From: Bacteroidaceae bacterium
Lineage (GTDB): Bacteria > Bacteroidota > Bacteroidia > Bacteroidales > Bacteroidaceae
Direction of reading: 5' to 3'
Assembly: GCA_017535725.1 (NCBI GenBank)
Contig: JAFXTO010000002.1
Location: forward strand, 21,752 to 85,751
Length of the DNA: 64,000 bases
Below, piece by piece: positions 1-64,000 of the stretch. A program made the position numbers and the translations under genes. Within the stretch, counting starts at the first letter, position 1. Each line of letters opens with the position of its first letter. The notes under the pieces were generated by a model. It ran no database searches, had not been told where the DNA came from, and saw only the letters and a program-made list of their open reading frames with translations.

Positions 1-2
1 GT

Positions 3-80
3 ATCATCGTGGGCTCCAAGGAAGACTACGACCGCGTGCTCGCCAACCGCAAGGCTATCCTCGACTACGACTACGACTAA
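3..80 (+). CDS. C-terminal end of an unidentified CDS entering from upstream
   Basis: Frame 3 is open from the window edge (..IIVGSKEDYDRVLANRKAILDYDYD) to TAA at 78-80. A terminator hairpin follows. Too short to name. Confidence 0.35.
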   Translation: MIVGSKEDYDRVLANRKAILDYDYD

Positions 81-135
81 GTACACCTCCATGGTCATAC
101 GCCCTGTTAAGGGCAAAAGCCATGGATGGAACTAT

Positions 136-190
136 GCACAGAGTGGCTGTAACCAACTTCGGTCACAGCCACTCTGCATTTCTTCTTCCA
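136..190 (+). terminator. Rho-independent terminator
   Basis: 12-bp perfect stem: cagagtggctgt (139-150) pairs with acagccactctg (165-176). It is followed by the T-rich tract catttcttcttcc. Confidence 0.6.
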
Positions 191-273
191 ACGATGAGAA
201 CCACCTCATCATGAATCACCAACTGCTCAGCCCTAACTGCCAACGCTCTTTTGCCTGAATAACCCCAACGAAT

Positions 274-3200
274 ATGCAAAATACCTCTGAAAGCCTGACA
301 AGTACCCTCTTCCGGAAAGGTGTACTACTGAAACTACAACTGCAAGACGGCACAGACCTGCAAGGACAGGTCGTGGACGTCAACCCGGAAGGCATCCTGC
401 TACGTGACGACGAAGGAAACCAAACCATACTCACCTCCGACCTGCTGACCCACGCCTTGTACCTCTACAGCGGCTTCCCCACGCAAGAGGCAGAAGTGGA
501 AGTGCCGGTAACGGTGGCCGGTAACGGTTATATCCGCAGCTATAATGGTAAGATAGGATTCACCGACAATCAATTTGTCATCCAACCAGATTCCCTCCTC
601 GACGCCACCCTCCGTCAAGACGCCCAGGCCTTTCCTGCCAGTATTGTAGACCGTGAGGTACTGGTTGTGGTAGAAGAAGGTGCCGTGAAGAAGGCGTACT
701 TGCTGAGTGTGGGCGCCCTCGATGCCGTACTCGACAAGATTGCCGAGCTGGCAGCCATGCGCAAATACTCACTGGCTCGCCGCTTCTGTGAACTCTTGTC
801 GAAGCAGTTCCCCGAAGATTCTGACATCGCCAACTTCCTCCAGAAACTGCAGGACGCCACGAACTCGGGCAAGAAGGTGGACTTCTATCAGCCCATACAA
901 AGTGCAGAGGAACGCCAGCAGGCACAGGACAACGAAGAACTCCTGCCCATGGGACGCATCTTCGAAATGAACAACTATAAAAATGGATACATCATCGACG
1001 TGAGAAGCCACAAGAAGCTATTCTTCCACCGAGAACAGCTCTTGGGCGAACTGGAACGAAAGTCCACGCAGGAACTAATCGGACAGCCCGTGGTTTATTC
1101 CATCACACGAGTCAACGACAAGTTGCAAGCCCGTAGCATCATGGCTCCCATGCAGGTGGACGATGCCTTCCAACTGGCTGAAGTCAAGTACCGACAAAAG
1201 GACATGACCCTGACCGCCTGCGACATCCTTCGAATCATCCTTCAGCAATATGAGGATGACTATATTGCTCGGACTTACAGCCAATGGAAAGCCAAACGTG
1301 AGTTCCTGCTTTGGTCTATAGAAGCACTACCCGACTACCAAGGACAACCGGTAAGCCTACGGCGTTCCATAGAGGTGCCCGGAACAAGCACCAAGGACGT
1401 GAATCTGGAGCGCAAAACCGACCACACCCAGATGGAAATGGGGTTCGCCCCACCCGAATGCCCCAAAATAACCTTCACGTCCGAAGAACCCGAAGAACTG
1501 ATAGCCATTGAGCCCGAACCTGACGGCGAACTACCCGAAGCACCGCAGGAAGAAAGCGAAGAAGCTGACAAGACTATTGACGAGACACCCTCCGAAACAG
1601 AATTGCAACCCGCCTGGGCCGAAGTTCGGAAGGAGCCTGAAGAGGTCTTTGAGATGCCCACAGAAGAGGAGATTGCTGCCAGCGAGGGTGCCGAATCCGT
1701 GGTACAACCCAACGCCAGGCTCACCTATCATTACGGCGATGGGATTTTATACGACCGCCAAGGGGAGCAGTACAGCTTCACCCTCGATGACATCATCGAC
1801 GACACGTTGTTTGAAGAGGTGCGCAACAAGAACAACAATTCCGATGATTACGTGCGCGAGCGCGAAGTCATCTGCCAGCTCTACGAATCTGGAGGACGCA
1901 GGGCACGCAACATCTGCCGACCACTGACGGTACACGAATTGCTGCGTATGGCGCTGGACGCCTACAACACCGAAGACCTCGACTCGCGAGATCTGGAATA
2001 TATCAACGGGCTCATAGGCAACGTGCTCGATTATATCCCTAACAACATGGCTGCTAACCGAATGTACGATGTCGTTAGGATGCGAAGGGATACCGACAGC
2101 GAAACCTGCTACAAGGCGCCAGCAGGAGTGAAACCCTTCGGAACCATCTCCACGATTAATTGCGAACAGAAGCCTCAGCTGAAGATTAGCGACCCTCACT
2201 TCCGAAGACCCATACCTTTCCAGATTTCCGAAATCATCGACCGAGGCTACGACCACCAATGCCACGGCGATGAACTCATGTACTCCATCTATACCAATGA
2301 ACAAGGAGAGCCCATAGCACGATTCGTACATCGTGCAAAATCCGAAAGCGAGCTCTTCGCCTTAGCAGAGGACTGGGCAGGCAAAGGAGAGGTGGTGAAG
2401 GCATGGGCCATCATGATGAATTTGCTCGACCTCAACCCTGACAACGAGCGGGCCAAGCTGTTGGCTGCTGACTACGAGAACCATGCCGATGAACAAGGAG
2501 CGCCCTTCGTAGGTGAAGAGCTGAAACAGGGACGCCAATTCAATGACCTCCTGGCCCAGGCACGATTTTGTGCCGAACGGGGAGAACTGAATAAGGCACT
2601 CGAACTCTACGCACAGGAACTTCAAGACCCCAGGGAACCCGATAACCGAGCCTACTGCATCCGCGAGAGCATACAAATCTACAGCAAACTTTACCACGAC
2701 GACCCCACCGATACGGCTCTCCTCGCCGACTACCGCCGCTTTGGCGATATGTACATCAACTCGGAAAACGGTTTCGCCAACCAGACCAAGAAAGTACTGG
2801 AGAACATCCGGGTGGTAATCATCTACCACCAGGACATGGAAGAACCAGACAACCTGATAAGGGCACTCCGACGACTACTTCCATTGTTGCAGAACCCCAC
2901 AACATGGCCGCGGTTAAACGGAGACCCGCAGAGCATCATCGCCGCGACCCGAGCGGAACTGGCCTGGTCCCTCCTACGTCAGGGCAACAACCAGGAGGCA
3001 GAGGACATGACCCGTCTCAGCGAACGCTCCTTCGACAACGAGAAAGCGCGAATGTGTCGCGCGGTCATCGAAGAGCGAAAGGTGGGCACGGAAAAGAACA
3101 TTCGATGGTCACGGTCGTTCAGGCCTTACAACGTCTACGCACTCGACACCTGCGACTGTCGTGTCTCGGTACAACAGTCTCGGGAAAAGAAAGGCCTCAT

Positions 3201-5550
3201 CTACCACCGCTTCAAAATGCTATGCCAACTGCTGGACATGCAGAACGAGTCCCTTTCACAGGGCACACGCATGGACGAATCTTCCCGTACCCTCCTCATG
3301 AAGCTGCTGGCAGGGTATGTCTCCACCCTGCTGTGTGACGACTGGCAGCAATACGCCCGAGACAAGTTCCTACATCAGTACCTGCCCGGAGACTGTCAGC
3401 TGGTACTTCAGCTCAGCCGTTGTGTCTCCAAAGGACTCTCGTGGAACGGATGGATGGACCTCCGACTGATGTCCATGCTCTGCGGCGAGGCAGCCTACGC
3501 CATCTGCAGCATCCTCTTTAGCCTCAACCGCGACCAAGCTATCGATCTGTTGCGCAATTCCCACATCGAAATCAGCTACGAGAACAAGGCCGTTACACCG
3601 CAGTTCTACGCCGGCCGCTTCAACGAATGGCGTGGGGAGAACTTCCGAGACCTCCTCATCCAGGTGCTGCGCAAGTCCGAGGAACTGGTGGAACGACCCC
3701 GTTTGAGCGACTGCGCTGACTTCTTCCGCCAACTGACCTTCGAAGCGTGGATGTCTCAGGATGACAGCGACCTCATCACCGCCCTGCGACAACAGTTGCC
3801 CATACTCATCGCAGCCTTCCTCAGTTCCCATACGGAAAATGCACGCACTATCATCAACGCCTACCAGTCTTTGACCGGATTCCTTACGGACAAGATCGAA
3901 GCCATCAGCCAGCGTCCTACTGTCTTCTCGGCCGTCGTCCTGGACCCGCTGCTTAAGAAGATTCTCTCCGAGGCACAACTTCTCTACGACCGCCTGCAAT
4001 TCGAGGCTCCCCTGCCCAAGGCTACCGTCATCTCCACCTCACTCGTAGGAACCGATGGTTCCTTCCTCACCGAAGTTCAGGTGTGCAACGCCTGTCGCAT
4101 GGCCACACCCATGAAAGACCTGCATCTCATCGTAGACCACATCAGCGGCGGAGTGCAAACGGAGAAACCAATCATCTACTCCGATATCAGCAAGGTAGAT
4201 GGCAAAGTTTATGGCGAGGAATATGTCATCTATACCATTCGGGCACGACTTACTGGCGATTGGCAGCAGCAGCGCTCAGGACAGTTGCAGCTCCGACTGC
4301 TTTTCACCAACGAGGAGGGCACCCACCTCGAAGCACCCTTCGAACTCCCCTTCCCCATACAGGAGTGGACAGAGCAGACACCCAAGTTGCCTGAAATCTA
4401 CGCAGCTGGTCCCAAGGTAGAAGACGAGAAAATGTTCTACGGACGTGATGACGATGTGGCTGCTGTCGTCTCTGCCGTCGGAGCCACCAAGAACAAGCCC
4501 CACTACTTCATCTTTGGACAGAAGCGCAGTGGTAAGTCCTCCCTGCTCTACCACATCCAGAAGAAACTCCTCGCCAACTACCACTTCATCAGTGTAGAGA
4601 TGGCTTTCGCGGACTTCACCATCCACCGCGAGGAGCACATCTACCGCCACATCTTCTCTGCCGTACAGACAACCCTTGACTGGGACTACGACATATCCGT
4701 GGAGGACTGGACCGACGCCGACGAAACTTCCACCGATTCCATGACCTTCAGCCAGTTCGTCAACAATCTTAAGCACATCAACAAGACCATTGAGGCATCG
4801 GAACAATGGCATGACTACCGCCTTGTCTTCTTCATCGACGAGTTCACCACCTCCTACGAGTGGTTCGTCAGAGGGAAAATTCCCAAGGAATTCTTCGGAC
4901 GTTGGAAGAGTCTACAGGACAAAGGACTCTTCAGTGCCGTACTCATCGGGCAGGATGTTTTCCGCTACATCGTTCGCGACCTCGTACACAACGACTTCGG
5001 CAGCCTGCTGAATTTGGAACTCACCTACCTAAGCCGCGAAGCTGCCATGCGTCTGGTCACTGACCCTGTCGTAGAAGCTAGCGGCAACGCTGACATTTAC
5101 GTGGGAAATGCCGTACAACGCATCCTCTATTACTCGGCCAATAGCGCCTACTACACCCAATGGATATGCAGTGAACTCATCAAATATGTCAACGCCAACC
5201 GCCTGCAACTCATCACGGAAGCCGACGTCGAGGAATGCGTACACCGCATGATGAACGACGATCCCAACGAATTGAAAGTGAAGTTCTCACCTTTGGAATA
5301 CTCTGGCCGAGACCCCAAGGAGTCATGGCAATTCCCGCGAGAGGAAACCGTAGCCGTTCTCCGACAGGTTGCTCTGGCAGAAATCAGCGACCCCGTGCGA
5401 GGCTGTCCACGGTGGAAGATACACTCCGAGAACGGACGTACCGACGAGTTCCTGGCTGACCTCGTGGAACGACACGTGCTCACCGTCGACAACGACAACT
5501 ACAAACTTATCGTCAAACTTTATCTTTTATATCATGGACTTAGCAAATAA
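274..5550 (+). CDS. Giant (1758 aa) multidomain P-loop NTPase with N-terminal Sm-like and repeated cold-shock/OB-like modules, an acidic linker, a helical/TPR-like middle and a C-terminal STAND/AAA-like ATPase
   Basis: Single uninterrupted 5.3-kb ORF. Walker A is GQKRSGKS at 4516-4539, preceded by FYGRDDD. Walker B-like RLVFFIDEF lies near 4819-4845. The N-terminus LQDGTDLQGQVVDVNPEGILL resembles the Hfq/Sm pattern. Four G-x-I..G-[FY]-I..FFH-type CSD-like segments are visible. Confidence 0.85.
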   Translation: MQNTSESLTSTLFRKGVLLKLQLQDGTDLQGQVVDVNPEGILLRDDEGNQTILTSDLLTHALYLYSGFPTQEAEVEVPVTVAGNGYIRSYNGKIGFTDNQFVIQPDSLLDATLRQDAQAFPASIVDREVLVVVEEGAVKKAYLLSVGALDAVLDKIAELAAMRKYSLARRFCELLSKQFPEDSDIANFLQKLQDATNSGKKVDFYQPIQSAEERQQAQDNEELLPMGRIFEMNNYKNGYIIDVRSHKKLFFHREQLLGELERKSTQELIGQPVVYSITRVNDKLQARSIMAPMQVDDAFQLAEVKYRQKDMTLTACDILRIILQQYEDDYIARTYSQWKAKREFLLWSIEALPDYQGQPVSLRRSIEVPGTSTKDVNLERKTDHTQMEMGFAPPECPKITFTSEEPEELIAIEPEPDGELPEAPQEESEEADKTIDETPSETELQPAWAEVRKEPEEVFEMPTEEEIAASEGAESVVQPNARLTYHYGDGILYDRQGEQYSFTLDDIIDDTLFEEVRNKNNNSDDYVREREVICQLYESGGRRARNICRPLTVHELLRMALDAYNTEDLDSRDLEYINGLIGNVLDYIPNNMAANRMYDVVRMRRDTDSETCYKAPAGVKPFGTISTINCEQKPQLKISDPHFRRPIPFQISEIIDRGYDHQCHGDELMYSIYTNEQGEPIARFVHRAKSESELFALAEDWAGKGEVVKAWAIMMNLLDLNPDNERAKLLAADYENHADEQGAPFVGEELKQGRQFNDLLAQARFCAERGELNKALELYAQELQDPREPDNRAYCIRESIQIYSKLYHDDPTDTALLADYRRFGDMYINSENGFANQTKKVLENIRVVIIYHQDMEEPDNLIRALRRLLPLLQNPTTWPRLNGDPQSIIAATRAELAWSLLRQGNNQEAEDMTRLSERSFDNEKARMCRAVIEERKVGTEKNIRWSRSFRPYNVYALDTCDCRVSVQQSREKKGLIYHRFKMLCQLLDMQNESLSQGTRMDESSRTLLMKLLAGYVSTLLCDDWQQYARDKFLHQYLPGDCQLVLQLSRCVSKGLSWNGWMDLRLMSMLCGEAAYAICSILFSLNRDQAIDLLRNSHIEISYENKAVTPQFYAGRFNEWRGENFRDLLIQVLRKSEELVERPRLSDCADFFRQLTFEAWMSQDDSDLITALRQQLPILIAAFLSSHTENARTIINAYQSLTGFLTDKIEAISQRPTVFSAVVLDPLLKKILSEAQLLYDRLQFEAPLPKATVISTSLVGTDGSFLTEVQVCNACRMATPMKDLHLIVDHISGGVQTEKPIIYSDISKVDGKVYGEEYVIYTIRARLTGDWQQQRSGQLQLRLLFTNEEGTHLEAPFELPFPIQEWTEQTPKLPEIYAAGPKVEDEKMFYGRDDDVAAVVSAVGATKNKPHYFIFGQKRSGKSSLLYHIQKKLLANYHFISVEMAFADFTIHREEHIYRHIFSAVQTTLDWDYDISVEDWTDADETSTDSMTFSQFVNNLKHINKTIEASEQWHDYRLVFFIDEFTTSYEWFVRGKIPKEFFGRWKSLQDKGLFSAVLIGQDVFRYIVRDLVHNDFGSLLNLELTYLSREAAMRLVTDPVVEASGNADIYVGNAVQRILYYSANSAYYTQWICSELIKYVNANRLQLITEADVEECVHRMMNDDPNELKVKFSPLEYSGRDPKESWQFPREETVAVLRQVALAEISDPVRGCPRWKIHSENGRTDEFLADLVERHVLTVDNDNYKLIVKLYLLYHGLSK

Positions 5551-6094
5551 AAAAAATATCATTTGGGCGCGTATTCGCACCCTCGGACCGCAGTCCATCG
5601 TACTGCCCCCCTCCACGGACGACCATCAGGTAGCCCTCGCCCTCATCAGCGAGCTGGAAACCGAGATGCAAGAGGAACATTTCGTTGCCGTCACCATTCC
5701 CTGTGAGAAGTACACCACCATTCTCGACTTTTGGAAAGCGCTGACCATGGAGGTGTGGAAAGCACTGTGCCCTGTCATGCAGCCTCAGCTACGCTCCACT
5801 ATGGAAAACAAAGTCCTCCGCATGGCCCAGAGCCAGCGCACCATCGACCTCTTCAATGGACTGCTGCATTTCCTGAAACATGTGAGGGAGAAACAAGGCT
5901 TGAAGGTGGTGCTTATCCTCGAGAAGTTCGCCGCGCTCGTGGAGCTACAGGACGAGTCCGATGCCATGAAAATACGCCAGTTGACAGACGTGATGGCGCT
6001 ACTGACCCTCTCGGAGAAACCCCTGGTGGAACTCGCCGACAAATACAAGAACGAATACTTCTGCAACCAGTTTGTGGCCTTGCAGGCATCCTGA
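5534..6094 (+). CDS. Small (186 aa) partner protein; NTPase-like layout without a Walker A lysine
   Basis: ATG at 5534 overlaps the stop of the giant gene by 17 nt. VVLILEKFAAL resembles a Walker B strand with the acidic residues lost. GPQSIVLPPSTDD sits where a P-loop would be. The upstream part of tracked ORF 5369.. lies inside the previous gene and was discarded. Confidence 0.65.
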   Translation: MDLANKKNIIWARIRTLGPQSIVLPPSTDDHQVALALISELETEMQEEHFVAVTIPCEKYTTILDFWKALTMEVWKALCPVMQPQLRSTMENKVLRMAQSQRTIDLFNGLLHFLKHVREKQGLKVVLILEKFAALVELQDESDAMKIRQLTDVMALLTLSEKPLVELADKYKNEYFCNQFVALQAS

Positions 6095-6106
6095 CCTCAG
6101 CAGCCT

Positions 6107-7846
6107 ATGGAATACCCTTTTTCATTCGTGGGAAAGTCCTCCCTCGGAACGGACTTCGTGGGACGTGACAGCCAGTCCAAACTCATCACCGAACGCACCT
6201 TAGAGGGTAGCATGACCTGCATCGTGGGACTTCCACGAATGGGCAAGACGTCCCTCATAAACCACCTTTTCTTCGAATCTGGGCGTCCTGAGTGGTGGGC
6301 ACAGCACCACCTCCTGCCTCTCTACGTCAGCATAGACACTTGCGCCACAGCCGATGAGTTTTGGGGCAGTGTCGCCTCCCAGCTTTACCAAGCCGTCGAT
6401 GACTGGGTAGAACAGCAGCAGATACCCGTAGAGAACAAGGACCTACGGAAATTTTACGAAGAACTGCAGAAAGCCGACCATCCAGCTGCCGATGGCGCCT
6501 TCATCTTTAACAAGATGACAAACAGCCTTACCTCCTTGAAGAATCTGCAGTTGCAGGTCATCTTCATCTTGGACGAGCTCGACAGCCTGGGCCGGTACCA
6601 CTACGGCTACGACCACTTCCGTAAGATTCGCGCCCTTGCTAACTACGGACCGCTCATCACCTGCTCACGTAGACAGCCCCAAGCCATCGAGAAGAAGGCT
6701 TTTGACACCGACTATTTCTCCAACATGTCCGAGAAAGTCTTCATCGGGACGTTCACTCCCGACGAGGTTACGACCTACTGGCAACACTTCCGTCCGGCTT
6801 TCAGCCAGCTCAGTGGCCCCGAGTTCCGCGAGTACCGCAAACTCGTAGCACGCTACGCTGGCAACCATCCACACCTGATGAACCTGATGAACTACCACGC
6901 TCTGCATTCGGGGAACCTCACAGAATGGCAGCGCGCTATGGGAACAAGCCAACGCTACCGGCAGGAATGGCAGTTTCGTGCATCGCTGGTCGAAGCCTTC
7001 CGCGAACAGATGCGATACATAGAGGAACAGGAACTAAATAAAACGGCCATCGTAGCTGTGCTCGGAGGAGAACGCAAGGAGGACTTTGCCGACCAAATCA
7101 CCACCCTCAAGCAGTACACCTTCATCCGTGAAGTCACCAACGAGGAGAAACGAGCCCTCTTCACCTATGACCTGGGGCTGCAGACGCCGGACTGCAGATA
7201 CCGCTACGTTTGCCTCTCTGACTTCTTCAGCCATTTCATGCGTGACAACTACCTCCCTACCTACAAGGACTCAGAATTGCACATCGTCACCGAACTGAAG
7301 CTTCGGGAACTCGTTCGGGCATTCCTTCGACTGCAATTCGGCGATGATGCACTAAAGCCCATTGGCGATGATGAGTACGCCCACGAGCACTATGAGGAAC
7401 ACTGGGAAAAACCTTATCGCCTCTTCTGCGAACGCAAGGCACTCTTGTATTTCGACGAAGACAACGAGACTGCATGGAGCGAAATCAAGCACCGACGCTG
7501 GCAACTGACGCAGACCGACTGCAAGCCACCCTCAGAGCGACCACCCATCGACTTCCTTACAGGTCTCAACCTTCACCAGCTCAAGACATTCTTCCTCAAA
7601 CCCCTGTGGTTCACCTTCTTCGGCAAAGTGCTCGATGCCGAACAATGGGGAGAAAGCACCTATAAAGGCAATCGCGAGAGATGGATGCATACCTATTTCG
7701 ACCCTTTCCACACAATCCGTAACCGCGACAGCCACCGTAACCTTGTATTCATTACCGAGGAGGCCATCGAAAAAGCCCACAGCGCTTGCCGCAAGATTTG
7801 CCAGGACATTGACCGCTGGATGGCACAACAAGCAGATTCATTATAG
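6107..7846 (+). CDS. P-loop NTPase (STAND-like) with a C-terminal HEPN-type domain (predicted RNase)
   Basis: Walker A is GLPRMGKTS at 6227-6253. Walker B is VIFILDELD. AGNHPHL is a GxP-like motif. The C-terminal motif R-N-R-D-S-H (Rx4H) is at 7718-7735, within FHTIRNRDSHRN. The gene starts 12 nt after the previous stop. Confidence 0.85.
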   Translation: MEYPFSFVGKSSLGTDFVGRDSQSKLITERTLEGSMTCIVGLPRMGKTSLINHLFFESGRPEWWAQHHLLPLYVSIDTCATADEFWGSVASQLYQAVDDWVEQQQIPVENKDLRKFYEELQKADHPAADGAFIFNKMTNSLTSLKNLQLQVIFILDELDSLGRYHYGYDHFRKIRALANYGPLITCSRRQPQAIEKKAFDTDYFSNMSEKVFIGTFTPDEVTTYWQHFRPAFSQLSGPEFREYRKLVARYAGNHPHLMNLMNYHALHSGNLTEWQRAMGTSQRYRQEWQFRASLVEAFREQMRYIEEQELNKTAIVAVLGGERKEDFADQITTLKQYTFIREVTNEEKRALFTYDLGLQTPDCRYRYVCLSDFFSHFMRDNYLPTYKDSELHIVTELKLRELVRAFLRLQFGDDALKPIGDDEYAHEHYEEHWEKPYRLFCERKALLYFDEDNETAWSEIKHRRWQLTQTDCKPPSERPPIDFLTGLNLHQLKTFFLKPLWFTFFGKVLDAEQWGESTYKGNRERWMHTYFDPFHTIRNRDSHRNLVFITEEAIEKAHSACRKICQDIDRWMAQQADSL

Positions 7847-7878
7847 TCCACTTCACCACCCCAATACCACCTTACACA

Positions 7879-9153
7879 ATGACACACCGATACACTGCCT
7901 ACTTCTGTGGATGCCTGACGGCCAACAACGAAGTCAGCACCAGAAGCCTCATCGACGCAGGATGGAAGCAAGAAGAGAATAAAGAGATGGCTACCTATCA
8001 GGCCAAACACATTTATTACGACGAGTTCCTGAATTTCTGCGCTGCAAAGACACCGCAAGAAGGCTGTGTGGCGTGGAGGTATGAGATGAAAGAGGATGAG
8101 CGCGTTGGAACCTGCAAGAACCTACTCGATCAAGTTGTCATTTATCTCGTGCCTGCCTTGCATTGTTACATACTGCCTTTTGGTATAGTCATCTTCGCCA
8201 TTGAAGTCACCGCCGTGGATGAAGTCATGGACAACTTCATATCCATAGCCGTCCAACTGCGCCGTCTGGCAATCCCCCAAGGGGTGGCAGACGTCTTGCG
8301 CAAGTTAAAGAACAAAGTAACAGGAAATGAGCAGGTGGAACTGTCCGAGGCACTGGACTATGGCTACAAACTGAAGGTCTTTCAGATCATAGACTCTGAT
8401 GCGGCTTGGAACAGCGAGACGAATGAGGAGCGGAAACAGGTGCTGTTCCGATTAGGAGTCATACAAAGCAACAAATCCACCATATCCACGCGGTTCCAGG
8501 ACGGTTACGAGGAGGGCATCCTGAATCAACACAGCATCTCCGTTTTCAATAATTGGGATGCCTTAGCCCTGCTCGACTCCTTCACAATCCGTTCTATGCA
8601 ATGCGAGGATTGGCAGATGAAGGAGTGGCAAAACGCCTTCTTCCGCATGATTTACATCCAGAGCCTCTTCCAGAAATTCTATCTCCAAAGCCTGAACCAG
8701 CGTTTCCGTGCGATGGTGGAGCATCGAAGTAAGGACAAGTTAGCGAATTTACTAGCAGAGTTCGAACACTACGAACGCATCTGCCAATTCAACAAGGTGT
8801 CCTACACCTTCCTGCCACTCCTCATCGACAACGCCATCGACACCTCGTTGGAAATCAAAGAGGAGCGCGATTTGCTTTCTACCTACATCAAAGGAGAGGA
8901 GAAACGCCATGAGTCTGACAACGAACGAAGAATCAATCGTCTGTTGCTCGCCATTTCCTGTCTGACCATGTTCTCCGCCATCTGGGATCTCTCGAGTCTC
9001 ATGAACGAAATCCTACCCTACAATTGTTTCTTCTGCAGCACTCGCAGAGGGTATGCCATAATATCATCTGGTCTGCTTATTATCGTGCTGGTTCTCATTG
9101 CCTTCATTTATATAATGGGAAAAAGCAGGAACCGGAAACGGGACCAACAATAG
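7879..9153 (+). CDS. CorA-like membrane protein with a soluble N-terminal domain, two C-terminal TM helices and a basic tail
   Basis: NERRINRLLLAISCLTMFSAIWDLSSLMNEILPY aligns in spacing with the CorA N..LT..(TM1)..GMN..P segment, but has LMN instead of GMN. A second TM (GYAIISSGLLIIVLVLIAFIYIM) and the tail KSRNRKRDQQ follow. An alternative start is ATG at 7987. Confidence 0.7.
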   Translation: MTHRYTAYFCGCLTANNEVSTRSLIDAGWKQEENKEMATYQAKHIYYDEFLNFCAAKTPQEGCVAWRYEMKEDERVGTCKNLLDQVVIYLVPALHCYILPFGIVIFAIEVTAVDEVMDNFISIAVQLRRLAIPQGVADVLRKLKNKVTGNEQVELSEALDYGYKLKVFQIIDSDAAWNSETNEERKQVLFRLGVIQSNKSTISTRFQDGYEEGILNQHSISVFNNWDALALLDSFTIRSMQCEDWQMKEWQNAFFRMIYIQSLFQKFYLQSLNQRFRAMVEHRSKDKLANLLAEFEHYERICQFNKVSYTFLPLLIDNAIDTSLEIKEERDLLSTYIKGEEKRHESDNERRINRLLLAISCLTMFSAIWDLSSLMNEILPYNCFFCSTRRGYAIISSGLLIIVLVLIAFIYIMGKSRNRKRDQQ

Positions 9154-9179
9154 CGGTTCACCCGAACAAAAAAGTGTTC

Positions 9180-9211
9180 GCTCCAAAGTGGGCATGAATC
9201 CACTTTGGAGC
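9180..9211. terminator. Bidirectional hairpin terminator between the convergent four-gene operon and mdh
   Basis: Perfect 12-bp stem: gctccaaagtgg (9180-9191) pairs with ccactttggagc (9200-9211), with an 8-nt loop and A/T-rich flanks. Confidence 0.65.
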
Positions 9212-9237
9212 GAGCAACAGGGAAGAAATAAAAATTC

Positions 9238-10224
9238 TTAGAGGTTTGCGTTGTCCTTGCCCCACTCCTCCACGGGAGGAATGATGCCGAGGCCAATGAT
9301 TTCGTCGCGCATCTTCTGCAGGTGCTCGTAGGATGCCTGAAGGGCAGCCATCTCTTCTTCAGTACCCTCGGGAGCCGTGAAGTGAACACCGTCCTTGTCA
9401 ATCACTGAGGGCATAGCCATCATCACATTCTTGAAGCCGAAGGCGTTGACATAGCAGCCAGCAGGCCAGGTGAAGGGTTCGCCACCCATAGCACCCTCAA
9501 TCATCTTGACAGCCTGATAAGCAGGGCTCTGGAAGGAGGAGCGGCCACGCAGCTTGATGATATTGCTGCCGCCCTGAGTGGTCATGTGCTTGATTTCTGC
9601 CCAGCGCTCGGCAGAGAGAGGCAGTTCGCTGAGGGGCTTGCCATCGATGAGAGCCTTGCTGGCAAAGACTGCCATCTGTTCGCCGTGACCACCGTAGGTG
9701 TAGGCCTGAGTGACCTTGTCCTGCTGCACGCCGAACTCCTGAGCCAGCTGCTGCTGCAGACGGGTGCTGTCGAGAGCGGCCAGGGAGGTAAGCTGGTTGG
9801 GCTTCAGACCAGAGTGGATAAGAGCGGTGAGGGCGGTGACGTCAGCGGGGTTGAAGATGACGACCACGTGGTTCACATCGGGGCAGTACTTCTTGATGTT
9901 CTCGCCGAAGTCTGCTGCAATCTGGCAGTTACCCTTGAGCAGGTCCTCACGTGTCATGCCTTCCTTACGGGGAGCACCACCGGAAGAGATGATGTACTTA
10001 GCACCCGTGAAAGCTTCCTCTGCATTCACCGTATAGGAGAGGTTTGCACCGGGGAATGCGCAGTGGCACATCTCATCGTACACACCATGAACGCCGGGCT
10101 CATAGATATCGTAGAGGCAGATGTTTGGGGTCAATCCCAGCATCAGGACACTCTGAACCATGTTCGAACCAATCATGCCACCGGCACCTACAATCACAAG
10201 TTTGTCATTCGTTAAGAATTTCAT
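9238..10224 (-). CDS. mdh: Malate dehydrogenase (LDH-like family)
   Basis: MKFLTNDKLVIVGAGGMIGSNM Rossmann N-terminus. 328 aa; length and sequence are typical of Bacteroidota Mdh. Confidence 0.93.
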   Translation of the reverse strand: MKFLTNDKLVIVGAGGMIGSNMVQSVLMLGLTPNICLYDIYEPGVHGVYDEMCHCAFPGANLSYTVNAEEAFTGAKYIISSGGAPRKEGMTREDLLKGNCQIAADFGENIKKYCPDVNHVVVIFNPADVTALTALIHSGLKPNQLTSLAALDSTRLQQQLAQEFGVQQDKVTQAYTYGGHGEQMAVFASKALIDGKPLSELPLSAERWAEIKHMTTQGGSNIIKLRGRSSFQSPAYQAVKMIEGAMGGEPFTWPAGCYVNAFGFKNVMMAMPSVIDKDGVHFTAPEGTEEEMAALQASYEHLQKMRDEIIGLGIIPPVEEWGKDNANL

Positions 10225-10279
10225 TGCTTTTGAGCTTTAAAAGTTAATAAGTTTATGTGTTTAACAGTTAATTGCAGGG

Positions 10280-10287
10280 CAAAAGTA
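10280..10287 (-). promoter_or_regulatory. Bacteroidota -7 promoter element (TACTTTTG) for mdh
   Basis: Matches TAnnTTTG on the minus strand, 56-63 nt upstream of the mdh ATG. Confidence 0.4.
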
Positions 10288-10351
10288 ATCTTTTTTTATG
10301 GATTACGCGCACAAAATAGCGAAAACTTTTTGTCGGGCGGTGTGAATCGTG

Positions 10352-10359
10352 TAATTTTG
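10352..10359 (+). promoter_or_regulatory. Bacteroidota -7 promoter element (TAATTTTG) for the aminopeptidase gene
   Basis: Matches TAnnTTTG about 100 nt upstream of the ATG at 10459. Confidence 0.35.
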
Positions 10360-10458
10360 CAAAGCTGAAAGAGCAAAATGAGAGTTTTCAGATTAAAGTT
10401 TAGGATTTATAATCCAAAGTTGAATGTCAAACGACGGTTTTCACCTTAATAAGATAAT

Positions 10459-12318
10459 ATGACGAAAGCAGCAGTTATCACAGGGCGTGTGGAAGCCCTA
10501 CGCAAGTGGATGCGCTGGGCGGGCATCAGCGCCTATATCTTCCCCAGTACCGACCCTCACAGCGGGGAATATGTGCCCGACCACTGGAAGGGGCGCGAAT
10601 GGATATCGGGCTTCAACGGCTCGGCAGGAACAGCGGTGGTCACGCTCCATGCAGCGGGTCTGTGGACGGACAGCCGCTACTGGCTCGCAGCCGAGGAGCA
10701 GACGGCAGATACGCCCTTCGAGGTTATCCGCTGTGGCAGGAATGTGGCCACGGCAGAGGAGCTGGTAGAATGGATTAAAGGGAACATGGAAAAAGGGAAC
10801 GAGGGAGCATGTAAAGAAGGCGCTTCCGTTGGACTCGATGCTTCATCGAACACCACGGAGAGCGTGGAGGAGCTGAAAGAACAGCTGGCGCTCTATGGGC
10901 TCACCATCACCTACGCTGACCCGCTGGTAGATATCTGGAGCGACCGTCCTGCCGTACCCGAGGCTCCTATTGAAATACAACCCTTGGAATTGGCTGGATG
11001 TAGCGTGGCGCAGAAGATGGCTTCCATCCGCGAGGAGCTCAGCAAGAACCGCGCTGACGCTCTCGTGGTCAGTCAGTTGGACGAGATTGCATGGGCGCTG
11101 AACCTGCGCGGAACAGACGTCCACTGTACTCCTGTCTTCGTCTCATATTTGCTCATCCTGCCTCAGAAGACAGTCCTCTATGTGGATCGGAAAAAGGTCA
11201 CGCCCGAAGTGGCGACCTACCTTGCTGATAATGGCATCGACATCCATTCATACTACACGCTCAATGCAGACCTCGCAGACGGACACGTGGAGGGTTTGCC
11301 GCTGAAAAGCCTCTGCATCCAGTTCGACCCAGCCACCACGAACTATGCCATCTGCGATTCCCTCTCTATCTGTGGGGCAACGGTCGTGAGGAAGTCATCA
11401 CCCATCACCGCCCTGCGAGCCATCAAGAACGAGGTGGAGATTGCTGGCTTCCGGCGGGCCATGCTGAAGGATGGCGTGGCGATGGTGAAGTTCTTGAGGT
11501 GGATTTCAGAACAATCCTTCACCAATTATGTTGGCGAGAGGCTAACGGAAATCACGGTGGACCAGAAGCTCACGGCCTTGCGCGCCGAGCAGGAGGGATT
11601 CCGCGACATCTCCTTCGATACCATCGCGGGCTATGGAGCACATGCCGCCATTGTTCATTACGAGGCGACTCCGGAGACGGATATCCCGCTGGAACCCCAC
11701 GGCCTGTTGCTCTTGGACAGCGGAGCGCAGTATCAGGATGGTACCACGGATATCACCCGCACCATCCCATTGGGTCCGCTAACGGACAACGAGCGTCGTG
11801 ACTACACCCTCGTCCTGAAAGGTCACATCCGTCTGGCCACCGCCGTCTTCCCTCAAGGCACCACAGGCACTCAGCTTGATGTCCTCGCCCGCTACGCCAT
11901 GTGGCAGGAACACAAGAACTACGGCCACGGTACGGGGCATGGCGTAGGCAGCTACCTCAGCGTCCACGAGGGGCCTCATCAGTTCCGCATGAACTGGATG
12001 CCCGCTCCCTTGCAGGCAGGAATGACCGTCACCATCGAACCTGGTATTTACATCGCAGGCAGTCACGGCGTTCGGACAGAGAACACGATGCTGATAGTGG
12101 ACTCCCCAGCTCTCCAAGGGGAAGGGTCCTGGCTCTGTCTCGAACCCCTCACCCTCTGCCCCATCGACACACGTCCCATCGTTCGTGAATTCATGGCATC
12201 CGACGAAATCGAGTACCTTAATAATTATCACGCCCGCGTGCGCGAAGCCCTCCTTCCCCTCCTCGACGACGAAGCCGACCGTCAATGGCTCATCCACGCA
12301 ACGGAGCCTTTTCCTTAA
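10459..12318 (+). CDS. Xaa-Pro aminopeptidase (M24B family, aminopeptidase P-like)
   Basis: 619 aa. The C-terminal pita-bread catalytic region carries DITRT..HGTGHGVGSYLSVHEGP..EPG motifs. Confidence 0.88.
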   Translation: MTKAAVITGRVEALRKWMRWAGISAYIFPSTDPHSGEYVPDHWKGREWISGFNGSAGTAVVTLHAAGLWTDSRYWLAAEEQTADTPFEVIRCGRNVATAEELVEWIKGNMEKGNEGACKEGASVGLDASSNTTESVEELKEQLALYGLTITYADPLVDIWSDRPAVPEAPIEIQPLELAGCSVAQKMASIREELSKNRADALVVSQLDEIAWALNLRGTDVHCTPVFVSYLLILPQKTVLYVDRKKVTPEVATYLADNGIDIHSYYTLNADLADGHVEGLPLKSLCIQFDPATTNYAICDSLSICGATVVRKSSPITALRAIKNEVEIAGFRRAMLKDGVAMVKFLRWISEQSFTNYVGERLTEITVDQKLTALRAEQEGFRDISFDTIAGYGAHAAIVHYEATPETDIPLEPHGLLLLDSGAQYQDGTTDITRTIPLGPLTDNERRDYTLVLKGHIRLATAVFPQGTTGTQLDVLARYAMWQEHKNYGHGTGHGVGSYLSVHEGPHQFRMNWMPAPLQAGMTVTIEPGIYIAGSHGVRTENTMLIVDSPALQGEGSWLCLEPLTLCPIDTRPIVREFMASDEIEYLNNYHARVREALLPLLDDEADRQWLIHATEPFP

Positions 12319-12427
12319 TACATTCATTCATAATTCGCCCGCTTTTTGCTTCTTTAACGGAGCTTGAGGATGATATATAAAAGAAAAGTGGTAATTTTGT
12401 CCCCGAAAACAAGAAAACAATCCCATT

Positions 12428-12703
12428 ATGAGCACCGCAACACTGTCAAGCCTGTTAGAATATCTCTACGCCACACTCTCGCCAAGCAACATGCGCTGGG
12501 TGGGTGAGCATCTGATTGAATACGCCAAGAAAGAAGAGGAGGAAGAAGCCCTAACGCCTTACACCAGAGAGGAACTGCTGGAAAGAGCCGAGGAAGGACG
12601 GCGGCAAATAGCAATGGGCAACTATTGCACGATGGAAGAACTCCTTCAAGAATTGGATGAGGATTTTGCGGAAGACAATAAACCACAATACGAAATAGCA
12701 TGA
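12428..12703 (+). CDS. Putative antitoxin of a type II TA pair
   Basis: 91-aa acidic helical protein. Its stop overlaps the start of the downstream toxin-like gene (ATGA, 4-nt overlap). Confidence 0.55.
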   Translation: MSTATLSSLLEYLYATLSPSNMRWVGEHLIEYAKKEEEEEALTPYTREELLERAEEGRRQIAMGNYCTMEELLQELDEDFAEDNKPQYEIA

Positions 12704-13011
12704 GGGTATTTGTCCACGACGTCGTTAAGGAGAAAATCCGCACGACATCGAGATACATTCAAGCTAATTTCGGGAAGAAAGCACGTCTGAACTTTCGACA
12801 CGAAATAGCTCATGTCTCCCAACTCCTACAGAAGAACCCCAACCTCGGTCCGGCAGAGCCTTATCTTGCGGACGCTCCTGTCCTATACAGAAGCATCGTC
12901 GTAAATCACCTCAATAAAATTGTCTATTGGATTAACGACGATGTCATTGAAATCGTTGACTTCTGGGATACACGACGCGAACCTGTATCACAAGCCCAAC
13001 AGGTGAAGTAA
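12700..13011 (+). CDS. RelE/ParE-family toxin
   Basis: 103 aa. The size and the C-terminal IVYWINDDVIEIVDFWDTRREP are typical of ParE/RelE-fold toxins. Translationally coupled to the upstream small gene. Confidence 0.7.
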   Translation: MRVFVHDVVKEKIRTTSRYIQANFGKKARLNFRHEIAHVSQLLQKNPNLGPAEPYLADAPVLYRSIVVNHLNKIVYWINDDVIEIVDFWDTRREPVSQAQQVK

Positions 13012-13079
13012 CAATGGGAAAGCAATGCTTACCTTTGCCCACATATTGCGATAAATGACGAACAACATATTTTATTATT

Positions 13080-13664
13080 ATGGAAAAGTTTGTTTTGATG
13101 ACGCTGCCATACGAGGCAGATGCTTTGGAACCTGTGATTAGCCGTGCGACCATCTGCTTCCACCACGGCAAGCATTTGGCAGCATACGTGAATAACCTGA
13201 ACGCACTGCTACCAGATAGCGGCTTCGAAGAGGCTACGTTGGAGGAAATCGTCTGCAAGGCGACTGGTGGAATTCTTAACAATGCTGGACAGATTCTGAA
13301 TCACGAGCTGTACTTTGGACAATTTACGGCTCCGAAAGAGGGCAACGTCCCATTAGGTAGATTGCTTGTGGCCATCAATCGTGACTTCGGTTCGTTCGAG
13401 ACTTTCAAGGAGGCTTTCCATAAAGCTGGTGCAACGCTCTTCGGCTCTGGCTGGGTATGGCTGTCAGCGGACAAGGACGGGCGCCTCCTTATCACGCAGG
13501 AGACGAACGCCGCCAATCCTGTTCAGCACGGACTGAAGCCTCTGCTGACCTTCGATGTCTGGGAACACGCCTACTATCTGGACTACCAGAATCGCCGTCC
13601 CGACCATCTCGCAGCCCTTTGGAAAATCATCGACTGGGAGGTCATCAATTGGCGCTATGCATAA
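13080..13664 (+). CDS. sodB: Fe/Mn superoxide dismutase
   Basis: LPYEADALEP..HHGKHLAAYVNNLN..DVWEHAYYLDYQNRRPD is the canonical Fe/Mn-SOD signature. Confidence 0.95.
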   Translation: MEKFVLMTLPYEADALEPVISRATICFHHGKHLAAYVNNLNALLPDSGFEEATLEEIVCKATGGILNNAGQILNHELYFGQFTAPKEGNVPLGRLLVAINRDFGSFETFKEAFHKAGATLFGSGWVWLSADKDGRLLITQETNAANPVQHGLKPLLTFDVWEHAYYLDYQNRRPDHLAALWKIIDWEVINWRYA

Positions 13665-13793
13665 TACGCCGCTTACGAATAGTCAGACACAATACCATAG
13701 GGCTATTTAGATTCATTTCACTAAAAAAGTCTAATATACCATTCAATGGGGATCTTTTCCGTAAGAAAATTACGGCAATTAATTATTAATGCT

Positions 13794-13801
13794 TAACTTT
13801 G
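13794..13801 (+). promoter_or_regulatory. -7 promoter element (TAACTTTG)
   Basis: TAnnTTTG match 32 nt upstream of the ATG at 13833. Confidence 0.4.
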
Positions 13802-13832
13802 TGCCCAAAATCAATTAAACATCAAACTGATT

Positions 13833-14933
13833 ATGCTGATTAAGTTCGCTGTAACCAACTTCCGAGGGTTTGCCAAACGTATTGAATGGGACTTGTCGAA
13901 GCCCAGTAATTATGCCTTTCGTTCGGAGGTCATCAAGGATGGTATTATCAAAAATGGAATCATTTACGGTCCAAATGGTGTTGGCAAGTCAAACTTTGGC
14001 CTTGCCATCTTTGACATCGTTTATCATTTAACCATCAAATGGAAGAAAGGTGATTATCTGAGCAACTACACCTATGCCGGTAAGACGGATATGCCTGTTT
14101 CGTTTGAATACGCATTTATGTTAGGCAGCGACCTCGTAGAATACAACTATTCGAAGAATCATGCTGGAGTGCTTCTTTCGGAAACGCTTCGTGTAAACAA
14201 TCATCAAGTATTCAAGCAGGACAAAGAAACTTTCGAGATTGACGAAACGCAGTTCAAAGTTGATGCGACGATTCAGAATAATTTCAAGCAGAGCGTAAAC
14301 GGTGCTTCTGTTATTGCCTTTTTGACTGCGTCGTTCCCACTGCCGCAAGAGCACTATATTGTCAAACTGTTGCAATTCGTCAACTCCATGCTTTGGTTTA
14401 AATGTCTGGAGAGCCGTGAGTTTATTGGTTTAGAGACAAGCAACATAGAATTGGATGCCTATATTATCCAGAATAATCTCGTTGGAAACTTCAAGAGTTT
14501 CCTAAAGCAAGTGAGTGAGCAAGAGTTTAATTTTGTCAAGCCAAACGAAGGGGACAAACTACTATTCTGCGAAATCGACGGGAACAAAATGCCGTTTATC
14601 AGTATTATTTCAACAGGAACCAAGTCTCTGCAATTACTCTATGTCTGGATGCAAGAGATGAAAAATGCCTCGTTCGTCTTCATTGACGAGTTTGACGCGT
14701 TCTATCATTTCAAGCTGGCCTTTGAGGTTTGCATGCAACTTTTCAAGTTGGATTGTCAGATATTCATGTCATCACACAACACCTATCTGATGACAAACGA
14801 CCTGTTGCGACCCGACTGTAACTTCATCATCGGTGACAACAAAATCAAGCCCTTGAACGACTGCACAGAGAAAGAACTCCGCTTCGGTCATAATATTGAG
14901 AAACTTTTCCGCGGTGACGCATTCCGAGTATGA
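13833..14933 (+). CDS. AAA/ABC-type ATPase (AAA_21/RloA/AbiLi-like)
   Basis: Walker A is GPNGVGKSN near the N-terminus. Walker B/D-loop is FVFIDEFDAF. H-loop is SSHN. 366 aa. Confidence 0.85.
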   Translation: MLIKFAVTNFRGFAKRIEWDLSKPSNYAFRSEVIKDGIIKNGIIYGPNGVGKSNFGLAIFDIVYHLTIKWKKGDYLSNYTYAGKTDMPVSFEYAFMLGSDLVEYNYSKNHAGVLLSETLRVNNHQVFKQDKETFEIDETQFKVDATIQNNFKQSVNGASVIAFLTASFPLPQEHYIVKLLQFVNSMLWFKCLESREFIGLETSNIELDAYIIQNNLVGNFKSFLKQVSEQEFNFVKPNEGDKLLFCEIDGNKMPFISIISTGTKSLQLLYVWMQEMKNASFVFIDEFDAFYHFKLAFEVCMQLFKLDCQIFMSSHNTYLMTNDLLRPDCNFIIGDNKIKPLNDCTEKELRFGHNIEKLFRGDAFRV

Positions 14934-15694
14934 TTTTGTTCGTATTTGAAGGAGAAAAAGAGAGCCCGACCTTTTCCACACGTTGGAGCGTTTATATTTC
15001 CCAAGGGATAACAACCGCATAGTCTGTTCTTTTGGGAATAACCTCTATTACTTGTACAAGGAACTGGAGAAATACGGTGAAGATGGTGACATTGTTGCTA
15101 TCATGAAAGAACTACTGGCAAGGAAGGAGGACAATCCATTAGCCAACATAAAGCGTTCTTCTGACTTCTCCGAAATATACCTTTTCTTCGACTATGACTT
15201 CCATCATAAACAGCTGTCTGTTGAAGAAATCAATCTCCAAGTCAGCGAGATGTTATCCCTTTTTTGCGATGAAACAGACCGAGGCAAGCTCTACATTAAT
15301 TATCCGATGATTGAATCCATTCGATACACGAAGGAATTGCCGGATGAGAACTATCACACCTACGTAGCCACAAGAGAAGAATGCCGCCACTTCAAAGCTT
15401 TGGCAGATTCCTTTTCAGTCTATTCATCACTCGATTTCATCCTATTGAAAGAAGAGAAACCAACAAAAAAGAAATATATGTCGGTGCATGACAACTGGGA
15501 ATATCTTAAAGATCAGAACGTCAAGAAGGCAAACTTCATTTGCAACGACATCTGCGCTTATCCTACGACAAAGAGAGCAATTTCGCAAGACATCATATTT
15601 TGCCAGTCAAGTCTCAAAATATGTGGATACAGAGAAGACAGAAGTTGCTATACTAAATGCCCTTCCGATATTCCTATATGAATACTTCAAATAA
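14930..15694 (+). pseudogene. Toprim/RloB-like partner gene interrupted by two single-base homopolymer indels
   Basis: ATG at 14930 overlaps the ATPase stop (ATGA) and gives MILFVFEGEKE (Toprim Glu strand). The frame breaks in the A-run at about 14953-14961 and continues as REPDLFHTLERLYF..LFFDYDFHH (DxD). A second break at the T-run near 15598-15601 restores the first frame, giving ASQVSKYVDTEKTEVAILNALPIFLYEYFK and a stop at 15694. Confidence 0.6.
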
Positions 15695-15760
15695 AATGCA
15701 GGTGAAAAGGTACATATAACTCTTCATATTCCGCACTTATTATTACAAATATCACATCAT

Positions 15761-15879
15761 TTGTGATGGATTTGTGCAATTATCTAAGCCTAAATGCTCA
15801 AATTAGCAAGAAAAGAATGGCGATACGGGAAATCTTTGTACTTTTGCAACACTAAATACGGAATCTTTATGGCAAAGAA
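15761..15879. repeat. Direct repeat copy 1 (119 bp: promoter, 5-prime UTR and codons MAKK)
   Basis: Near-identical to 19148-19267 (one extra T and one substitution). Contains TACTTTTG at 15839-15846. Confidence 0.9.
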
Positions 15880-17539
15880 GAAGAATAAGAAGCAGAAGGG
15901 GCAGCAGTTCCTCTCACCAGAGCAGTATATTAGGCAGAAAGCGCGGACGCTGGAAATCGGCAAGTGTTATGTAGACAACGACCTCGAAAAGGCGGGCGAG
16001 GGTCACATCATCGTCAGCCGCAAGCATACTGGAGGAAGGGTGAGCATCGGTTTCTATCTCGTGGACATCTGGTGTGTCGGCGTGAAGCGCTCGTTTTATC
16101 GTCTGCGCATGGAGGACTATGAGCTCGACGAGATGATAGATTCGTACCAGCTTAATTTGCGCGAATGTAGTTACGACGAGGTCCACAACTGGATATACGG
16201 AGCCATTGCCTTCGCCGAGGAAGCTGGCATTGCTCCCGACAAAAGTTTCAACCTGACACAATACTTCCTCGAGGAGGACGATGATGATATCCCCCTCATG
16301 GAGTTCGACTTTGGCCGAAAGGGCAAGCATACGCTGGTCGCCAGCAGCAATTTAGAGGCCAGCCGCTATCTGCCTCTGCTCGAGAAGAATCTCGGCAAGG
16401 GGAACTATGATTACATCCTTCGTGTAGACGAGGATGATGATTTTGAGGAAGACGAGGATGATGATTTTGATGAAGACGAGGTCGAGGAATCCGAAGGCCC
16501 TATTTATATGCGCCAATTGGTAGATGACATAGAAATTAATGACCTCTTGGGATGTGCTGCAATCCTTGGATTGAAGATTGACACAAAAGCTTCAGAAGAA
16601 GAGATTCGCCGACAATATATAGAAGGTGTACTCTCCGACCCATACGACATACTTTGTCGTCTGCCGAATGAGGACACGGCCATGCTGGAAACAGCACAGA
16701 ATGAGCATGACAACCGTGTCTTTTATCCAGATAACTATCGAATGCCTTTGCTCTATCATTATGGCTTTGCTGATGAGGATTGGGACGAGGATGGCAATCG
16801 TGTGATCCAGATAGCCAAGGACTTTGCGGACGCCATGTCGCCTCACTTGGCAACTGCGTCGGAAGAACCTGCCAATATGGGACGTCTCATCATGGAGGCC
16901 GTCATCGACGGACTGGCTAATCTCTTCGGTGAGATACGCTTAGATGAGGCTAAACGATATATAAAGATGGTTTTTGACCATAAAGAGGACCTGAATGTGG
17001 ACAGACTCTCACAGTTGGTTATGGGACACTCCCTGCTGCTTGACTGGATGGCCGTGCCTCTTGGCCCCGCCCACCAATCGGTGTATGAACTTCCTGACGA
17101 CCAGGTGGTCTTTTTGTCCCTCTATGGATGGAATACGCCAGAGAAGCTGCGCGACAAGATAGCTCAGCGCCAAACGATTCCGAGCCGAAAGGACTACACC
17201 ATGGAGGAGATTATCCAATCATCCTCCGTACTGCCAATCATCCCGAATCCAGAAGCAAAGAACTTCCACCGGTTCCTTCAGACGACACTCGGCTATGACG
17301 AAGAAGAGGCTAAAGAAATCTCCTTCAACCTGTGGTATCGCGCCCAGCACGAAGAGGACGAGAGTTTCGAAGACGGCACCTATCAGGACTATTTCACCAA
17401 AGAGGTTCTCCGTCAGGCTCCCAAGCGCATAGGAATGAAACAAATGAACGAAGCGATTTCGGCACTGACCAACTACATGAATGCCATGCCACGCTGGATA
17501 CTGAAAGGGCATTCTCCTAATGAGGTGAACGAGTTATAA
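15869..17539 (+). CDS. Hypothetical protein (556 aa) with a basic N-terminus and an acidic D/E tract
   Basis: Long ORF. Start chosen at MAKKKNKKQKG (ATG 15869), 23 nt after a TAnnTTTG element. No recognisable catalytic motif. Confidence 0.75.
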   Translation: MAKKKNKKQKGQQFLSPEQYIRQKARTLEIGKCYVDNDLEKAGEGHIIVSRKHTGGRVSIGFYLVDIWCVGVKRSFYRLRMEDYELDEMIDSYQLNLRECSYDEVHNWIYGAIAFAEEAGIAPDKSFNLTQYFLEEDDDDIPLMEFDFGRKGKHTLVASSNLEASRYLPLLEKNLGKGNYDYILRVDEDDDFEEDEDDDFDEDEVEESEGPIYMRQLVDDIEINDLLGCAAILGLKIDTKASEEEIRRQYIEGVLSDPYDILCRLPNEDTAMLETAQNEHDNRVFYPDNYRMPLLYHYGFADEDWDEDGNRVIQIAKDFADAMSPHLATASEEPANMGRLIMEAVIDGLANLFGEIRLDEAKRYIKMVFDHKEDLNVDRLSQLVMGHSLLLDWMAVPLGPAHQSVYELPDDQVVFLSLYGWNTPEKLRDKIAQRQTIPSRKDYTMEEIIQSSSVLPIIPNPEAKNFHRFLQTTLGYDEEEAKEISFNLWYRAQHEEDESFEDGTYQDYFTKEVLRQAPKRIGMKQMNEAISALTNYMNAMPRWILKGHSPNEVNEL

Positions 17540-17622
17540 GTAGCGAATTGATAGGAAATAAAAGTATTGTACGAGAGTGTTATAATTAAAGAAAGCGAAT
17601 AGACACAGATAAGGACGGATTT

Positions 17623-17964
17623 TTACGCAGCCTCGTAGATGTAGTTCTTAAACAGGCTGGCCTTGCTTTGCTCAGAGGACGCGACATCAATGCTTTGCAG
17701 CGGCGAGACGGCTATCAGGTTGTTGGAGTAGCGGGTGAGGTAGTTGATGGCCTCCACGCTGTTGACGCTGCCATCGGTGGGCATCGAGGTGATTACCTGC
17801 GACAGGAACTCATACTCTTTCGGCGGGAAGAGGCCGCGCACGGCATCCAACTTCTGCTGGGAATAGCGCACGTCCACCTTGTCGCCGTCAACGAATATCA
17901 GTCCGAGGCTTACACGCTCGGAAATCTCGGGGCGGATGACCGCATAGATGATGCTGTATTTCAT
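17623..17964 (-). CDS. DUF3037-like small protein (113 aa)
   Basis: MKYSIIYAVIRPEISERVSLGLIFVDG.. matches my memory of DUF3037. The ATG lies 1 nt after the stop of the upstream kinase gene. Confidence 0.6.
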   Translation of the reverse strand: MKYSIIYAVIRPEISERVSLGLIFVDGDKVDVRYSQQKLDAVRGLFPPKEYEFLSQVITSMPTDGSVNSVEAINYLTRYSNNLIAVSPLQSIDVASSEQSKASLFKNYIYEAA

Positions 17965-17965
17965 A

Positions 17966-18763
17966 TTATCTGATGTTTTCGGTGAGACATTCCATATAGT
18001 TATCCCATACGGCGGCTGTCCATCTGTCGTCAAATAGTTGGTTCAACTTTTTGCTGACGGTTTCGGCAGGGACTTGCCACTCTTGCGGCATTTCGTTCGT
18101 TATCTCTGCTGCGGCGCTTCTGCTCTGCTGCAGACACTCGGCATAGTCGGCCTTCAGGCGGTTAGCTATGGCGAGGACGGTCTGCTTGTTCGTGCTCTGA
18201 AAGAGATGCCGGAAAAGGTCGGACCAGAGAATGGTGTCTGTAGATGTGAGTTGTGAGAGGGGATAGTCAAACGTGGCGGTGTTGAAGATGCATCCGTAGT
18301 CAATCGATACCAACTGCTCACGAGCCATGTCGTACATCAAGTTAGCATTGTTCGCGTTGCGGTCTTCGTTGGCCACCCAGAAGTCGAAGAGGGCAATCTT
18401 CATCAGTTGGCTCAGAGTCTCAATGGTTGCGGGAACTTTTGCGTAGGTGGAGGGGGTGATGTCAACCACACCGTCCTGCCAGCGGAAGCCTATTGACTGG
18501 GAGGAAAGAATGTGAGATTCGTTTATGCCTTCCCAATGCGAAGGCTTGATATTGACAATTGCGATTTCTGGAGTCCTCAGTTGCCATGCCGTTGCCAATT
18601 GTGCCCCGATGAGTTCACAGGCCAACTTGTAGGCTGTTGCCGAGGATCGCATGTATTTACAGACGTAGATGTTTACGTCTGAACACATCACCATCACTGG
18701 CTCTTCGCCCGTGTGGAACTGGTGCTCGATGCGCTTGGCACTGTATAAAAAAGGGATAGACAT
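17966..18763 (-). CDS. HipA-like serine/threonine kinase (short form, 265 aa)
   Basis: DFWVANEDRNANNANLMYD fits the HipA-family catalytic loop D-x-x-x-x-N..DR..N. Start chosen at MSIPFLYS (18763). Confidence 0.7.
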   Translation of the reverse strand: MSIPFLYSAKRIEHQFHTGEEPVMVMCSDVNIYVCKYMRSSATAYKLACELIGAQLATAWQLRTPEIAIVNIKPSHWEGINESHILSSQSIGFRWQDGVVDITPSTYAKVPATIETLSQLMKIALFDFWVANEDRNANNANLMYDMAREQLVSIDYGCIFNTATFDYPLSQLTSTDTILWSDLFRHLFQSTNKQTVLAIANRLKADYAECLQQSRSAAAEITNEMPQEWQVPAETVSKKLNQLFDDRWTAAVWDNYMECLTENIR

Positions 18764-19147
18764 GATTGTTGAGAATTGCAAATGTGTCGCCTGTGCTAAA
18801 ATGTGGCAGATAAATCGCCGCAAAAATAGTGATTATATCTGATATGTATTGAAGGAAAGCTTGAAAAATACTTAAAGGGAAGAGAAATACAGCAATTTTT
18901 AAGGCAAATGCTTACGTGCGGAAATACTTCTAACCATCCAAACAACGGTATTATGGCTTCGATAAGTGACAAAGCTTACCTCGTAAATGCGTTTGATATC
19001 CGAAGGAACAATTATATTGGCTCATTACATCTTGCTGGTGATTGTGAAGCTATTGAGCAATATGTCTACACTCTTTGCTGGATGCTGTTGAAAAAGTGCA
19101 TATAATTCTTCGGTTTCAATGCCTCAAAAAGTAAAATATGGCATCTA

Positions 19148-19267
19148 TTGTGATGGATTTGTGCAATTATCTAAGCCTAAATGCTCAAATTAGCAAGAAA
19201 AGAATGGCGATACGGGAAATCTTTTGTACTTTTGCAACACTAAATACGGAATCATTATGGCAAAGAA
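19148..19267. repeat. Direct repeat copy 2 (120 bp)
   Basis: Near-identical to 15761-15879. Contains TACTTTTG at 19227-19234. It is followed by a 28-codon ORF, MAKKIKLNPSNNKGKQEEEFSFEDVLRR (19257-19343). Confidence 0.9.
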
Positions 19268-19364
19268 AATAAAACTGAACCCTTCGAACAATAAAGGAAA
19301 GCAAGAGGAAGAGTTTTCCTTTGAAGACGTTTTGAGGAGATAAAGTAGCTAATCGATTGAATAT

Positions 19365-19934
19365 ATGGCAATAGTAAAAGTAGTGAAGGGCTTGAAGCCC
19401 AAGTTTGGAAAACATTGTTATTTGGCAGATGGTGCCGTCATCGTGGGCGAAGTTACGCTGGGTGACGACGTGACGATATGGCCGTGCGCCGTGCTGCGCG
19501 GCGACGTACATTATATTAAGATTGGTAACCGCTCCAATATCCAGGACAACTCGTGCGTACATACCCTCAACGGCAAGGCGCCCGTGGAAATCGGCGAGGA
19601 CGTGACGGTGGGGCACAGCGTGACGCTCCACGGTTGCACCATCCTCGACGGGGCACTTATCGGGATGGGCGCTACGGTGCTGGACCACGCCGTGGTAGGT
19701 CGCGGTGCCATCGTGGCAGCAGGTGCCCTTGTCCTCTCGGGCACCCATATTCCTGACGGTGAACTGTGGGGAGGCGTACCCGCCAAGTTCATCAAGCGGG
19801 TAGATCCAGAACAGGCGCAGGCCTTGAACAAGACCTACGCCTCTCACTACATTGAATATTCTGATTGGTACCGCGAGTCAGACCGCAACCCGATGAACAC
19901 GCAGAACGTCCTCAACGGCGAGGACTACGTGTAG
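19365..19934 (+). CDS. Gamma-carbonic-anhydrase-family / hexapeptide-repeat protein
   Basis: Left-handed beta-helix repeats (GDDVTIWPCAVLRGD..IGNRSNIQDNSCVH..VGHSVTLHG). Confidence 0.88.
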   Translation: MAIVKVVKGLKPKFGKHCYLADGAVIVGEVTLGDDVTIWPCAVLRGDVHYIKIGNRSNIQDNSCVHTLNGKAPVEIGEDVTVGHSVTLHGCTILDGALIGMGATVLDHAVVGRGAIVAAGALVLSGTHIPDGELWGGVPAKFIKRVDPEQAQALNKTYASHYIEYSDWYRESDRNPMNTQNVLNGEDYV

Positions 19935-19960
19935 AGAGGTGCGTAGCCTGTCACTCGGCA

Positions 19961-20773
19961 TTACATCGCGAAGACATTGAAGCCGCCATCGACCACTGCC
20001 ACGGTGCCCGTCACGAAACGTGAGGCATCGGAGATGAGGTAGTGGATGGTGCCGCAGAGTTCTTCCGGTTCGCCCATGCGACCGAAGGGCGTCTGACGGA
20101 TGACATCTTGTCCGCGCTGGGTGAAGCTACCGTCGGGATTCGTCAACAGCGAACGGTTCTGCTCGGTGATGAAGAAGCCTGGGGCGATGGCGTTCACGCG
20201 GATGCCCTCGCCAAACTTCTTGGCACACTCCGTGGCCATGTAAGCCGTGAAGTTGGAAATGCCTGCCTTGGCGGCAGCATAGCCGCAGACGCGCGTCATG
20301 GGACGGAAGGCGGCCATCGACGAGAAGTTCACAATAGCACCCTTGCCTTGTTTCACCATGGGACGCAGGAACACCTGCGTGGGGATGACCGTACCCGTCA
20401 GGTTCAGGTCCAGCACGGTCTGGAACTGCGCTGGGTCGAGGTCGAAGAAGTTCTTGTCCGGAGCGATGGTGGCACCAGGCTGGTTGCCGCCGGCAGCATT
20501 CAGCAGGGCGTCAACACGGCCGTAGCGTGCCAGCACTTCCTGACAGTTCTGCTCCAAGCGGGCAGCATCGAGCACGTTGGTCTCCAGGAACAGGGCGTCC
20601 CCGCCGTCGGCAACGATATCTGCGACAATGGCGTCGCCCACCTCTTTCTTACGTCCGAGAATAACCACCTTGGCACCCTCGGAGGCCAGGTATTTGGCGA
20701 TGGCGCGACCCAGCACGCCCGTACCGCCGGTGATGACCACGACGTGGTCCTGAATGTTGAAAAGTGTGTTCAT
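19961..20773 (-). CDS. SDR-family oxidoreductase
   Basis: ITGGTGVLGRAIA Rossmann motif, NAAG, S..Y..AAK catalytic residues. 270 aa. Confidence 0.9.
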   Translation of the reverse strand: MNTLFNIQDHVVVITGGTGVLGRAIAKYLASEGAKVVILGRKKEVGDAIVADIVADGGDALFLETNVLDAARLEQNCQEVLARYGRVDALLNAAGGNQPGATIAPDKNFFDLDPAQFQTVLDLNLTGTVIPTQVFLRPMVKQGKGAIVNFSSMAAFRPMTRVCGYAAAKAGISNFTAYMATECAKKFGEGIRVNAIAPGFFITEQNRSLLTNPDGSFTQRGQDVIRQTPFGRMGEPEELCGTIHYLISDASRFVTGTVAVVDGGFNVFAM

Positions 20774-20824
20774 GTAAAAACTATTTCTTGTGTGGTATGA
20801 TATTTTCGACCTTGCAAACCCTAT

Positions 20825-21478
20825 TTATAGCGCGAAGTCAGCGCCCATGACAATCCTCGGGTGGGAGGTCAGGAAATCGTTGCCCCAGAGGTAGAAGTTC
20901 CATTGCTTCAACGTGTAGTAGCACCCTGCGGCCAGGTCCAAGTCCTGGTCAAACAGCCAGGAATGAATGCATCCGGCCATAGGCGTGATGGAATGTCTGT
21001 TCTTCAGGGGAAAGGTGTAACCCAGATATTCGTAGTTGGAGAAGGTGTTATTCGCCCCTCGCTTCACAATCCACCACGTGTTGGAACACCAGAACAGGCG
21101 ACCGTCCCTAGTGATGGCTCCATTCAGGTAGAGGGCGTTCGTCAGGTAGGCGAAGCGGAAACTGTCATTCAAGTTGAACGTCGGAGTGACTTCCGCACCG
21201 ATATTGAACCACTTGCTGATGCCCACGCCGTAGCGGACTAAGGCACCCCAGCAGGCACAGCCTGGCCCTGTGTACAAATCGAGGCCAGTAGCGAAATGGT
21301 CGCCCAAGCCGTACTGGAACGTGGTGTACGTCGCCATCTTGTTCACGCCCGGACGCAGCTTCAACGAGGTATAGCCGTACAACTTGCCATCCCCCACGGT
21401 TGCTGCAAAATAAGGTATCTGAGCGAGGACACGAACGGACAACAACAGACTTACTGCGAAGACCACTATGTGTTTCAT
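20825..21478 (-). CDS. Secreted/outer-membrane hypothetical protein
   Basis: N-terminal signal peptide MKHIVVFAVSLLLSVRVLAQ. Aromatic-rich alternating sequence ending ..GADFAL suggests a beta-barrel. Confidence 0.65.
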   Translation of the reverse strand: MKHIVVFAVSLLLSVRVLAQIPYFAATVGDGKLYGYTSLKLRPGVNKMATYTTFQYGLGDHFATGLDLYTGPGCACWGALVRYGVGISKWFNIGAEVTPTFNLNDSFRFAYLTNALYLNGAITRDGRLFWCSNTWWIVKRGANNTFSNYEYLGYTFPLKNRHSITPMAGCIHSWLFDQDLDLAAGCYYTLKQWNFYLWGNDFLTSHPRIVMGADFAL

Positions 21479-21563
21479 AGCTCTATATAAATCTATACCT
21501 TCTACTTATTTCGGCATTTCTTTAATGCCTCTACCTTCTTCTTATTATGCCTCTACCTTCTTC

Positions 21564-23456
21564 TTATTTCGGCATTTCGATGATGATACGGCAACCTTGT
21601 TGATAGTCGGCGTCGTAGATGAGGTTACCGCCGAGGCCGGTAACTTGGCGCTGGGCCAGCGGCAGTCCGAGTCCAAATCCCATGGACTCCTCGTTGGCCT
21701 GCGTGAAGGGCTGGGTGAGAATCTCGTGCCAATCCTTCTGAAGACCTGGGCCGGTATCTTCCACGATGAAGCAGACGGTGGACTCCGTCTCCATCAGGCG
21801 CAGGGTGATATGCTTGTCGTCGGAGAACTTGGCGGCGTTGTGCAGGAGCTCACCAATGGCACGATTGAGGAAGAAGTGGTTGGTCTGGATGCACACATCA
21901 TCGGACAGCAACGTCTCCAGATGGAATTCCAGGTTCGCATGGCACGTGTGCATGTACTCGATGACCTCGCGTGCAAGCTCGTTGCAGGGCAGTTTCGAGT
22001 TCCGCAGGTATTGCACCTTGTCCTCAGACTTCGGTCTGGAACTATCATAGAGCATCGTCACCCTTCGGTCCAGGCGGATGACATTGATGGCCATCGTGTC
22101 CTTGACGACCTGCAGCTCGCTGGGCGTCAGGTGGTGGCTCAGCAAGGTGTCTGTCATACCTTCGAGGATGTTCAGAGGCAAACGTATCTGTCGAAGGACG
22201 TGTTGTGAGAACCGGCGTTTTTCCTCAAACGATTTCTTGGCGGCTGCCATAGCTTGCTCCAGCTCCTCGTTTTCGACTCTGACTTGCTCCGATGTCTGCT
22301 TGACTTCCTTCATGTGTGCCACGATGGTTCGCTTCATCGCGATGAAAGCGTTCTGCAGGAGTGCCACCGCGTCCTTGCGGGGTGACAGGGGAATCACCAC
22401 ATCGTAGTTGCCGCTGGCAATCATCTGCATGTCATCCAGTAGCTGTTTGATGGGCTTGATATTCATTCGGACGACGCTGACCGTGATGAGCAGGATGAGC
22501 ATCAGGCCGACCACCACGACGATGATGGCGAGATACACCAGGTGATTATAGTCGCTCAGCACCTCATCGTCCAAGCATACCATGGCCAGACTCCATTGGG
22601 TCTCAGGCACAGGAGCATAGCAGACGTGATAGACCTCGTCGCCCCTCTTGACGTGCATGATGCCCTGTTTGCCAGCGGTCATCTCGCGTCCCAGCTTGAT
22701 GACATCCGGGTCCTGGATGGAGTCCGTGACCGAGAAGATGGTCCGACGGAACAGGAAGCTGGATTCCGGGTACACCAGATAGCGGCCATCGGTGCCCAGC
22801 AGCATGTAGTAGGCGCTGGGGAATGGATGTTCCGATGCCTCGATGATTTTCGACAAACGGCCAAAGGAGAAGTCCGTGGAGACAACACCCTGAATGCGAC
22901 CGCCTCCCGGACGCAAGGGGATGCAATAGGAAGCAATGGCATCATTGAGGCTGATGGTGCCCTGGTTGAAGTCGCTGAACGGATCCAGCCAGCTATCCTT
23001 GCCCGTACGCTTGGGTTCCTGATACCAATGCCGCTCGTAGTAGTCGTAATCCGACTCACGCGCGGTGAGGATGGTGTCACCGTCATTCACGGAATAGACC
23101 GAGAACCGAGAGCCATACTCCGGAAATACATCGGGTTCCGTACCCACCGAGCAACTGATTACGCTTTGGTTGATGGTGACGATGCGACGCGAGAGGGACT
23201 GCAGGGAGTCGGGATTGAAGTTAGCCTCCATCAGCCACACATTTGACTTGGCTGCGTTCTTGACGGCAGACATGTAGTTGACCACGCGCTGCATGGTGGT
23301 GTTCAGCGTGCTGTAGGAACGCTCCATGGTTTCCTTGTGCATGATTGCCTGCACGTGCTTGAAGAAGACGCCCAGCGAAACCATGAAGAGGGGTGCTGCC
23401 AGCAGTAAGATGGTAATACCTATCTTCCGGGCCAGACTTTTACGCGGCTTATCCAT
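21564..23456 (-). CDS. Sensor histidine kinase (Cache-like periplasmic domain, HAMP, DHp, HATPase_c)
   Basis: H-box-like FSQHVLRQIRLPLN. G-boxes DTGPGL and GFGLGLPLAQ. Two TM segments flank a roughly 270-aa extracytoplasmic domain. Confidence 0.85.
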   Translation of the reverse strand: MDKPRKSLARKIGITILLLAAPLFMVSLGVFFKHVQAIMHKETMERSYSTLNTTMQRVVNYMSAVKNAAKSNVWLMEANFNPDSLQSLSRRIVTINQSVISCSVGTEPDVFPEYGSRFSVYSVNDGDTILTARESDYDYYERHWYQEPKRTGKDSWLDPFSDFNQGTISLNDAIASYCIPLRPGGGRIQGVVSTDFSFGRLSKIIEASEHPFPSAYYMLLGTDGRYLVYPESSFLFRRTIFSVTDSIQDPDVIKLGREMTAGKQGIMHVKRGDEVYHVCYAPVPETQWSLAMVCLDDEVLSDYNHLVYLAIIVVVVGLMLILLITVSVVRMNIKPIKQLLDDMQMIASGNYDVVIPLSPRKDAVALLQNAFIAMKRTIVAHMKEVKQTSEQVRVENEELEQAMAAAKKSFEEKRRFSQHVLRQIRLPLNILEGMTDTLLSHHLTPSELQVVKDTMAINVIRLDRRVTMLYDSSRPKSEDKVQYLRNSKLPCNELAREVIEYMHTCHANLEFHLETLLSDDVCIQTNHFFLNRAIGELLHNAAKFSDDKHITLRLMETESTVCFIVEDTGPGLQKDWHEILTQPFTQANEESMGFGLGLPLAQRQVTGLGGNLIYDADYQQGCRIIIEMPK

Positions 23457-24945
23457 AATTATCCTCCTTTCTCACCTCGGGGGATGAGGTGTTCAACATT
23501 TGGTCAAGCAGTCCCAGGATGATCTTGCTCTCTCGCCTGATGGTATCTGCCTCGCGCCTTGCCTCTTCCGGGCTTAATTCGTCGTAATGCTCCAAGAGGT
23601 TGTTGACACACTTGCCGATAGCATCGGACGGGGCTATCATCTGGTTCGTCACATTGCGCAGGAAGTCCACACGCACGCGGCGGGAATCCTTGGCCTGATC
23701 ATTGAGCCTGCGCAGGGTCTCGCGGCGTTCGTTCAGTGTCTTCGTCAGTTGTTCTTCTTCTTCCACCTGGGTCAGCAACGTCTCCTGCATGATTCTGAAA
23801 TTCTGCTGGAACAGGCCGACCTCATCCATCCGTCGCGTCCGCGGTATCTCCTCATTGAAGTTGCCCTCCGCAATACTTTCGGCTATCTCCGTGAGTTCGC
23901 GAACGGGCCTCAGCTGTATCCGGAAGACTATACGGCAAAGTATCCAGAAGAGGAGCAGGGCACCAACGGCGATGGCCATCACGTGGTAAATGAGCTGACT
24001 GTAGGACTCTGTGACATCCACCGTCGGGTAAACGACGGCGATGCGCCAATCGTTCTTCGGGCGGGCACGGCCAGTCACTTCGTAGCGCACAAAAGGCTTG
24101 TAGAACAAACGGTACTCTTCACCTCCCACGTAGAAAAAGCTGTTGCCCGTACTGCCGGCCGCCATGGCTTGGGCACTTTCGAGCACAACGGAGGGTGCAT
24201 CCTCGGGAATAACGTCAAAAATCGTCTTTCCCTTGCGCTTCTCGGGGTCGGGATTTATGATGTATTTCCCGTCTTTGTCTATCAGTATGCAGTAGCTGCT
24301 GGATGACATCTTGGAAACATTCACCATCTGCGAGAGCAAGTCCACGGACACCTCCACGGCCATAACCCCTATGACTTGCTGGCTCCTGTCCATCATGGGC
24401 AGGCAGAAGAGGAGAGGCATTTCCTCGTCATTGGTCACGTGCCTGGACTGTCTCCAGCTCGACAAGCCCGTCTCCACGGCGTCCTTGTACCAATCCTGCT
24501 CCACATAGGGCAGGTCGCCCATCATTTCCGGCGTGAGGAGTTCCGGCGAGTCGTATTTCTTGCGCTGGACGTAGGCCATGAACTGTTCGCGGTCGGGATA
24601 ATAGTTGGGAACGAAGCTGATGGCACAACCCATAATATGCGGATTGCACACCACCAGCTCACGTGCGTAGGTCGTCATGTGGTCGGGCTGGTCGAGGTGC
24701 CCCAGCAGTTCCCAGTAGACGTTACCCACGGACTGCTCCACCCCGCGCAGGACGTTGTCCACCTGCAATTCCGAACCGCGCAATGTCTGTTCGGCATCTT
24801 GCACGGCCTCTTTCTTGAGTACCTCGCGCGAGAAGTAGAAGATTACCGCCAGCGAGACCACGAGCAGTAACATGACCTCGCAGATGGCCGTCGTATTGAG
24901 CTTGAGCGAGGGGGGGGAGAATGCGGCTTTGAAGAGTTTTCTCAT
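23449..24945 (-). CDS. Cache/HAMP sensor protein with a DHp-like helix lacking the phospho-acceptor His and lacking an ATPase domain
   Basis: VDFLRNVTNQMIAPSDAI occupies the H-box position with N in place of H. The protein ends soon after. 8-nt overlap with the downstream kinase gene. Confidence 0.8.
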   Translation of the reverse strand: MRKLFKAAFSPPSLKLNTTAICEVMLLLVVSLAVIFYFSREVLKKEAVQDAEQTLRGSELQVDNVLRGVEQSVGNVYWELLGHLDQPDHMTTYARELVVCNPHIMGCAISFVPNYYPDREQFMAYVQRKKYDSPELLTPEMMGDLPYVEQDWYKDAVETGLSSWRQSRHVTNDEEMPLLFCLPMMDRSQQVIGVMAVEVSVDLLSQMVNVSKMSSSSYCILIDKDGKYIINPDPEKRKGKTIFDVIPEDAPSVVLESAQAMAAGSTGNSFFYVGGEEYRLFYKPFVRYEVTGRARPKNDWRIAVVYPTVDVTESYSQLIYHVMAIAVGALLLFWILCRIVFRIQLRPVRELTEIAESIAEGNFNEEIPRTRRMDEVGLFQQNFRIMQETLLTQVEEEEQLTKTLNERRETLRRLNDQAKDSRRVRVDFLRNVTNQMIAPSDAIGKCVNNLLEHYDELSPEEARREADTIRRESKIILGLLDQMLNTSSPEVRKEDNYG

Positions 24946-24948
24946 ATC

Positions 24949-25995
24949 TTAATTTTCCATTGCGGAGGTGGCTTTCTTTGCAACCGTCCGTGTGACTAAC
25001 CATACTATCAGCATTCCTACGGCTGCGAGCAGCACGAAGACAAGGGCCAAAGGCAACATGGGCTTCAACAGGTCCTGCTTGGGCACGACGACAGCTATGG
25101 CCCATTCGATATTTTCTATCGGACCGTAGTACACCGTACAGGGCACGCCGCCCACATTCATGTCGAGCTCTCCACCTTTCTTCTGTGCCAGATTCAGGAG
25201 GGCATCATGATCGGTGATGGAAAACGACAGCTCCTCGGGGTGCGCGATACTGGTTCCGTCGATGTCGAGAATCAAGGAGTAGAAATCGAGGTCCTTGGAC
25301 ATCATCTGGTATTTATTGAGCTGTTGGTCGTGCTTGCTGGACTCATCCACCCACTCCAGTTCCTTGGCCAGCCACTCGAACTTCATGTCCGCTCCGCAGA
25401 CACACGCCAGGCGCCCGTTGCCGTCGTAGAGGGGCTTGATAAACGTCGTGTAGTGTCCGCTCATGCTGGTGCCATCGTAGTAATAATAAGGTTCGGACCA
25501 GAATGTCTCGCCAGTCTTCTTGGCTTGGACATACCACGGAGACTTGGTATAGTTGTGGCGTGCGGAGCCCACTTGGCGGTACTCAAAGCCCGTGACGTCG
25601 GGCTGGTAGATATACGGCTCAAACCACGTGCCCTGCTCCGGGAAATAGTCGAGTTCGAAAGCGGCAAAGTAACCTCGGGTGTCGCGGTTGAGGTTGGCCT
25701 TGCGCCTCAGGGCGGTAATCACGTTCTCCGGGGTGTCCATGTTCGCACTTACCTCGTCAAAGACATTCTGCGCACTCAACTCCACGCCTCGGACGACGCG
25801 GGAAACCTTCTCCGCAGAGACATTCTTAATGCCCATGTAGCGGGCGTAGGCTTCCGCCTTTACGGTCTGATAACAAAACCAAAAAGCCGTCGAAAGCGTG
25901 GCAATCAAGACCACGAAAACCGTAATCAGGACATTGCGTGTCAATCGGCTGTCCTGTATAGATGTTTCTTTCACTGGAATACTGGTTGTTTTCAC
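24949..25995 (-). CDS. Membrane-anchored Cache-domain protein without an output domain
   Basis: TM, roughly 260-aa extracytoplasmic aromatic-rich domain (SPWYVQAKKTGETFWSEPYYYYDG), TM, then stop. Confidence 0.8.
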   Translation of the reverse strand: MKTTSIPVKETSIQDSRLTRNVLITVFVVLIATLSTAFWFCYQTVKAEAYARYMGIKNVSAEKVSRVVRGVELSAQNVFDEVSANMDTPENVITALRRKANLNRDTRGYFAAFELDYFPEQGTWFEPYIYQPDVTGFEYRQVGSARHNYTKSPWYVQAKKTGETFWSEPYYYYDGTSMSGHYTTFIKPLYDGNGRLACVCGADMKFEWLAKELEWVDESSKHDQQLNKYQMMSKDLDFYSLILDIDGTSIAHPEELSFSITDHDALLNLAQKKGGELDMNVGGVPCTVYYGPIENIEWAIAVVVPKQDLLKPMLPLALVFVLLAAVGMLIVWLVTRTVAKKATSAMEN

Positions 25996-26028
25996 CTTTT
26001 TATTATATTTTATGCAAAATTTCGACTC

Positions 26029-27753
26029 TTAGGAGATGGGGTGCCCCAATGCCTCCTGATAGGTGCGGTTCTTTAACACCGCAGTCCGTGCGCTTTTGGG
26101 TAATTGACAGTAGAAGCGTGTGCCGCTGGTGTATTCCGCATCGTGCCAGATACGGCCGTGCAACAGACGGGTGATGGACTGGCAGATATTGAAGTTCATG
26201 CCCACATAGCGGACCTTGTTGCCCTTCTCGGAGAACATACCTATCACATTGGCAGCAGGCTTATTACCCAGTCCGGCGCTGGTGTCCGTGACGCTGAGCA
26301 GCACGTTGTCGCCATCCTCCTGGCAGAGCAACTTGATGTATCCCTTGTGGGTGAAACGCGCTGAGTAGTGCAGCAGGTGCGCCAGGAGTTTCCTCAGCGC
26401 CTCGGGCTCCGTCTGAATCTCAAAGTCATCGGGTAACGTGGTCTGGAACATCACATAGACACCCTTATAGCAATGAGGCTGTGTGGAATCGGCCACGCGG
26501 TTACACAGCTTATTGAGGTGTACGGATGCAGAGAGGTCCAGTTCTTCCTTGCTCTCGAAGAAGGACAGCTCGTTCAAGTCCGTCAGCGCACGCTCGGCGT
26601 CTTTCCGCTCGTAGGCCAACGACCTGTTGTCGTGCCGGAGCTGCCGGATGGTGCGACGTTCTATCCAGAGGAAGACCAGCAGGAGGACGATCAGCAGGCC
26701 CACAAAGATCGAGACCGTGAGTTTCTGCTGTCGTTCGCTCTCACTTTCCAGCTGATTCCGCTGCAACTGCAGGTGTGCCTCATTCATCTGTTCATAGTAG
26801 CTGGCAACCACGTCCTCGTGGGACTCCTGCATGATGGAATCGCTAATCCTCTTATATTCCTGCATGTACTGGTATGCCCGCGCGTCGTCGCCCATGCGAT
26901 GGTAGATGAGCGCCTTCCGCTCGTTGCGCCTATCCACCTTCAGTCGCTCCACAAGTTCCAGGGCCTTGTCATACTCTCCGTTGATGATATGATAGTCCAC
27001 TTCAACCTGAAGTCGCTGCATGCTGATTTCCTCGAGCGGCTTCAGCACCTTCAGTTCATGGCTGTAGCGATTGAACTCCGTCACATCATCCTTGCGGAAG
27101 GCCACCTCGCAGAGCTGGCACAAGGCTTTCTCCTTGCGAATGAGGAGCGTATTCGGTTCTTCCAGAATCTGGCGTGCGTACTTCGCACTGGCCTCGTCGT
27201 CATTCCGATGGACGGCTATCATCATGAGTTCCAGCAAGTCCTCTCCGGCACTCTCGAGGGGGAAACGTCTGTGGTGGTACTCCACCGCTTCTATGAAGGC
27301 CGCTTCGGCACCGCTATAGTCCTGCTTCTGCAGGAGCACCATGGCTTTCGTGTGCAGGTAGGCGTATTCACCGAACACGCTGGCATGTTCCTCGGCATAT
27401 TCCAGGATGCTCTCGGCAATATCCAGTCCCTCCTGATAGTTCTGCTGCGTGGCCTCAAAGACAGCCTGTGTGCCCCACGCCTTGTAGAACCTCCGCTCGT
27501 CGCCCACTTCCAGGCTGGCCGCTTTCAGTTCTTCGGTGATGCCGATGAACCGTTCCCGGTCCTTCGTGCCGAAAGAGGTCAGCATCTCTTCCTCCAAACG
27601 GACGACATCTTCCTGTTGCACGGCGCCCGCAGGCATACAGAAGAACAGCCCCGTAACGAGCAGCAGCAGAAAACGTCTCACGAGCTGCGGCAGAGATTGT
27701 CTTACGTGCTGCGGCAGAAATCGTCTTGTATTTATCTTGTCGAATAAAATCAT
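26029..27753 (-). CDS. TPR-repeat membrane protein with a C-terminal histidine-kinase-like ATPase domain (no clear H-box)
   Basis: Signal/TM, TPR-like helices, TM (LTVSIFVGLLIVLLLVFLWI), then an HATPase-like end (VTDTSAGLG..GMNFNICQSI). I could not find a HExxxPL-type motif. Confidence 0.78.
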   Translation of the reverse strand: MILFDKINTRRFLPQHVRQSLPQLVRRFLLLLVTGLFFCMPAGAVQQEDVVRLEEEMLTSFGTKDRERFIGITEELKAASLEVGDERRFYKAWGTQAVFEATQQNYQEGLDIAESILEYAEEHASVFGEYAYLHTKAMVLLQKQDYSGAEAAFIEAVEYHHRRFPLESAGEDLLELMMIAVHRNDDEASAKYARQILEEPNTLLIRKEKALCQLCEVAFRKDDVTEFNRYSHELKVLKPLEEISMQRLQVEVDYHIINGEYDKALELVERLKVDRRNERKALIYHRMGDDARAYQYMQEYKRISDSIMQESHEDVVASYYEQMNEAHLQLQRNQLESESERQQKLTVSIFVGLLIVLLLVFLWIERRTIRQLRHDNRSLAYERKDAERALTDLNELSFFESKEELDLSASVHLNKLCNRVADSTQPHCYKGVYVMFQTTLPDDFEIQTEPEALRKLLAHLLHYSARFTHKGYIKLLCQEDGDNVLLSVTDTSAGLGNKPAANVIGMFSEKGNKVRYVGMNFNICQSITRLLHGRIWHDAEYTSGTRFYCQLPKSARTAVLKNRTYQEALGHPIS

Positions 27754-27791
27754 TAAAACTTCAATTACTTTTCCCTATATCAAATAGTGCG

Positions 27792-27799
27792 CAAAGGTA
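27792..27799 (-). promoter_or_regulatory. -7 promoter element (TACCTTTG) for the sensor operon
   Basis: TAnnTTTG on the minus strand, 39-46 nt upstream of the ATG at 27753. Confidence 0.4.
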
Positions 27800-27985
27800 C
27801 AACTTTTTTTTCATATTACCGCACTTTTCACCATATATTTTCCACTTTTCCCACAAGTTCACCCCATTTTCTTCTCTTCCGCCGCATTTCAACTCTATTT
27901 TAACCGTCCGCTCGGCGCTTCCGCCGCTTGACCCTTCAAGAATCCTCGTCAAGCAAACCATCAATCTGCATTCTCTCCCGTCCTG

Positions 27986-28197
27986 CCTTGGTCAAGTCTG
28001 CGAGCGTGAGCAGACTCGCCTTGGTCAAAGTGGTCAAGTCTGCGATTAAGTGAGTGCAATGATGCTTGCATCAATTGCCGAACGTGAGCAGACTCGCCAT
28101 TGGTCACAATGGTCAAGTCTGCGATTTAGTGAGTGCAATGATGCTTGCTTCAATTGCCGAACGTGAGCAGACTCGCCATTGGTCAAAGTGGTCAAGG
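27986..28197. repeat. Tandem repeat, about 79-bp unit, about 2.5 copies
   Basis: cgtgagcagactcgcc recurs at 28005, 28083 and 28162. Units 28005-28082 and 28083-28161 are near identical. Eight TGGTCA motifs lie in direct orientation between 27989 and 28209. Confidence 0.85.
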
Positions 28198-28321
28198 TCA
28201 AAATGGTCAAAATCGATTTCTGCTTGTCAAAATCCGCCACTATATATAAATATTTATATTTATATATAGTGAGCCAAATGACCGAATCCAAAAACGAAAA
28301 TGACCATTTTGACCTTGACCA
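28189..28321. repeat. Perfect 21-bp inverted repeat flanking an AT-rich palindrome
   Basis: tggtcaaggtcaaaatggtca (28189-28209) is the exact reverse complement of 28301-28321. A second 17-bp inverted pair lies at 28101-28117 and 28314-28330. Confidence 0.9.
28238..28271. repeat. AT-rich palindrome (14-bp arms, 6-nt spacer)
   Basis: cactatatataaat-atttat-atttatatatagtg. Confidence 0.9.
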
Positions 28322-28478
28322 TTGTGACCACTTTCTTGATGGGGCATCCCTTTAGGGTGCATCTTCCCTGTCGTCGGATAATCCGGGGGTACTGCGCACC
28401 CCCGGTTACTGAGCGGAGACGCTTTTAGCGTCTTTTGCAGGATGCAAATCATTAGGGTGGGAAACTTTAGTTATTTAA

Positions 28479-28702
28479 CGTCAATCGTCAATCTGCGCCA
28501 ACCTATTCGTCAATCTAATCATAAATAATTCATGAAAAATTCACGGATAAATTCATGAAAAATTCGTGTAAAATACCTCATTTCGTCACTTCGTCACCGA
28601 TTTGTCACCTTCGTCACACTTTCCGTCACACTTATAAACAATTAATTGTCAATATAAATACGCATTAAAAATCCCCTTTTGTGACGAAATGACGGGATTT
28701 TT
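28479..28702. repeat. Cluster of short direct and inverted repeats (second module)
   Basis: CGTCAATC x3 (28479, 28486, 28508). AATTCATGAAAAATTC x2 (28527, 28550). (C/T)GTCAC x5 (28584-28629), with inverted GTGACG/TGACGG at 28681-28695. Palindrome acaattaattgt at 28638-28649. 9-bp arms aaaaatccc/gggattttt at 28667-28675 and 28694-28702. Confidence 0.85.
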
Positions 28703-28770
28703 CATCTTTTCGTGCCCGCGCGCGTATAGGGGCGCGAAACAAGGATGAACCACAAACAAGGTAGGGACGA

Positions 28771-28818
28771 GTTGACAAGTTGATGAGTTGACAAGTTGAC
28801 GAGTTGACGAGTTGACAA
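28771..28818. repeat. 8-bp tandem repeat GTTGA(C/T)(A/G)A x6
   Basis: Copies start at 28771, 28779, 28787, 28795, 28803 and 28811. Confidence 0.9.
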
Positions 28819-28906
28819 ACACATAAGGACGAAAACTCAAACACGTAAGGACGATATTACAAACACGTACGGACGATATTGCAAACTCGTACGGACGAGT
28901 GAATCG
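28819..28906. repeat. 22-bp tandem repeat x4 (iteron-like)
   Basis: acacataaggacgaaaactcaa / acacgtaaggacgatattacaa / acacgtacggacgatattgcaa / actcgtacggacgagtgaatcg, in exact 22-bp register. Confidence 0.85.
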
Positions 28907-28927
28907 TTTGACAACTGTCAAACGATT
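28902..28927. repeat. 26-bp palindrome (12-bp perfect arms, 2-nt spacer), operator-like
   Basis: aatcgtttgaca-ac-tgtcaaacgatt. Confidence 0.9.
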
Positions 28928-29060
28928 TGTGCGTCTGTATCTATTGGGGAATGATTATAGATTGATGAGCCAATCATTAAGGCAGAGAAGGGGATAAAAG
29001 AAAGCCTCTCTGCGAGGGGGACAGAGAGGCGAGACGTGAAGCAGACAGTTGAGTCTATCG

Positions 29061-29867
29061 TTATTGATTTACAAGTTGTTGGCAGAGGACTGGGTCGTTG
29101 GTGGTGATGTAATCCACACCCAGGTCGCGCATAGCTTCGATATCCTCAGCTTTATCCACGGTCCAGACGTTGACATTCATCCCCAGGTCGTGCGCCTCCT
29201 TCACCCATTCGGGATGCTTGCGGAAAACGTTGATGTGGTAGTCCAGCCCTGTCAGTCCCATGGCATGCAGTTCTGCCGGAGTACGGTCGCCGCTGAGATA
29301 AGCCACTTCGGCCTGTGGCGCCAGTTGGTGAATGGTCTCGCACGCTTCGATGGAGAAGGAAATGTACATGACGCGCTCCTCGAGTTTGCGGCTCCGGATG
29401 GCTTTCACGGCTGCTTCGGCGCACTCGCGGCTACGTTGAGGCTCGCGGTGGTTCTTCACCTCCACCACCAATTTTGTCGGGCTCTTGCTCTTCTTCAGAA
29501 TCTTCAGCAGGTCTTTCAGCTGCGGCATGGCCTCACCGTTTTTCAGACGTAGGCGCTTGCAGGCGGCATAGGTGGTGTCCTGAACGGTGACGCCCTTGTA
29601 GGTGGCGTCGTGGTTGACCATGATATGTCCGTCGCGCGTCAGCCAGATGTCTATCTCGGAACCGAAAATCCCGAGATCCAGCGCCCGTTGCAGGGAGGTC
29701 CTCGAGTTCTGAGCCGAGCCCTCGGGCTGCCAGTCACCTCGATGGGCTATGGTCTGGGTGCGGGGCAACGGCTGGGCGACGGCCACGCTACTCGTGGTCG
29801 CCACCAGCAGAAATATTGCGAAGAGACATGAAATGCACCTGCGAATCATCATCGAGACAACTTTCAA
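29061..29867 (-). CDS. Glycerophosphodiester phosphodiesterase (secreted)
   Basis: Signal peptide, then IAHRGDW..ENSRTSLQRALDLG..SEIDIWLTRDGHIMVNHD, the GDPD signature. Confidence 0.88.
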   Translation of the reverse strand: MKVVSMMIRRCISCLFAIFLLVATTSSVAVAQPLPRTQTIAHRGDWQPEGSAQNSRTSLQRALDLGIFGSEIDIWLTRDGHIMVNHDATYKGVTVQDTTYAACKRLRLKNGEAMPQLKDLLKILKKSKSPTKLVVEVKNHREPQRSRECAEAAVKAIRSRKLEERVMYISFSIEACETIHQLAPQAEVAYLSGDRTPAELHAMGLTGLDYHINVFRKHPEWVKEAHDLGMNVNVWTVDKAEDIEAMRDLGVDYITTNDPVLCQQLVNQ

Positions 29868-29900
29868 TACCTATTTATTCTATTGTTTTCGGCAACAAGG

Positions 29901-31988
29901 TTATTTGAAGTCTGCCCAGTCGTCGGTGCGGAAGGGACCTACGGGCAGTCCGCTGACGGTCTTCAGGTCGCAGGTTGGATTGTCGGCCCAGGCGTAGCGA
30001 ACGGCAATGGGAAGCGCCACTTCGGGGCATTCGACGATGACGCGCTGCATCCAGCGCTCGCCTTCCACACGAGCCTTAGCGACGTGCCATTGGTGGTCGG
30101 GACCCGCAATGGAGAAGCCCTTGATATCGTCGTTCTGTGCCAAGGCGTCGCTGCCCTGAACGGGACGGAAGGTGAGGATGGCTTTGCCCTCGCTGACACG
30201 CATCTGCATATATTCAGGTGCTGCGCAGGGCTCCTCGCGACCATAGGTGCGGTTGAGGGCGAGCAGGGCCAGGCGGCGACCCACCTCCTGCTTGTTCTTC
30301 GGGTGGATATCCATCGCCATACCTATATCTATATTCACCATCATTCCTACGCCGTCGAGCTTGGTGGCCTGTCGCTGTGCCTCGCGGATAGCAGCCCAGT
30401 CAGACTGCGGCTGCAGGTCTTTCTCCCAGCGGTAGTTGGCAATCTGAACGAAGTAGAAGGGGAGTGCCTTGGAGTCGGCTTGGGCAAAGAAGCGGCGACG
30501 CTCGTCCTGCTGTGCGGGTTTCGGATAGGCCGCTACCACCGCATTCTTGTTGAACTTGGCCTGCCAGTCGAGAATCATCGCCTGGAAGAGGCTTTCGTAC
30601 TGCACGGCTCGACCCACGTTGGAGCAGCCCTGATACCAGAGGAAGCCGCGAACGGGCATATCGAGGAAGGGAGCCACCATCGCGTTCCAGAGGTTGGCGG
30701 GGTACCACGAGTCGTTGAGGGGCTTCGGTTCTACGATAGCCGATATGTTTTTCACCTGCGTGGCGTCCATACTCTTTTGCCAGCTCCATTCTCCAGCCAG
30801 GGAAATCGTGGTGGAGCCGGAGGTGATATTGAAGGCGTCGGCTGCGGCGTTGAAGCCACCGTTGCCGCTGGTATCGTAGATACGAACGGTCAGCACGTTG
30901 CGACCAGCCTGCACGAGACGGCCAGGGACGTTGTAAGAACGCTTGGCACTCCATCCGGCGGTCATCCCAACGCTCTCGCCATTCCAGTAGGTGACATCCT
31001 CATCGTCGATACCTCCGAGGTTCAGTTTCAAGTCCTTACCAGCAATAGGAGCAGGGATATCAACCACGCGGCGCATCCATACAACTCCGTCGAAGTCCTT
31101 CAGCGCAGCGTCGTTGTCCCATTGCGTGGGCTGTTGCTGCTTTGCCCAGCTGCTGTCGTCAAAGTCAGTGGCCGCCCAAGGCGCACGGCGCAGGTTGCCC
31201 TCTTCCAGGCCTGCATCAGCGCCGAAGGCTTCCTTCATCCATTCAAGGCGCTCGTCCTGATAGAGTTGCTTGAGTTTCTGCTCGTCGTAGCCAGCTTCTG
31301 CGGCCCGCTGCTCATGTTTCTCGAAACCGGTGACGCCCTTCAGCGCCTCGTTGCTGGTCCAGCTCTCAGCAGGCGTTCCGCCCCATGAGCTGTTGACCAC
31401 ACCAATGGCAATACCCAGTTTCTGCGACACCTCGCGGGCAAAGAAATAGGCACAGGCGGAGAACTCTTCCACCATTTCGGGCGAGCAGACAGCCCAGCCC
31501 TTGGTGTGCCCCTGCGGCACGGTGGTCTGCGGGGTGAGGGCTACGGCGTGTCCGACTTGGAAGAGACGTACCAACGGGTGGTTGGCAGCAGCCACTTCCT
31601 GTTCGAAGTTCAGCACCTTGCCCCAGCCTTTCACGGGCATTTCCATATTCGACTGTCCGCTGCAGAACCAGACTTCTCCCGCCATCACATCCTCGAGGAC
31701 GAGTTTCTTGCCATCGTCGAAGGTGATGGAGTAGGGGCCTCCAGCACGGGGCACACGGAGGTCGAAGGCAAAGGCACCAGTCTGCTTGTCGGCCTGGATT
31801 TTCTGAGTCTGCTGGTCCCAAGAGGCGGTAATCTTGACGGTGGCGCCTTTCTTGGCAGTAGCGTTGAGGTGAACGGTGGTCTGTTGCTGAAGAACCATGT
31901 GAGAGGTCATCCAGCCAGGCAATTGGACTTCTGCCTGTACGGCCAAGGTGGTAAGTACCAAGGCCAATGAGAGGAGTCGTTTCTTCAT
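29901..31988 (-). CDS. Sialate O-acetylesterase-family protein (SGNH/DUF303 type)
   Basis: Signal peptide. GEVWFCSGQSNMEMPV catalytic Ser block. 695 aa. Confidence 0.82.
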   Translation of the reverse strand: MKKRLLSLALVLTTLAVQAEVQLPGWMTSHMVLQQQTTVHLNATAKKGATVKITASWDQQTQKIQADKQTGAFAFDLRVPRAGGPYSITFDDGKKLVLEDVMAGEVWFCSGQSNMEMPVKGWGKVLNFEQEVAAANHPLVRLFQVGHAVALTPQTTVPQGHTKGWAVCSPEMVEEFSACAYFFAREVSQKLGIAIGVVNSSWGGTPAESWTSNEALKGVTGFEKHEQRAAEAGYDEQKLKQLYQDERLEWMKEAFGADAGLEEGNLRRAPWAATDFDDSSWAKQQQPTQWDNDAALKDFDGVVWMRRVVDIPAPIAGKDLKLNLGGIDDEDVTYWNGESVGMTAGWSAKRSYNVPGRLVQAGRNVLTVRIYDTSGNGGFNAAADAFNITSGSTTISLAGEWSWQKSMDATQVKNISAIVEPKPLNDSWYPANLWNAMVAPFLDMPVRGFLWYQGCSNVGRAVQYESLFQAMILDWQAKFNKNAVVAAYPKPAQQDERRRFFAQADSKALPFYFVQIANYRWEKDLQPQSDWAAIREAQRQATKLDGVGMMVNIDIGMAMDIHPKNKQEVGRRLALLALNRTYGREEPCAAPEYMQMRVSEGKAILTFRPVQGSDALAQNDDIKGFSIAGPDHQWHVAKARVEGERWMQRVIVECPEVALPIAVRYAWADNPTCDLKTVSGLPVGPFRTDDWADFK

Positions 31989-32004
31989 GATGATAGGTAT
32001 GTGA

Positions 32005-32799
32005 TTAAAGTACGCTGACGAGTCTGCTAAAAAGCCAGATGTCTTCAGGGTGGGTTATTTTAAGGTTCACGCGCTCGCCACGTGACTTGTAGAGTGGCCA
32101 GCGGTGGAGTTCTGCCATGAGGGTATAGAGCGACTGGGAGTCCTCGATGCCCTTTTGCCTGGCTTCGTCGAAGACTTCTACGAGGGTGCTTAGAGGGAAG
32201 GTCTGTGGTGTCTGTGCTCCCCAGAGTTGTTCGCGCGGAATCATGCCTGTTCCCTTGGTGGCGTCGCCAGTAAGGAATGCTTCCTCGCCCTGAAGTGCCG
32301 CTATGGCACTACCGTGACGGCTGCAGACGTTGATGGCATCTGTGATGACAGCAGAGGAAACGAGGGGACGCACGCCGTCGTGGACGAGGATGATGGGGTC
32401 GGAGAAGGCATCGGCGGACGAATCGACGACTTCGGCTTCCTCAGAAGGAGAAGAGGGATTCGCGGGGCTGGAAGAAGAATCGGGATTCGGGTAGAGTCCG
32501 GCGAGGTGACGGACGCCGTTGCGGATAGATGCAAAACAGCTGTCTCCAGCGGAAATGGTGCCGCGGAATTTGTTGAAAGCCAGCTCTGTGGCAGCACGCT
32601 GGACCAGATGTGACCACTCATCGCGGCAAACAACGAAGACACCATCAATGAGCGGGTGACGGTCGAAGGCGCGCATGGTATAGGCCAGAATGGGAATGCC
32701 CTCTATCTGGACATATTGCTTGGGCACGCTCTGCGCAGCGCGGGTGCCGTCGCCGCCAGCCAGTAGGAGTGCTATATTGGATCTATGGTATGCTGTCAT
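32005..32799 (-). CDS. IspD/TarI-family cytidylyltransferase with a Ser/Pro-rich insertion
   Basis: LLAGGDGTRA..PKQYV..ILVHDGVRP motifs. Start chosen at MTAYHRS (32799), because the longer tracked ORF overlaps the upstream gene. Insertion is PNPDSSSSPANPSSPSEEAEVVDSSADAFSD. Confidence 0.78.
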   Translation of the reverse strand: MTAYHRSNIALLLAGGDGTRAAQSVPKQYVQIEGIPILAYTMRAFDRHPLIDGVFVVCRDEWSHLVQRAATELAFNKFRGTISAGDSCFASIRNGVRHLAGLYPNPDSSSSPANPSSPSEEAEVVDSSADAFSDPIILVHDGVRPLVSSAVITDAINVCSRHGSAIAALQGEEAFLTGDATKGTGMIPREQLWGAQTPQTFPLSTLVEVFDEARQKGIEDSQSLYTLMAELHRWPLYKSRGERVNLKITHPEDIWLFSRLVSVL

Positions 32800-32810
32800 A
32801 ACGGTCGATT

Positions 32811-33755
32811 TTAACTTTTGTCTCTCAACTTCTCTGCAATATCGCGGCACAGCTGTTCGTGCTTGCTGCGGAGGCGGAAGAAGATGATCTGGAGCACGAT
32901 ACCCTCGAAGAGGAAATAGACCCACACGCAGTTGAGCAACGCCGTGAGGTAAAGAACGCCGATGCGCAGGTCGAAGGTCAGAGCCTGGCAGACTGGCATC
33001 ATGGGACGGCTGCGGCGCACGAATTCCTCGCGGAGCTCGTCTGGCACATCGTCGCCGTAGCGCACCTCGAGGAGGTCGAGCATGGTCTGACAGTTGGGAG
33101 TCATGTGCTCCTGACGGAGGGTATAACGGATGTAGAAGAATAGGTAGAGCTTCTCGAACCAGTCGGGGCTCATCCACAGAAGGCTGTCATACCGTATTTG
33201 AAGCTGCTTGCTGCGGTCCAGTTCGCTGCGTCGGGCTCCTAACTGGAAGTAAAGGTGCTGGTTGCGGTAGTAGTCAGCGAGGTTGGCCTGGCGGACGTGG
33301 CACCAATAGCCGGCGTAGGCTCCCAGAAGCCAGCCCCAAATGCCCCAGGTGGGAGTCAGGCGGAGGGCGAGAGCAACATAGATGAACTGAAACCATACAT
33401 CGCCCGCGAAACCATCGAGGATGCGGCCGATGAGTGTCCTCTTGCCGGTGATGCGAGCCAGCTGTCCGTCGGCACAGTCCAGCCAGTTGGCCACTACGAG
33501 CAGACAGACGGCGATGATGTTATTCTGCAGGTCTGTCTTCACAAAGAAAAAAGCGGAGGCCGCACCGAGGACAATACTAATGAGTGTCACGGCAATGGGA
33601 TGAACGTGCAGCACACGGAACAACTGTGCCCAGAGGTAACCGGGGGTACGTGTGAACAGGAGTTCAAAGCGTCCTTCGGTGTCCTCGGACTTCATCGTGG
33701 AGCGGACGTTGTCCCAGAAGGAGTGGTGCTGTATGCTTTTTTCTTCGGCTGTCAT
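32811..33755 (-). CDS. CDP-alcohol phosphatidyltransferase-family membrane protein
   Basis: DCADGQLARITGKRTLIGRILDGFAGD fits D-x2-DG-x2-AR-x8-G-x3-D-x3-D. Multiple TM helices. Confidence 0.85.
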   Translation of the reverse strand: MTAEEKSIQHHSFWDNVRSTMKSEDTEGRFELLFTRTPGYLWAQLFRVLHVHPIAVTLISIVLGAASAFFFVKTDLQNNIIAVCLLVVANWLDCADGQLARITGKRTLIGRILDGFAGDVWFQFIYVALALRLTPTWGIWGWLLGAYAGYWCHVRQANLADYYRNQHLYFQLGARRSELDRSKQLQIRYDSLLWMSPDWFEKLYLFFYIRYTLRQEHMTPNCQTMLDLLEVRYGDDVPDELREEFVRRSRPMMPVCQALTFDLRIGVLYLTALLNCVWVYFLFEGIVLQIIFFRLRSKHEQLCRDIAEKLRDKS

Positions 33756-33834
33756 AAGTGCGTTGGAAGGGTTCCCCTTCGCCTATTGGGCTGCAAATAT
33801 ACCGCTTTTTATTGGTAAATGGTGCGCTTAGAGG

Positions 33835-34323
33835 TCAAAATTTTCTAAAACGCAGCAGAGTGTCGGCTTTTTCGAGGACCAGTGAGCTGGAAGTGAGTGT
33901 TTGGATATGGAAACGGGTATGCAAGGTGTGTATTCCCCAGGGATTCATCAGCCCCTTGTCGAGTTCCTCGGCGGTAACCCATTGGGTCGTGTTGTCATCG
34001 ACGGAGTGGGCGGAGGGATGTGAGAGGTCGAAGAAGAGGAGGGAGTCGCCTTGATGGGTGAAATGGGAGTAGAGGCGAGTGTTGCTTGTATGATCTTCAA
34101 ATTGTGCTATTTCCAGCTGGATAGAGAGGAAGGTGAGATTGTCCTTGGTCTGGGTGCTGGCTTCGGGTGTCTCAATGGATGTCAGCTGCCAATGACCATC
34201 GAGGGCACCGTTGGCGGGAGTCTTATCGCAGGAAGCGAGTAGGAAGAGCAGGAGGGAAAGCAGGTAATAGGGCTTGTAAGCCTTGGGGGACTTATGTGAT
34301 GTATGGGTGGTAGGTAACTTCAT
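33835..34323 (-). CDS. Lipoprotein, lipocalin-like
   Basis: Lipobox LLASC after a signal sequence. 162 aa. The family name is from memory of similar Bacteroidota proteins. Confidence 0.6.
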   Translation of the reverse strand: MKLPTTHTSHKSPKAYKPYYLLSLLLFLLASCDKTPANGALDGHWQLTSIETPEASTQTKDNLTFLSIQLEIAQFEDHTSNTRLYSHFTHQGDSLLFFDLSHPSAHSVDDNTTQWVTAEELDKGLMNPWGIHTLHTRFHIQTLTSSSLVLEKADTLLRFRKF

Positions 34324-34330
34324 TGTTGGA

Positions 34331-35872
34331 TTATTTGAGGTTGAGCGTTTTGCGTATGGTTAGTTGGCCTCCGAAACTGTTTCCCAGAAGTTGTCCATGA
34401 TCCAATGCAAGTGCCGCGACGCCTGTCCATCCCTCTGCCCAGCGGGGACGGTAGGTGGCTTCGGCCATGGCGTAGGCTTGGTGCTGCATGTCCGTGAAGG
34501 GATAGTCGTAGGTTCCCCAGTTGTGGGAAAAGGAGAATAAGGCGCGCCAATGCCATTCGGAAGAGGGGTCGCCTGCGAGGGCCGCGTGCCAAGCGTGAAT
34601 GCGGTTGTTGTAAAAACGGAGATGGTTGCTTTGGTTAAGGGCGGCATTATATAAAGGTGAAGTTATCAAGGGGTTGCCTATCGTATGGCCATAGTTCTGC
34701 CACCCGCTGTAGTTGAGGTTGTTGTAATAGTCGTCCCGTCCAGCTATGCGCAGGGGAAAGAAAGGAGTGGGGTCGTGGAGAATCGGTCCTGTCTGGTCCG
34801 TCGTTCCTAAATATTCGAAAACGACACTACTGACAATCCGGTTGTGGGGTAGGGTGACCTCAGCCCCAATGAGCATGTCGTGGATGCCATACTGTACGGT
34901 CAGCTGGGAGTGGTCTTCGAAGAAACGCTCCCAGTAAGCACGCGCTTGCCAACGATGTCCGTGGTACTTGAGCTGCATTACCCAGCTGCCCAGATGATTG
35001 CCTTCCACGTTGGGGTCGCTCCCGTCGGTGGCATCGCTGCCGCTGCAGATGAGGGCGTTCCAGAAGGAACGTAGGTTGGAAGAGTGCTTGAAGGTCGTGG
35101 TACCTTGATAGCGGCCGGAGACAACTCCATAGCTCGTCCCTCCGAATTCGGCCGCCATATTCAGGCCAATCTCGTAGGTGAGTGGGAAGATATCTGGGCG
35201 GCCGAACTGCCAATGGAGTGCCTTCTCGTGATATAAAGAATGGCGGGTGTAGCGAGTTCCTTCTGCAACCCATTCTTCCTGCCAAGGACCATCGGTCTTC
35301 AGCCCATAGCTTCCGTGCAGGGTCCATTGCCACCATCCCCGGGTGCCGGGGAACGAGAACCAGTCCACGTCTAAGCGTATCTGAGGGATGGGGCGTGCGT
35401 TGATGCCATACGTCAGGGCCCCGCTGCTTAGCTCGTTGTTCTGCATCTCCAGTTTCTGCTGCTTGGCTCCCACGGTCAGGCGTAGGCACCGCCAGGCCCC
35501 TTCGACGTAAGCTTGCTGAAGGATGACATGGCGCTCGTGGCCAAATGTGAGGGCTGCATCGAAGCCGTAGCCTATTCGCCACTTTCGGCCTTCGTCGTGG
35601 AGGATAGAGCGTTCCATACGCGCCCGTTCATATATAGATTGTGTTTCAACGCTTCCGAGACCATAACGATTAGCGGAGAGCCAAAGCGGCGCGAAGTCAC
35701 CCGAAGCGACGGTGCCCGACCACTCAAAAGTCATCTCTGTCTGTTGCAAGAGGTCGCGGCCTGTGGAGTCTGGCTCGGCTGATAGCCCTCGGGGAGCCGC
35801 CAGGACAGGGAGCCCGAGAGTAATCAGCAGGAATAAGAGTGAGGTCTTGCGAAAAAATATTTTCTGGTACAT
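34331..35872 (-). CDS. Outer-membrane beta-barrel protein (possibly capsule-assembly Wzi-like)
   Basis: Start at MYQKIFFRKTSLLFLLITLGLPVLA (35872), a signal peptide. Aromatic-rich alternating sequence. The Wzi name is tentative. Confidence 0.6.
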   Translation of the reverse strand: MYQKIFFRKTSLLFLLITLGLPVLAAPRGLSAEPDSTGRDLLQQTEMTFEWSGTVASGDFAPLWLSANRYGLGSVETQSIYERARMERSILHDEGRKWRIGYGFDAALTFGHERHVILQQAYVEGAWRCLRLTVGAKQQKLEMQNNELSSGALTYGINARPIPQIRLDVDWFSFPGTRGWWQWTLHGSYGLKTDGPWQEEWVAEGTRYTRHSLYHEKALHWQFGRPDIFPLTYEIGLNMAAEFGGTSYGVVSGRYQGTTTFKHSSNLRSFWNALICSGSDATDGSDPNVEGNHLGSWVMQLKYHGHRWQARAYWERFFEDHSQLTVQYGIHDMLIGAEVTLPHNRIVSSVVFEYLGTTDQTGPILHDPTPFFPLRIAGRDDYYNNLNYSGWQNYGHTIGNPLITSPLYNAALNQSNHLRFYNNRIHAWHAALAGDPSSEWHWRALFSFSHNWGTYDYPFTDMQHQAYAMAEATYRPRWAEGWTGVAALALDHGQLLGNSFGGQLTIRKTLNLK

Positions 35873-36068
35873 TTTTTCCAATTTTAAAGCCATTTGCCTG
35901 TATTTTGGGGGCAAATATAAGACAAAAACGGGGAACTTCACACATTTTAGCACAAATCTTGCACCGCTTTCGCACTTTTGGGCTACATTTGCCTCGGATT
36001 TCACCCGAGGGTGACTTGGATGAGACAGAATTTGTAATTATTCATAAACTATTAAAGAGAAAAAGACA

Positions 36069-36728
36069 ATGAAGAAAATCATGCTTTTCATGGTTGCAGC
36101 AGTTGCAACTTTGAGCCTCGTATCATGCGGAGGAAAAACGAATGGTAACACAGCAGAACTTGACAGCCTTGCCACAGAGACGACGGAGGCTGAAGTAACA
36201 CCCGTAGAACAGGCACAGAAAGTAGTGGCCTTGCTTCAGGAACAAATTAAGAATGCAGACCCCGAACAGATTAAGGCTATCGGTTCCCAAGTGGCCGAGA
36301 AAGTTGCCGAGTTCATCGCTAAGGGTGATGAGGCTGCTGCAAAGGCCTACACGGAGACCATCAATCAGTTCATCAGCGAGAATGCAGAGACCCTGAAGGC
36401 TATCGGTGCCAGCACCACGATTGCTGAGGCCCTGTCCAACGTGGAGAATCTGCCTTCCAGCCTGCTGGAGTCTGTAAACAGCGCTGCTACTGGCGTTGCT
36501 ACTACTGCCGATGAGCAGGTTGATGCCGCAAAGCAGGCCGTGGATGCCGCGAAGGCTGCTGTGGAGGCTGCTCCAGAAGCTGCCAAGCAGGCTGCTGAAG
36601 AAGCTGCCTCGGCTGCTAAGGCTAAGGTGGAAGAAGAAGCTGCTGCCGCACAACAGAAAGCGCAGGAGAAGGCCAACCAGGCTATTGACGACGCTGCCGC
36701 CGCAGCAAAGAAGAAGCTGGGCCTTTAA
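36069..36728 (+). CDS. Ala/Glu/Lys-rich low-complexity lipoprotein
   Basis: Signal peptide with lipobox SLVSCGG. Long helical A/E/K-rich sequence. The antisense ORFs here are shadows. Confidence 0.62.
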   Translation: MKKIMLFMVAAVATLSLVSCGGKTNGNTAELDSLATETTEAEVTPVEQAQKVVALLQEQIKNADPEQIKAIGSQVAEKVAEFIAKGDEAAAKAYTETINQFISENAETLKAIGASTTIAEALSNVENLPSSLLESVNSAATGVATTADEQVDAAKQAVDAAKAAVEAAPEAAKQAAEEAASAAKAKVEEEAAAAQQKAQEKANQAIDDAAAAAKKKLGL

Positions 36729-36848
36729 TGCCGATGCCGACAAGCAGGAGAAGCCCGGCTTTTCGTATAGGATTTCGGGCATCCTTGCCTCGCGCGTACC
36801 TTATTAATATAAAAAGAAGATTGATAAAACCGAATAAATGACAGAATC

Positions 36849-37166
36849 ATGGCAAAGGACAATGAACAAAAGCCAGGACAAGTACAGGTGAACATGACTC
36901 CAGAAGTGGAGAAGGGTGTCTATAGTAATTTGGCTATCATGGGCTATACGCCAACGGAATTCATTATGGACTTTGTTTTCCATCATCCTGGTATGCCTCG
37001 GGCCAACGTGCAGAGCCGTGTAGTGATGTCTCCAGTTCAGGCCAAGAGGTTGATGCGATTGCTGGAACAAAATATGGCCAACTACGAGAAGAACTTCGGG
37101 TTAATCCAGTTGGCAGAGGATGCTTCCTCGCAAAATGGTCCTATCTCTCCATTTAAGGTGAACTGA
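36849..37166 (+). CDS. DUF3467-family protein
   Basis: VYSNLAIMGYTPTEFIMDFVF..VVMSPVQAKRL pattern. In my recollection this gene sits upstream of rpsL in Bacteroidota. Confidence 0.75.
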   Translation: MAKDNEQKPGQVQVNMTPEVEKGVYSNLAIMGYTPTEFIMDFVFHHPGMPRANVQSRVVMSPVQAKRLMRLLEQNMANYEKNFGLIQLAEDASSQNGPISPFKVN

Positions 37167-37339
37167 CCTCACCGTGGTCATAAGTGAGCGTTTTACACTT
37201 AACACTTTGTGCCGTTAAAATGCTTATTTGAGCGGTGTATTCTGTTAAATCTTCTTAAAATTCAAGAAAAATATACTTCTTTTGTGCCCTCGAAGCGATT
37301 TTCTGGCTTTGAGGGCATTGTTATATGCAGGATTTTGTC

Positions 37340-37347
37340 TACCTTTG
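37340..37347 (+). promoter_or_regulatory. -7 promoter element (TACCTTTG) for the str operon
   Basis: TAnnTTTG 85 nt upstream of the rpsL ATG. A small hairpin gggca-tagag-tgccc follows. Confidence 0.45.
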
Positions 37348-37431
37348 CAGCCCGAATGGGCATAGAGTGCCCGTTTGAATCGTGCTTGATAACAAAATAC
37401 ACAATATATAATTACAAAAAACAAAACAACA

Positions 37432-37818
37432 ATGCCAACCATTCAACAACTCGTGCGGAAAGGCCGCAAGGTGCTTGTGGATAAGAGCAAGAGCCCAGCG
37501 CTGGATAACTGCCCCCAGCGTCGTGGCGTATGTGTTCGCGTTTACACAACCACACCTAAGAAGCCTAATTCTGCCATGCGTAAGGTAGCGCGTGTGCGCC
37601 TTACGAACACCAAGGAAGTCAACAGCTACATCCCCGGAGAGGGTCACAACCTGCAGGAGCACAGCATCGTGCTGGTGCGCGGTGGTCGTGTGAAGGATCT
37701 CCCAGGCGTACGTTATCACATTGTACGCGGTTCTCTGGATACTGCCGGAGTCGCCAATCGTACACAGCGTCGTTCCAAGTATGGAGCCAAGCGTCCGAAG
37801 GCTGCCAAGAAGAAATAA
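37432..37818 (+). CDS. rpsL: 30S ribosomal protein S12
   Basis: [22 protein letters not shown] conserved S12 sequence. Confidence 0.97.
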
Positions 37819-37980
37819 GGACGTGGCTTGAATTCCAAATTATTTATTCGTAAATTGTTTATTAACAAAGGTTTTGTGTTGTAGAAACGCGGTTGAGTAA
37901 ATGCGGCATGACCCCTCGTGATGAGGATGGCGGCATTGAAGAACAAACGAATACAGCCAAACAAAAACATCTCAAGCGAA

Positions 37981-38457
37981 ATGAGAAAAGCAAAACCAAA
38001 AAAGAGACAAGTCCTTCCCGATCCCGTCTATGGCGACGTGAAGGTCTCAAAGTTCGTCAACCATTTGATGTATGACGGCAAAAAGAGCATTTCCTATCGT
38101 ATCTTCTATGATGCACTGGAAATCGTGAAGAACAAGATGCAGGGCGTTGAGAAAACTCCCCTGGAAATCTGGAAGGAAGCACTCCAGAAAGTAACTCCGC
38201 AGGTGGAGGTCAAGAGCCGTCGTATCGGCGGTGCTACGTTCCAGGTGCCTACGGAGATTCGTCCCAGCCGTAAGGAGAGCGTTAGCATGAAGAACCTTAT
38301 TTCCTATGCACGCAAGCGTGGCGGTAAAACGATGGCCGACAAGCTCGCTGCTGAAATAATGGATGCATACAATGAACAGGGCGGTGCCTTCAAGCGCAAG
38401 GAAGATATGCACCGTATGGCAGAGGCTAACCGTGCTTTTGCACACTTCCGTTTCTAA
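37981..38457 (+). CDS. rpsG: 30S ribosomal protein S7
   Basis: [19 protein letters not shown].. start chosen at ATG 37981. Follows rpsL. Confidence 0.95.
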
Positions 38458-38494
38458 ATAAGGAAAAAGATTATTTCAAGATAACATAAAACGA

Positions 38495-40612
38495 ATGGCA
38501 AAACAAGATTTGCATCTGACCCGTAATATCGGCATCATGGCTCACATCGATGCTGGTAAGACGACTACGTCTGAGCGTATCCTCTACTACACGGGTCTGA
38601 CACATAAAATCGGTGAGGTACATGATGGCGCCGCAACTATGGACTGGATGGCCCAGGAACAGGAGCGCGGCATCACAATCACCTCTGCCGCAACGACGAC
38701 ATTCTGGAACTGGAACAACAGGAAGTATAAAATCAACCTGATAGACACTCCGGGACACGTAGATTTCACCGCTGAGGTGGAGCGTTCCCTGCGTGTGCTT
38801 GACGGCGCAGTGGCTGCTTATTGTGCAGTCGGTGGCGTGGAGCCCCAGTCCGAAACAGTATGGCGTCAGGCCGATAAGTACAACGTGCCGCGCATTGGTT
38901 ACGTCAACAAGATGGACCGTAGCGGAGCTGACTTCTTTGAGGTCGTAAGGCAGATGAGGGATGTCCTTGGCGCCAAGGCTGTGCCCATCGTGATTCCCAT
39001 TGGCTCTGAAGAGAACTTCAAGGGTGTGGTTGACCTCATCAAGATGAAGGCCATCCTTTGGCATGATGAAACAATGGGAGCTGAGTATGTCATGGAAGAG
39101 ATTCCTGCAGACATGCTTGACGAAGCTCAGGAGTGGCATGACAAGATGGTCGAGACCGCTGCCGAGTACGATGAAGCACTCATGGAGAAGTTCTTCGATG
39201 ATCCTTCCAGCATTACCGAGGAAGAGATTATCGCTGCTCTCCGCGCTGCCACCGTCAGCATGGAAATTACTCCCATGTTGTGTGGTTCCTCCTTTAAGAA
39301 TAAAGGTGTGCAGACCCTGCTTGACTATGTCTGCGCCTTCCTTCCCAGTCCTCTTGACACACCGAATGTCGTGGGCACGAACCCCGAGACAGGTGAGGAG
39401 GAAGACCGTAAGCCGGATGAGGACGAGAAGACATCTGCACTCGCTTTCAAAATTGCTACCGACCCGTACGTTGGCCGTCTGACCTTCATCCGCGTGTATT
39501 CCGGCAAGGTGGAGGCTGGCTCATACATCTACAATACCCGTTCGGGTAAGAAGGAGCGTGTCAGCCGTCTGTTCCAGATGCACTCCAACCACCAGAACCC
39601 CGTGGAAGTCATCAGTGCTGGTGACATCGGTGCAGGTGTAGGCTTTAAGGACATCCGTACGGGTGATACGCTTTGCGACGAGGATGCACCCATCGTACTT
39701 GAGTCGATGGAGTTCCCCGATCCCGTTATCGGTATTGCCGTGGAGCCAAAGACCCAGAAAGACCTCGACAAGCTCAGCAATGGTCTTGCCAAGCTGGCAG
39801 AGGAGGATCCCACATTCACCGTTCGTACCGACGAGCAGAGTGGACAGACCATTATCAGCGGTATGGGTGAGCTGCACCTTGATATCATCATCGACCGCCT
39901 GAAGCGTGAATTCAAGGTGGAATGCAACCAGGGTAAGCCTCAGGTGAACTACAAGGAAGCTATCACCAAGACTGTGAACCTTCGTGAGGTTTACAAGAAG
40001 CAGTCTGGCGGTCGCGGTAAGTTCGCTGACATCATTGTTAACGTAGGTCCTGTGGATGATGACTTCGAAGGCTCTGGCCTGCAGTTCATCAACAGCGTCA
40101 CAGGTGGTAACATTCCCAAGGAGTTCATTCCTGCTGTTCAGAAAGGATTCGAAAGTGCCATGAAGAACGGTGTGCTTGGCGGATTCCCCATGGATAGCTT
40201 GAAGGTAGAACTCATTGACGGTTCTTTCCACCCCGTGGACTCTGATCAGCTCTCCTTCGAGATCTGTGCCATTCAGGCCTATCGTAACGCTTGCTCCAAG
40301 GCCAAGCCCGTCCTGATGGAGCCCATCATGAAACTGGAAGTCGTTACTCCGGAAGAGAATATGGGTGACGTTATCGGCGACCTTAACAAGCGTCGTGGTC
40401 AGGTTGAGGGTATGGACACCAGCCGTAGCGGTGCTCGTATCGTCAAGGCAATGGTGCCGCTGGGCGAGATGTTTGGTTACGTGACAGCTCTCCGCACCAT
40501 CACTTCAGGACGTGCCACCAGTAGCATGACGTACGATCATCATGCACCTGTCTCCAGCAGCATTGCCAAGGCTGTGCTTGAGGAGGTCAAGGGACGTGTA
40601 GATTTAGTTTAA
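38495..40612 (+). CDS. fusA: Elongation factor G
   Basis: [28 protein letters not shown] GTPase motifs. 705 aa. Confidence 0.97.
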
Positions 40613-40625
40613 AAAATAAGGCAGG

Positions 40626-40657
40626 GGGCTGCCGAGCAAATGACTCTTCGGCAGCCC
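40626..40657 (+). other. 10-bp-stem hairpin downstream of fusA (processing or attenuation candidate)
   Basis: gggctgccga (40626-40635) pairs with tcggcagccc (40648-40657). No trailing T-run, so it is not called a terminator. Confidence 0.35.
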
Positions 40658-40712
40658 AACCACCTCAGAGAATAAAAATAAATAGTAAATCATTAAATCG
40701 TAAAATTAAGAC

Positions 40713-41018
40713 ATGAGTCAGAAAATCAGAATTAAGCTGAAATCCTACGATCACAACCTCGTGGATAAGTCCGCTGAGAAGATTGTGAAGACTGTGAAGG
40801 CAACAGGTGCCATCGTGAGCGGGCCCATTCCTCTCCCCACCCACAAGCGCATTTTCACCGTCAACCGTTCCACCTTCGTCAACAAGAAGGCACGCGAGCA
40901 ATTCCAGCTCAGCAGCTACAAGCGTCTCATCGACATTTACAGCAGTACGGCACAGACCGTGGACGCACTGATGAAACTTGAACTGCCCAGCGGTGTGGAA
41001 GTAGAGATTAAGGTGTAA
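40713..41018 (+). CDS. rpsJ: 30S ribosomal protein S10
   Basis: [14 protein letters not shown].. first gene of the S10 operon order. Confidence 0.96.
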
Positions 41019-41058
41019 GAATCTGAGTGTAGAGTTAAACAAACAAATTAGTACAGAA

Positions 41059-41673
41059 ATGCCAGGATTATTAGGAAAGAAAATCGGAATGACTTCCGTC
41101 TTCAGTGCCGACGGCAAGAATGTGCCGTGCACTGTTATCGAATTAGGTCCTTGCGTAGTTACCCAGATCAAGAGCGTAGAGAAGGACGGTTATGCAGCCG
41201 TTCAGCTCGGCTTCGAGGAGGCTAAGGAAAAGAATACTACCAAGCCTATGCTCGGCCACTTCGCCAAGAGCGGTACTACTCCCAAGCGCCACTTGGCCGA
41301 GTTCACAGGTTTTGAAGAGGTTAATCTCGGTGACACCATCACCGTGGAACTCTTCGCTGACACCGCTTACGTAGATGTCATCGGCGTCTCGAAAGGTAAG
41401 GGTTTCCAGGGCGTCATGAAACGTCATGGATTCGGTGGCGTTGGACAGTCAACTCATGGCCAGGACGACCGTGCTCGCAAGCCGGGTTCCATCGGTGCCT
41501 GCTCCTATCCCGCAAAGGTCTTCAAGGGCCTGAGAATGGGAGGCCAGATGGGTTCTGAGCGTGTAACAACGCACAATCTGCAAGTGTTAAAAGTGATTCC
41601 CGAGCACAACTTGCTCCTCATCAAGGGCAGCATCCCCGGGTTCAAAGGTTCAATCGTAAGCGTTATTAAGTAA
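41059..41673 (+). CDS. rplC: 50S ribosomal protein L3
   Basis: [15 protein letters not shown].. conserved L3 N-terminus; synteny. Confidence 0.96.
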
Positions 41674-41674
41674 G

Positions 41675-42304
41675 ATGGAAGTCCGTGTTTTGAATATCCA
41701 AGGTCAGGAGACCGGTCGTACGGTAGTCCTGAACGATGCAGTCTACGGCGTAGAGCCCAATGACCATGCAATTTATCTTGATGTCAAGCTCTTCCTCGCC
41801 AACCAGCGCCAGGGTACTGCAAAGTCCAAAGAGCGTTCCGAAATCAGCGGTTCCACACGCAAGCTTGGTCGCCAGAAAGGTGGTGGCGGAGCACGTCGTG
41901 GTGACATCAATTCTCCCGTCCTCGTTGGTGGCGCTCGTGTTTTTGGTCCCAAACCCCGCGATTATGGCTTCAAGCTCAACAAGAAAGTGCGTCTTCTGGC
42001 ACGCAAGAGTGCCCTGTCTTACAAGGCACAGGAGAACGCTATTCTGGTTGTTGAGGACTTCACTTTTGATACACCAAAGACCAAAAGCCTCATTGAAGTC
42101 TTAAAAAATCTTAAACTTGACGGCAAAAAGGCCCTCTTTGTTTTGCCAGGTGCAAATAAAGCCGTATATTTGTCCGCTCGAAACCTCGAGAAGGTCAATG
42201 TTATGGCTGCTTCTGCGCTGAACACTTACAGAGTGCTTGACGCAGAGGTGCTTGTGCTGACAGAAGGTGCATTGCCCGTCGTTGACCAAAATCTTAACAA
42301 GTAA
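41675..42304 (+). CDS. rplD: 50S ribosomal protein L4
   Basis: Synteny and the [30 protein letters not shown] motif. Confidence 0.95.
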
Positions 42305-42319
42305 AGGACTACAACAACT

Positions 42320-42610
42320 ATGGGATACATTATCAAACCCCTCGTCACTGAGAAGATGACGAATATCACCGAGAAGCAGAACAAGTTCGGCTTCATCGTG
42401 CGTCCTGAGGCTAACAAGATCGAGATCAAGAACGAGGTGGAAGCCCTCTACAATGTAACGGTGGTGCATATCACTACTTGCCGCTATGCCGGAAAGAACA
42501 AGAGCCGTTATACCAAGGCTGGCCTCCTCCAGGGACGCACCAATGCCTTTAAGAAGGCCATCGTCACTCTCAAGGAGGGCGATGTTATCGATTTCTACAG
42601 TAACATCTAA
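42320..42610 (+). CDS. rplW: 50S ribosomal protein L23
   Basis: Synteny, 96 aa, IIKPLVTEK start. Confidence 0.94.
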
Positions 42611-42618
42611 AAAGAACA

Positions 42619-43446
42619 ATGGCAGTACGTAAATTAAAGCCCACAACACCGGGCCAGAGACACAAGATTATAGGTACCTTCGAAGAGATTACTGCTGCGG
42701 TACCTGAGAAATCTCTCGTCTACGGCAAGCACTCTACAGGCGGCCGTAACAACGTCGGCAAAATGACCGTCCGCTACATGGGCGGCGGCCACAAGCAGAA
42801 ATACCGCTTTATCGACTTCAAACGAGAGAAAGATGGTGTTCCCGCAGTCGTGAAGACTATCGAGTACGACCCGAACCGCTCGGCTCGCATCGCTCTCCTC
42901 TTCTATGCTGACGGTGAAAAACGTTATATTATTGCTCCCAATGGACTGAAGGTCGGTCAGACCGTGATGTCGGGTGTTGAGGCAGCTCCTGAAGTAGGAA
43001 ATGCACTCCCCTTGCAGAACATTCCTGTTGGTACGGTTATCCACAACATCGAGCTCCGTCCTGGTCAGGGCGCACTCCTTGTGCGTTCCGCTGGAAACTT
43101 CGCTCAGCTCACTTCCCGCGAAGGACGCTATTGTGTCATCAAGCTCCCTTCGGGCGAGACACGTAAAATCCTCAGCGCATGTAAGGCTACTGTTGGCAGC
43201 GTAGGAAACAGCGACCACGCACTTGAGGCCTCCGGTAAAGCCGGTCGCAGCCGTTGGCTCGGTCGTCGTCCCCACAACCGTGGTGTTGTCATGAACCCCC
43301 ACGATCACCCGATGGGTGGTGGTGAAGGACGCCAGAGCGGTGGACATCCTCGTTCACGTAAGGGCCTTTATGCAAAGGGACTCAAGACTCGTGCACCTAA
43401 GAAGCAGTCGAATAAGTACATTATTGAAAGAGCCAACAAGAAGTAA
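42619..43446 (+). CDS. rplB: 50S ribosomal protein L2
   Basis: [24 protein letters not shown] motifs. Confidence 0.97.
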
Positions 43447-43471
43447 TCACAGTTAAACTCGAAAGTATATT

Positions 43472-43741
43472 ATGAGTCGTTCACTTAAAAAAGGACCATA
43501 CATCGCAGTAAGCCTTGAAAAGAAGGTTCTCGCCATGAACGAGAGCGGCAAGAAGAGCGTCGTGAAGACTTGGGCTCGTGCTTCAATGATCAGCCCCGAC
43601 TTTGTCGGTCACACGATTGCCGTGCACAATGGCAACAAGTTCATCCCTGTGTATGTCACTGAAAACATGGTCGGCCACAAGCTCGGCGAGTTCGCTCCCA
43701 CCCGTAAGTTCGGCGGTCATGCAGGTCAGAAGAAGAAGTAA
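43472..43741 (+). CDS. rpsS: 30S ribosomal protein S19
   Basis: [33 protein letters not shown]. Confidence 0.97.
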
Positions 43742-43786
43742 GCAGGGTCTAAGGATTCTAAAACCGATTAATTAGAGTATAATATA

Positions 43787-44185
43787 ATGGGAAAAAGAAA
43801 GAGAATTGCAGCTGAAGCAAGAAAGGCTGCACAGAAGACCCAGTACTTTGCCAAGGCCATGAGCGTGCCATCCTCCCCGCGGAAGATGCGTTATGTGGTG
43901 GATTTGATCCGCGGCATGGAGGTAAACCGCGCCCTGGCTACACTGCGCTTCAACAAGAAGGCTGCCGCACAGGATGTAGAGAAACTGCTCCGTTCGGCTA
44001 TCGCCAACTGGGAACAGAAGAACGATCGCAAGGCCGAAGATGGCGAACTGATCGTTTCGAGAGTATTTGTCGACGAAGGAGCTACGCTCAAGCGCATGCG
44101 CCCCGCCCCTCAGGGTCGTGGATACCGCATCCGTAAACGCAGCAATCACGTCACCTTGTTCGTTGACACTAAATCTAATGATTAA
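43787..44185 (+). CDS. rplV: 50S ribosomal protein L22
   Basis: Synteny; [14 protein letters not shown] motif. Confidence 0.94.
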
Positions 44186-44194
44186 TAAGAAATT

Positions 44195-44929
44195 ATGGGA
44201 CAAAAAGTTAACCCGATAAGCAACCGTCTTGGTATTATCCGCGGTTGGGATTCCAATTGGTTTGGTGGCAAGAACTTCGGTGACTCCATTCTTGAGGACA
44301 GCAAAATCCGCAAGTACCTCATGGTTCGTCTGGGCGACGCAAGCATCGCTCGCATCGTCATCGAACGTACCCTCAAGCTTGTGACCATTACTGTATGCAC
44401 CTCTCGTCCGGGTTTGATCATCGGTAAGGGTGGTGAGAAAGTCGATGCCCTCAAGAAAGAACTCAAGAAGATCACTGACAAGGATATCCAGATTAATATC
44501 TATGAGATAAAGAAGCCGGATCTTGATGCAAACATCGTTGGCGCTAATATCGCCAAGCAGGTGGAGGGTAAGATTGCCTATCGTCGCGCTATTAAGATGG
44601 CTATCCAGAATGCCATGCGTGCTGGTGCCGAAGGCATCAAGGTGCTCATCTCTGGACGTCTGAATGGTGCAGAAATTGCCCGCTCCGAAATGTTCAAGGA
44701 AGGTCGTACTCCTCTGCACACTTTCCGCGCAGACATCGACTATTGTCAGACCGAGGCCCTCACGAAGGTTGGTTTACTTGGTATCAAGGTGTGGATTTGC
44801 CGTGGTGAGGTTTATGGTAAGAAGGATCTCGCTCCTAACTTCGCACAGCAGAAGGAAACAGGTCGCTTCAGCGGTAACGATCGTGGCGGTCGCCGTGGCC
44901 CCCGCCGTCCGCGCAACAACAATCGTTAA
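44195..44929 (+). CDS. rpsC: 30S ribosomal protein S3
   Basis: [14 protein letters not shown].. KH domain, basic tail. Confidence 0.97.
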
Positions 44930-44954
44930 ACAATCAGAAAGAACGTAATAAGTT

Positions 44955-45380
44955 ATGTTACAGCCGAAAAGAACTAAATACAGAAGGCCGCAAAAAGGTC
45001 GTTGCAAAGGCAACGCTCAGCGCGGCAACCAGCTTGCTTTCGGGTCGTTCGGTATCAAGAGTCTCGACACACACTGGATTACTGGTCGCCAGATTGAGGC
45101 TGCTCGTGTTGCCGTGACTCGTTACATGCAGCGTGAAGGTCAGGTTTGGATTCGCATCTTCCCTGACAAACCCATCACCAAGAAGCCTGCCGACGTCCGT
45201 ATGGGTAAAGGTAAGGGTGACCCTGTGGGTTATGTATTCCCGATTACTCCCGGTCGTATTATCTTCGAGGTCGAGGGTGTACCCTATGAGACCGCTAAAG
45301 AAGCCCTGCGCCTTGCCGCTCAGAAGCTTCCTGTTACTACAAAGTTCATTGTTAGACGAGATTACGATAAAAACGCTTGA
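44955..45380 (+). CDS. rplP: 50S ribosomal protein L16
   Basis: [18 protein letters not shown] motif. Confidence 0.97.
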
Positions 45381-45382
45381 TT

Positions 45383-45577
45383 ATGAAGACTGCAGAAGTA
45401 AGAGCACTCACTGTAGAGGAGCTCGCTGAGAAAATCGAAACAGCCAAGGCACAGTACAACCAGATGTTGCTGAACCATGCTGTATCTCCGCTGGAGAACC
45501 CTTCTGAAATCAAGAAGGCTCGTCGCGACATCGCCCGAATGATGACCATCCTGGCGGAGAAGAAGAATGCTAATTAA
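45383..45577 (+). CDS. rpmC: 50S ribosomal protein L29
   Basis: Synteny. Start taken at ATG 45383 ([14 protein letters not shown]), just after the rplP stop. Confidence 0.9.
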
Positions 45578-45593
45578 TAATGGTCTTAAGACA

Positions 45594-45851
45594 ATGGAAG
45601 CTAGAAACTTAAGAAAGACAAGAACAGGTGTCGTCGTCAGTGACAAGATGGATAAGACCATTGTAGTGGCTGCCAAGTATAAGGAGAGACACCCAATCTA
45701 TGGTAAGTTCGTCCAGAAGACGAAGAAATATCACGCTCATGATGAGAAGAACGACTGCCACAAGGGTGACACCGTTCTGATTATGGAAACCCGCCCCTTG
45801 AGCAAGACCAAGAGGTGGAGAGTAGTAGAAATCGTTGAAAGAGCTAAGTAA
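45594..45851 (+). CDS. rpsQ: 30S ribosomal protein S17
   Basis: Start at ATG 45594 ([22 protein letters not shown]). Confidence 0.93.
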
Positions 45852-45853
45852 TT

Positions 45854-46219
45854 ATGATACAGGCAGAATCTAGATTAGTAGTTGCAGATAACAGTGGCGC
45901 CAAAGAGTGCCTCTGCATCCGCGTCCTTGGAGGAACCAAGCGTCGCTATGCAACGGTCGGGGACATCATCGTTGTCTCTGTGAAGAGCGTCATCCCCTCC
46001 AGTGAAATTAAAAAGGGTGCTGTGTCGAAGGCTTTGATCGTCCGCACAAACAAGGAAGTCCGTCGTGCCGATGGCTCCTATATCCGTTTCGACGACAACG
46101 CTTGCGTACTGTTGAACAATGCTGGTGAACTTCGTGGTAGCCGTATCTTTGGCCCTGTGGCCCGTGAGCTGCGTGCTGTCAATATGAAGGTCGTATCACT
46201 CGCACCCGAGGTACTTTAA
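45854..46219 (+). CDS. rplN: 50S ribosomal protein L14
   Basis: [18 protein letters not shown].. conserved L14. Confidence 0.97.
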
Positions 46220-46245
46220 TCATCTTAAAACAGATTCAATAAGTA

Positions 46246-46566
46246 ATGGCTAAGTTACATATTAAGAAAGGTGACACCGTGATGGTTCTTGCTGGCAACA
46301 GCAAGGGTCAGACCGGCACCGTACTTCGCGTGCTTGTCAAGGAGCAGAAGGCCATCGTTGAAGGCCTGAACATGGTCTCCAAGAGCCAGAAGCCAAGCGC
46401 CAAGAACCCTCAGGGTGGTATCGTGAAGCAAGAAGCCCCCATCCACATCTCCAATTTGAGTGTGGTGGACCCGAAGACGGGTAAGGCAACTCGCATAGGT
46501 CGTAAGTTGAACGCTGACGGCAAGCTTGTCCGTTATGCAAAAAAATCAGGAGAGGAGATTAAATAA
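46246..46566 (+). CDS. rplX: 50S ribosomal protein L24
   Basis: [22 protein letters not shown] motif; synteny. Confidence 0.95.
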
Positions 46567-47120
46567 TGGCAAATACCGCAAGACTCAAGCAGGAGTATAC
46601 CGAGCGTATTGCTCCCGCTCTCAAGGAAAAGTTCGGCTACACATCCGCTATGCAGATTCCGGTCCTGAAGAAGATTGTCATCAACCAGGGACTGGGTATC
46701 GCTACCGCCGACAAGAAGATAATCGAAGTTGCGATTAACGAGCTCACCGCAATCACGGGTCAGAAGGCTGTTGCCACCATCTCCAAGAAAGACGTGGCTA
46801 ACTTCAAGCTCCGTAAGAAGATGCCTATCGGTGTCATGGTGACTCTGCGTCGCGAGCGCATGTACGAGTTCCTTGAGAAACTCGTGAAGGTCGCTCTTCC
46901 CCGTATCCGTGACTTCAAGGGAATCGAGAGCAAGCTCGATGGCCGTGGCAACTATACCCTCGGTATCCAGGAGCAGATTATCTTCCCAGAGATTAACATT
47001 GATGCCATCGACCGTATTGTCGGTATGAACATCACTTTCGTGACCACAGCACAGACCGACGAGGAAGGCTTTGCTCTCCTTAAGGAGTTCGGTCTGCCCT
47101 TCAAGAACGCTAAAGACTAA
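46566..47120 (+). CDS. rplE: 50S ribosomal protein L5
   Basis: Synteny; [24 protein letters not shown] motif. Confidence 0.96.
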
Positions 47121-47126
47121 GAGAAT

Positions 47127-47441
47127 ATGGCAAAAGAATCAATGAAGGCCCGCGAGGTCAAGCGTGCCAAACTCGTTGCCAAGTATGCTGCTAAGCGTGC
47201 TGCCCTGAAGAAAATCGTCAATGCTGGCAACACCAGCGATGAGGCAGCCGTGGCTGCATTCGAGGCTGCCCAGAAGCTTCAGAGCATTCCCCGCAATGCT
47301 AACCCCATCCGTCTTCACAACCGCTGCAAGATCACGGGTCGTCCGAAGGGCTACATGCGCCAGTTCGGCCTCTCGCGTATTCAGTTCCGTGAGATGGCTA
47401 GTCAGGGTCTGATTCCGGGCGTGAAGAAGGCAAGCTGGTAA
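47127..47441 (+). CDS. rpsN: 30S ribosomal protein S14 (long, non-zinc form)
   Basis: [38 protein letters not shown] end. Confidence 0.94.
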
Positions 47442-47522
47442 TCATCATTATCACAAGGCTATAAGTTACTTTATGTTTAATATTGTCGGCAGAGTGCCGA
47501 TTAATTAAATCAATTCAAACAA

Positions 47523-47918
47523 ATGACAGATCCTATTGCAGACTATCTGACACGGCTCCGCAACGCTATTATGGCTAAGCACCGCGTGGTGGAGATTCCC
47601 GCGTCGAATCTGAAGAAGGAGATCACCAAGATCCTCTTCGAGAAGGGGTACATCCTGAACTACAAGTTCATTGAAGATGGCCCTCAGGGTACAATCAAGA
47701 TTGCCCTGAAGTATGATGCTGTTAACAAGGTTAACGCCATCAAGAAACTCATCCGTGTGTCTCGTCCTGGTATGCGTAAGTATGCAGGCTACAAAGACAT
47801 GCCTCGTGTTATTAACGGACTGGGTGTTGCCATCCTTTCCACTTCTCAGGGAGTAATGACCAACAAGGAAGCTGCCGAAAAGAAAATTGGCGGCGAAGTA
47901 CTTTGCTACGTTTATTAA
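47523..47918 (+). CDS. rpsH: 30S ribosomal protein S8
   Basis: MTDPIADYLTRLRNA.. conserved. Confidence 0.97.
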   Translation: MTDPIADYLTRLRNAIMAKHRVVEIPASNLKKEITKILFEKGYILNYKFIEDGPQGTIKIALKYDAVNKVNAIKKLIRVSRPGMRKYAGYKDMPRVINGLGVAILSTSQGVMTNKEAAEKKIGGEVLCYVY

Positions 47919-47936
47919 TTAATAGGAGGACTTAAC

Positions 47937-48518
47937 ATGTCAAGAATCGGTAAATTGCCCATAAACATCCCCGCTGGTGTTGAGATTTCCGTTAACGGCA
48001 ACGTTGTTACCGTTAAGGGTAAGGAGGGTGTTTTAACCCAAGAGGTTAATCCTTCCATTGTAGTGAACTATGACAAAGAAAAGGCAGAGGTGACTTTCAC
48101 GATCGACGAAGCTTACGATCCTGAAAACATCACTCTCAAGCAGAAGCAAGCCTTCCATGGCCTGTACCGCTCACTCATCCACAACATGGTGGTTGGCGTC
48201 AGCGAGGGCTACACCCGTCAGCTGGAGCTCGTAGGTGTCGGTTACCGTGTGAGCAACAAGGGAAATCTCCTTGAGTTTGCTCTCGGTTACACCCATCCCA
48301 TCTATTTCATGCTTCCCAAGGAGGTCAAAGTCGAGACCAAGTCCGAGCGTAACCAGAATCCACAGATTATCCTGCAGTCCTGCGACAAGCAGCTCCTCGG
48401 CCAGGTCTGTGCCAAGATTCGTACCTTCCGTAAGCCCGAGCCTTACAAGGGCAAAGGTATCCTGTTCAAGGGTGAGGTTATCCGTCGTAAGTCTGGTAAG
48501 TCGGCTGGTGCCAAGTAA
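47937..48518 (+). CDS. rplF: 50S ribosomal protein L6
   Basis: MSRIGKLPINIPAGVE.. conserved. Confidence 0.96.
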   Translation: MSRIGKLPINIPAGVEISVNGNVVTVKGKEGVLTQEVNPSIVVNYDKEKAEVTFTIDEAYDPENITLKQKQAFHGLYRSLIHNMVVGVSEGYTRQLELVGVGYRVSNKGNLLEFALGYTHPIYFMLPKEVKVETKSERNQNPQIILQSCDKQLLGQVCAKIRTFRKPEPYKGKGILFKGEVIRRKSGKSAGAK

Positions 48519-48542
48519 GTGTAACTCTAAAATAGCGTAATC

Positions 48543-48884
48543 ATGACAACGAAAATAGAAAGACGAATCAAGATTAAGTATAGAGTTCGCAACAAGATCT
48601 CAGGAACTGCCGAACGTCCCCGCATGTCGGTGTTCCGCAGCAACAAGCAGATCTACGTTCAGGTCATCAACGACCTCACCGGCACCACTCTGTGTGCAGC
48701 CTCTTCCCTCGGTATGGAGGCTTGCCCGAAGAAGGAACAGGCAGCCAAGGTGGGTGAACTCATCGCAAAGAAAGCCCTGGAGGCAGGTATTACCACGGTG
48801 GTCTTCGACCGCAACGGATACCTCTACCATGGTCGTGTGAAAGAAGTTGCAGATGCAGCACGTAAAGGTGGACTTAAATTCTAA
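48543..48884 (+). CDS. rplR: 50S ribosomal protein L18
   Basis: Synteny; [18 protein letters not shown] motif. Confidence 0.95.
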
Positions 48885-48889
48885 TCATT

Positions 48890-49402
48890 ATGGCAATCAA
48901 GAATGTAAAGATCAATAGCGATGTTGAATTGAAGGACCGCCTCGTAGCCATCAATCGTGTCACGAAAGTGACTAAGGGTGGTCGCACTTTCACATTCGCA
49001 GCAATCGTAGTAGTCGGCGACGGCAAGGGAATCATCGGTTACGGCCTCGGTAAGGCCGGCGAAGTTACTGCTGCCATCGCCAAGGGCGTGGAGTCAGCCA
49101 AGAAGAACTTGGTACAGGTTCCCGTCATTAATGGCACGGTGCCTCATGAGCAGGCTGCCAAGTTTGGAGGTGCCGAAGTGCTCATCATGCCCGCCAGCAC
49201 TGGTACGGGTGTTGTGGCCGGAGGTGCTATGCGTGCCGTTCTCGAGAGTGTAGGTATCACTGACTGTCTGGCCAAGTCTAAGGGCTCCTCTAACCCCCAC
49301 AACTTGGTCAAGGCCACCATCGCAGCCCTGGCTGAGATGCGCGATGCGCGTCAGGTGGCTCAGAACCGCGGCATCAGTGTAGAGAAAGTATTCAGAGGTT
49401 AA
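48890..49402 (+). CDS. rpsE: 30S ribosomal protein S5
   Basis: [27 protein letters not shown] motif. Confidence 0.96.
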
Positions 49403-49420
49403 CGAAGGAGGTTCAAGACA

Positions 49421-49597
49421 ATGGCAACGATTAAAGTCAAGCAAATCAAGAGCCGCATCGGCGCCCCCAAGAATCAAAAGCGTACACTGGACGCTATGGG
49501 GCTGAGAAAGTTGAATCATGTTGTGGAACTGGAGGACACTCCTTCCGTCCGCGGACAGATTCAGACCGTCCACCATCTTGTCAAGGTTCTGGACTGA
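49421..49597 (+). CDS. rpmD: 50S ribosomal protein L30
   Basis: Not in the ORF track (58 aa). Hand translation gives MATIKVKQIKSRIGAPKNQKRTLDAMGLRKLNHVVELEDTPSVRGQIQTVHHLVKVLD*. It sits between rpsE and rplO as expected. Confidence 0.9.
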   Translation: MATIKVKQIKSRIGAPKNQKRTLDAMGLRKLNHVVELEDTPSVRGQIQTVHHLVKVLD

Positions 49598-49652
49598 TTC
49601 AGCTTTATCCCTAAACTGTAAACTCTAAACTTTTTTAAACCGACTCACGATT

Positions 49653-50096
49653 ATGAAATTAAATACATTGAAACCCGCAGCAGGCTCAACGAAGACTCGC
49701 AAGAGAATCGGTCGTGGTCCCGGTAGCGGCCTGGGTGGAACCTCCACTCGCGGTCACAAGGGTGCTAAGGCTCGTTCGGGTTATAAGAAGAAGATTGGTT
49801 TCGAAGGTGGCCAGATGCCTCTGCAGCGCCGTCTGCCGAAGTTCGGCTTCAAGAACATCAACCGCAAGGAGTACCAGCCCGTGAACCTGGCTCAGCTGCA
49901 GAAGCTGGCAGAGCAGGGTCTGGAGAAGATCGGCATTCAGGAAATCGTAGCTGCAGGTCTGGCCAAGGCCGGTCAGTTGGTGAAAATCCTGGGCAATGGT
50001 CAACTCACTGCCAAGATTGAGGTTGAGGCCAATAGCTTCTCTAAGACTGCTGAGGCTGCAATCACAGCTGCTGGCGGCACAGTTAAAACTGTTTGA
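49653..50096 (+). CDS. rplO: 50S ribosomal protein L15
   Basis: MKLNTLKPAAGS..RGHKG motif; synteny. Confidence 0.95.
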   Translation: MKLNTLKPAAGSTKTRKRIGRGPGSGLGGTSTRGHKGAKARSGYKKKIGFEGGQMPLQRRLPKFGFKNINRKEYQPVNLAQLQKLAEQGLEKIGIQEIVAAGLAKAGQLVKILGNGQLTAKIEVEANSFSKTAEAAITAAGGTVKTV

Positions 50097-50134
50097 GACA
50101 GAATCCTGCAAAGACACTCTAAGAAAATCGACTT

Positions 50135-51481
50135 ATGAAGAAGTTTTTTGCAACACTGAAGAACATCTGGATGATAGAGGACCTTCGTATGAAGATCCTC
50201 TTCACCCTTGCTTTCGCAGCCATCTACCGTTTTGGCTCTTTCGTGGTGCTTCCTGGCATCAATCCGAGTCAGTTGGTAGCATTGCGCGAACAGACCAGCG
50301 AGGGCTTGATGAGTCTTCTGAATATGTTCTCTGGAGGTGCGTTCTCCAACGCTTCCATCTTCGCGTTGGGAATCATGCCCTACATCACGGCGTCCATTGT
50401 CATTCAGCTGTTGGCTGTTGCTGTACCTTATTTCCAGAAGATACAGCGTGAGGGTGAGAGTGGCCGTCGCAAGATTAATCAGTACACGCGTTACCTGACC
50501 ATCTTCATCCTGCTCTTCCAGGGTCCTGGCTATCTGGTGAATCTTCGCCATATGTCCGGAGGCGCCCTGAGTCCTGCACTCGACTGGACATGGTTCATGG
50601 TTTCTTCCACCGTCATCCTCGCCGCCGGCAGTATGTTCATTCTGTGGCTTGGTGAGCGCATCACGGACAAGGGAATCGGTAATGGCGTGTCCATGATTAT
50701 TATGTTGGGTATCATCGCGCGTCTGCCTCAGGCTTTTGGTCAGGAAGCAGTAAGCCGCCTCAACAACCTCAATGGTGGTGGCCTGGTGATGTTCCTGGTT
50801 GAGCTGGTCATCCTTTTCTGTGCTATCCTTGCTGCTATCATGCTGACTCAGGCTACCCGCAAGGTGCCCGTCCAGTATGCCAAGCGTGTTCAGGGTAATG
50901 GTCAGCAGGTAGGTGGCGCTCGTCAGTACATCCCCTTGAAGCTGTTTGCAGCCAATGTGATGCCAATCATCTTTGCCCAGGCAATTATGTTCCTTCCCAT
51001 CACGCTCTATGGAGCTCTGAGCGACGGACAGAACCCCTCTGCCCTGATGATTGCATTGTCCGACCACACCAGTTGGGCTTACAACCTGGCTTTTGCAGCG
51101 CTCATCATTATCTTCACCTACCTCTACACCGCCATCACCATGAACCCTGTTCAGATGGCTGAGGATATGAAGCGCAACAATGGCTTCATCCCTGGTGTAC
51201 GTCCAGGTAAGGATACGGCAGACTATATTGATAATGTGATGTCCCACATCATGCTGCCTGGCTCCATCTTCTTGGCTTTCATTGCCTGCATGCCTGCTTT
51301 TGCAGGTTTGCTGAATGTCCAGCCGGAATTTGCCCAGTTCTTCGGTGGAACGTCGTTGCTCATCCTTGTGGGTGTTGTCCTCGATACTCTGCAGCAGATT
51401 GAGAGTCATCTTCTCATGCGTCACTACGACGGTCTGTTGGAGTCTGGTCGCATCCGCGGCCGTTCCATGTCTGCCTACTAA
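50135..51481 (+). CDS. secY: Preprotein translocase subunit SecY
   Basis: 448 aa, 10-TM pattern, LGIMPYITASI motif; synteny. Confidence 0.96.
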   Translation: MKKFFATLKNIWMIEDLRMKILFTLAFAAIYRFGSFVVLPGINPSQLVALREQTSEGLMSLLNMFSGGAFSNASIFALGIMPYITASIVIQLLAVAVPYFQKIQREGESGRRKINQYTRYLTIFILLFQGPGYLVNLRHMSGGALSPALDWTWFMVSSTVILAAGSMFILWLGERITDKGIGNGVSMIIMLGIIARLPQAFGQEAVSRLNNLNGGGLVMFLVELVILFCAILAAIMLTQATRKVPVQYAKRVQGNGQQVGGARQYIPLKLFAANVMPIIFAQAIMFLPITLYGALSDGQNPSALMIALSDHTSWAYNLAFAALIIIFTYLYTAITMNPVQMAEDMKRNNGFIPGVRPGKDTADYIDNVMSHIMLPGSIFLAFIACMPAFAGLLNVQPEFAQFFGGTSLLILVGVVLDTLQQIESHLLMRHYDGLLESGRIRGRSMSAY

Positions 51482-51499
51482 ACAAGCGATCTATCCATA

Positions 51500-52306
51500 A
51501 TGATATTCCTAAAGACAGAGGACGAGATTGAACGGATGCGTGCCGCCAATCAGTTGGTGGCAGCAACGTTGGCCGAAGTTGGCCGTGCCGTTGCACCTGG
51601 CATCTCTACAGCTCAGCTCAACCGTTTGGCCGACGAGTTCATTCGTGACCACGGTGCCATCCCAACGTTCCTGGGATTTCCCAATCCCTATGGCAGTCCC
51701 TTCCCCGGCAGCATCTGTACTTCCGTCAATGAGGTTGTCGTGCATGGTGTCCCCTCTGAGGATGTGGTACTAAAGGATGGCGACATCATCTCCGTCGACT
51801 GTGGCACGCTTCTGGATGGCTACAATGGTGATTCCTGCTACACCTTTCAGGTGGGCGAGGTCGCTGAGGATGTCCGCCAGTTGCTGCGCACGACTAAGGA
51901 AGCTCTGTACCTCGGCATTGGTCAGGCTGTTGCCGGCCATCGTATTGGCGACATCAGCTATGCCGTGCAGACACATTGCGAAGCTCAGGGCTACGGCGTG
52001 GTCCGTGAGTTCGTGGGGCATGGCATTGGCCGCGACATGCACGAGGATCCACAGGTGCCCAATTATGGGCGCCGTGGTCAGGGCAAGCAGATTAAAAATG
52101 GTCTGTGCATTGCCATCGAACCGATGATTACCATGGGCACCTATGAGGTGTATATGTCCGAGGACAAGTGGTCTATCTATACCCGCGACAGCCGTCCGGC
52201 AGCCCACTTCGAGCATACCATCGCCATCCATCATGGCAAGGTCGACATCCTCTCCTCCTTTGAGGAAATAGAAGTATTGGAAGCACAACGTAACCAAACA
52301 TTATAA
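51500..52306 (+). CDS. map: Type I methionine aminopeptidase
   Basis: [22 protein letters not shown] metal-ligand motifs. Confidence 0.95.
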
Positions 52307-52328
52307 ACAGATCCAACTGATACGAAGT

Positions 52329-52547
52329 ATGGCAAAGCAATCCGCTATCGAGCAAGATGGGCAGATCATGGAGTCCCTCTCCAACGCGATGTTTCGCGTG
52401 GAGCTGGAGAATGGCCATCAGATTACGGCCCACATCTCCGGCAAGATGAGAATGCATTACATTAAGATTCTTCCCGGTGACAAGGTCAAGGTCGAGATGA
52501 GTCCTTACGACCTGTCCAAGGGACGCATCGTATTCAGATATAAATAA
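52329..52547 (+). CDS. infA: Translation initiation factor IF-1
   Basis: 72 aa, [25 protein letters not shown]. Confidence 0.96.
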
Positions 52548-52560
52548 ATGAACAAAGAAT

Positions 52561-52677
52561 ATGAAAACAAGAGCCTCTTTAAAGAAGCGTACCCCTGACT
52601 GCAAGATCGTCCGCCGCAAGGGTCGCTTGTATGTAATCAACAAGAAAAACCCTAAGTTCAAAATGCGTCAGGGTTAA
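52561..52677 (+). CDS. rpmJ: 50S ribosomal protein L36
   Basis: Not in the ORF track (38 aa). Hand translation gives [38 protein letters not shown]. Confidence 0.9.
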
Positions 52678-52702
52678 TCGAACAAGAAACAAAGTATAAG
52701 AT

Positions 52703-53083
52703 ATGGCAATAAGAATTGTTGGTGTCGATTTGCCTCAGAACAAGCGAGGTGAAATCGCGTTGACCTATGTTTTTGGCATCGGTCGCAGTAGTGCAGCAAA
52801 GATTCTCGAGAAGGCCGGTGTTGACAAGGACATCAAGGTCAAGGATTGGACCGACGAACAAGCAGGTCGTATCCGTGAGGTCATCGCTGCAGATTATAAG
52901 GTCGAAGGTGACCTGCGCACGGAAATCACGATGAACATCAAGCGCCTGATGGATATCGGTTGCTATCGTGGTGTGCGTCACCGTCACGGACTTCCCGTTC
53001 GTGGTCAGAGCACGAAGAACAATGCCCGTACTCGTAAGGGCAAGAAGAAGACTGTCGCAAACAAGAAAAAGGCTACCAAATAA
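52703..53083 (+). CDS. rpsM: 30S ribosomal protein S13
   Basis: [15 protein letters not shown].. conserved. Confidence 0.97.
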
Positions 53084-53093
53084 TAAGTAAGAT

Positions 53094-53483
53094 ATGGCAA
53101 AGAAAACAGTCGCTGCTAAGAAAAGAAATGTGAAGGTTGATGCTCTGGGCCAGCTTCATGTGCACAGCTCCTTCAACAATGTCATCGTTTCGCTTGCCAA
53201 TAGCGAGGGTCAGGTCATTTCCTGGTCCAGCGCCGGCAAGATGGGATTTCGCGGTTCCAAGAAGAACACGCCTTATGCCGCCCAGATGGCCGCCCAGGAT
53301 TGCGCCAAGATTGCTTACGACCTTGGCCTGCGCAAGGTGAAGGCCTACGTGAAGGGTCCTGGTAATGGTCGTGAGAGCGCCATCCGCACTATTCACGGTG
53401 CAGGCATCGAGGTTGTGGAAATCATCGACGTTACTCCGCTTCCTTTCAACGGATGTCGTCCTCCGAAGCGTCGCAGAGTCTAA
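53094..53483 (+). CDS. rpsK: 30S ribosomal protein S11
   Basis: [29 protein letters not shown]. Confidence 0.97.
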
Positions 53484-53647
53484 GTCACAGAGAGTACCCA
53501 ACATCAACAAAGAGCTCACAAAAGGGTAGGAGTGAGGACCCTAATTACATAGGGCACATACATCCTCATCTGTAAGTTAGCGCGGCTGCTAAGGTCTGAC
53601 TCCTAATCCCTCGAAGCTCACAATCATTAAAACCCAAATAAGAAACT

Positions 53648-54253
53648 ATGGCTCGTTATACTGGTCCAAAGTCAAAGATTGCCCGCCGTTTCGGCGAGGC
53701 CATTTATGGTCCCGACAAGGTGCTGTCCAAGCGTAACTTTCCTCCTGGACAGCATGGCAACAACCGCCGTCGCAAGACCTCTGAGTATGGCATCATGCTT
53801 GCCGAGAAGCAGAAGGCAAAGTACACCTATGGTGTTCTGGAGAAGCAGTTCCGCAACATGTTCGAGAGGGCAGCCCGCACCAATGGCATCACTGGTGAAA
53901 TCCTGCTCCAGAATCTGGAGTGCCGTCTGGACAACATCGTCTTCCGTCTCGGTATTGCTCCCACCCGTGCCGCTGCTCGTCAGCTCGTCAGCCACCGCCA
54001 CATCGTCGTCGATGGTGCTGTGGTGAATATTTCCTCTTTCAGCGTCAAGCCCGGCCAGATTGTCGGCGTTCGCGAAAAGAGTAAGTCTCTGGAGGTTATC
54101 GCCGCTGCCTTGGCTGGCTTCAACCACAGTAAGTACCCCTGGCTGGAATGGGACGAAGCCCAGAAAGCCGGCAAGCTGCTCCATAAGCCCGAGCGTGCAG
54201 ACATCCCTGAGAACATCAAGGAGCAACTGATTGTAGAATTGTACTCTAAATAA
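53648..54253 (+). CDS. rpsD: 30S ribosomal protein S4
   Basis: [17 protein letters not shown].. conserved. Confidence 0.97.
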
Positions 54254-54262
54254 AAATTGATT

Positions 54263-55255
54263 ATGGCGATATTAGCATTTCAAAGACCTGACAAGGTGTT
54301 AATGGTGGAGGCCGATGACAAATACGGCAAGTTCGAATTTCGTCCGTTGGAGCCCGGCTTCGGTATTACCGTAGGTAATGCTCTTCGCCGTATTCTGCTT
54401 TCTTCCCTGGAAGGCTATGCAATCAATACAGTCCGTATTGGAGGCGTAGAGCACGAATTCGCATCAGTACCTGGTGTGAAGGAAGATGTCACAAACATTA
54501 TCCTCAACCTGAAGCAAGTGCGCTTCCGCCAGGTGGTCGAGGAATTTGAGAACGAGAAGGTCAGTGTGACCATTGAGAACACTACGGAGTTCAAGGCCGG
54601 TGACTTTAACAAGTACCTCACAGGTTTCGAAGTCCTTAATCCGGAACTCATCATCTGCCACATGGATGCCAAGGCTTCCTTGCAGATGGAAATCTCCATC
54701 AACAAAGGTCGTGGCTACGTCCCCTCCGAGGAGAACCGCGAGTTCTGCACCGATGTGAACGTTCTGCCTATTGACTCCATCTACACTCCTATCCGCAATG
54801 TGAAATATGTTGTGGAGAACTTCCGTGTGGAGCAAAAGACCGACTACGAAAAACTCGTCCTCGAAATCACCACCGATGGTTCCATTCACCCGAAGGATGC
54901 CCTCAAGGAGGCCGCCAAAATCCTCATTTACCACTTTATGCTCTTCTCCGATGAGAAGATCACCCTGGAGAACTCCGATGCCGAAGGCAACGAAGAGTTT
55001 GATGAGGAAATTCTCCACATGCGTCAGCTGCTCAAGACCAAGCTTGTGGACATGGATCTCAGCGTCCGTGCCCTCAACTGCCTCAAGGCTGCCGACGTCG
55101 AGACACTTGGCGACTTGGTACAGTTCAACAAGACTGACCTCCTCAAGTTCCGCAACTTCGGCAAGAAATCGCTCACCGAGCTTGATGATTTGCTCGAGAG
55201 TCTGAATCTGTCGTTTGGAACCGACATTTCAAAGTATAAATTAGACAAAGATTAA
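54263..55255 (+). CDS. rpoA: DNA-directed RNA polymerase alpha subunit
   Basis: Start at ATG 54263 ([11 protein letters not shown]). [11 protein letters not shown] motif; C-terminal domain [10 protein letters not shown]. Confidence 0.96.
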
Positions 55256-55261
55256 TTCCCA

Positions 55262-55750
55262 ATGAGACACGGAAAGAAATTCAATCACCTGAGCCGTACT
55301 GCATCTCATCGCGATGCCATGCTTTCCAATATGGCAATCTCCTTGATTATGCACAAAAGAATCACTACGACTCTCGCCAAGGCCAAGGCCCTCAAGAAGT
55401 TTGTGGAGCCTCTGATGACCAAGGCAAAACAAGATACCACCAACGCTCGTCGCGTTGTCTTCAGCCACCTGCAGAACAAGTATGCCATCACGGAGCTCTT
55501 CCAGATTATTGCTCCTAAGATTGCAGACCGTCCCGGCGGTTACACCCGCATCATCAAGACAGGTTTCCGCAAAGGTGACATGGCCCCCATCTGCTTTATC
55601 GAACTCGTTGACTTCGATGAGAACATGGCCAAGGCACAGAAGAAGGCAACCCGTACCCGTCGCAGCCGCAAGTCCAATGCTGCTGCACCCGCAGCCGAAG
55701 CTCCGGCAGCTACAGAAGCTCCCGCAGCAGAGGAAGCAAACGCCGAATAA
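55262..55750 (+). CDS. rplQ: 50S ribosomal protein L17
   Basis: [21 protein letters not shown].. conserved; Ala/Pro-rich tail. Confidence 0.96.
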
Positions 55751-55776
55751 TTCTTTATTGCAATACCAAGTGAGAA

Positions 55777-55803
55777 GGGCAACCCGAGAGGGCTGCCCTT
55801 TTT
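55777..55803 (+). terminator. Rho-independent terminator of the alpha operon
   Basis: gggcaaccc (55777-55785) pairs with gggctgccc (55790-55798) with one mismatch, followed by ttttt. Confidence 0.7.
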
Positions 55804-55889
55804 GAGCTCTAACTTTTTGACTTCCGATTTCTTGAGCTCAGGCATTTTATCAATACCTTTTCTGGTGGTTGCTACTTCAAAGTCCTCTT

Positions 55890-57731
55890 TCAGAACTTCT
55901 TTCCGAAAATGATATTGAGGAAGGTGAGGCTAAGAATTTTCACGTCAAGCCACCATGAGCGATATTTAAGATAATATAGGTCTAACTCCAGGCGACGCAG
56001 CATCTTCTCCATGGTATCGGTGTATCCGTTGTAGAGTGTAGCGTATGATGTGACCCCTGGACGTATCTGATAGAGGAATGCATAGCGCGGGTCCTCTTTC
56101 ATAATCTGGTCGATGAAGAACTTGCGCTCAGGTCGGTAGCCGATGAAAGCCATGTCGCCAGTAAAGACATTCCAAAGCTGCGGCAACTCGTCCAGATGGT
56201 GAGCGCGCAGGAAGCGACCCACACGTGTCAAGCGCGGATCTGCTTCACCGCTGGCGTGGCTGAGTGCAGGTCCCGCCTTCTCAGCATCCAGACGCATCGA
56301 CCGGAACTTATAGATGTTAAATGGTCTTCCGAATCTGCCGATGCGTTCCTGCTTGAAGATTGCCGGGCCTCCATCGTCGAGCTTAATGAGGATGTAACTA
56401 ATGAGCATCAATGGAGAAAATACGATAAGACAGGTTGCTGATATCAGCAAATCCACGATGCGTTTAGTATTCCTCTCAAATGAGTTCATACCGTCAGATA
56501 TGAATTCGATGTTGCTCTCCATGATTTTATCAGCAGGAAGCCCCATGGTGCCGTATGTCTCAGCCTTGCGTCGGAGAGTTTCATGAGGTATATGTGCATA
56601 CCATGAGTCCTCGCCGTATGCCTTTTCCCATTCCTTATGGAATCCTTTGGCCTCATACCGGCGGATGAAATGGTTAATGATACTGATGATGGCCACCCAC
56701 AATAATATGTCTAAGAGCAAGAGTATGTTTGCATTCCAGTCTCTCAAGACGCCATACGTGTTCATCGCTACGAAGGTGCCCATGAGACCTGCAATTGTGA
56801 CGGGAATCAATCGTCGCGGCATACCCGTACGGATAAGCATGTGGCTGAATTGGTTTCGGTCGGGTCTGTCCAAAGTACGTTTTTCGCGAACACGGCTTCT
56901 GACCACACGTAGGATGTCAATCATGGGCATGAAAAGTGCTCCTATACATATCATCAGCATGCTTTCTGGCATATAGGTACTATGGCTAAGGCCCACCGCC
57001 TGGTAGCTGATGATGTAACCCAGGACGTATGTTCCAGAATTGCCCATGAGGGTATTCCTCCAGCTTTTGGACAGGAAGGACATCAGACAGAATGGCGCTG
57101 CAACACCCAAGGCTGCCGCTGCCACAAAACTGATCAGTGTGGAATTATACCAAATACTGAACAACAAAAAAATAAATAGCAGCAGTCCACCCACACCGCT
57201 GCTCAGCCCATCGATACCATCCAACAAGCTGAAAGCCTCTGTGATGTATAACACCAAAAGCACAGTCAGCGGTATTCCCACATACGCTGGCAATTCCCAA
57301 ACGCCAAAGAGACCATGCAAGCTGTCCAACCACAACCCTGTAGCCGGGAACATCGTGGCAGCCAGCAGTAGTGCTCCCGTCTTCACGGATCCGCTGGTGC
57401 CGTGGAGGTCATCCTTCAACCCCACGATAAAAAGCATCGAGCAACCCACGATAATCTGCATAATACGCATTGTCGTCGGTTCTACCTGTTTTCGCAAATT
57501 CTCCATCTCCAACAAGTAAGGCAGCGCGATGCTGGTACACAGCGCTATGAGGATAACAGGAAAGAATGCTATGCCACCTATCATCATACTGCAGTCAGTG
57601 TCGTTGTTTGCCTGTTTGGGCAGGAACATCTTGCTGTCCGCAGCTGTCAGCCGCATGTGGGGTATGATGACCATACTCAGTAGCACAGAGATGATGAAAG
57701 GTGTAATCTTAGTTAAAAGTGCAAAATCCAT
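55890..57731 (-). CDS. Fusion protein: N-terminal MraY/WecA-like polytopic phosphoglycosyl transferase and C-terminal PglC/WbaP-type monotopic sugar-phosphate transferase
   Basis: N-terminal half has GLKDD, LLDGIDGLSSG, MGNSGTYVLG and many TM helices. C-terminal 200 aa has KQERIGRFGRPFNIYKFRSM..LDELPQLWNV..GYRPER (Bac_transf signature). Confidence 0.82.
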   Translation of the reverse strand: MDFALLTKITPFIISVLLSMVIIPHMRLTAADSKMFLPKQANNDTDCSMMIGGIAFFPVILIALCTSIALPYLLEMENLRKQVEPTTMRIMQIIVGCSMLFIVGLKDDLHGTSGSVKTGALLLAATMFPATGLWLDSLHGLFGVWELPAYVGIPLTVLLVLYITEAFSLLDGIDGLSSGVGGLLLFIFLLFSIWYNSTLISFVAAAALGVAAPFCLMSFLSKSWRNTLMGNSGTYVLGYIISYQAVGLSHSTYMPESMLMICIGALFMPMIDILRVVRSRVREKRTLDRPDRNQFSHMLIRTGMPRRLIPVTIAGLMGTFVAMNTYGVLRDWNANILLLLDILLWVAIISIINHFIRRYEAKGFHKEWEKAYGEDSWYAHIPHETLRRKAETYGTMGLPADKIMESNIEFISDGMNSFERNTKRIVDLLISATCLIVFSPLMLISYILIKLDDGGPAIFKQERIGRFGRPFNIYKFRSMRLDAEKAGPALSHASGEADPRLTRVGRFLRAHHLDELPQLWNVFTGDMAFIGYRPERKFFIDQIMKEDPRYAFLYQIRPGVTSYATLYNGYTDTMEKMLRRLELDLYYLKYRSWWLDVKILSLTFLNIIFGKKF

Positions 57732-57755
57732 TGTCTATATATTACTTACTTGTTG

Positions 57756-58535
57756 TTAACAGTCTATAAGATGTAGCCGTCCCCAAACGATGGCCTTCAG
57801 TTTCGGCAATAAGCGGCGCAGGATGAACAACGGTGAAGGCTGGAAACCATGCATTCGTAGGGCACGCAGGATTCCCAAGTTACCGTGGATAATGTTGCGC
57901 AGACTGCGTGCACTCTCACCGCCCGTGCGCATCTTGACAAAATAGCGTGGCAGGTAGCGGTTGCTTAATCCTGCCACCTCAATGAAGCGCAGCATCAGCT
58001 CGAAGTCCGCAGAAACTACGTAGCTGGTGTCGAAGCCCCCCAGCCGCTCGAAGCATTCGCGTCGAGCGTAGAACGTGGGGTGTGCTGGATGCCATCCTTT
58101 CAGATATGCTCCTTTTTGATATTGAGAGCCCTTCCAAATGCGCACAACCCGGTTTTTGTTCTTTGGCAAGACATATAATAAGTCGCCGTAAATGCAATCC
58201 ACCGACTGGTCTTCCATAGCTTGGTTGATGTCTTCCAATACGTGTTTATCGAAGTAGAAGTCATTTGAATTTAGAATGCCTATAATATCACCTGTAGCAT
58301 GGGCAATGCCGCGATTCATGGCATCATAGAGCCCTTCATCCTTCTCCGAGTAAATACGCATCCTACCCTGGCATCTCGGCTCGTATTCTCTCACGATGGA
58401 AAGTGTGTCATCCCGTGAAAGCCCATCTTCGATAATCAGTTCCCAATCTTGGTGAGTCTGCTGAAGAATGCTCTCCAACGTGTCACGCACGGTTGCTGCA
58501 CTATTATATGTTGCTGTGATGATGGAAATTTTCAT
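57756..58535 (-). CDS. Family 2 glycosyltransferase
   Basis: ISIITATYNSAATV..IIEDGLSRDDT..DxD-type GT-A N-terminus. 259 aa. Confidence 0.9.
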   Translation of the reverse strand: MKISIITATYNSAATVRDTLESILQQTHQDWELIIEDGLSRDDTLSIVREYEPRCQGRMRIYSEKDEGLYDAMNRGIAHATGDIIGILNSNDFYFDKHVLEDINQAMEDQSVDCIYGDLLYVLPKNKNRVVRIWKGSQYQKGAYLKGWHPAHPTFYARRECFERLGGFDTSYVVSADFELMLRFIEVAGLSNRYLPRYFVKMRTGGESARSLRNIIHGNLGILRALRMHGFQPSPLFILRRLLPKLKAIVWGRLHLIDC

Positions 58536-58764
58536 TATTCGACAGATTCTATTGCTACTTTTTTCATACCAAACGTCGGCTGAAACAATGTATGAGTAGC
58601 TTCAGGTTCTCTCTTTTCCATTCTCTTTTATTCTCTTTTATTCTCTTTTATTCTTCTTTACTCTCTTTTATTCTTTTTTATTCTATATCGCTGACAAAAG
58701 TACTAATTATATTTGACATAAGATTCTATCCCCCGTCATTTTTAACATTTATTTCGCTTCTGTA
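58315..58764. repeat. Direct repeat copy A (about 450 bp: GT2 5-prime end plus upstream region)
   Basis: Near-identical to 60806-61247 by direct comparison. Identity ends at ..ttcgcttctgta in both copies. Confidence 0.85.
58621..58680. repeat. 10-bp tandem repeat TTCTCTTTTA x6 (phased T-tracts)
   Basis: Six units in exact 10-bp register, 85-145 nt upstream of the GT2 start on the minus strand. Confidence 0.9.
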
Positions 58765-58938
58765 GATTTAGATGTGCAGACTTTTTGACAGCTGCTAAAC
58801 GATTCACACGTCCGTACCTGTTTGTGTTTTCGTCCTAATGGGAATGTAAAACACATCATAATCTGCCGTAGAGTGTTAAAAATACCAATAATCGGCAGAA
58901 TAAAGTATATAATATTTTGCCGGGAGGATACGTTTTTG

Positions 58939-58946
58939 TAATTTTG
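58939..58946 (+). promoter_or_regulatory. -7 promoter element (TAATTTTG)
   Basis: TAnnTTTG 31 nt upstream of the ATG at 58977. Confidence 0.4.
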
Positions 58947-58976
58947 CGGCAGAATTAAGGATAAAACCATACTGTT

Positions 58977-60497
58977 ATGAGTATAATAATTGGAAGAAAA
59001 CATGAGCAGGAAGAACTGGATAGATTGTACAGAAGCAACCGGCCAGAATTCTTAGCCGTATATGGTAGAAGACGTGTTGGAAAGACTTTTCTCATTAAAC
59101 AAGCCTTGAAGGACCGTATCGTCTTTCAGCACACAGGTGTATCTCCCGTCGATCAAGAAGGAGCCAAGAACCGCATGAGGACACAGTTGGAAAGTTTCTA
59201 TTATTCCCTGCTCACTCACGGATTAGAGGGCTTTACGACTCCCAAAACATGGATGGAAGCTTTCTATCAGTTGGAACAATTACTCATCAAGCTTGATGAT
59301 GGGAACCGTCAAGTGGTATTCATGGACGAACTGCCCTGGATGGACACGCCCCGTTCTGGTTTTCTTTCTGCATTCGAAAGCTTTTGGAATGGCTGGTGTA
59401 CAGGCAGAGACAATATGATGCTGATTATAGCAGGAAGTGCAACATCATGGATTCTCGGCAACTTCGGACGAAGCAAAGGAGGACTTTATGACCGTGTAAC
59501 CAGCGAGATGAAAATCCTGCCATTCACGTTGAGGGAATGTGAAGAGTACTTTGCCAGTGAAAACATTGAACTTTCCCGATATGACATTGTACAAAGCAAC
59601 ATGGTGTTCGGCGGCATCCCCTACTATCTCAGCTATTTTAGGAAAGGACTCAGTTTTGAAGCCAACACAGACAAGATACTGTTTGGCCGTAATCCAAAAC
59701 TGAAAGACGAATTCGATCGTCTCTTCAGTGCTATATTCAGCAATCCTGAGGACTGCAAGAAGGTTATACGTCTGCTCGCAACGAGGCATAGTGGTTTCAC
59801 ACGTGAGGAAATTTCCAAAGCCACGAAGCTTCCATTGGGAGGCGGCTTGTCAGACACCCTAAAAGCTCTGGCCGAAAGTGATTTCATTTTACGTTACCCT
59901 CCATACGGCGAGTCGGGCAATGTGGAACGCTATAAACTCATCGACAACTTCTGCCTGTTTTGGCTTAAATATGTGGATCCAAACAAAGCTGATGCCAGTT
60001 TCATGACCGACAACATCACCTCAGACATCATGCGGTCATGGCGGGGAGTGGCATTCGAGGAGGTATGCTGGCAGCACATCACGCAAATTAAGAGGGCTTT
60101 GGAAATAGGTGGAGTGAAGTCTTCCCTTTCTGCATGGAGCGTTAGAGGCGAAGATGGACAACCGATGGAGCAGAAAGAGCAAAGCGATGCTTGCATCAGC
60201 TCTGCCGAGTCGCTTCAGAGGAAGACAAAGTCAATCGACGGCGTACAGATTGATCTCCTCATCGCAAGAGCCGACAATGTTGTCAACCTCTGCGAAATGA
60301 AATTTGCGAACGGCGAATATACTATTAGCAAGGAAGAAGAGGGCAAACTGAGAAATCGTATAGAGGCATTAAAGAAAACGCTTACAGCCAAACAGACTGT
60401 TCATCTGACGATGATAACAACCTACGGCGTGGCCTACGGCAAACATTCTGGTATAGTTCAAAAGCAAGTGGTCATGGATGACCTGTTTGCGGTTTAA
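58977..60497 (+). CDS. AAA-type ATPase (Arch_ATPase/DUF234-like)
   Basis: IIGRKHEQEELDRL..FLAVYGRRRVGKTFLIKQ Walker A. VVFMDELPWM Walker B. C-terminal DLLIARADNVVNLCEMKF is a nuclease-fold-like DUF234 pattern. Confidence 0.85.
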   Translation: MSIIIGRKHEQEELDRLYRSNRPEFLAVYGRRRVGKTFLIKQALKDRIVFQHTGVSPVDQEGAKNRMRTQLESFYYSLLTHGLEGFTTPKTWMEAFYQLEQLLIKLDDGNRQVVFMDELPWMDTPRSGFLSAFESFWNGWCTGRDNMMLIIAGSATSWILGNFGRSKGGLYDRVTSEMKILPFTLRECEEYFASENIELSRYDIVQSNMVFGGIPYYLSYFRKGLSFEANTDKILFGRNPKLKDEFDRLFSAIFSNPEDCKKVIRLLATRHSGFTREEISKATKLPLGGGLSDTLKALAESDFILRYPPYGESGNVERYKLIDNFCLFWLKYVDPNKADASFMTDNITSDIMRSWRGVAFEEVCWQHITQIKRALEIGGVKSSLSAWSVRGEDGQPMEQKEQSDACISSAESLQRKTKSIDGVQIDLLIARADNVVNLCEMKFANGEYTISKEEEGKLRNRIEALKKTLTAKQTVHLTMITTYGVAYGKHSGIVQKQVVMDDLFAV

Positions 60498-60595
60498 TCA
60501 TGGCTCAGGCGCAGTATCTTGAATAGTGTCGGCCCTGTTTAGTCGTCAACCAGTCGCATACAACGGTTTATACTATCGTCGGTCGATGCTGAGAG

Positions 60596-60637
60596 CTTGG
60601 TGACTACTTGGTGACAGCTTGGTGACTACTTGGTACA
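60596..60637. repeat. 11-bp tandem repeat CTTGGTGAC(T/A)(A/G), about 3.5 copies
   Basis: cttggtgacta cttggtgacag cttggtgacta cttggtaca, at the truncation point of the GT2 fragment. Confidence 0.8.
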
Positions 60638-61026
60638 TTTCGATGCGTGTTTCCAGCTTGCACAAACTTCAGGTCGCCATAGACACAATCTATAGGTTGA
60701 TTCTCCATGGCAAGATTAATATCTTCTAACACGCGTTCATCGTGGTAGAAATCATCCGAGTTAAGTATTCCGACGACCTCTCCTGTAGCGCGGGCAAAGC
60801 CATGGTTCATGGCATCATATAGCCCTTCATCCTTCTCTGAGAAAATACGCAACCTACCCTGGCATCTCGGCTCGTATTCTCTCACGATGGAAAGTGTGTC
60901 ATCCCGTGACAGCCCATCTTCGATAATCAGCTCCCAATCCTGGTGAGTCTGCTGAAGAATGCTCTCCAACGTGTCACGCACGGTTGCTGCACTATTATAC
61001 GTTGCTGTGATGATGGAATTTTTCAT
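60604..61026 (-). pseudogene. Truncated GT2 glycosyltransferase (N-terminal roughly 125 codons only)
   Basis: The first roughly 57 codons are almost identical in DNA to gene 57756-58535 and the next roughly 65 codons are diverged. The frame then runs into the 11-bp repeat and stops. It lacks the C-terminal half of a GT2. Confidence 0.75.
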
Positions 61027-61247
61027 TATTCGACAGATTCTATTGCTACTTTTTTCATGCCAAACATCGGCTGAAACAATGTATGAATAGCTTCAGGTTC
61101 TCTCTTTTCCATTCTCGTTTTTATTCTCTTTTATTCTTCTTTACTCTCTTTTATTCTTTTTTATTCTATATCGCCGACAAAAATACTAATTATATTTGAC
61201 ATAGGATTCTATCCTCCGTCATTTTTAACATTTATTTCGCTTCTGTA
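60806..61247. repeat. Direct repeat copy B (about 440 bp)
   Basis: See copy A. It contains only five of the 10-bp units (61111-61162). Confidence 0.85.
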
Positions 61248-61250
61248 TCA

Positions 61251-62072
61251 TCATGCGCATCCGATGGTGTTGGTGTCTTGTTGTTTGAGGTACTTTATGC
61301 TATCACGTCTGACTTTTAATACCTTACAAAAATGACTTGGCAGAAACAAGAAGATGAAATAAAGCCAAGACTTCAGCTTGGAATAGCTGAAAATGGTCTC
61401 ATAGACATTCACATTATACTTCACGAGAGACATCTTGTCGCTTGACACGGAGCCTTTGCGATGTTGCAAATAATATGCAAGAGGTTCCTTTATGGAGAAA
61501 CAAATCTGGCAATCCTTCAGGATATTCAAGAAAAGTGCCCAATCCTGACGTTTACGAATTGCCGGCATATAATACTTATGTCCTAATCTTTTTATGTCAT
61601 AGACAGCTGTCAGACAACCGATCTTATTGTCACGTTTCATGTCTTTAAGAGTAAGTTGTGAAGGCGCATAATTAACTCCTATGATTTCCCCCTCCTCATT
61701 GCAGATAAGATATGATGAACTACACAAGGCACAATCGTGTTTATCCATGTGATTTATTTGTTTCTCTAATTTATCGGGAAACCATCGATCATCGCTGTCA
61801 CAGAATGCAATATAGCGACCTTCAGCACGTTCAATACTTTTGTTGCGAGCTACAGCGGGGCCGCAATTTTTAGTCAGATATTCGACTTTCACACGTGGGT
61901 CTTTTGCAGCATACGATTCCAGAAGTTCTCGAGTAGAGTCCGTGGAACAGTCATCTGTGATGAGCAACTCCAGATGCGGATATGTCTGCCCCAATATACT
62001 GTCAATGCTTGCAGCAAGAAACTTGCTGCTATTGTGTGTTGGCATGATGACCGATACTAATTCTCCGTACAT
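61251..62072 (-). CDS. Family 2 glycosyltransferase
   Basis: VSVIMPTHNSSKFLAASIDSILGQTY..LLITDDCSTD..DSDD motifs. 273 aa. Confidence 0.9.
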   Translation of the reverse strand: MYGELVSVIMPTHNSSKFLAASIDSILGQTYPHLELLITDDCSTDSTRELLESYAAKDPRVKVEYLTKNCGPAVARNKSIERAEGRYIAFCDSDDRWFPDKLEKQINHMDKHDCALCSSSYLICNEEGEIIGVNYAPSQLTLKDMKRDNKIGCLTAVYDIKRLGHKYYMPAIRKRQDWALFLNILKDCQICFSIKEPLAYYLQHRKGSVSSDKMSLVKYNVNVYETIFSYSKLKSWLYFIFLFLPSHFCKVLKVRRDSIKYLKQQDTNTIGCA

Positions 62073-62074
62073 AA

Positions 62075-63493
62075 TTATTCCAAAAATAAATCGTTCCCTT
62101 CTACGACGTTTTGTATTTCGTCGGCATACGAGTTGCGTACCAGCCCCTGTGCACAGACCATTGTTAGGTGAACAGCCTTTTGCGTGTGTGTCCTCTCTAC
62201 AAACCGTGCGCGTTTGTTTTGTAGGTCTGCATCATAGTTCGCGTCAATCTTGAAAGGCGCTTTTGTGAACTTCATCTCACATAGGTTAATCACATCGTCG
62301 CTACGGTCTATCAGCAAATCAATTTGTGTGCCGTTTCCCTTCTCATTGTTTCCAGTCCACCAGGCGTATTCGCTACTGATAATACCTGAAATGCCTAATT
62401 TAGTTTTTATCTGCCTGCTGTGAAGCAGACAAACCCTTTCGAAGGCAAGTCCACACCAGTTAGTGTAATGTGGGGTGTCAATACTCTTACTCCAGTACTG
62501 TTCGTCGTTGATAGGGTTCCCTGCTATAAACTTGAAATAGAATAGGGTATAACAGTCGATGAGTTGGAATAATGCCCCCTTGGTTTTTTGTCCGATGGCA
62601 TTATATTTGCGAATGAATTCACAATCTTCCAATTCGTCAAGTATTTCGCTCAGTTTACCATTATCTTCAAGACCGCTTACCGCCACAATCTCAGCACGGC
62701 TCATCCCCGCTTTTTTCTTCCCCAGAGCCTCGATGACAGCAAGATATTTGTCTGGATGATTAAAAAGCGAAGCGTATAGTTCATCATACTCATTGCGCAG
62801 TTCGCCGCGTTTCGAAAAGAATAGCGTGTCAATGTTCTGCGCCAGGCTCTTCGACTTATCTAACAACGACCAATAGTATGGTATGCCCCCTAAAGCCATG
62901 TAACATTCCATCAGTTGTTTACGATTCATGCCTAACCGCTGCCATTTGGCGTATTTCTCGCACTCGGAAAGGGTAAATGGCGAAAGATGTATCCTGTAGG
63001 TCAATCGGTTATGAAGCCCTTTCTTGTTCTTCAACAATTTCTTGGTTATCCATGCTGTCGCTGACCCACAGGCAATCAGTAGGACATCTTTGCGAGAAGA
63101 GGCAAAACCATTCCAGAAATGTTCCAAAGCGGAAAGGAAACTTGAACGCGGTGCATCCATCCATGGCATTTCGTCGATAAACACGACCTTCCTCTTGTCA
63201 TTTGAGTGTTCTATCAACGTTGCCAACATGTCGAAGGCTTCTAACCAGTTTCCGGGTAAAGGCGCTTTTACATACCCTTGTCTGCGCAGTGAGATTTGGA
63301 AATTCTGCAATTGCTGTCTGGTGTTTTTCTTTGCCAATCCTGTATGCGAGAAAGTGAATCTATAACCAAACTGCTCTCGGATAAGGTATGTCTTTCCTAC
63401 GCGTCTACGCCCATATACCACTACAAACTCCGAATATTCAGAGTTGAAAGCGTCTTGTAGTTTACGTTGTTCCTTTTCTCGTCCGATTATCAT
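62075..63493 (-). CDS. AAA-type ATPase (Arch_ATPase/DUF234-like), paralogue of 58977-60497
   Basis: Start at MIIGREKEQRKL (63493). VVVYGRRRVGKTYLIRE Walker A. VVFIDEMPWM Walker B. DLLIDRSDDVINLCEMKF at the C-terminus. Confidence 0.85.
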   Translation of the reverse strand: MIIGREKEQRKLQDAFNSEYSEFVVVYGRRRVGKTYLIREQFGYRFTFSHTGLAKKNTRQQLQNFQISLRRQGYVKAPLPGNWLEAFDMLATLIEHSNDKRKVVFIDEMPWMDAPRSSFLSALEHFWNGFASSRKDVLLIACGSATAWITKKLLKNKKGLHNRLTYRIHLSPFTLSECEKYAKWQRLGMNRKQLMECYMALGGIPYYWSLLDKSKSLAQNIDTLFFSKRGELRNEYDELYASLFNHPDKYLAVIEALGKKKAGMSRAEIVAVSGLEDNGKLSEILDELEDCEFIRKYNAIGQKTKGALFQLIDCYTLFYFKFIAGNPINDEQYWSKSIDTPHYTNWCGLAFERVCLLHSRQIKTKLGISGIISSEYAWWTGNNEKGNGTQIDLLIDRSDDVINLCEMKFTKAPFKIDANYDADLQNKRARFVERTHTQKAVHLTMVCAQGLVRNSYADEIQNVVEGNDLFLE

Positions 63494-63520
63494 AACATTT
63501 GATTTATAAGTTTGATGGTG

Positions 63521-63528
63521 CAAAGGTA
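63521..63528 (-). promoter_or_regulatory. -7 promoter element (TACCTTTG)
   Basis: TAnnTTTG on the minus strand, 28-35 nt upstream of the ATG at 63493. Confidence 0.4.
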
Positions 63529-63596
63529 GTGTTTTTTTGTCAGAAACCAGCGGAATCTATACGATTTTTTTGAGATTTCGCTGATTTCTGACATAA

Positions 63597-63731
63597 TCAG
63601 CCTATTTCCGAACCGATAATATCGTAAGTGCGAAAAGTCGTTTCGGATATCGCACAATACTTGAAACAGGCAGCAAAGAATTTGCTGCTATTATACGTAG
63701 GCATTATGACCGAAACTAAATCTCCGTACAT
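63597..63731 (-). pseudogene. Orphan 5-prime fragment of a GT2 gene (44 codons)
   Basis: MYGDLVSVIMPTYNSSKFFAA.. parallels MYGELVSVIMPTHNSSKFLAA.. of gene 61251-62072 for about 20 codons, then diverges and stops. Confidence 0.7.
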
Positions 63732-63735
63732 AATG

Positions 63736-64000
63736 TTATTTGTCAGAGTGATAATTTAAATCTATTAAATCTCCAGCGAGAAGCTGGAATTCAGGGCTAT
63801 AGTAGTACATCATTCCTCCTGTACTTGTGAACGTCAGTTCTCCAAAATAGATTTTCCCTGATAAATTGTACAGATCAACACGAACAACAGAAAAATCTTC
63901 TGCAAGCTTCTCGGCAATAGTCATCATCTTTTCAAAATTGTGTGGTTTAGGAATTAGCTCGCCTCTTGGATGCTTTTTATCGAAAATCGAAAACTCAGGG
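63736..64000 (-). CDS. C-terminal part of an ATP-grasp (TupA-like) protein, continuing beyond the window
   Basis: ..RVDLYNLSGKIYFGELTFTSTGG.. matches the TupA-like ATP-grasp C-terminus as I remember it. The frame is open to the window end. Confidence 0.6.
   Translation of the reverse strand, partial: PEFSIFDKKHPRGELIPKPHNFEKMMTIAEKLAEDFSVVRVDLYNLSGKIYFGELTFTSTGGMMYYYSPEFQLLAGDLIDLNYHSDK

Follow-up and report, generated by a model that had tools for sequence, protein, structure and literature searches.

An orphan copy of a dispersed, island-associated iteron dyad with origin-like grammar in a Bacteroidaceae genome

A dyad of about 150 bp was identified at 28181-28331 of the window, that is, the whole 64-kb stretch of DNA analyzed here, to which all coordinates refer. 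Judged by its sequence, the dyad is a dispersed element of rumen and gut Prevotellaceae, in which an AT-rich palindrome separates two sets of 4-5 short GTCA-core repeats that are inverted relative to each other; in the window the repeat is TGGTCA with a period of 7-9 nt, and the + strand corresponds to the orientation of the family model. Elsewhere, the dyad belongs to genomic islands, of which the window copy is an orphan. We interpret it as an iteron-type initiator site with an SaPI/P4-like origin grammar, a function to which we assign a probability of about one half. The first-pass annotation of this DNA had already read direct repeats converging on an AT-rich dyad as the grammar of an origin. 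That reading is upheld because the same dyad occurs elsewhere in islands encoding an AEP primase-DUF3987 helicase, hereafter PRIHEL, with iterons after the PRIHEL stop codon, and it agrees with the described anatomy of SaPI origins (PMC9371898).

The two arms of the dyad are arrays of the same short motif. Arm A consists of the outer iterons TGGTCAAAG TGGTCAAG GTCAAAA TGGTCAAAA (28180-28213, + strand, period 7-9 nt), a sequence that recurs as a half array after the PRIHEL stop codon at other loci, and of an inner iteron, TTGTCAAAA (28224-28232, + strand), whose position is conserved across the dyad family. Arm B, delimited by repeat search (28276-28330, - strand), comprises an inner iteron at 28276-28284 and four outer TGACC iterons at 28298-28330, and its segment 28301-28330 has a mean identity of 0.91 to the family. 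Five GTCA-core repeats on the + strand and five on the - strand, in opposite orientation, thereby surround the central palindrome CACTATATATAAATAT-TT-ATATTTATATATAGTG (28238-28271; 16+2+16 nt), which was also recovered by repeat search. This palindrome had been described as 34 nt of AT-only sequence; it is present over that length, although its outer ends read CAC...GTG and only 28241-28268 is free of G and C. It is a candidate unwinding or cruciform centre, and folding 28170-28340 as single-stranded DNA yields one long hairpin (z = -10.3).

The eight TGGTCA motifs (starting at 27989, 28022, 28031, 28101, 28110, 28180, 28189 and 28204) and the four inverted TGACC(A/T) motifs (28301, 28310, 28316 and 28325) listed previously were all found. 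TGGTCAA is crowded far above chance, with 8 of the 17 sites of the entire 64 kb falling within 340 nt. At its peak, over 27918-28917, the density of GTCA/TGAC reaches 35 per kb; the mean for the window is 8.7 (sd 3.6), and outside the peak the density never exceeds 16. The feature extends beyond the bounds first drawn for it, as the whole 1-kb spacer is filled with GTCA-core repeats. The arms form a 40-nt inverted repeat of 85% identity (28180-28219/28291-28330) that contains a perfect 21-mer, and a perfect 17-nt inverted repeat joins 28101-28117 to 28314-28330. Both perfect repeats had been reported as nested features; they exist, but they are pieces of a single inverted repeat of about 30 nt, which is perfect in the sister strain (L020/L021) and blurred in the window by the adjoining tandem units.

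Those units have a period of 79 bp, and the earlier count of about 2.5 copies was reproduced by Tandem Repeats Finder (28001-28196; 93% matches, score 350), with two full units and the start of a third at 28021-28196 (+ strand) once repeat search is added. Each unit consists of two TGGTCA iterons and a hairpin module of about 61 nt, the H module. Repeat search also revealed a short H unit at 27989-28020 (+ strand), with one iteron and the outer hairpin GTCTGC...GCAGAC and without the 47-nt insert. H-module homologues adjoin dyads at three other loci (L084, L048 and L074) and lie about 0.8 kb from the dyad at a fourth (L038); their inner stem carries compensatory changes. In the sister-strain assemblies the 79-bp units are missing, and the short H unit is the only one retained. 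The 79-bp units are thus a strain-variable accessory hairpin module, each bringing two extra iterons. A strict pattern derived from the 79-bp unit had no match in the genome collection. The region of these units is a frequent contig break point; more generally, the repeat cluster breaks metagenome assemblies and varies in copy number between strains.

Perfect inverted repeats 91-196 bp apart in a Bacteroidales genome could suggest an invertible DNA switch, in which a site-specific recombinase flips the segment between the 17- or 21-bp arms and thereby switches expression of a neighbouring gene. Bacteroidales invertible promoters (fin-type, Mpi/Tsr) share with the dyad the intergenic inverted repeats 100-200 bp apart; unlike the dyad, they have an internal promoter, a nearby invertase and more than a single orientation. 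We consider this reading barely credible. The absence of TAnnTTTG between the arms, remarked on previously, holds on reading 28118-28313, where TANNTTTGC has no match on either strand, and no recombinase gene occurs in the window. The segment is itself nearly palindromic, so inversion would change little. All five full assemblies of the locus (L001/L022, L023, L020, L021 and the window) show the same orientation, and across the family the orientation relative to an HU-HIG gene less than 700 nt to the left is constant, the nearly symmetric L144 alone being mirrored. The "196-bp geometry" of the 17-bp pair, which had prompted the comparison with invertible regions, is a by-product of tandem duplication.

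Membership of the window element in a dispersed family follows from profile searches. An nhmmer profile was built from 43 sequences (42 metagenome copies and the window copy); the window dyad scores 171.8 bits against it (E 3e-51, model positions 38-237), a score that is partly circular given that the window copy is in the profile. A full dyad was recovered in 62 sequences (61 metagenome loci and the window), and the 20-mer GGTCAAGGTCAAAATGGTCA occurs in at least 120 metagenome loci. Family copies measure 148-154 bp and have sharp GGTCA...TGACC ends; by this end rule the window dyad is 149 bp long. Its identity to about 58 family members is 0.73-0.98 inside the element and 0.18-0.24 in the flanks, a conservation profile that is less affected by circularity than the profile score. 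Because iterons and palindrome arms are conserved at these levels against about 0.2 in the flanks, we count the pattern as functional constraint. Among 39 distinct palindrome cores in the family, all extracted through the palindrome ends ACTAT...ATAGT and hence all containing them, 6 are perfect palindromes, and some of the 39 show compensatory changes. This retention of symmetry despite divergence of the core sequence is a further sign of constraint. Open reading frames beside dyads were considered as a protein "family" and rejected, as they merely read through dyad DNA.

Such a family could consist of MITE- or REP-like non-autonomous elements, that is, 150-bp units with terminal inverted repeats of about 30 nt moved by a transposase acting in trans, the window copy being one insertion. 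Like Correia/CREE, ERIC and pneumococcal BOX repeats, the dyads are dispersed, intergenic, imperfect palindromes of about 150 bp and uniform size, found in at least 57 distinct right-flank contexts; they combine terminal inverted repeats (the 30-40-nt arms) and sharp ends with a uniform length of 148-154 bp and an AT-rich centre. They also have optional internal modules of variable number, as BOX elements have in boxB, and the window copy stands alone. We nevertheless regard this explanation as improbable. Comparison of 54 distinct flank pairs revealed no target-site duplication; there is no TA target site either, and no dyad copy had a transposase next to it. The arms are arrays of a short iterated motif, and position and orientation of the dyad are fixed within a conserved gene arrangement. 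Defence-type genes follow many of the seemingly solo copies, which probably represent islands truncated where a contig ends. The first-pass annotation had offered a dispersed REP/MITE family as the outcome that would deflate its reading; the dyad is indeed dispersed over many loci, but it is not meaningless because its gene context is consistent.

On its left, the dyad in related genomes has a divergent HU-HIG gene transcribed leftward; on its right lies a rightward operon, made up of variable, mostly defence-related cargo followed by two small genes and PRIHEL. This arrangement was seen in 5/5 islands that were fetched through the protein alone and had flank reaching the dyad, and 12 of 38 metagenome loci have HU-HIG as the next gene to the left. 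The inner arms are asymmetric and take one orientation relative to HU-HIG in all 12 metagenome loci with HU-HIG within 700 nt and in the 5 islands; L144, the sole further case and a nearly symmetric copy, has HU-HIG mirrored. Dyad and PRIHEL share the same orientation and lie 5-12 kb apart in L035, L061 and L074. A gene of about 300 aa adjoining the dyad in L035 and L061 was rejected as a partner protein, being limited to those two loci and HNH-like cargo. Neither integrase, excisionase nor packaging genes were seen in L035, L061, L074 and L155-L164, and no tRNA gene lies beside the dyad in ten loci (L035, L044, L046, L053, L057, L061, L065, L074, L079 and L132). Since the dyad is elsewhere located at one end of islands with defence genes and PRIHEL, the window copy points to an island family that is apparently undescribed and may replicate.

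The second iteron site of these islands adjoins PRIHEL itself. Directly after the PRIHEL stop codon, a one-sided half array of the same iterons is present in 7/7 distinct loci that had been retrieved by way of the protein only (L155, L156, L159, L161, L162, L163 and L164). Among the metagenome loci ascertained through the array, 13 of which contain PRIHEL, half arrays likewise lie between the PRIHEL stop codon and the ATG of the next gene. The half array overlaps the start codon of that next gene, and SMALL, a protein of about 125 aa, has its ATG inside it. Sequence correspondence between the two sites was mixed. In L155, the unusual iteron GTGTCAYGAATGTCATTAAGC is common to dyad and half array, and in L162 arm A equals the half array except at two positions; L159 and L164 carry near-identical PRIHEL genes and have identical GGTCA half arrays, yet their dyads consist of TTGTCA and TAGTCA, respectively. 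Covariation of dyad and half-array iterons is therefore imperfect, and the constant part is the GTCA core only.

PRIHEL combines a BT4734-like AEP primase with DUF3987, a predicted helicase of mobile elements (PMC5862659), and more than 8,000 close relatives were returned by one search. The full-length AlphaFold model was poor (pLDDT 48), and the C-terminal domain alone is usable: the last 60 residues form a winged helix in the model, at pLDDT 73-87. All local Foldseek matches to this region were winged-helix DNA-binding domains, none of them significant (best E 0.3). Sequence searches of PRIHEL, SMALL, c7 and c8 against NCBIfam, PHROGs and the PDB were uninformative. A search of 72,556 plasmids gave no PRIHEL homologue, and phage records gave a single fragment, so that autonomous replication is putative.

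Family membership, element boundaries, gene context and strain variation are direct observations; we infer both the binding protein and any replication. The repeats would be iterons bound by a sequence-specific protein, most likely the predicted C-terminal winged-helix domain of PRIHEL. Like the initiators of SaPI/PICI or P4-type origins, the binder may load on both sides and melt or extrude the AT palindrome, and it may also regulate the divergent promoters.

Among known systems, the SaPI/PICI islands provide a close parallel. The C-terminal winged helix of SaPI Rep binds iterons of 5-6 nt, and the SaPI origin, in which 6-12 iterons follow rep, has an AT-rich centre flanked by iterons of opposite orientation (PMC9371898). 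The window dyad likewise has two opposed sets of short iterons around an AT-rich centre; the islands likewise are chromosomal, have a putative primase-helicase initiator with a predicted C-terminal winged helix, and have iterons directly 3' of the initiator gene in the form of the PRIHEL half array. Several differences must be weighed against this likeness. The SaPI origin lies immediately 3' of rep, whereas the complete dyad is 4-12 kb upstream of PRIHEL at the far end of the cargo, and the half array beside PRIHEL, unlike the SaPI site, has neither AT centre nor inverted set; both observations count against the origin reading. PRIHEL, with its DUF3987 helicase and BT4734-type AEP primase, does not belong to the SaPI Rep family. 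The dyad islands, known from sequence alone, have no established integrase, repressor/antirepressor logic or packaging genes, and solo copies of the dyad exist. Integrative satellites in general (PICI, P4-like, PICMI) have an integrase and att at their border, and no integrase domain was present in L035, L061, L074 and L155-L164.

Phage P4 offers a second model. Its ori contains octamer iterons in both orientations, and crr, a second cis site kilobases away, consists of direct repeats of about 120 bp each with iterons. The P4 alpha protein unites primase, helicase and a C-terminal winged-helix origin-binding domain, a domain combination that parallels the one predicted for PRIHEL. The ori/crr pair resembles the two sites per island, and the crr repeats resemble the 79-bp units with two iterons each. 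P4 differs in its protein families, iteron sequence and relative site positions; moreover, it is a satellite that carries an integrase and whose helper phage is known. Iteron plasmids (RK2, pPS10, F and R6K) share with the dyad the repeated initiator sites beside an AT-rich unwinding region (PMC4980987). Their iterons are direct repeats of 17-22 bp, with DnaA boxes and a neighbouring rep gene in most cases, whereas the dyad has a 6-nt core in inverted sets, no DnaA-box cluster, and no plasmid homologue of either its DNA or PRIHEL.

The promoters around the dyad allow a purely regulatory interpretation, in which the array is an operator or insulator and a GTCA-binding regulator, such as SMALL or an HU-HIG paralogue, controls the divergent HU-HIG and island promoters without replication, the half array blocking or tuning expression of SMALL and of the M15 peptidase gene downstream of it. 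TAnnTTTG promoters facing outwards invariably occur on both sides of the dyad, and an extended leftward promoter-like motif is concentrated near it (30 occurrences near dyads, compared with 6 in other parts of 640 kb and none in a 385-kb background). The half array's overlap with a start codon and the recurrence of HU-HIG on the left are also in keeping with regulation. We nonetheless think it unlikely that regulation is the whole function. Each -7 box is 50-110 nt away from the end of the dyad, with no overlap, and a 30-nt AT-only palindrome with conserved symmetry would be unusual in an operator but is a typical component of unwinding elements. No DNA-binding domain could be recognised in SMALL, and HU-HIG proteins have been argued not to be sequence-specific factors; the sole dedicated study found almost no conserved gene linkage for them (PMC5499826).

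At the window locus itself, the dyad adjoins a sensor-kinase operon and a GDPD gene. The sequence TAcCTTTGC (27791-27799, - strand) is a -7 promoter box of the Bacteroidetes type and faces left towards the kinase operon (ORF 26029-27753). Family dyads have their extended leftward promoter-like module at the corresponding position; the window sequence has no match to the extended motif. Rep, mob and recombinase genes are indeed lacking nearby, as observed earlier, and homologues of HU-HIG, PRIHEL, SMALL, c7, c8 and M15 are likewise absent from the 64 kb, that is, from at least 28 kb on each side. The copy is thus solo, and it may do nothing locally because island genes are lacking over this distance. 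The island could have been lost or never present, leaving either a relic or a site that acts in trans. A chromosomal oriC was considered and rejected: no TTATCCACA-like DnaA site with at most 1 mismatch occurs within 27754-29060, and neither GC skew nor gene orientation points to 28 kb.

The rest of the spacer is rich in further repeats. Tandem Repeats Finder detected three CGTCAAT repeats with a GTCA core (28478-28515, + strand), an 8-nt repeat of 6.4 copies reading (C/T)GTCAACT on the - strand (28766-28816), and a 22-nt repeat of 3.8 copies running into the palindrome AATCGTTTGACAAC/TGTCAAACGATT (28815-28927). The 8-nt repeat is strain-variable, with about 48 nt more in L001/L022/L023. Between them, at 28578-28700, lies a second, degenerate dyad-like module with five (C/T)GTCAC, an AT-rich centre (28630-28678) and two inverted GTGACG/TGACGG; no homologue of it was found, and it resembles the dyad in grammar only. 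The spacer DNA has no plasmid or phage homology, and neither Rfam families nor tRNAs were found in the window or beside the other dyads examined. Two iteron 21-mers searched in IMG/VR had one match each, both unrelated (a coding Gly-Gln repeat and a GC-rich contig).

This composition would also fit a decaying relic without present function, the 1.3-kb spacer being what is left of at least one lost island or origin region and evolving neutrally by replication slippage. The spacer is confined to this lineage: in relatives, the region upstream of the orthologous kinase operon measures 17-190 nt, and at kinase identities of 55-60% the operon is kept and the spacer missing. Orthologous GDPD loci in 16 GTDB genomes showed neither synteny nor TGGTCA clusters. 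A GC content of 42% against about 55% in the flanks, the degenerate module, the several strain-variable repeats and the absent island genes are consistent with decay. This account is possible, if somewhat doubtful. The window dyad is intact, and its profile score is on a par with those of island copies. The sister strain is 93.5% identical over the 28158-29900 alignment, and its dyad differs by 3 substitutions and one symmetric 4-nt indel, which shortens the palindrome core by 4 nt and leaves it a perfect palindrome. Moreover, relic status bears on the activity of this copy and is compatible with our reading of the element as an initiator-type dyad.

Should the islands replicate, as they may, a further scenario can be framed, which we consider a long shot. 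The integrase-less chromosomal islands (HU-HIG, dyad, defence cargo and PRIHEL) would replicate in place, or after excision between dyad arm and half array as direct repeats, fired from the SaPI-like dyad by their own primase-helicase, and defence genes would be amplified when needed. In that case, solo dyads would offer this initiator additional chromosomal sites, away from the island, for firing or titration.

For the window locus, the significance is the more modest one of an orphan element with strain-variable copy number that breaks assemblies. At the level of the family, few unexplained features of Bacteroidales genomes are as common as DUF3987/"VirE" primase-helicase cassettes and expanded HU-HIG genes, and a conserved cis element physically links HU-HIG and PRIHEL around variable, defence-rich cargo. 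The grammar of this element is that of a self-loading-helicase origin. If the origin reading is true, the islands become testable as replicons or phage-responsive amplicons, and the iteron-initiator pair could become a tool, for example a replication origin for Prevotella genetics. The literature searched contained no satellite-like replicon in Bacteroidota; replicating islands would constitute a new class of replicative island in this phylum and would give a concrete role to the HU-HIG expansion and to the ubiquitous DUF3987/"VirE" cassettes.

At 28181-28331 the window carries a dyad of about 150 bp, in which two inverted sets of GTCA-core iterons, arm A (+ strand, left) and arm B (- strand, right), surround an AT palindrome. 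All the features that the first-pass annotation listed at 27960-28335 were recovered in the sequence. Tandem Repeats Finder detected a 79-bp period at 28001-28196 (2.5 copies, 93% matches, score 350), and a repeat search returned both complete 79-nt copies at 95% identity, a perfect 17-nt inverted repeat (28101-28117/28314-28330), a 40-nt inverted repeat at 85% with a perfect 21-mer inside (28180-28219/28291-28330), and a 16+2+16 palindrome (28238-28271). This palindrome, described earlier as AT-only, ends in CAC/GTG; the inverted repeats regarded as nested are present but are pieces of one inverted repeat; and the reported interval does hold repeats but was drawn too small, as GTCA cores span the whole spacer. 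At 27918-28917 this 4-mer occurs 35 times per kb; the mean is 8.7 (sd 3.6), and nowhere else does the density exceed 16. Of 17 TGGTCAA sites in all 64 kb, eight cluster within 340 nt. Folded as single-stranded DNA, 28170-28340 forms a single long hairpin (z = -10.3).

Strains were compared using near-identical ENA and Logan contigs of the window locus, many of which terminate inside the 79-bp array. A sister strain, represented by two independent assemblies (L020 and L021) that are 93.5-98% identical over the aligned flanks, is without both full 79-bp units and retains the 32-nt short unit and the dyad alone. There the outer inverted repeat runs for 30 nt without a mismatch (TGGTCACAATGGTCAAGGTCAAAATGGTCA), and the palindrome, shorter by 4 nt, stays perfect. 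The 17-bp pair with 196-bp spacing, to which a meaningful geometry had been attributed, is therefore a by-product of the tandem units. An invertible switch built on such inverted repeats is essentially excluded. Each 79-bp unit comprises a hairpin module of about 61 nt and two TGGTCA iterons, and folds well on both strands (z = -4.4 and -6.6). Homologous modules, with compensatory changes in the inner stem, directly adjoin the dyads of three fetched loci (L084, L048 and L074), and the module-arm junction of L084 is the same as that of the window (...GAGCAGNCTCGCCATYTGGTCA); in a further locus, L038, the module lies about 0.8 kb from the dyad, beyond a HU-HIG gene. The 79-bp units are an optional accessory of variable copy number that provides extra iterons for arm A.

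The window is chromosomal and derives from an uncultured ruminant Prevotellaceae; its housekeeping genes include a ribosomal-protein/EF-G cluster, SOD and malate dehydrogenase. The repeats occupy a 1.3-kb spacer (27754-29060; GC 42% vs about 55% in the flanks). On one side a sensor-kinase operon of four genes begins on the - strand, faced by a Bacteroidetes -7 box (TAcCTTTGC, 27791-27799, - strand); on the other side a GDPD gene ends, its stop codon preceding a terminator-like hairpin. No tRNA, Rfam family or DnaA-box cluster was found at the locus, and no plasmid or phage DNA homology of the repeat region was found. Among GTDB species representatives, GDPD has its best matches at 72-81% identity, without synteny. 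Orthologues of the kinase (55-60% identity) keep the operon with upstream regions of just 17-190 nt, so the spacer is lineage-specific. The sensor operon (21564-27753, - strand) consists of four consecutive genes of dCache/HAMP/HATPase and TPR-like/HATPase types, with no response regulator recognised nearby, and the set is kept in the relatives L030-L034 at 55-60% identity. Three copies of a 24-nt repeat (27656-27727) fall within the first 32 codons of the 574-aa sensor kinase ORF as annotated; the orthologues are 20-40 aa shorter and leave this part uncovered. The true start is probably downstream, in which case the repeat would fall in the 5' leader.

Further repeats lie downstream of the dyad: three CGTCAAT repeats, a 22-nt repeat, a TTTGACAAC/TGTCAAA palindrome, and a degenerate second dyad-like module (28578-28700), which uses another iteron and is made up of five (C/T)GTCAC repeats, an AT-rich centre that includes ACAATTAATTGT, and a pair of inverted copies reading GTGACG/TGACGG. 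A non-coding 8-nt tandem repeat GACGAGTT/GACAAGTT at 28766-28816, reading (C/T)GTCAACT on the - strand, has about six copies in the window vs about 12 in the near-identical ENA contigs L001, L022 and L023. No homologues of these downstream repeats, including the second module, were found among the fetched loci. Their common GTCA core suggests a single binding specificity or, alternatively, recurrent turnover of such elements at the site. A 70-aa ORF (28240-28452, - strand), called as a gene in the ENA annotations of L001 and L022, is most likely spurious. It spans half of the palindrome plus arm B and matches no family; ORFs that likewise run through other dyads group with one another into a false protein family.

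The window copy very probably belongs to a dispersed dyad family. At least 120 metagenome loci, mostly from rumen samples, contain the 20-mer common to both arms, with the same architecture in most of the matches listed. A nucleotide profile, trained on 43 sequences including the window copy (171.8 bits), recovered the full dyad in 62 sequences, the window among them. Base identity to the window is 0.73-0.98 within 28181-28331 vs 0.18-0.24 outside, and 61 right flanks form 57 clusters. The AT palindrome occurs in 39 distinct sequences, all sharing the ACTAT...ATAGT ends used for extraction; six are perfect palindromes, indels distinguish most of the others, and compensatory changes occur, for example in L141 and L144. 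As the two inner arms are unlike each other, the dyad has a defined orientation. Copies measure 148-154 bp, start with GGTCA and end with TGACC, and no target-site duplication was seen at them; a MITE-like element, which ranks behind a purely regulatory array, seems quite improbable. In eight loci, a 50-nt conserved sequence, CCTATGGCAGGGTTAAGGTAAAATCCATTCAACTTTTTCTAGGGTAGTACA, adjoins either outer dyad end (L035 1-100, reverse complement; L046 1-75; L057 7423-7494; L079 14586-14682; L044 ~3830-3890; also L065, L132 and L053). Contigs often stop in it, it matched no tRNA or Rfam family, and it possibly represents one end of a high-copy element inserting beside dyads. Repeat-rich surface-type proteins of about 1000 aa also recur near dyads (L038, L048, L051, L065, L107 and L147); in L038 and L048 their genes begin at a distance of about 100-200 nt from the dyad and point away from it.

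Gene context connects the dyads to islands. The left neighbour is a divergent HU-HIG gene (PF18291) in 12 of the 38 metagenome loci with enough flank, and a leftward extended promoter-like motif, CAAAG[GA]TA-N9-15-TTGCGGT, occurs 30 times near dyads, six times elsewhere in 640 kb and never in a 385-kb background. Thirteen metagenome loci encode PRIHEL, a protein of about 800 aa with BT4734-like AEP primase and DUF3987 domains; one-sided iterons (half arrays) sit between its stop codon and the ATG of SMALL, a gene of about 125 aa followed by a Peptidase_M15_3 gene. Three loci hold both dyad and PRIHEL, 5-12 kb apart in the same orientation, with restriction-modification, HNH, KilA-N, Bro/ANT and HTH-M78 cargo between them. 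To remove ascertainment bias, PRIHEL homologues were fetched via protein only. All five islands with sufficient flank (L155, from Xylanibacter ruminicola, L159, L160, L162 and L164) read HU-HIG, dyad, rightward promoter, cargo, two small genes, PRIHEL, half array, then SMALL and/or M15, and a GTCA-core array directly follows the PRIHEL stop in 7/7 distinct loci, a human-gut fragment included. HU-HIG genes are reported to be almost entirely without conserved linkages (PMC5499826); their divergence across the dyad from a PRIHEL-ending cargo operon is consistent in these five islands, and the 12 metagenome loci also show it. A DUF6486 gene (32-33 aa) stands beside HU-HIG in L155 and L162.

No integrase was seen in any island examined, and no PRIHEL homologue on 72,556 plasmids. 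Phage records yielded one 4-kb fragment only, L161 (MT839699.1, 'Bacteriophage sp.', human faecal virome, 4086 bp), in which the C-terminal half of PRIHEL precedes four GGTCATTAA iterons with one inverted copy; virus-like particle preparations may therefore contain such island DNA. To the right of metagenome dyads that look solo, the genes are often defence-like (AAA_14/DUF4143, ATPase_2, M78 with MmeI-type RM, STAND), and many of these dyads are probably islands truncated by contig ends. The window copy, by contrast, is clearly solo, with no island gene in the 64 kb.

At SaPI origins, a self-loading helicase recognises 5-6-nt iterons through its C-terminal winged helix; six to twelve iterons lie past rep, with an AT-rich centre and two oppositely oriented sides (PMC9371898). 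The anatomy of the dyad family is the same as that published. It is also reminiscent of P4 ori and crr. As for the PRIHEL domains, DUF3987 is predicted to be a mobile-element helicase, and proteins like BT4734 belong to the AEP primases (PMC5862659). AlphaFold gave a poor model of PRIHEL as a whole (pLDDT 48), with a confident stretch at the last 60 residues (73-87) arranged as helix-strand-helix-helix-strand-strand; local Foldseek matches of this C-terminus were without exception winged-helix DNA-binding domains, none significant. Covariation of dyad and half array within loci is mixed: L155 has an identical unusual iteron in both, the L162 half array equals arm A but for two positions, and L159 and L164 combine an identical GGTCA half array with TTGTCA and TAGTCA dyads, respectively, so that the GTCA core and spacing are the only constants. 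The favoured reading is therefore a candidate initiator site of the iteron type, either an origin or an origin-like element, at a probability of roughly 0.5. The main rival, a purely regulatory array lying between the divergent HU-HIG gene and the cargo operon, with promoter-like motifs nearby, is possible though unlikely.

In an unrelated GC-rich viral contig (L165, IMG/VR), a short intergenic region at 5590-5660 contains three TGACCAAA followed by inverted TTTGTCA/TTTGCTCA; this similar grammar in a different lineage may be coincidence. No description of the dyad or island architecture was found in the papers searched on DUF3987 and HU-HIG. We rate the dyad system as a putative SaPI/P4-style iteron origin, new both in the lineage that carries it and in its arrangement.
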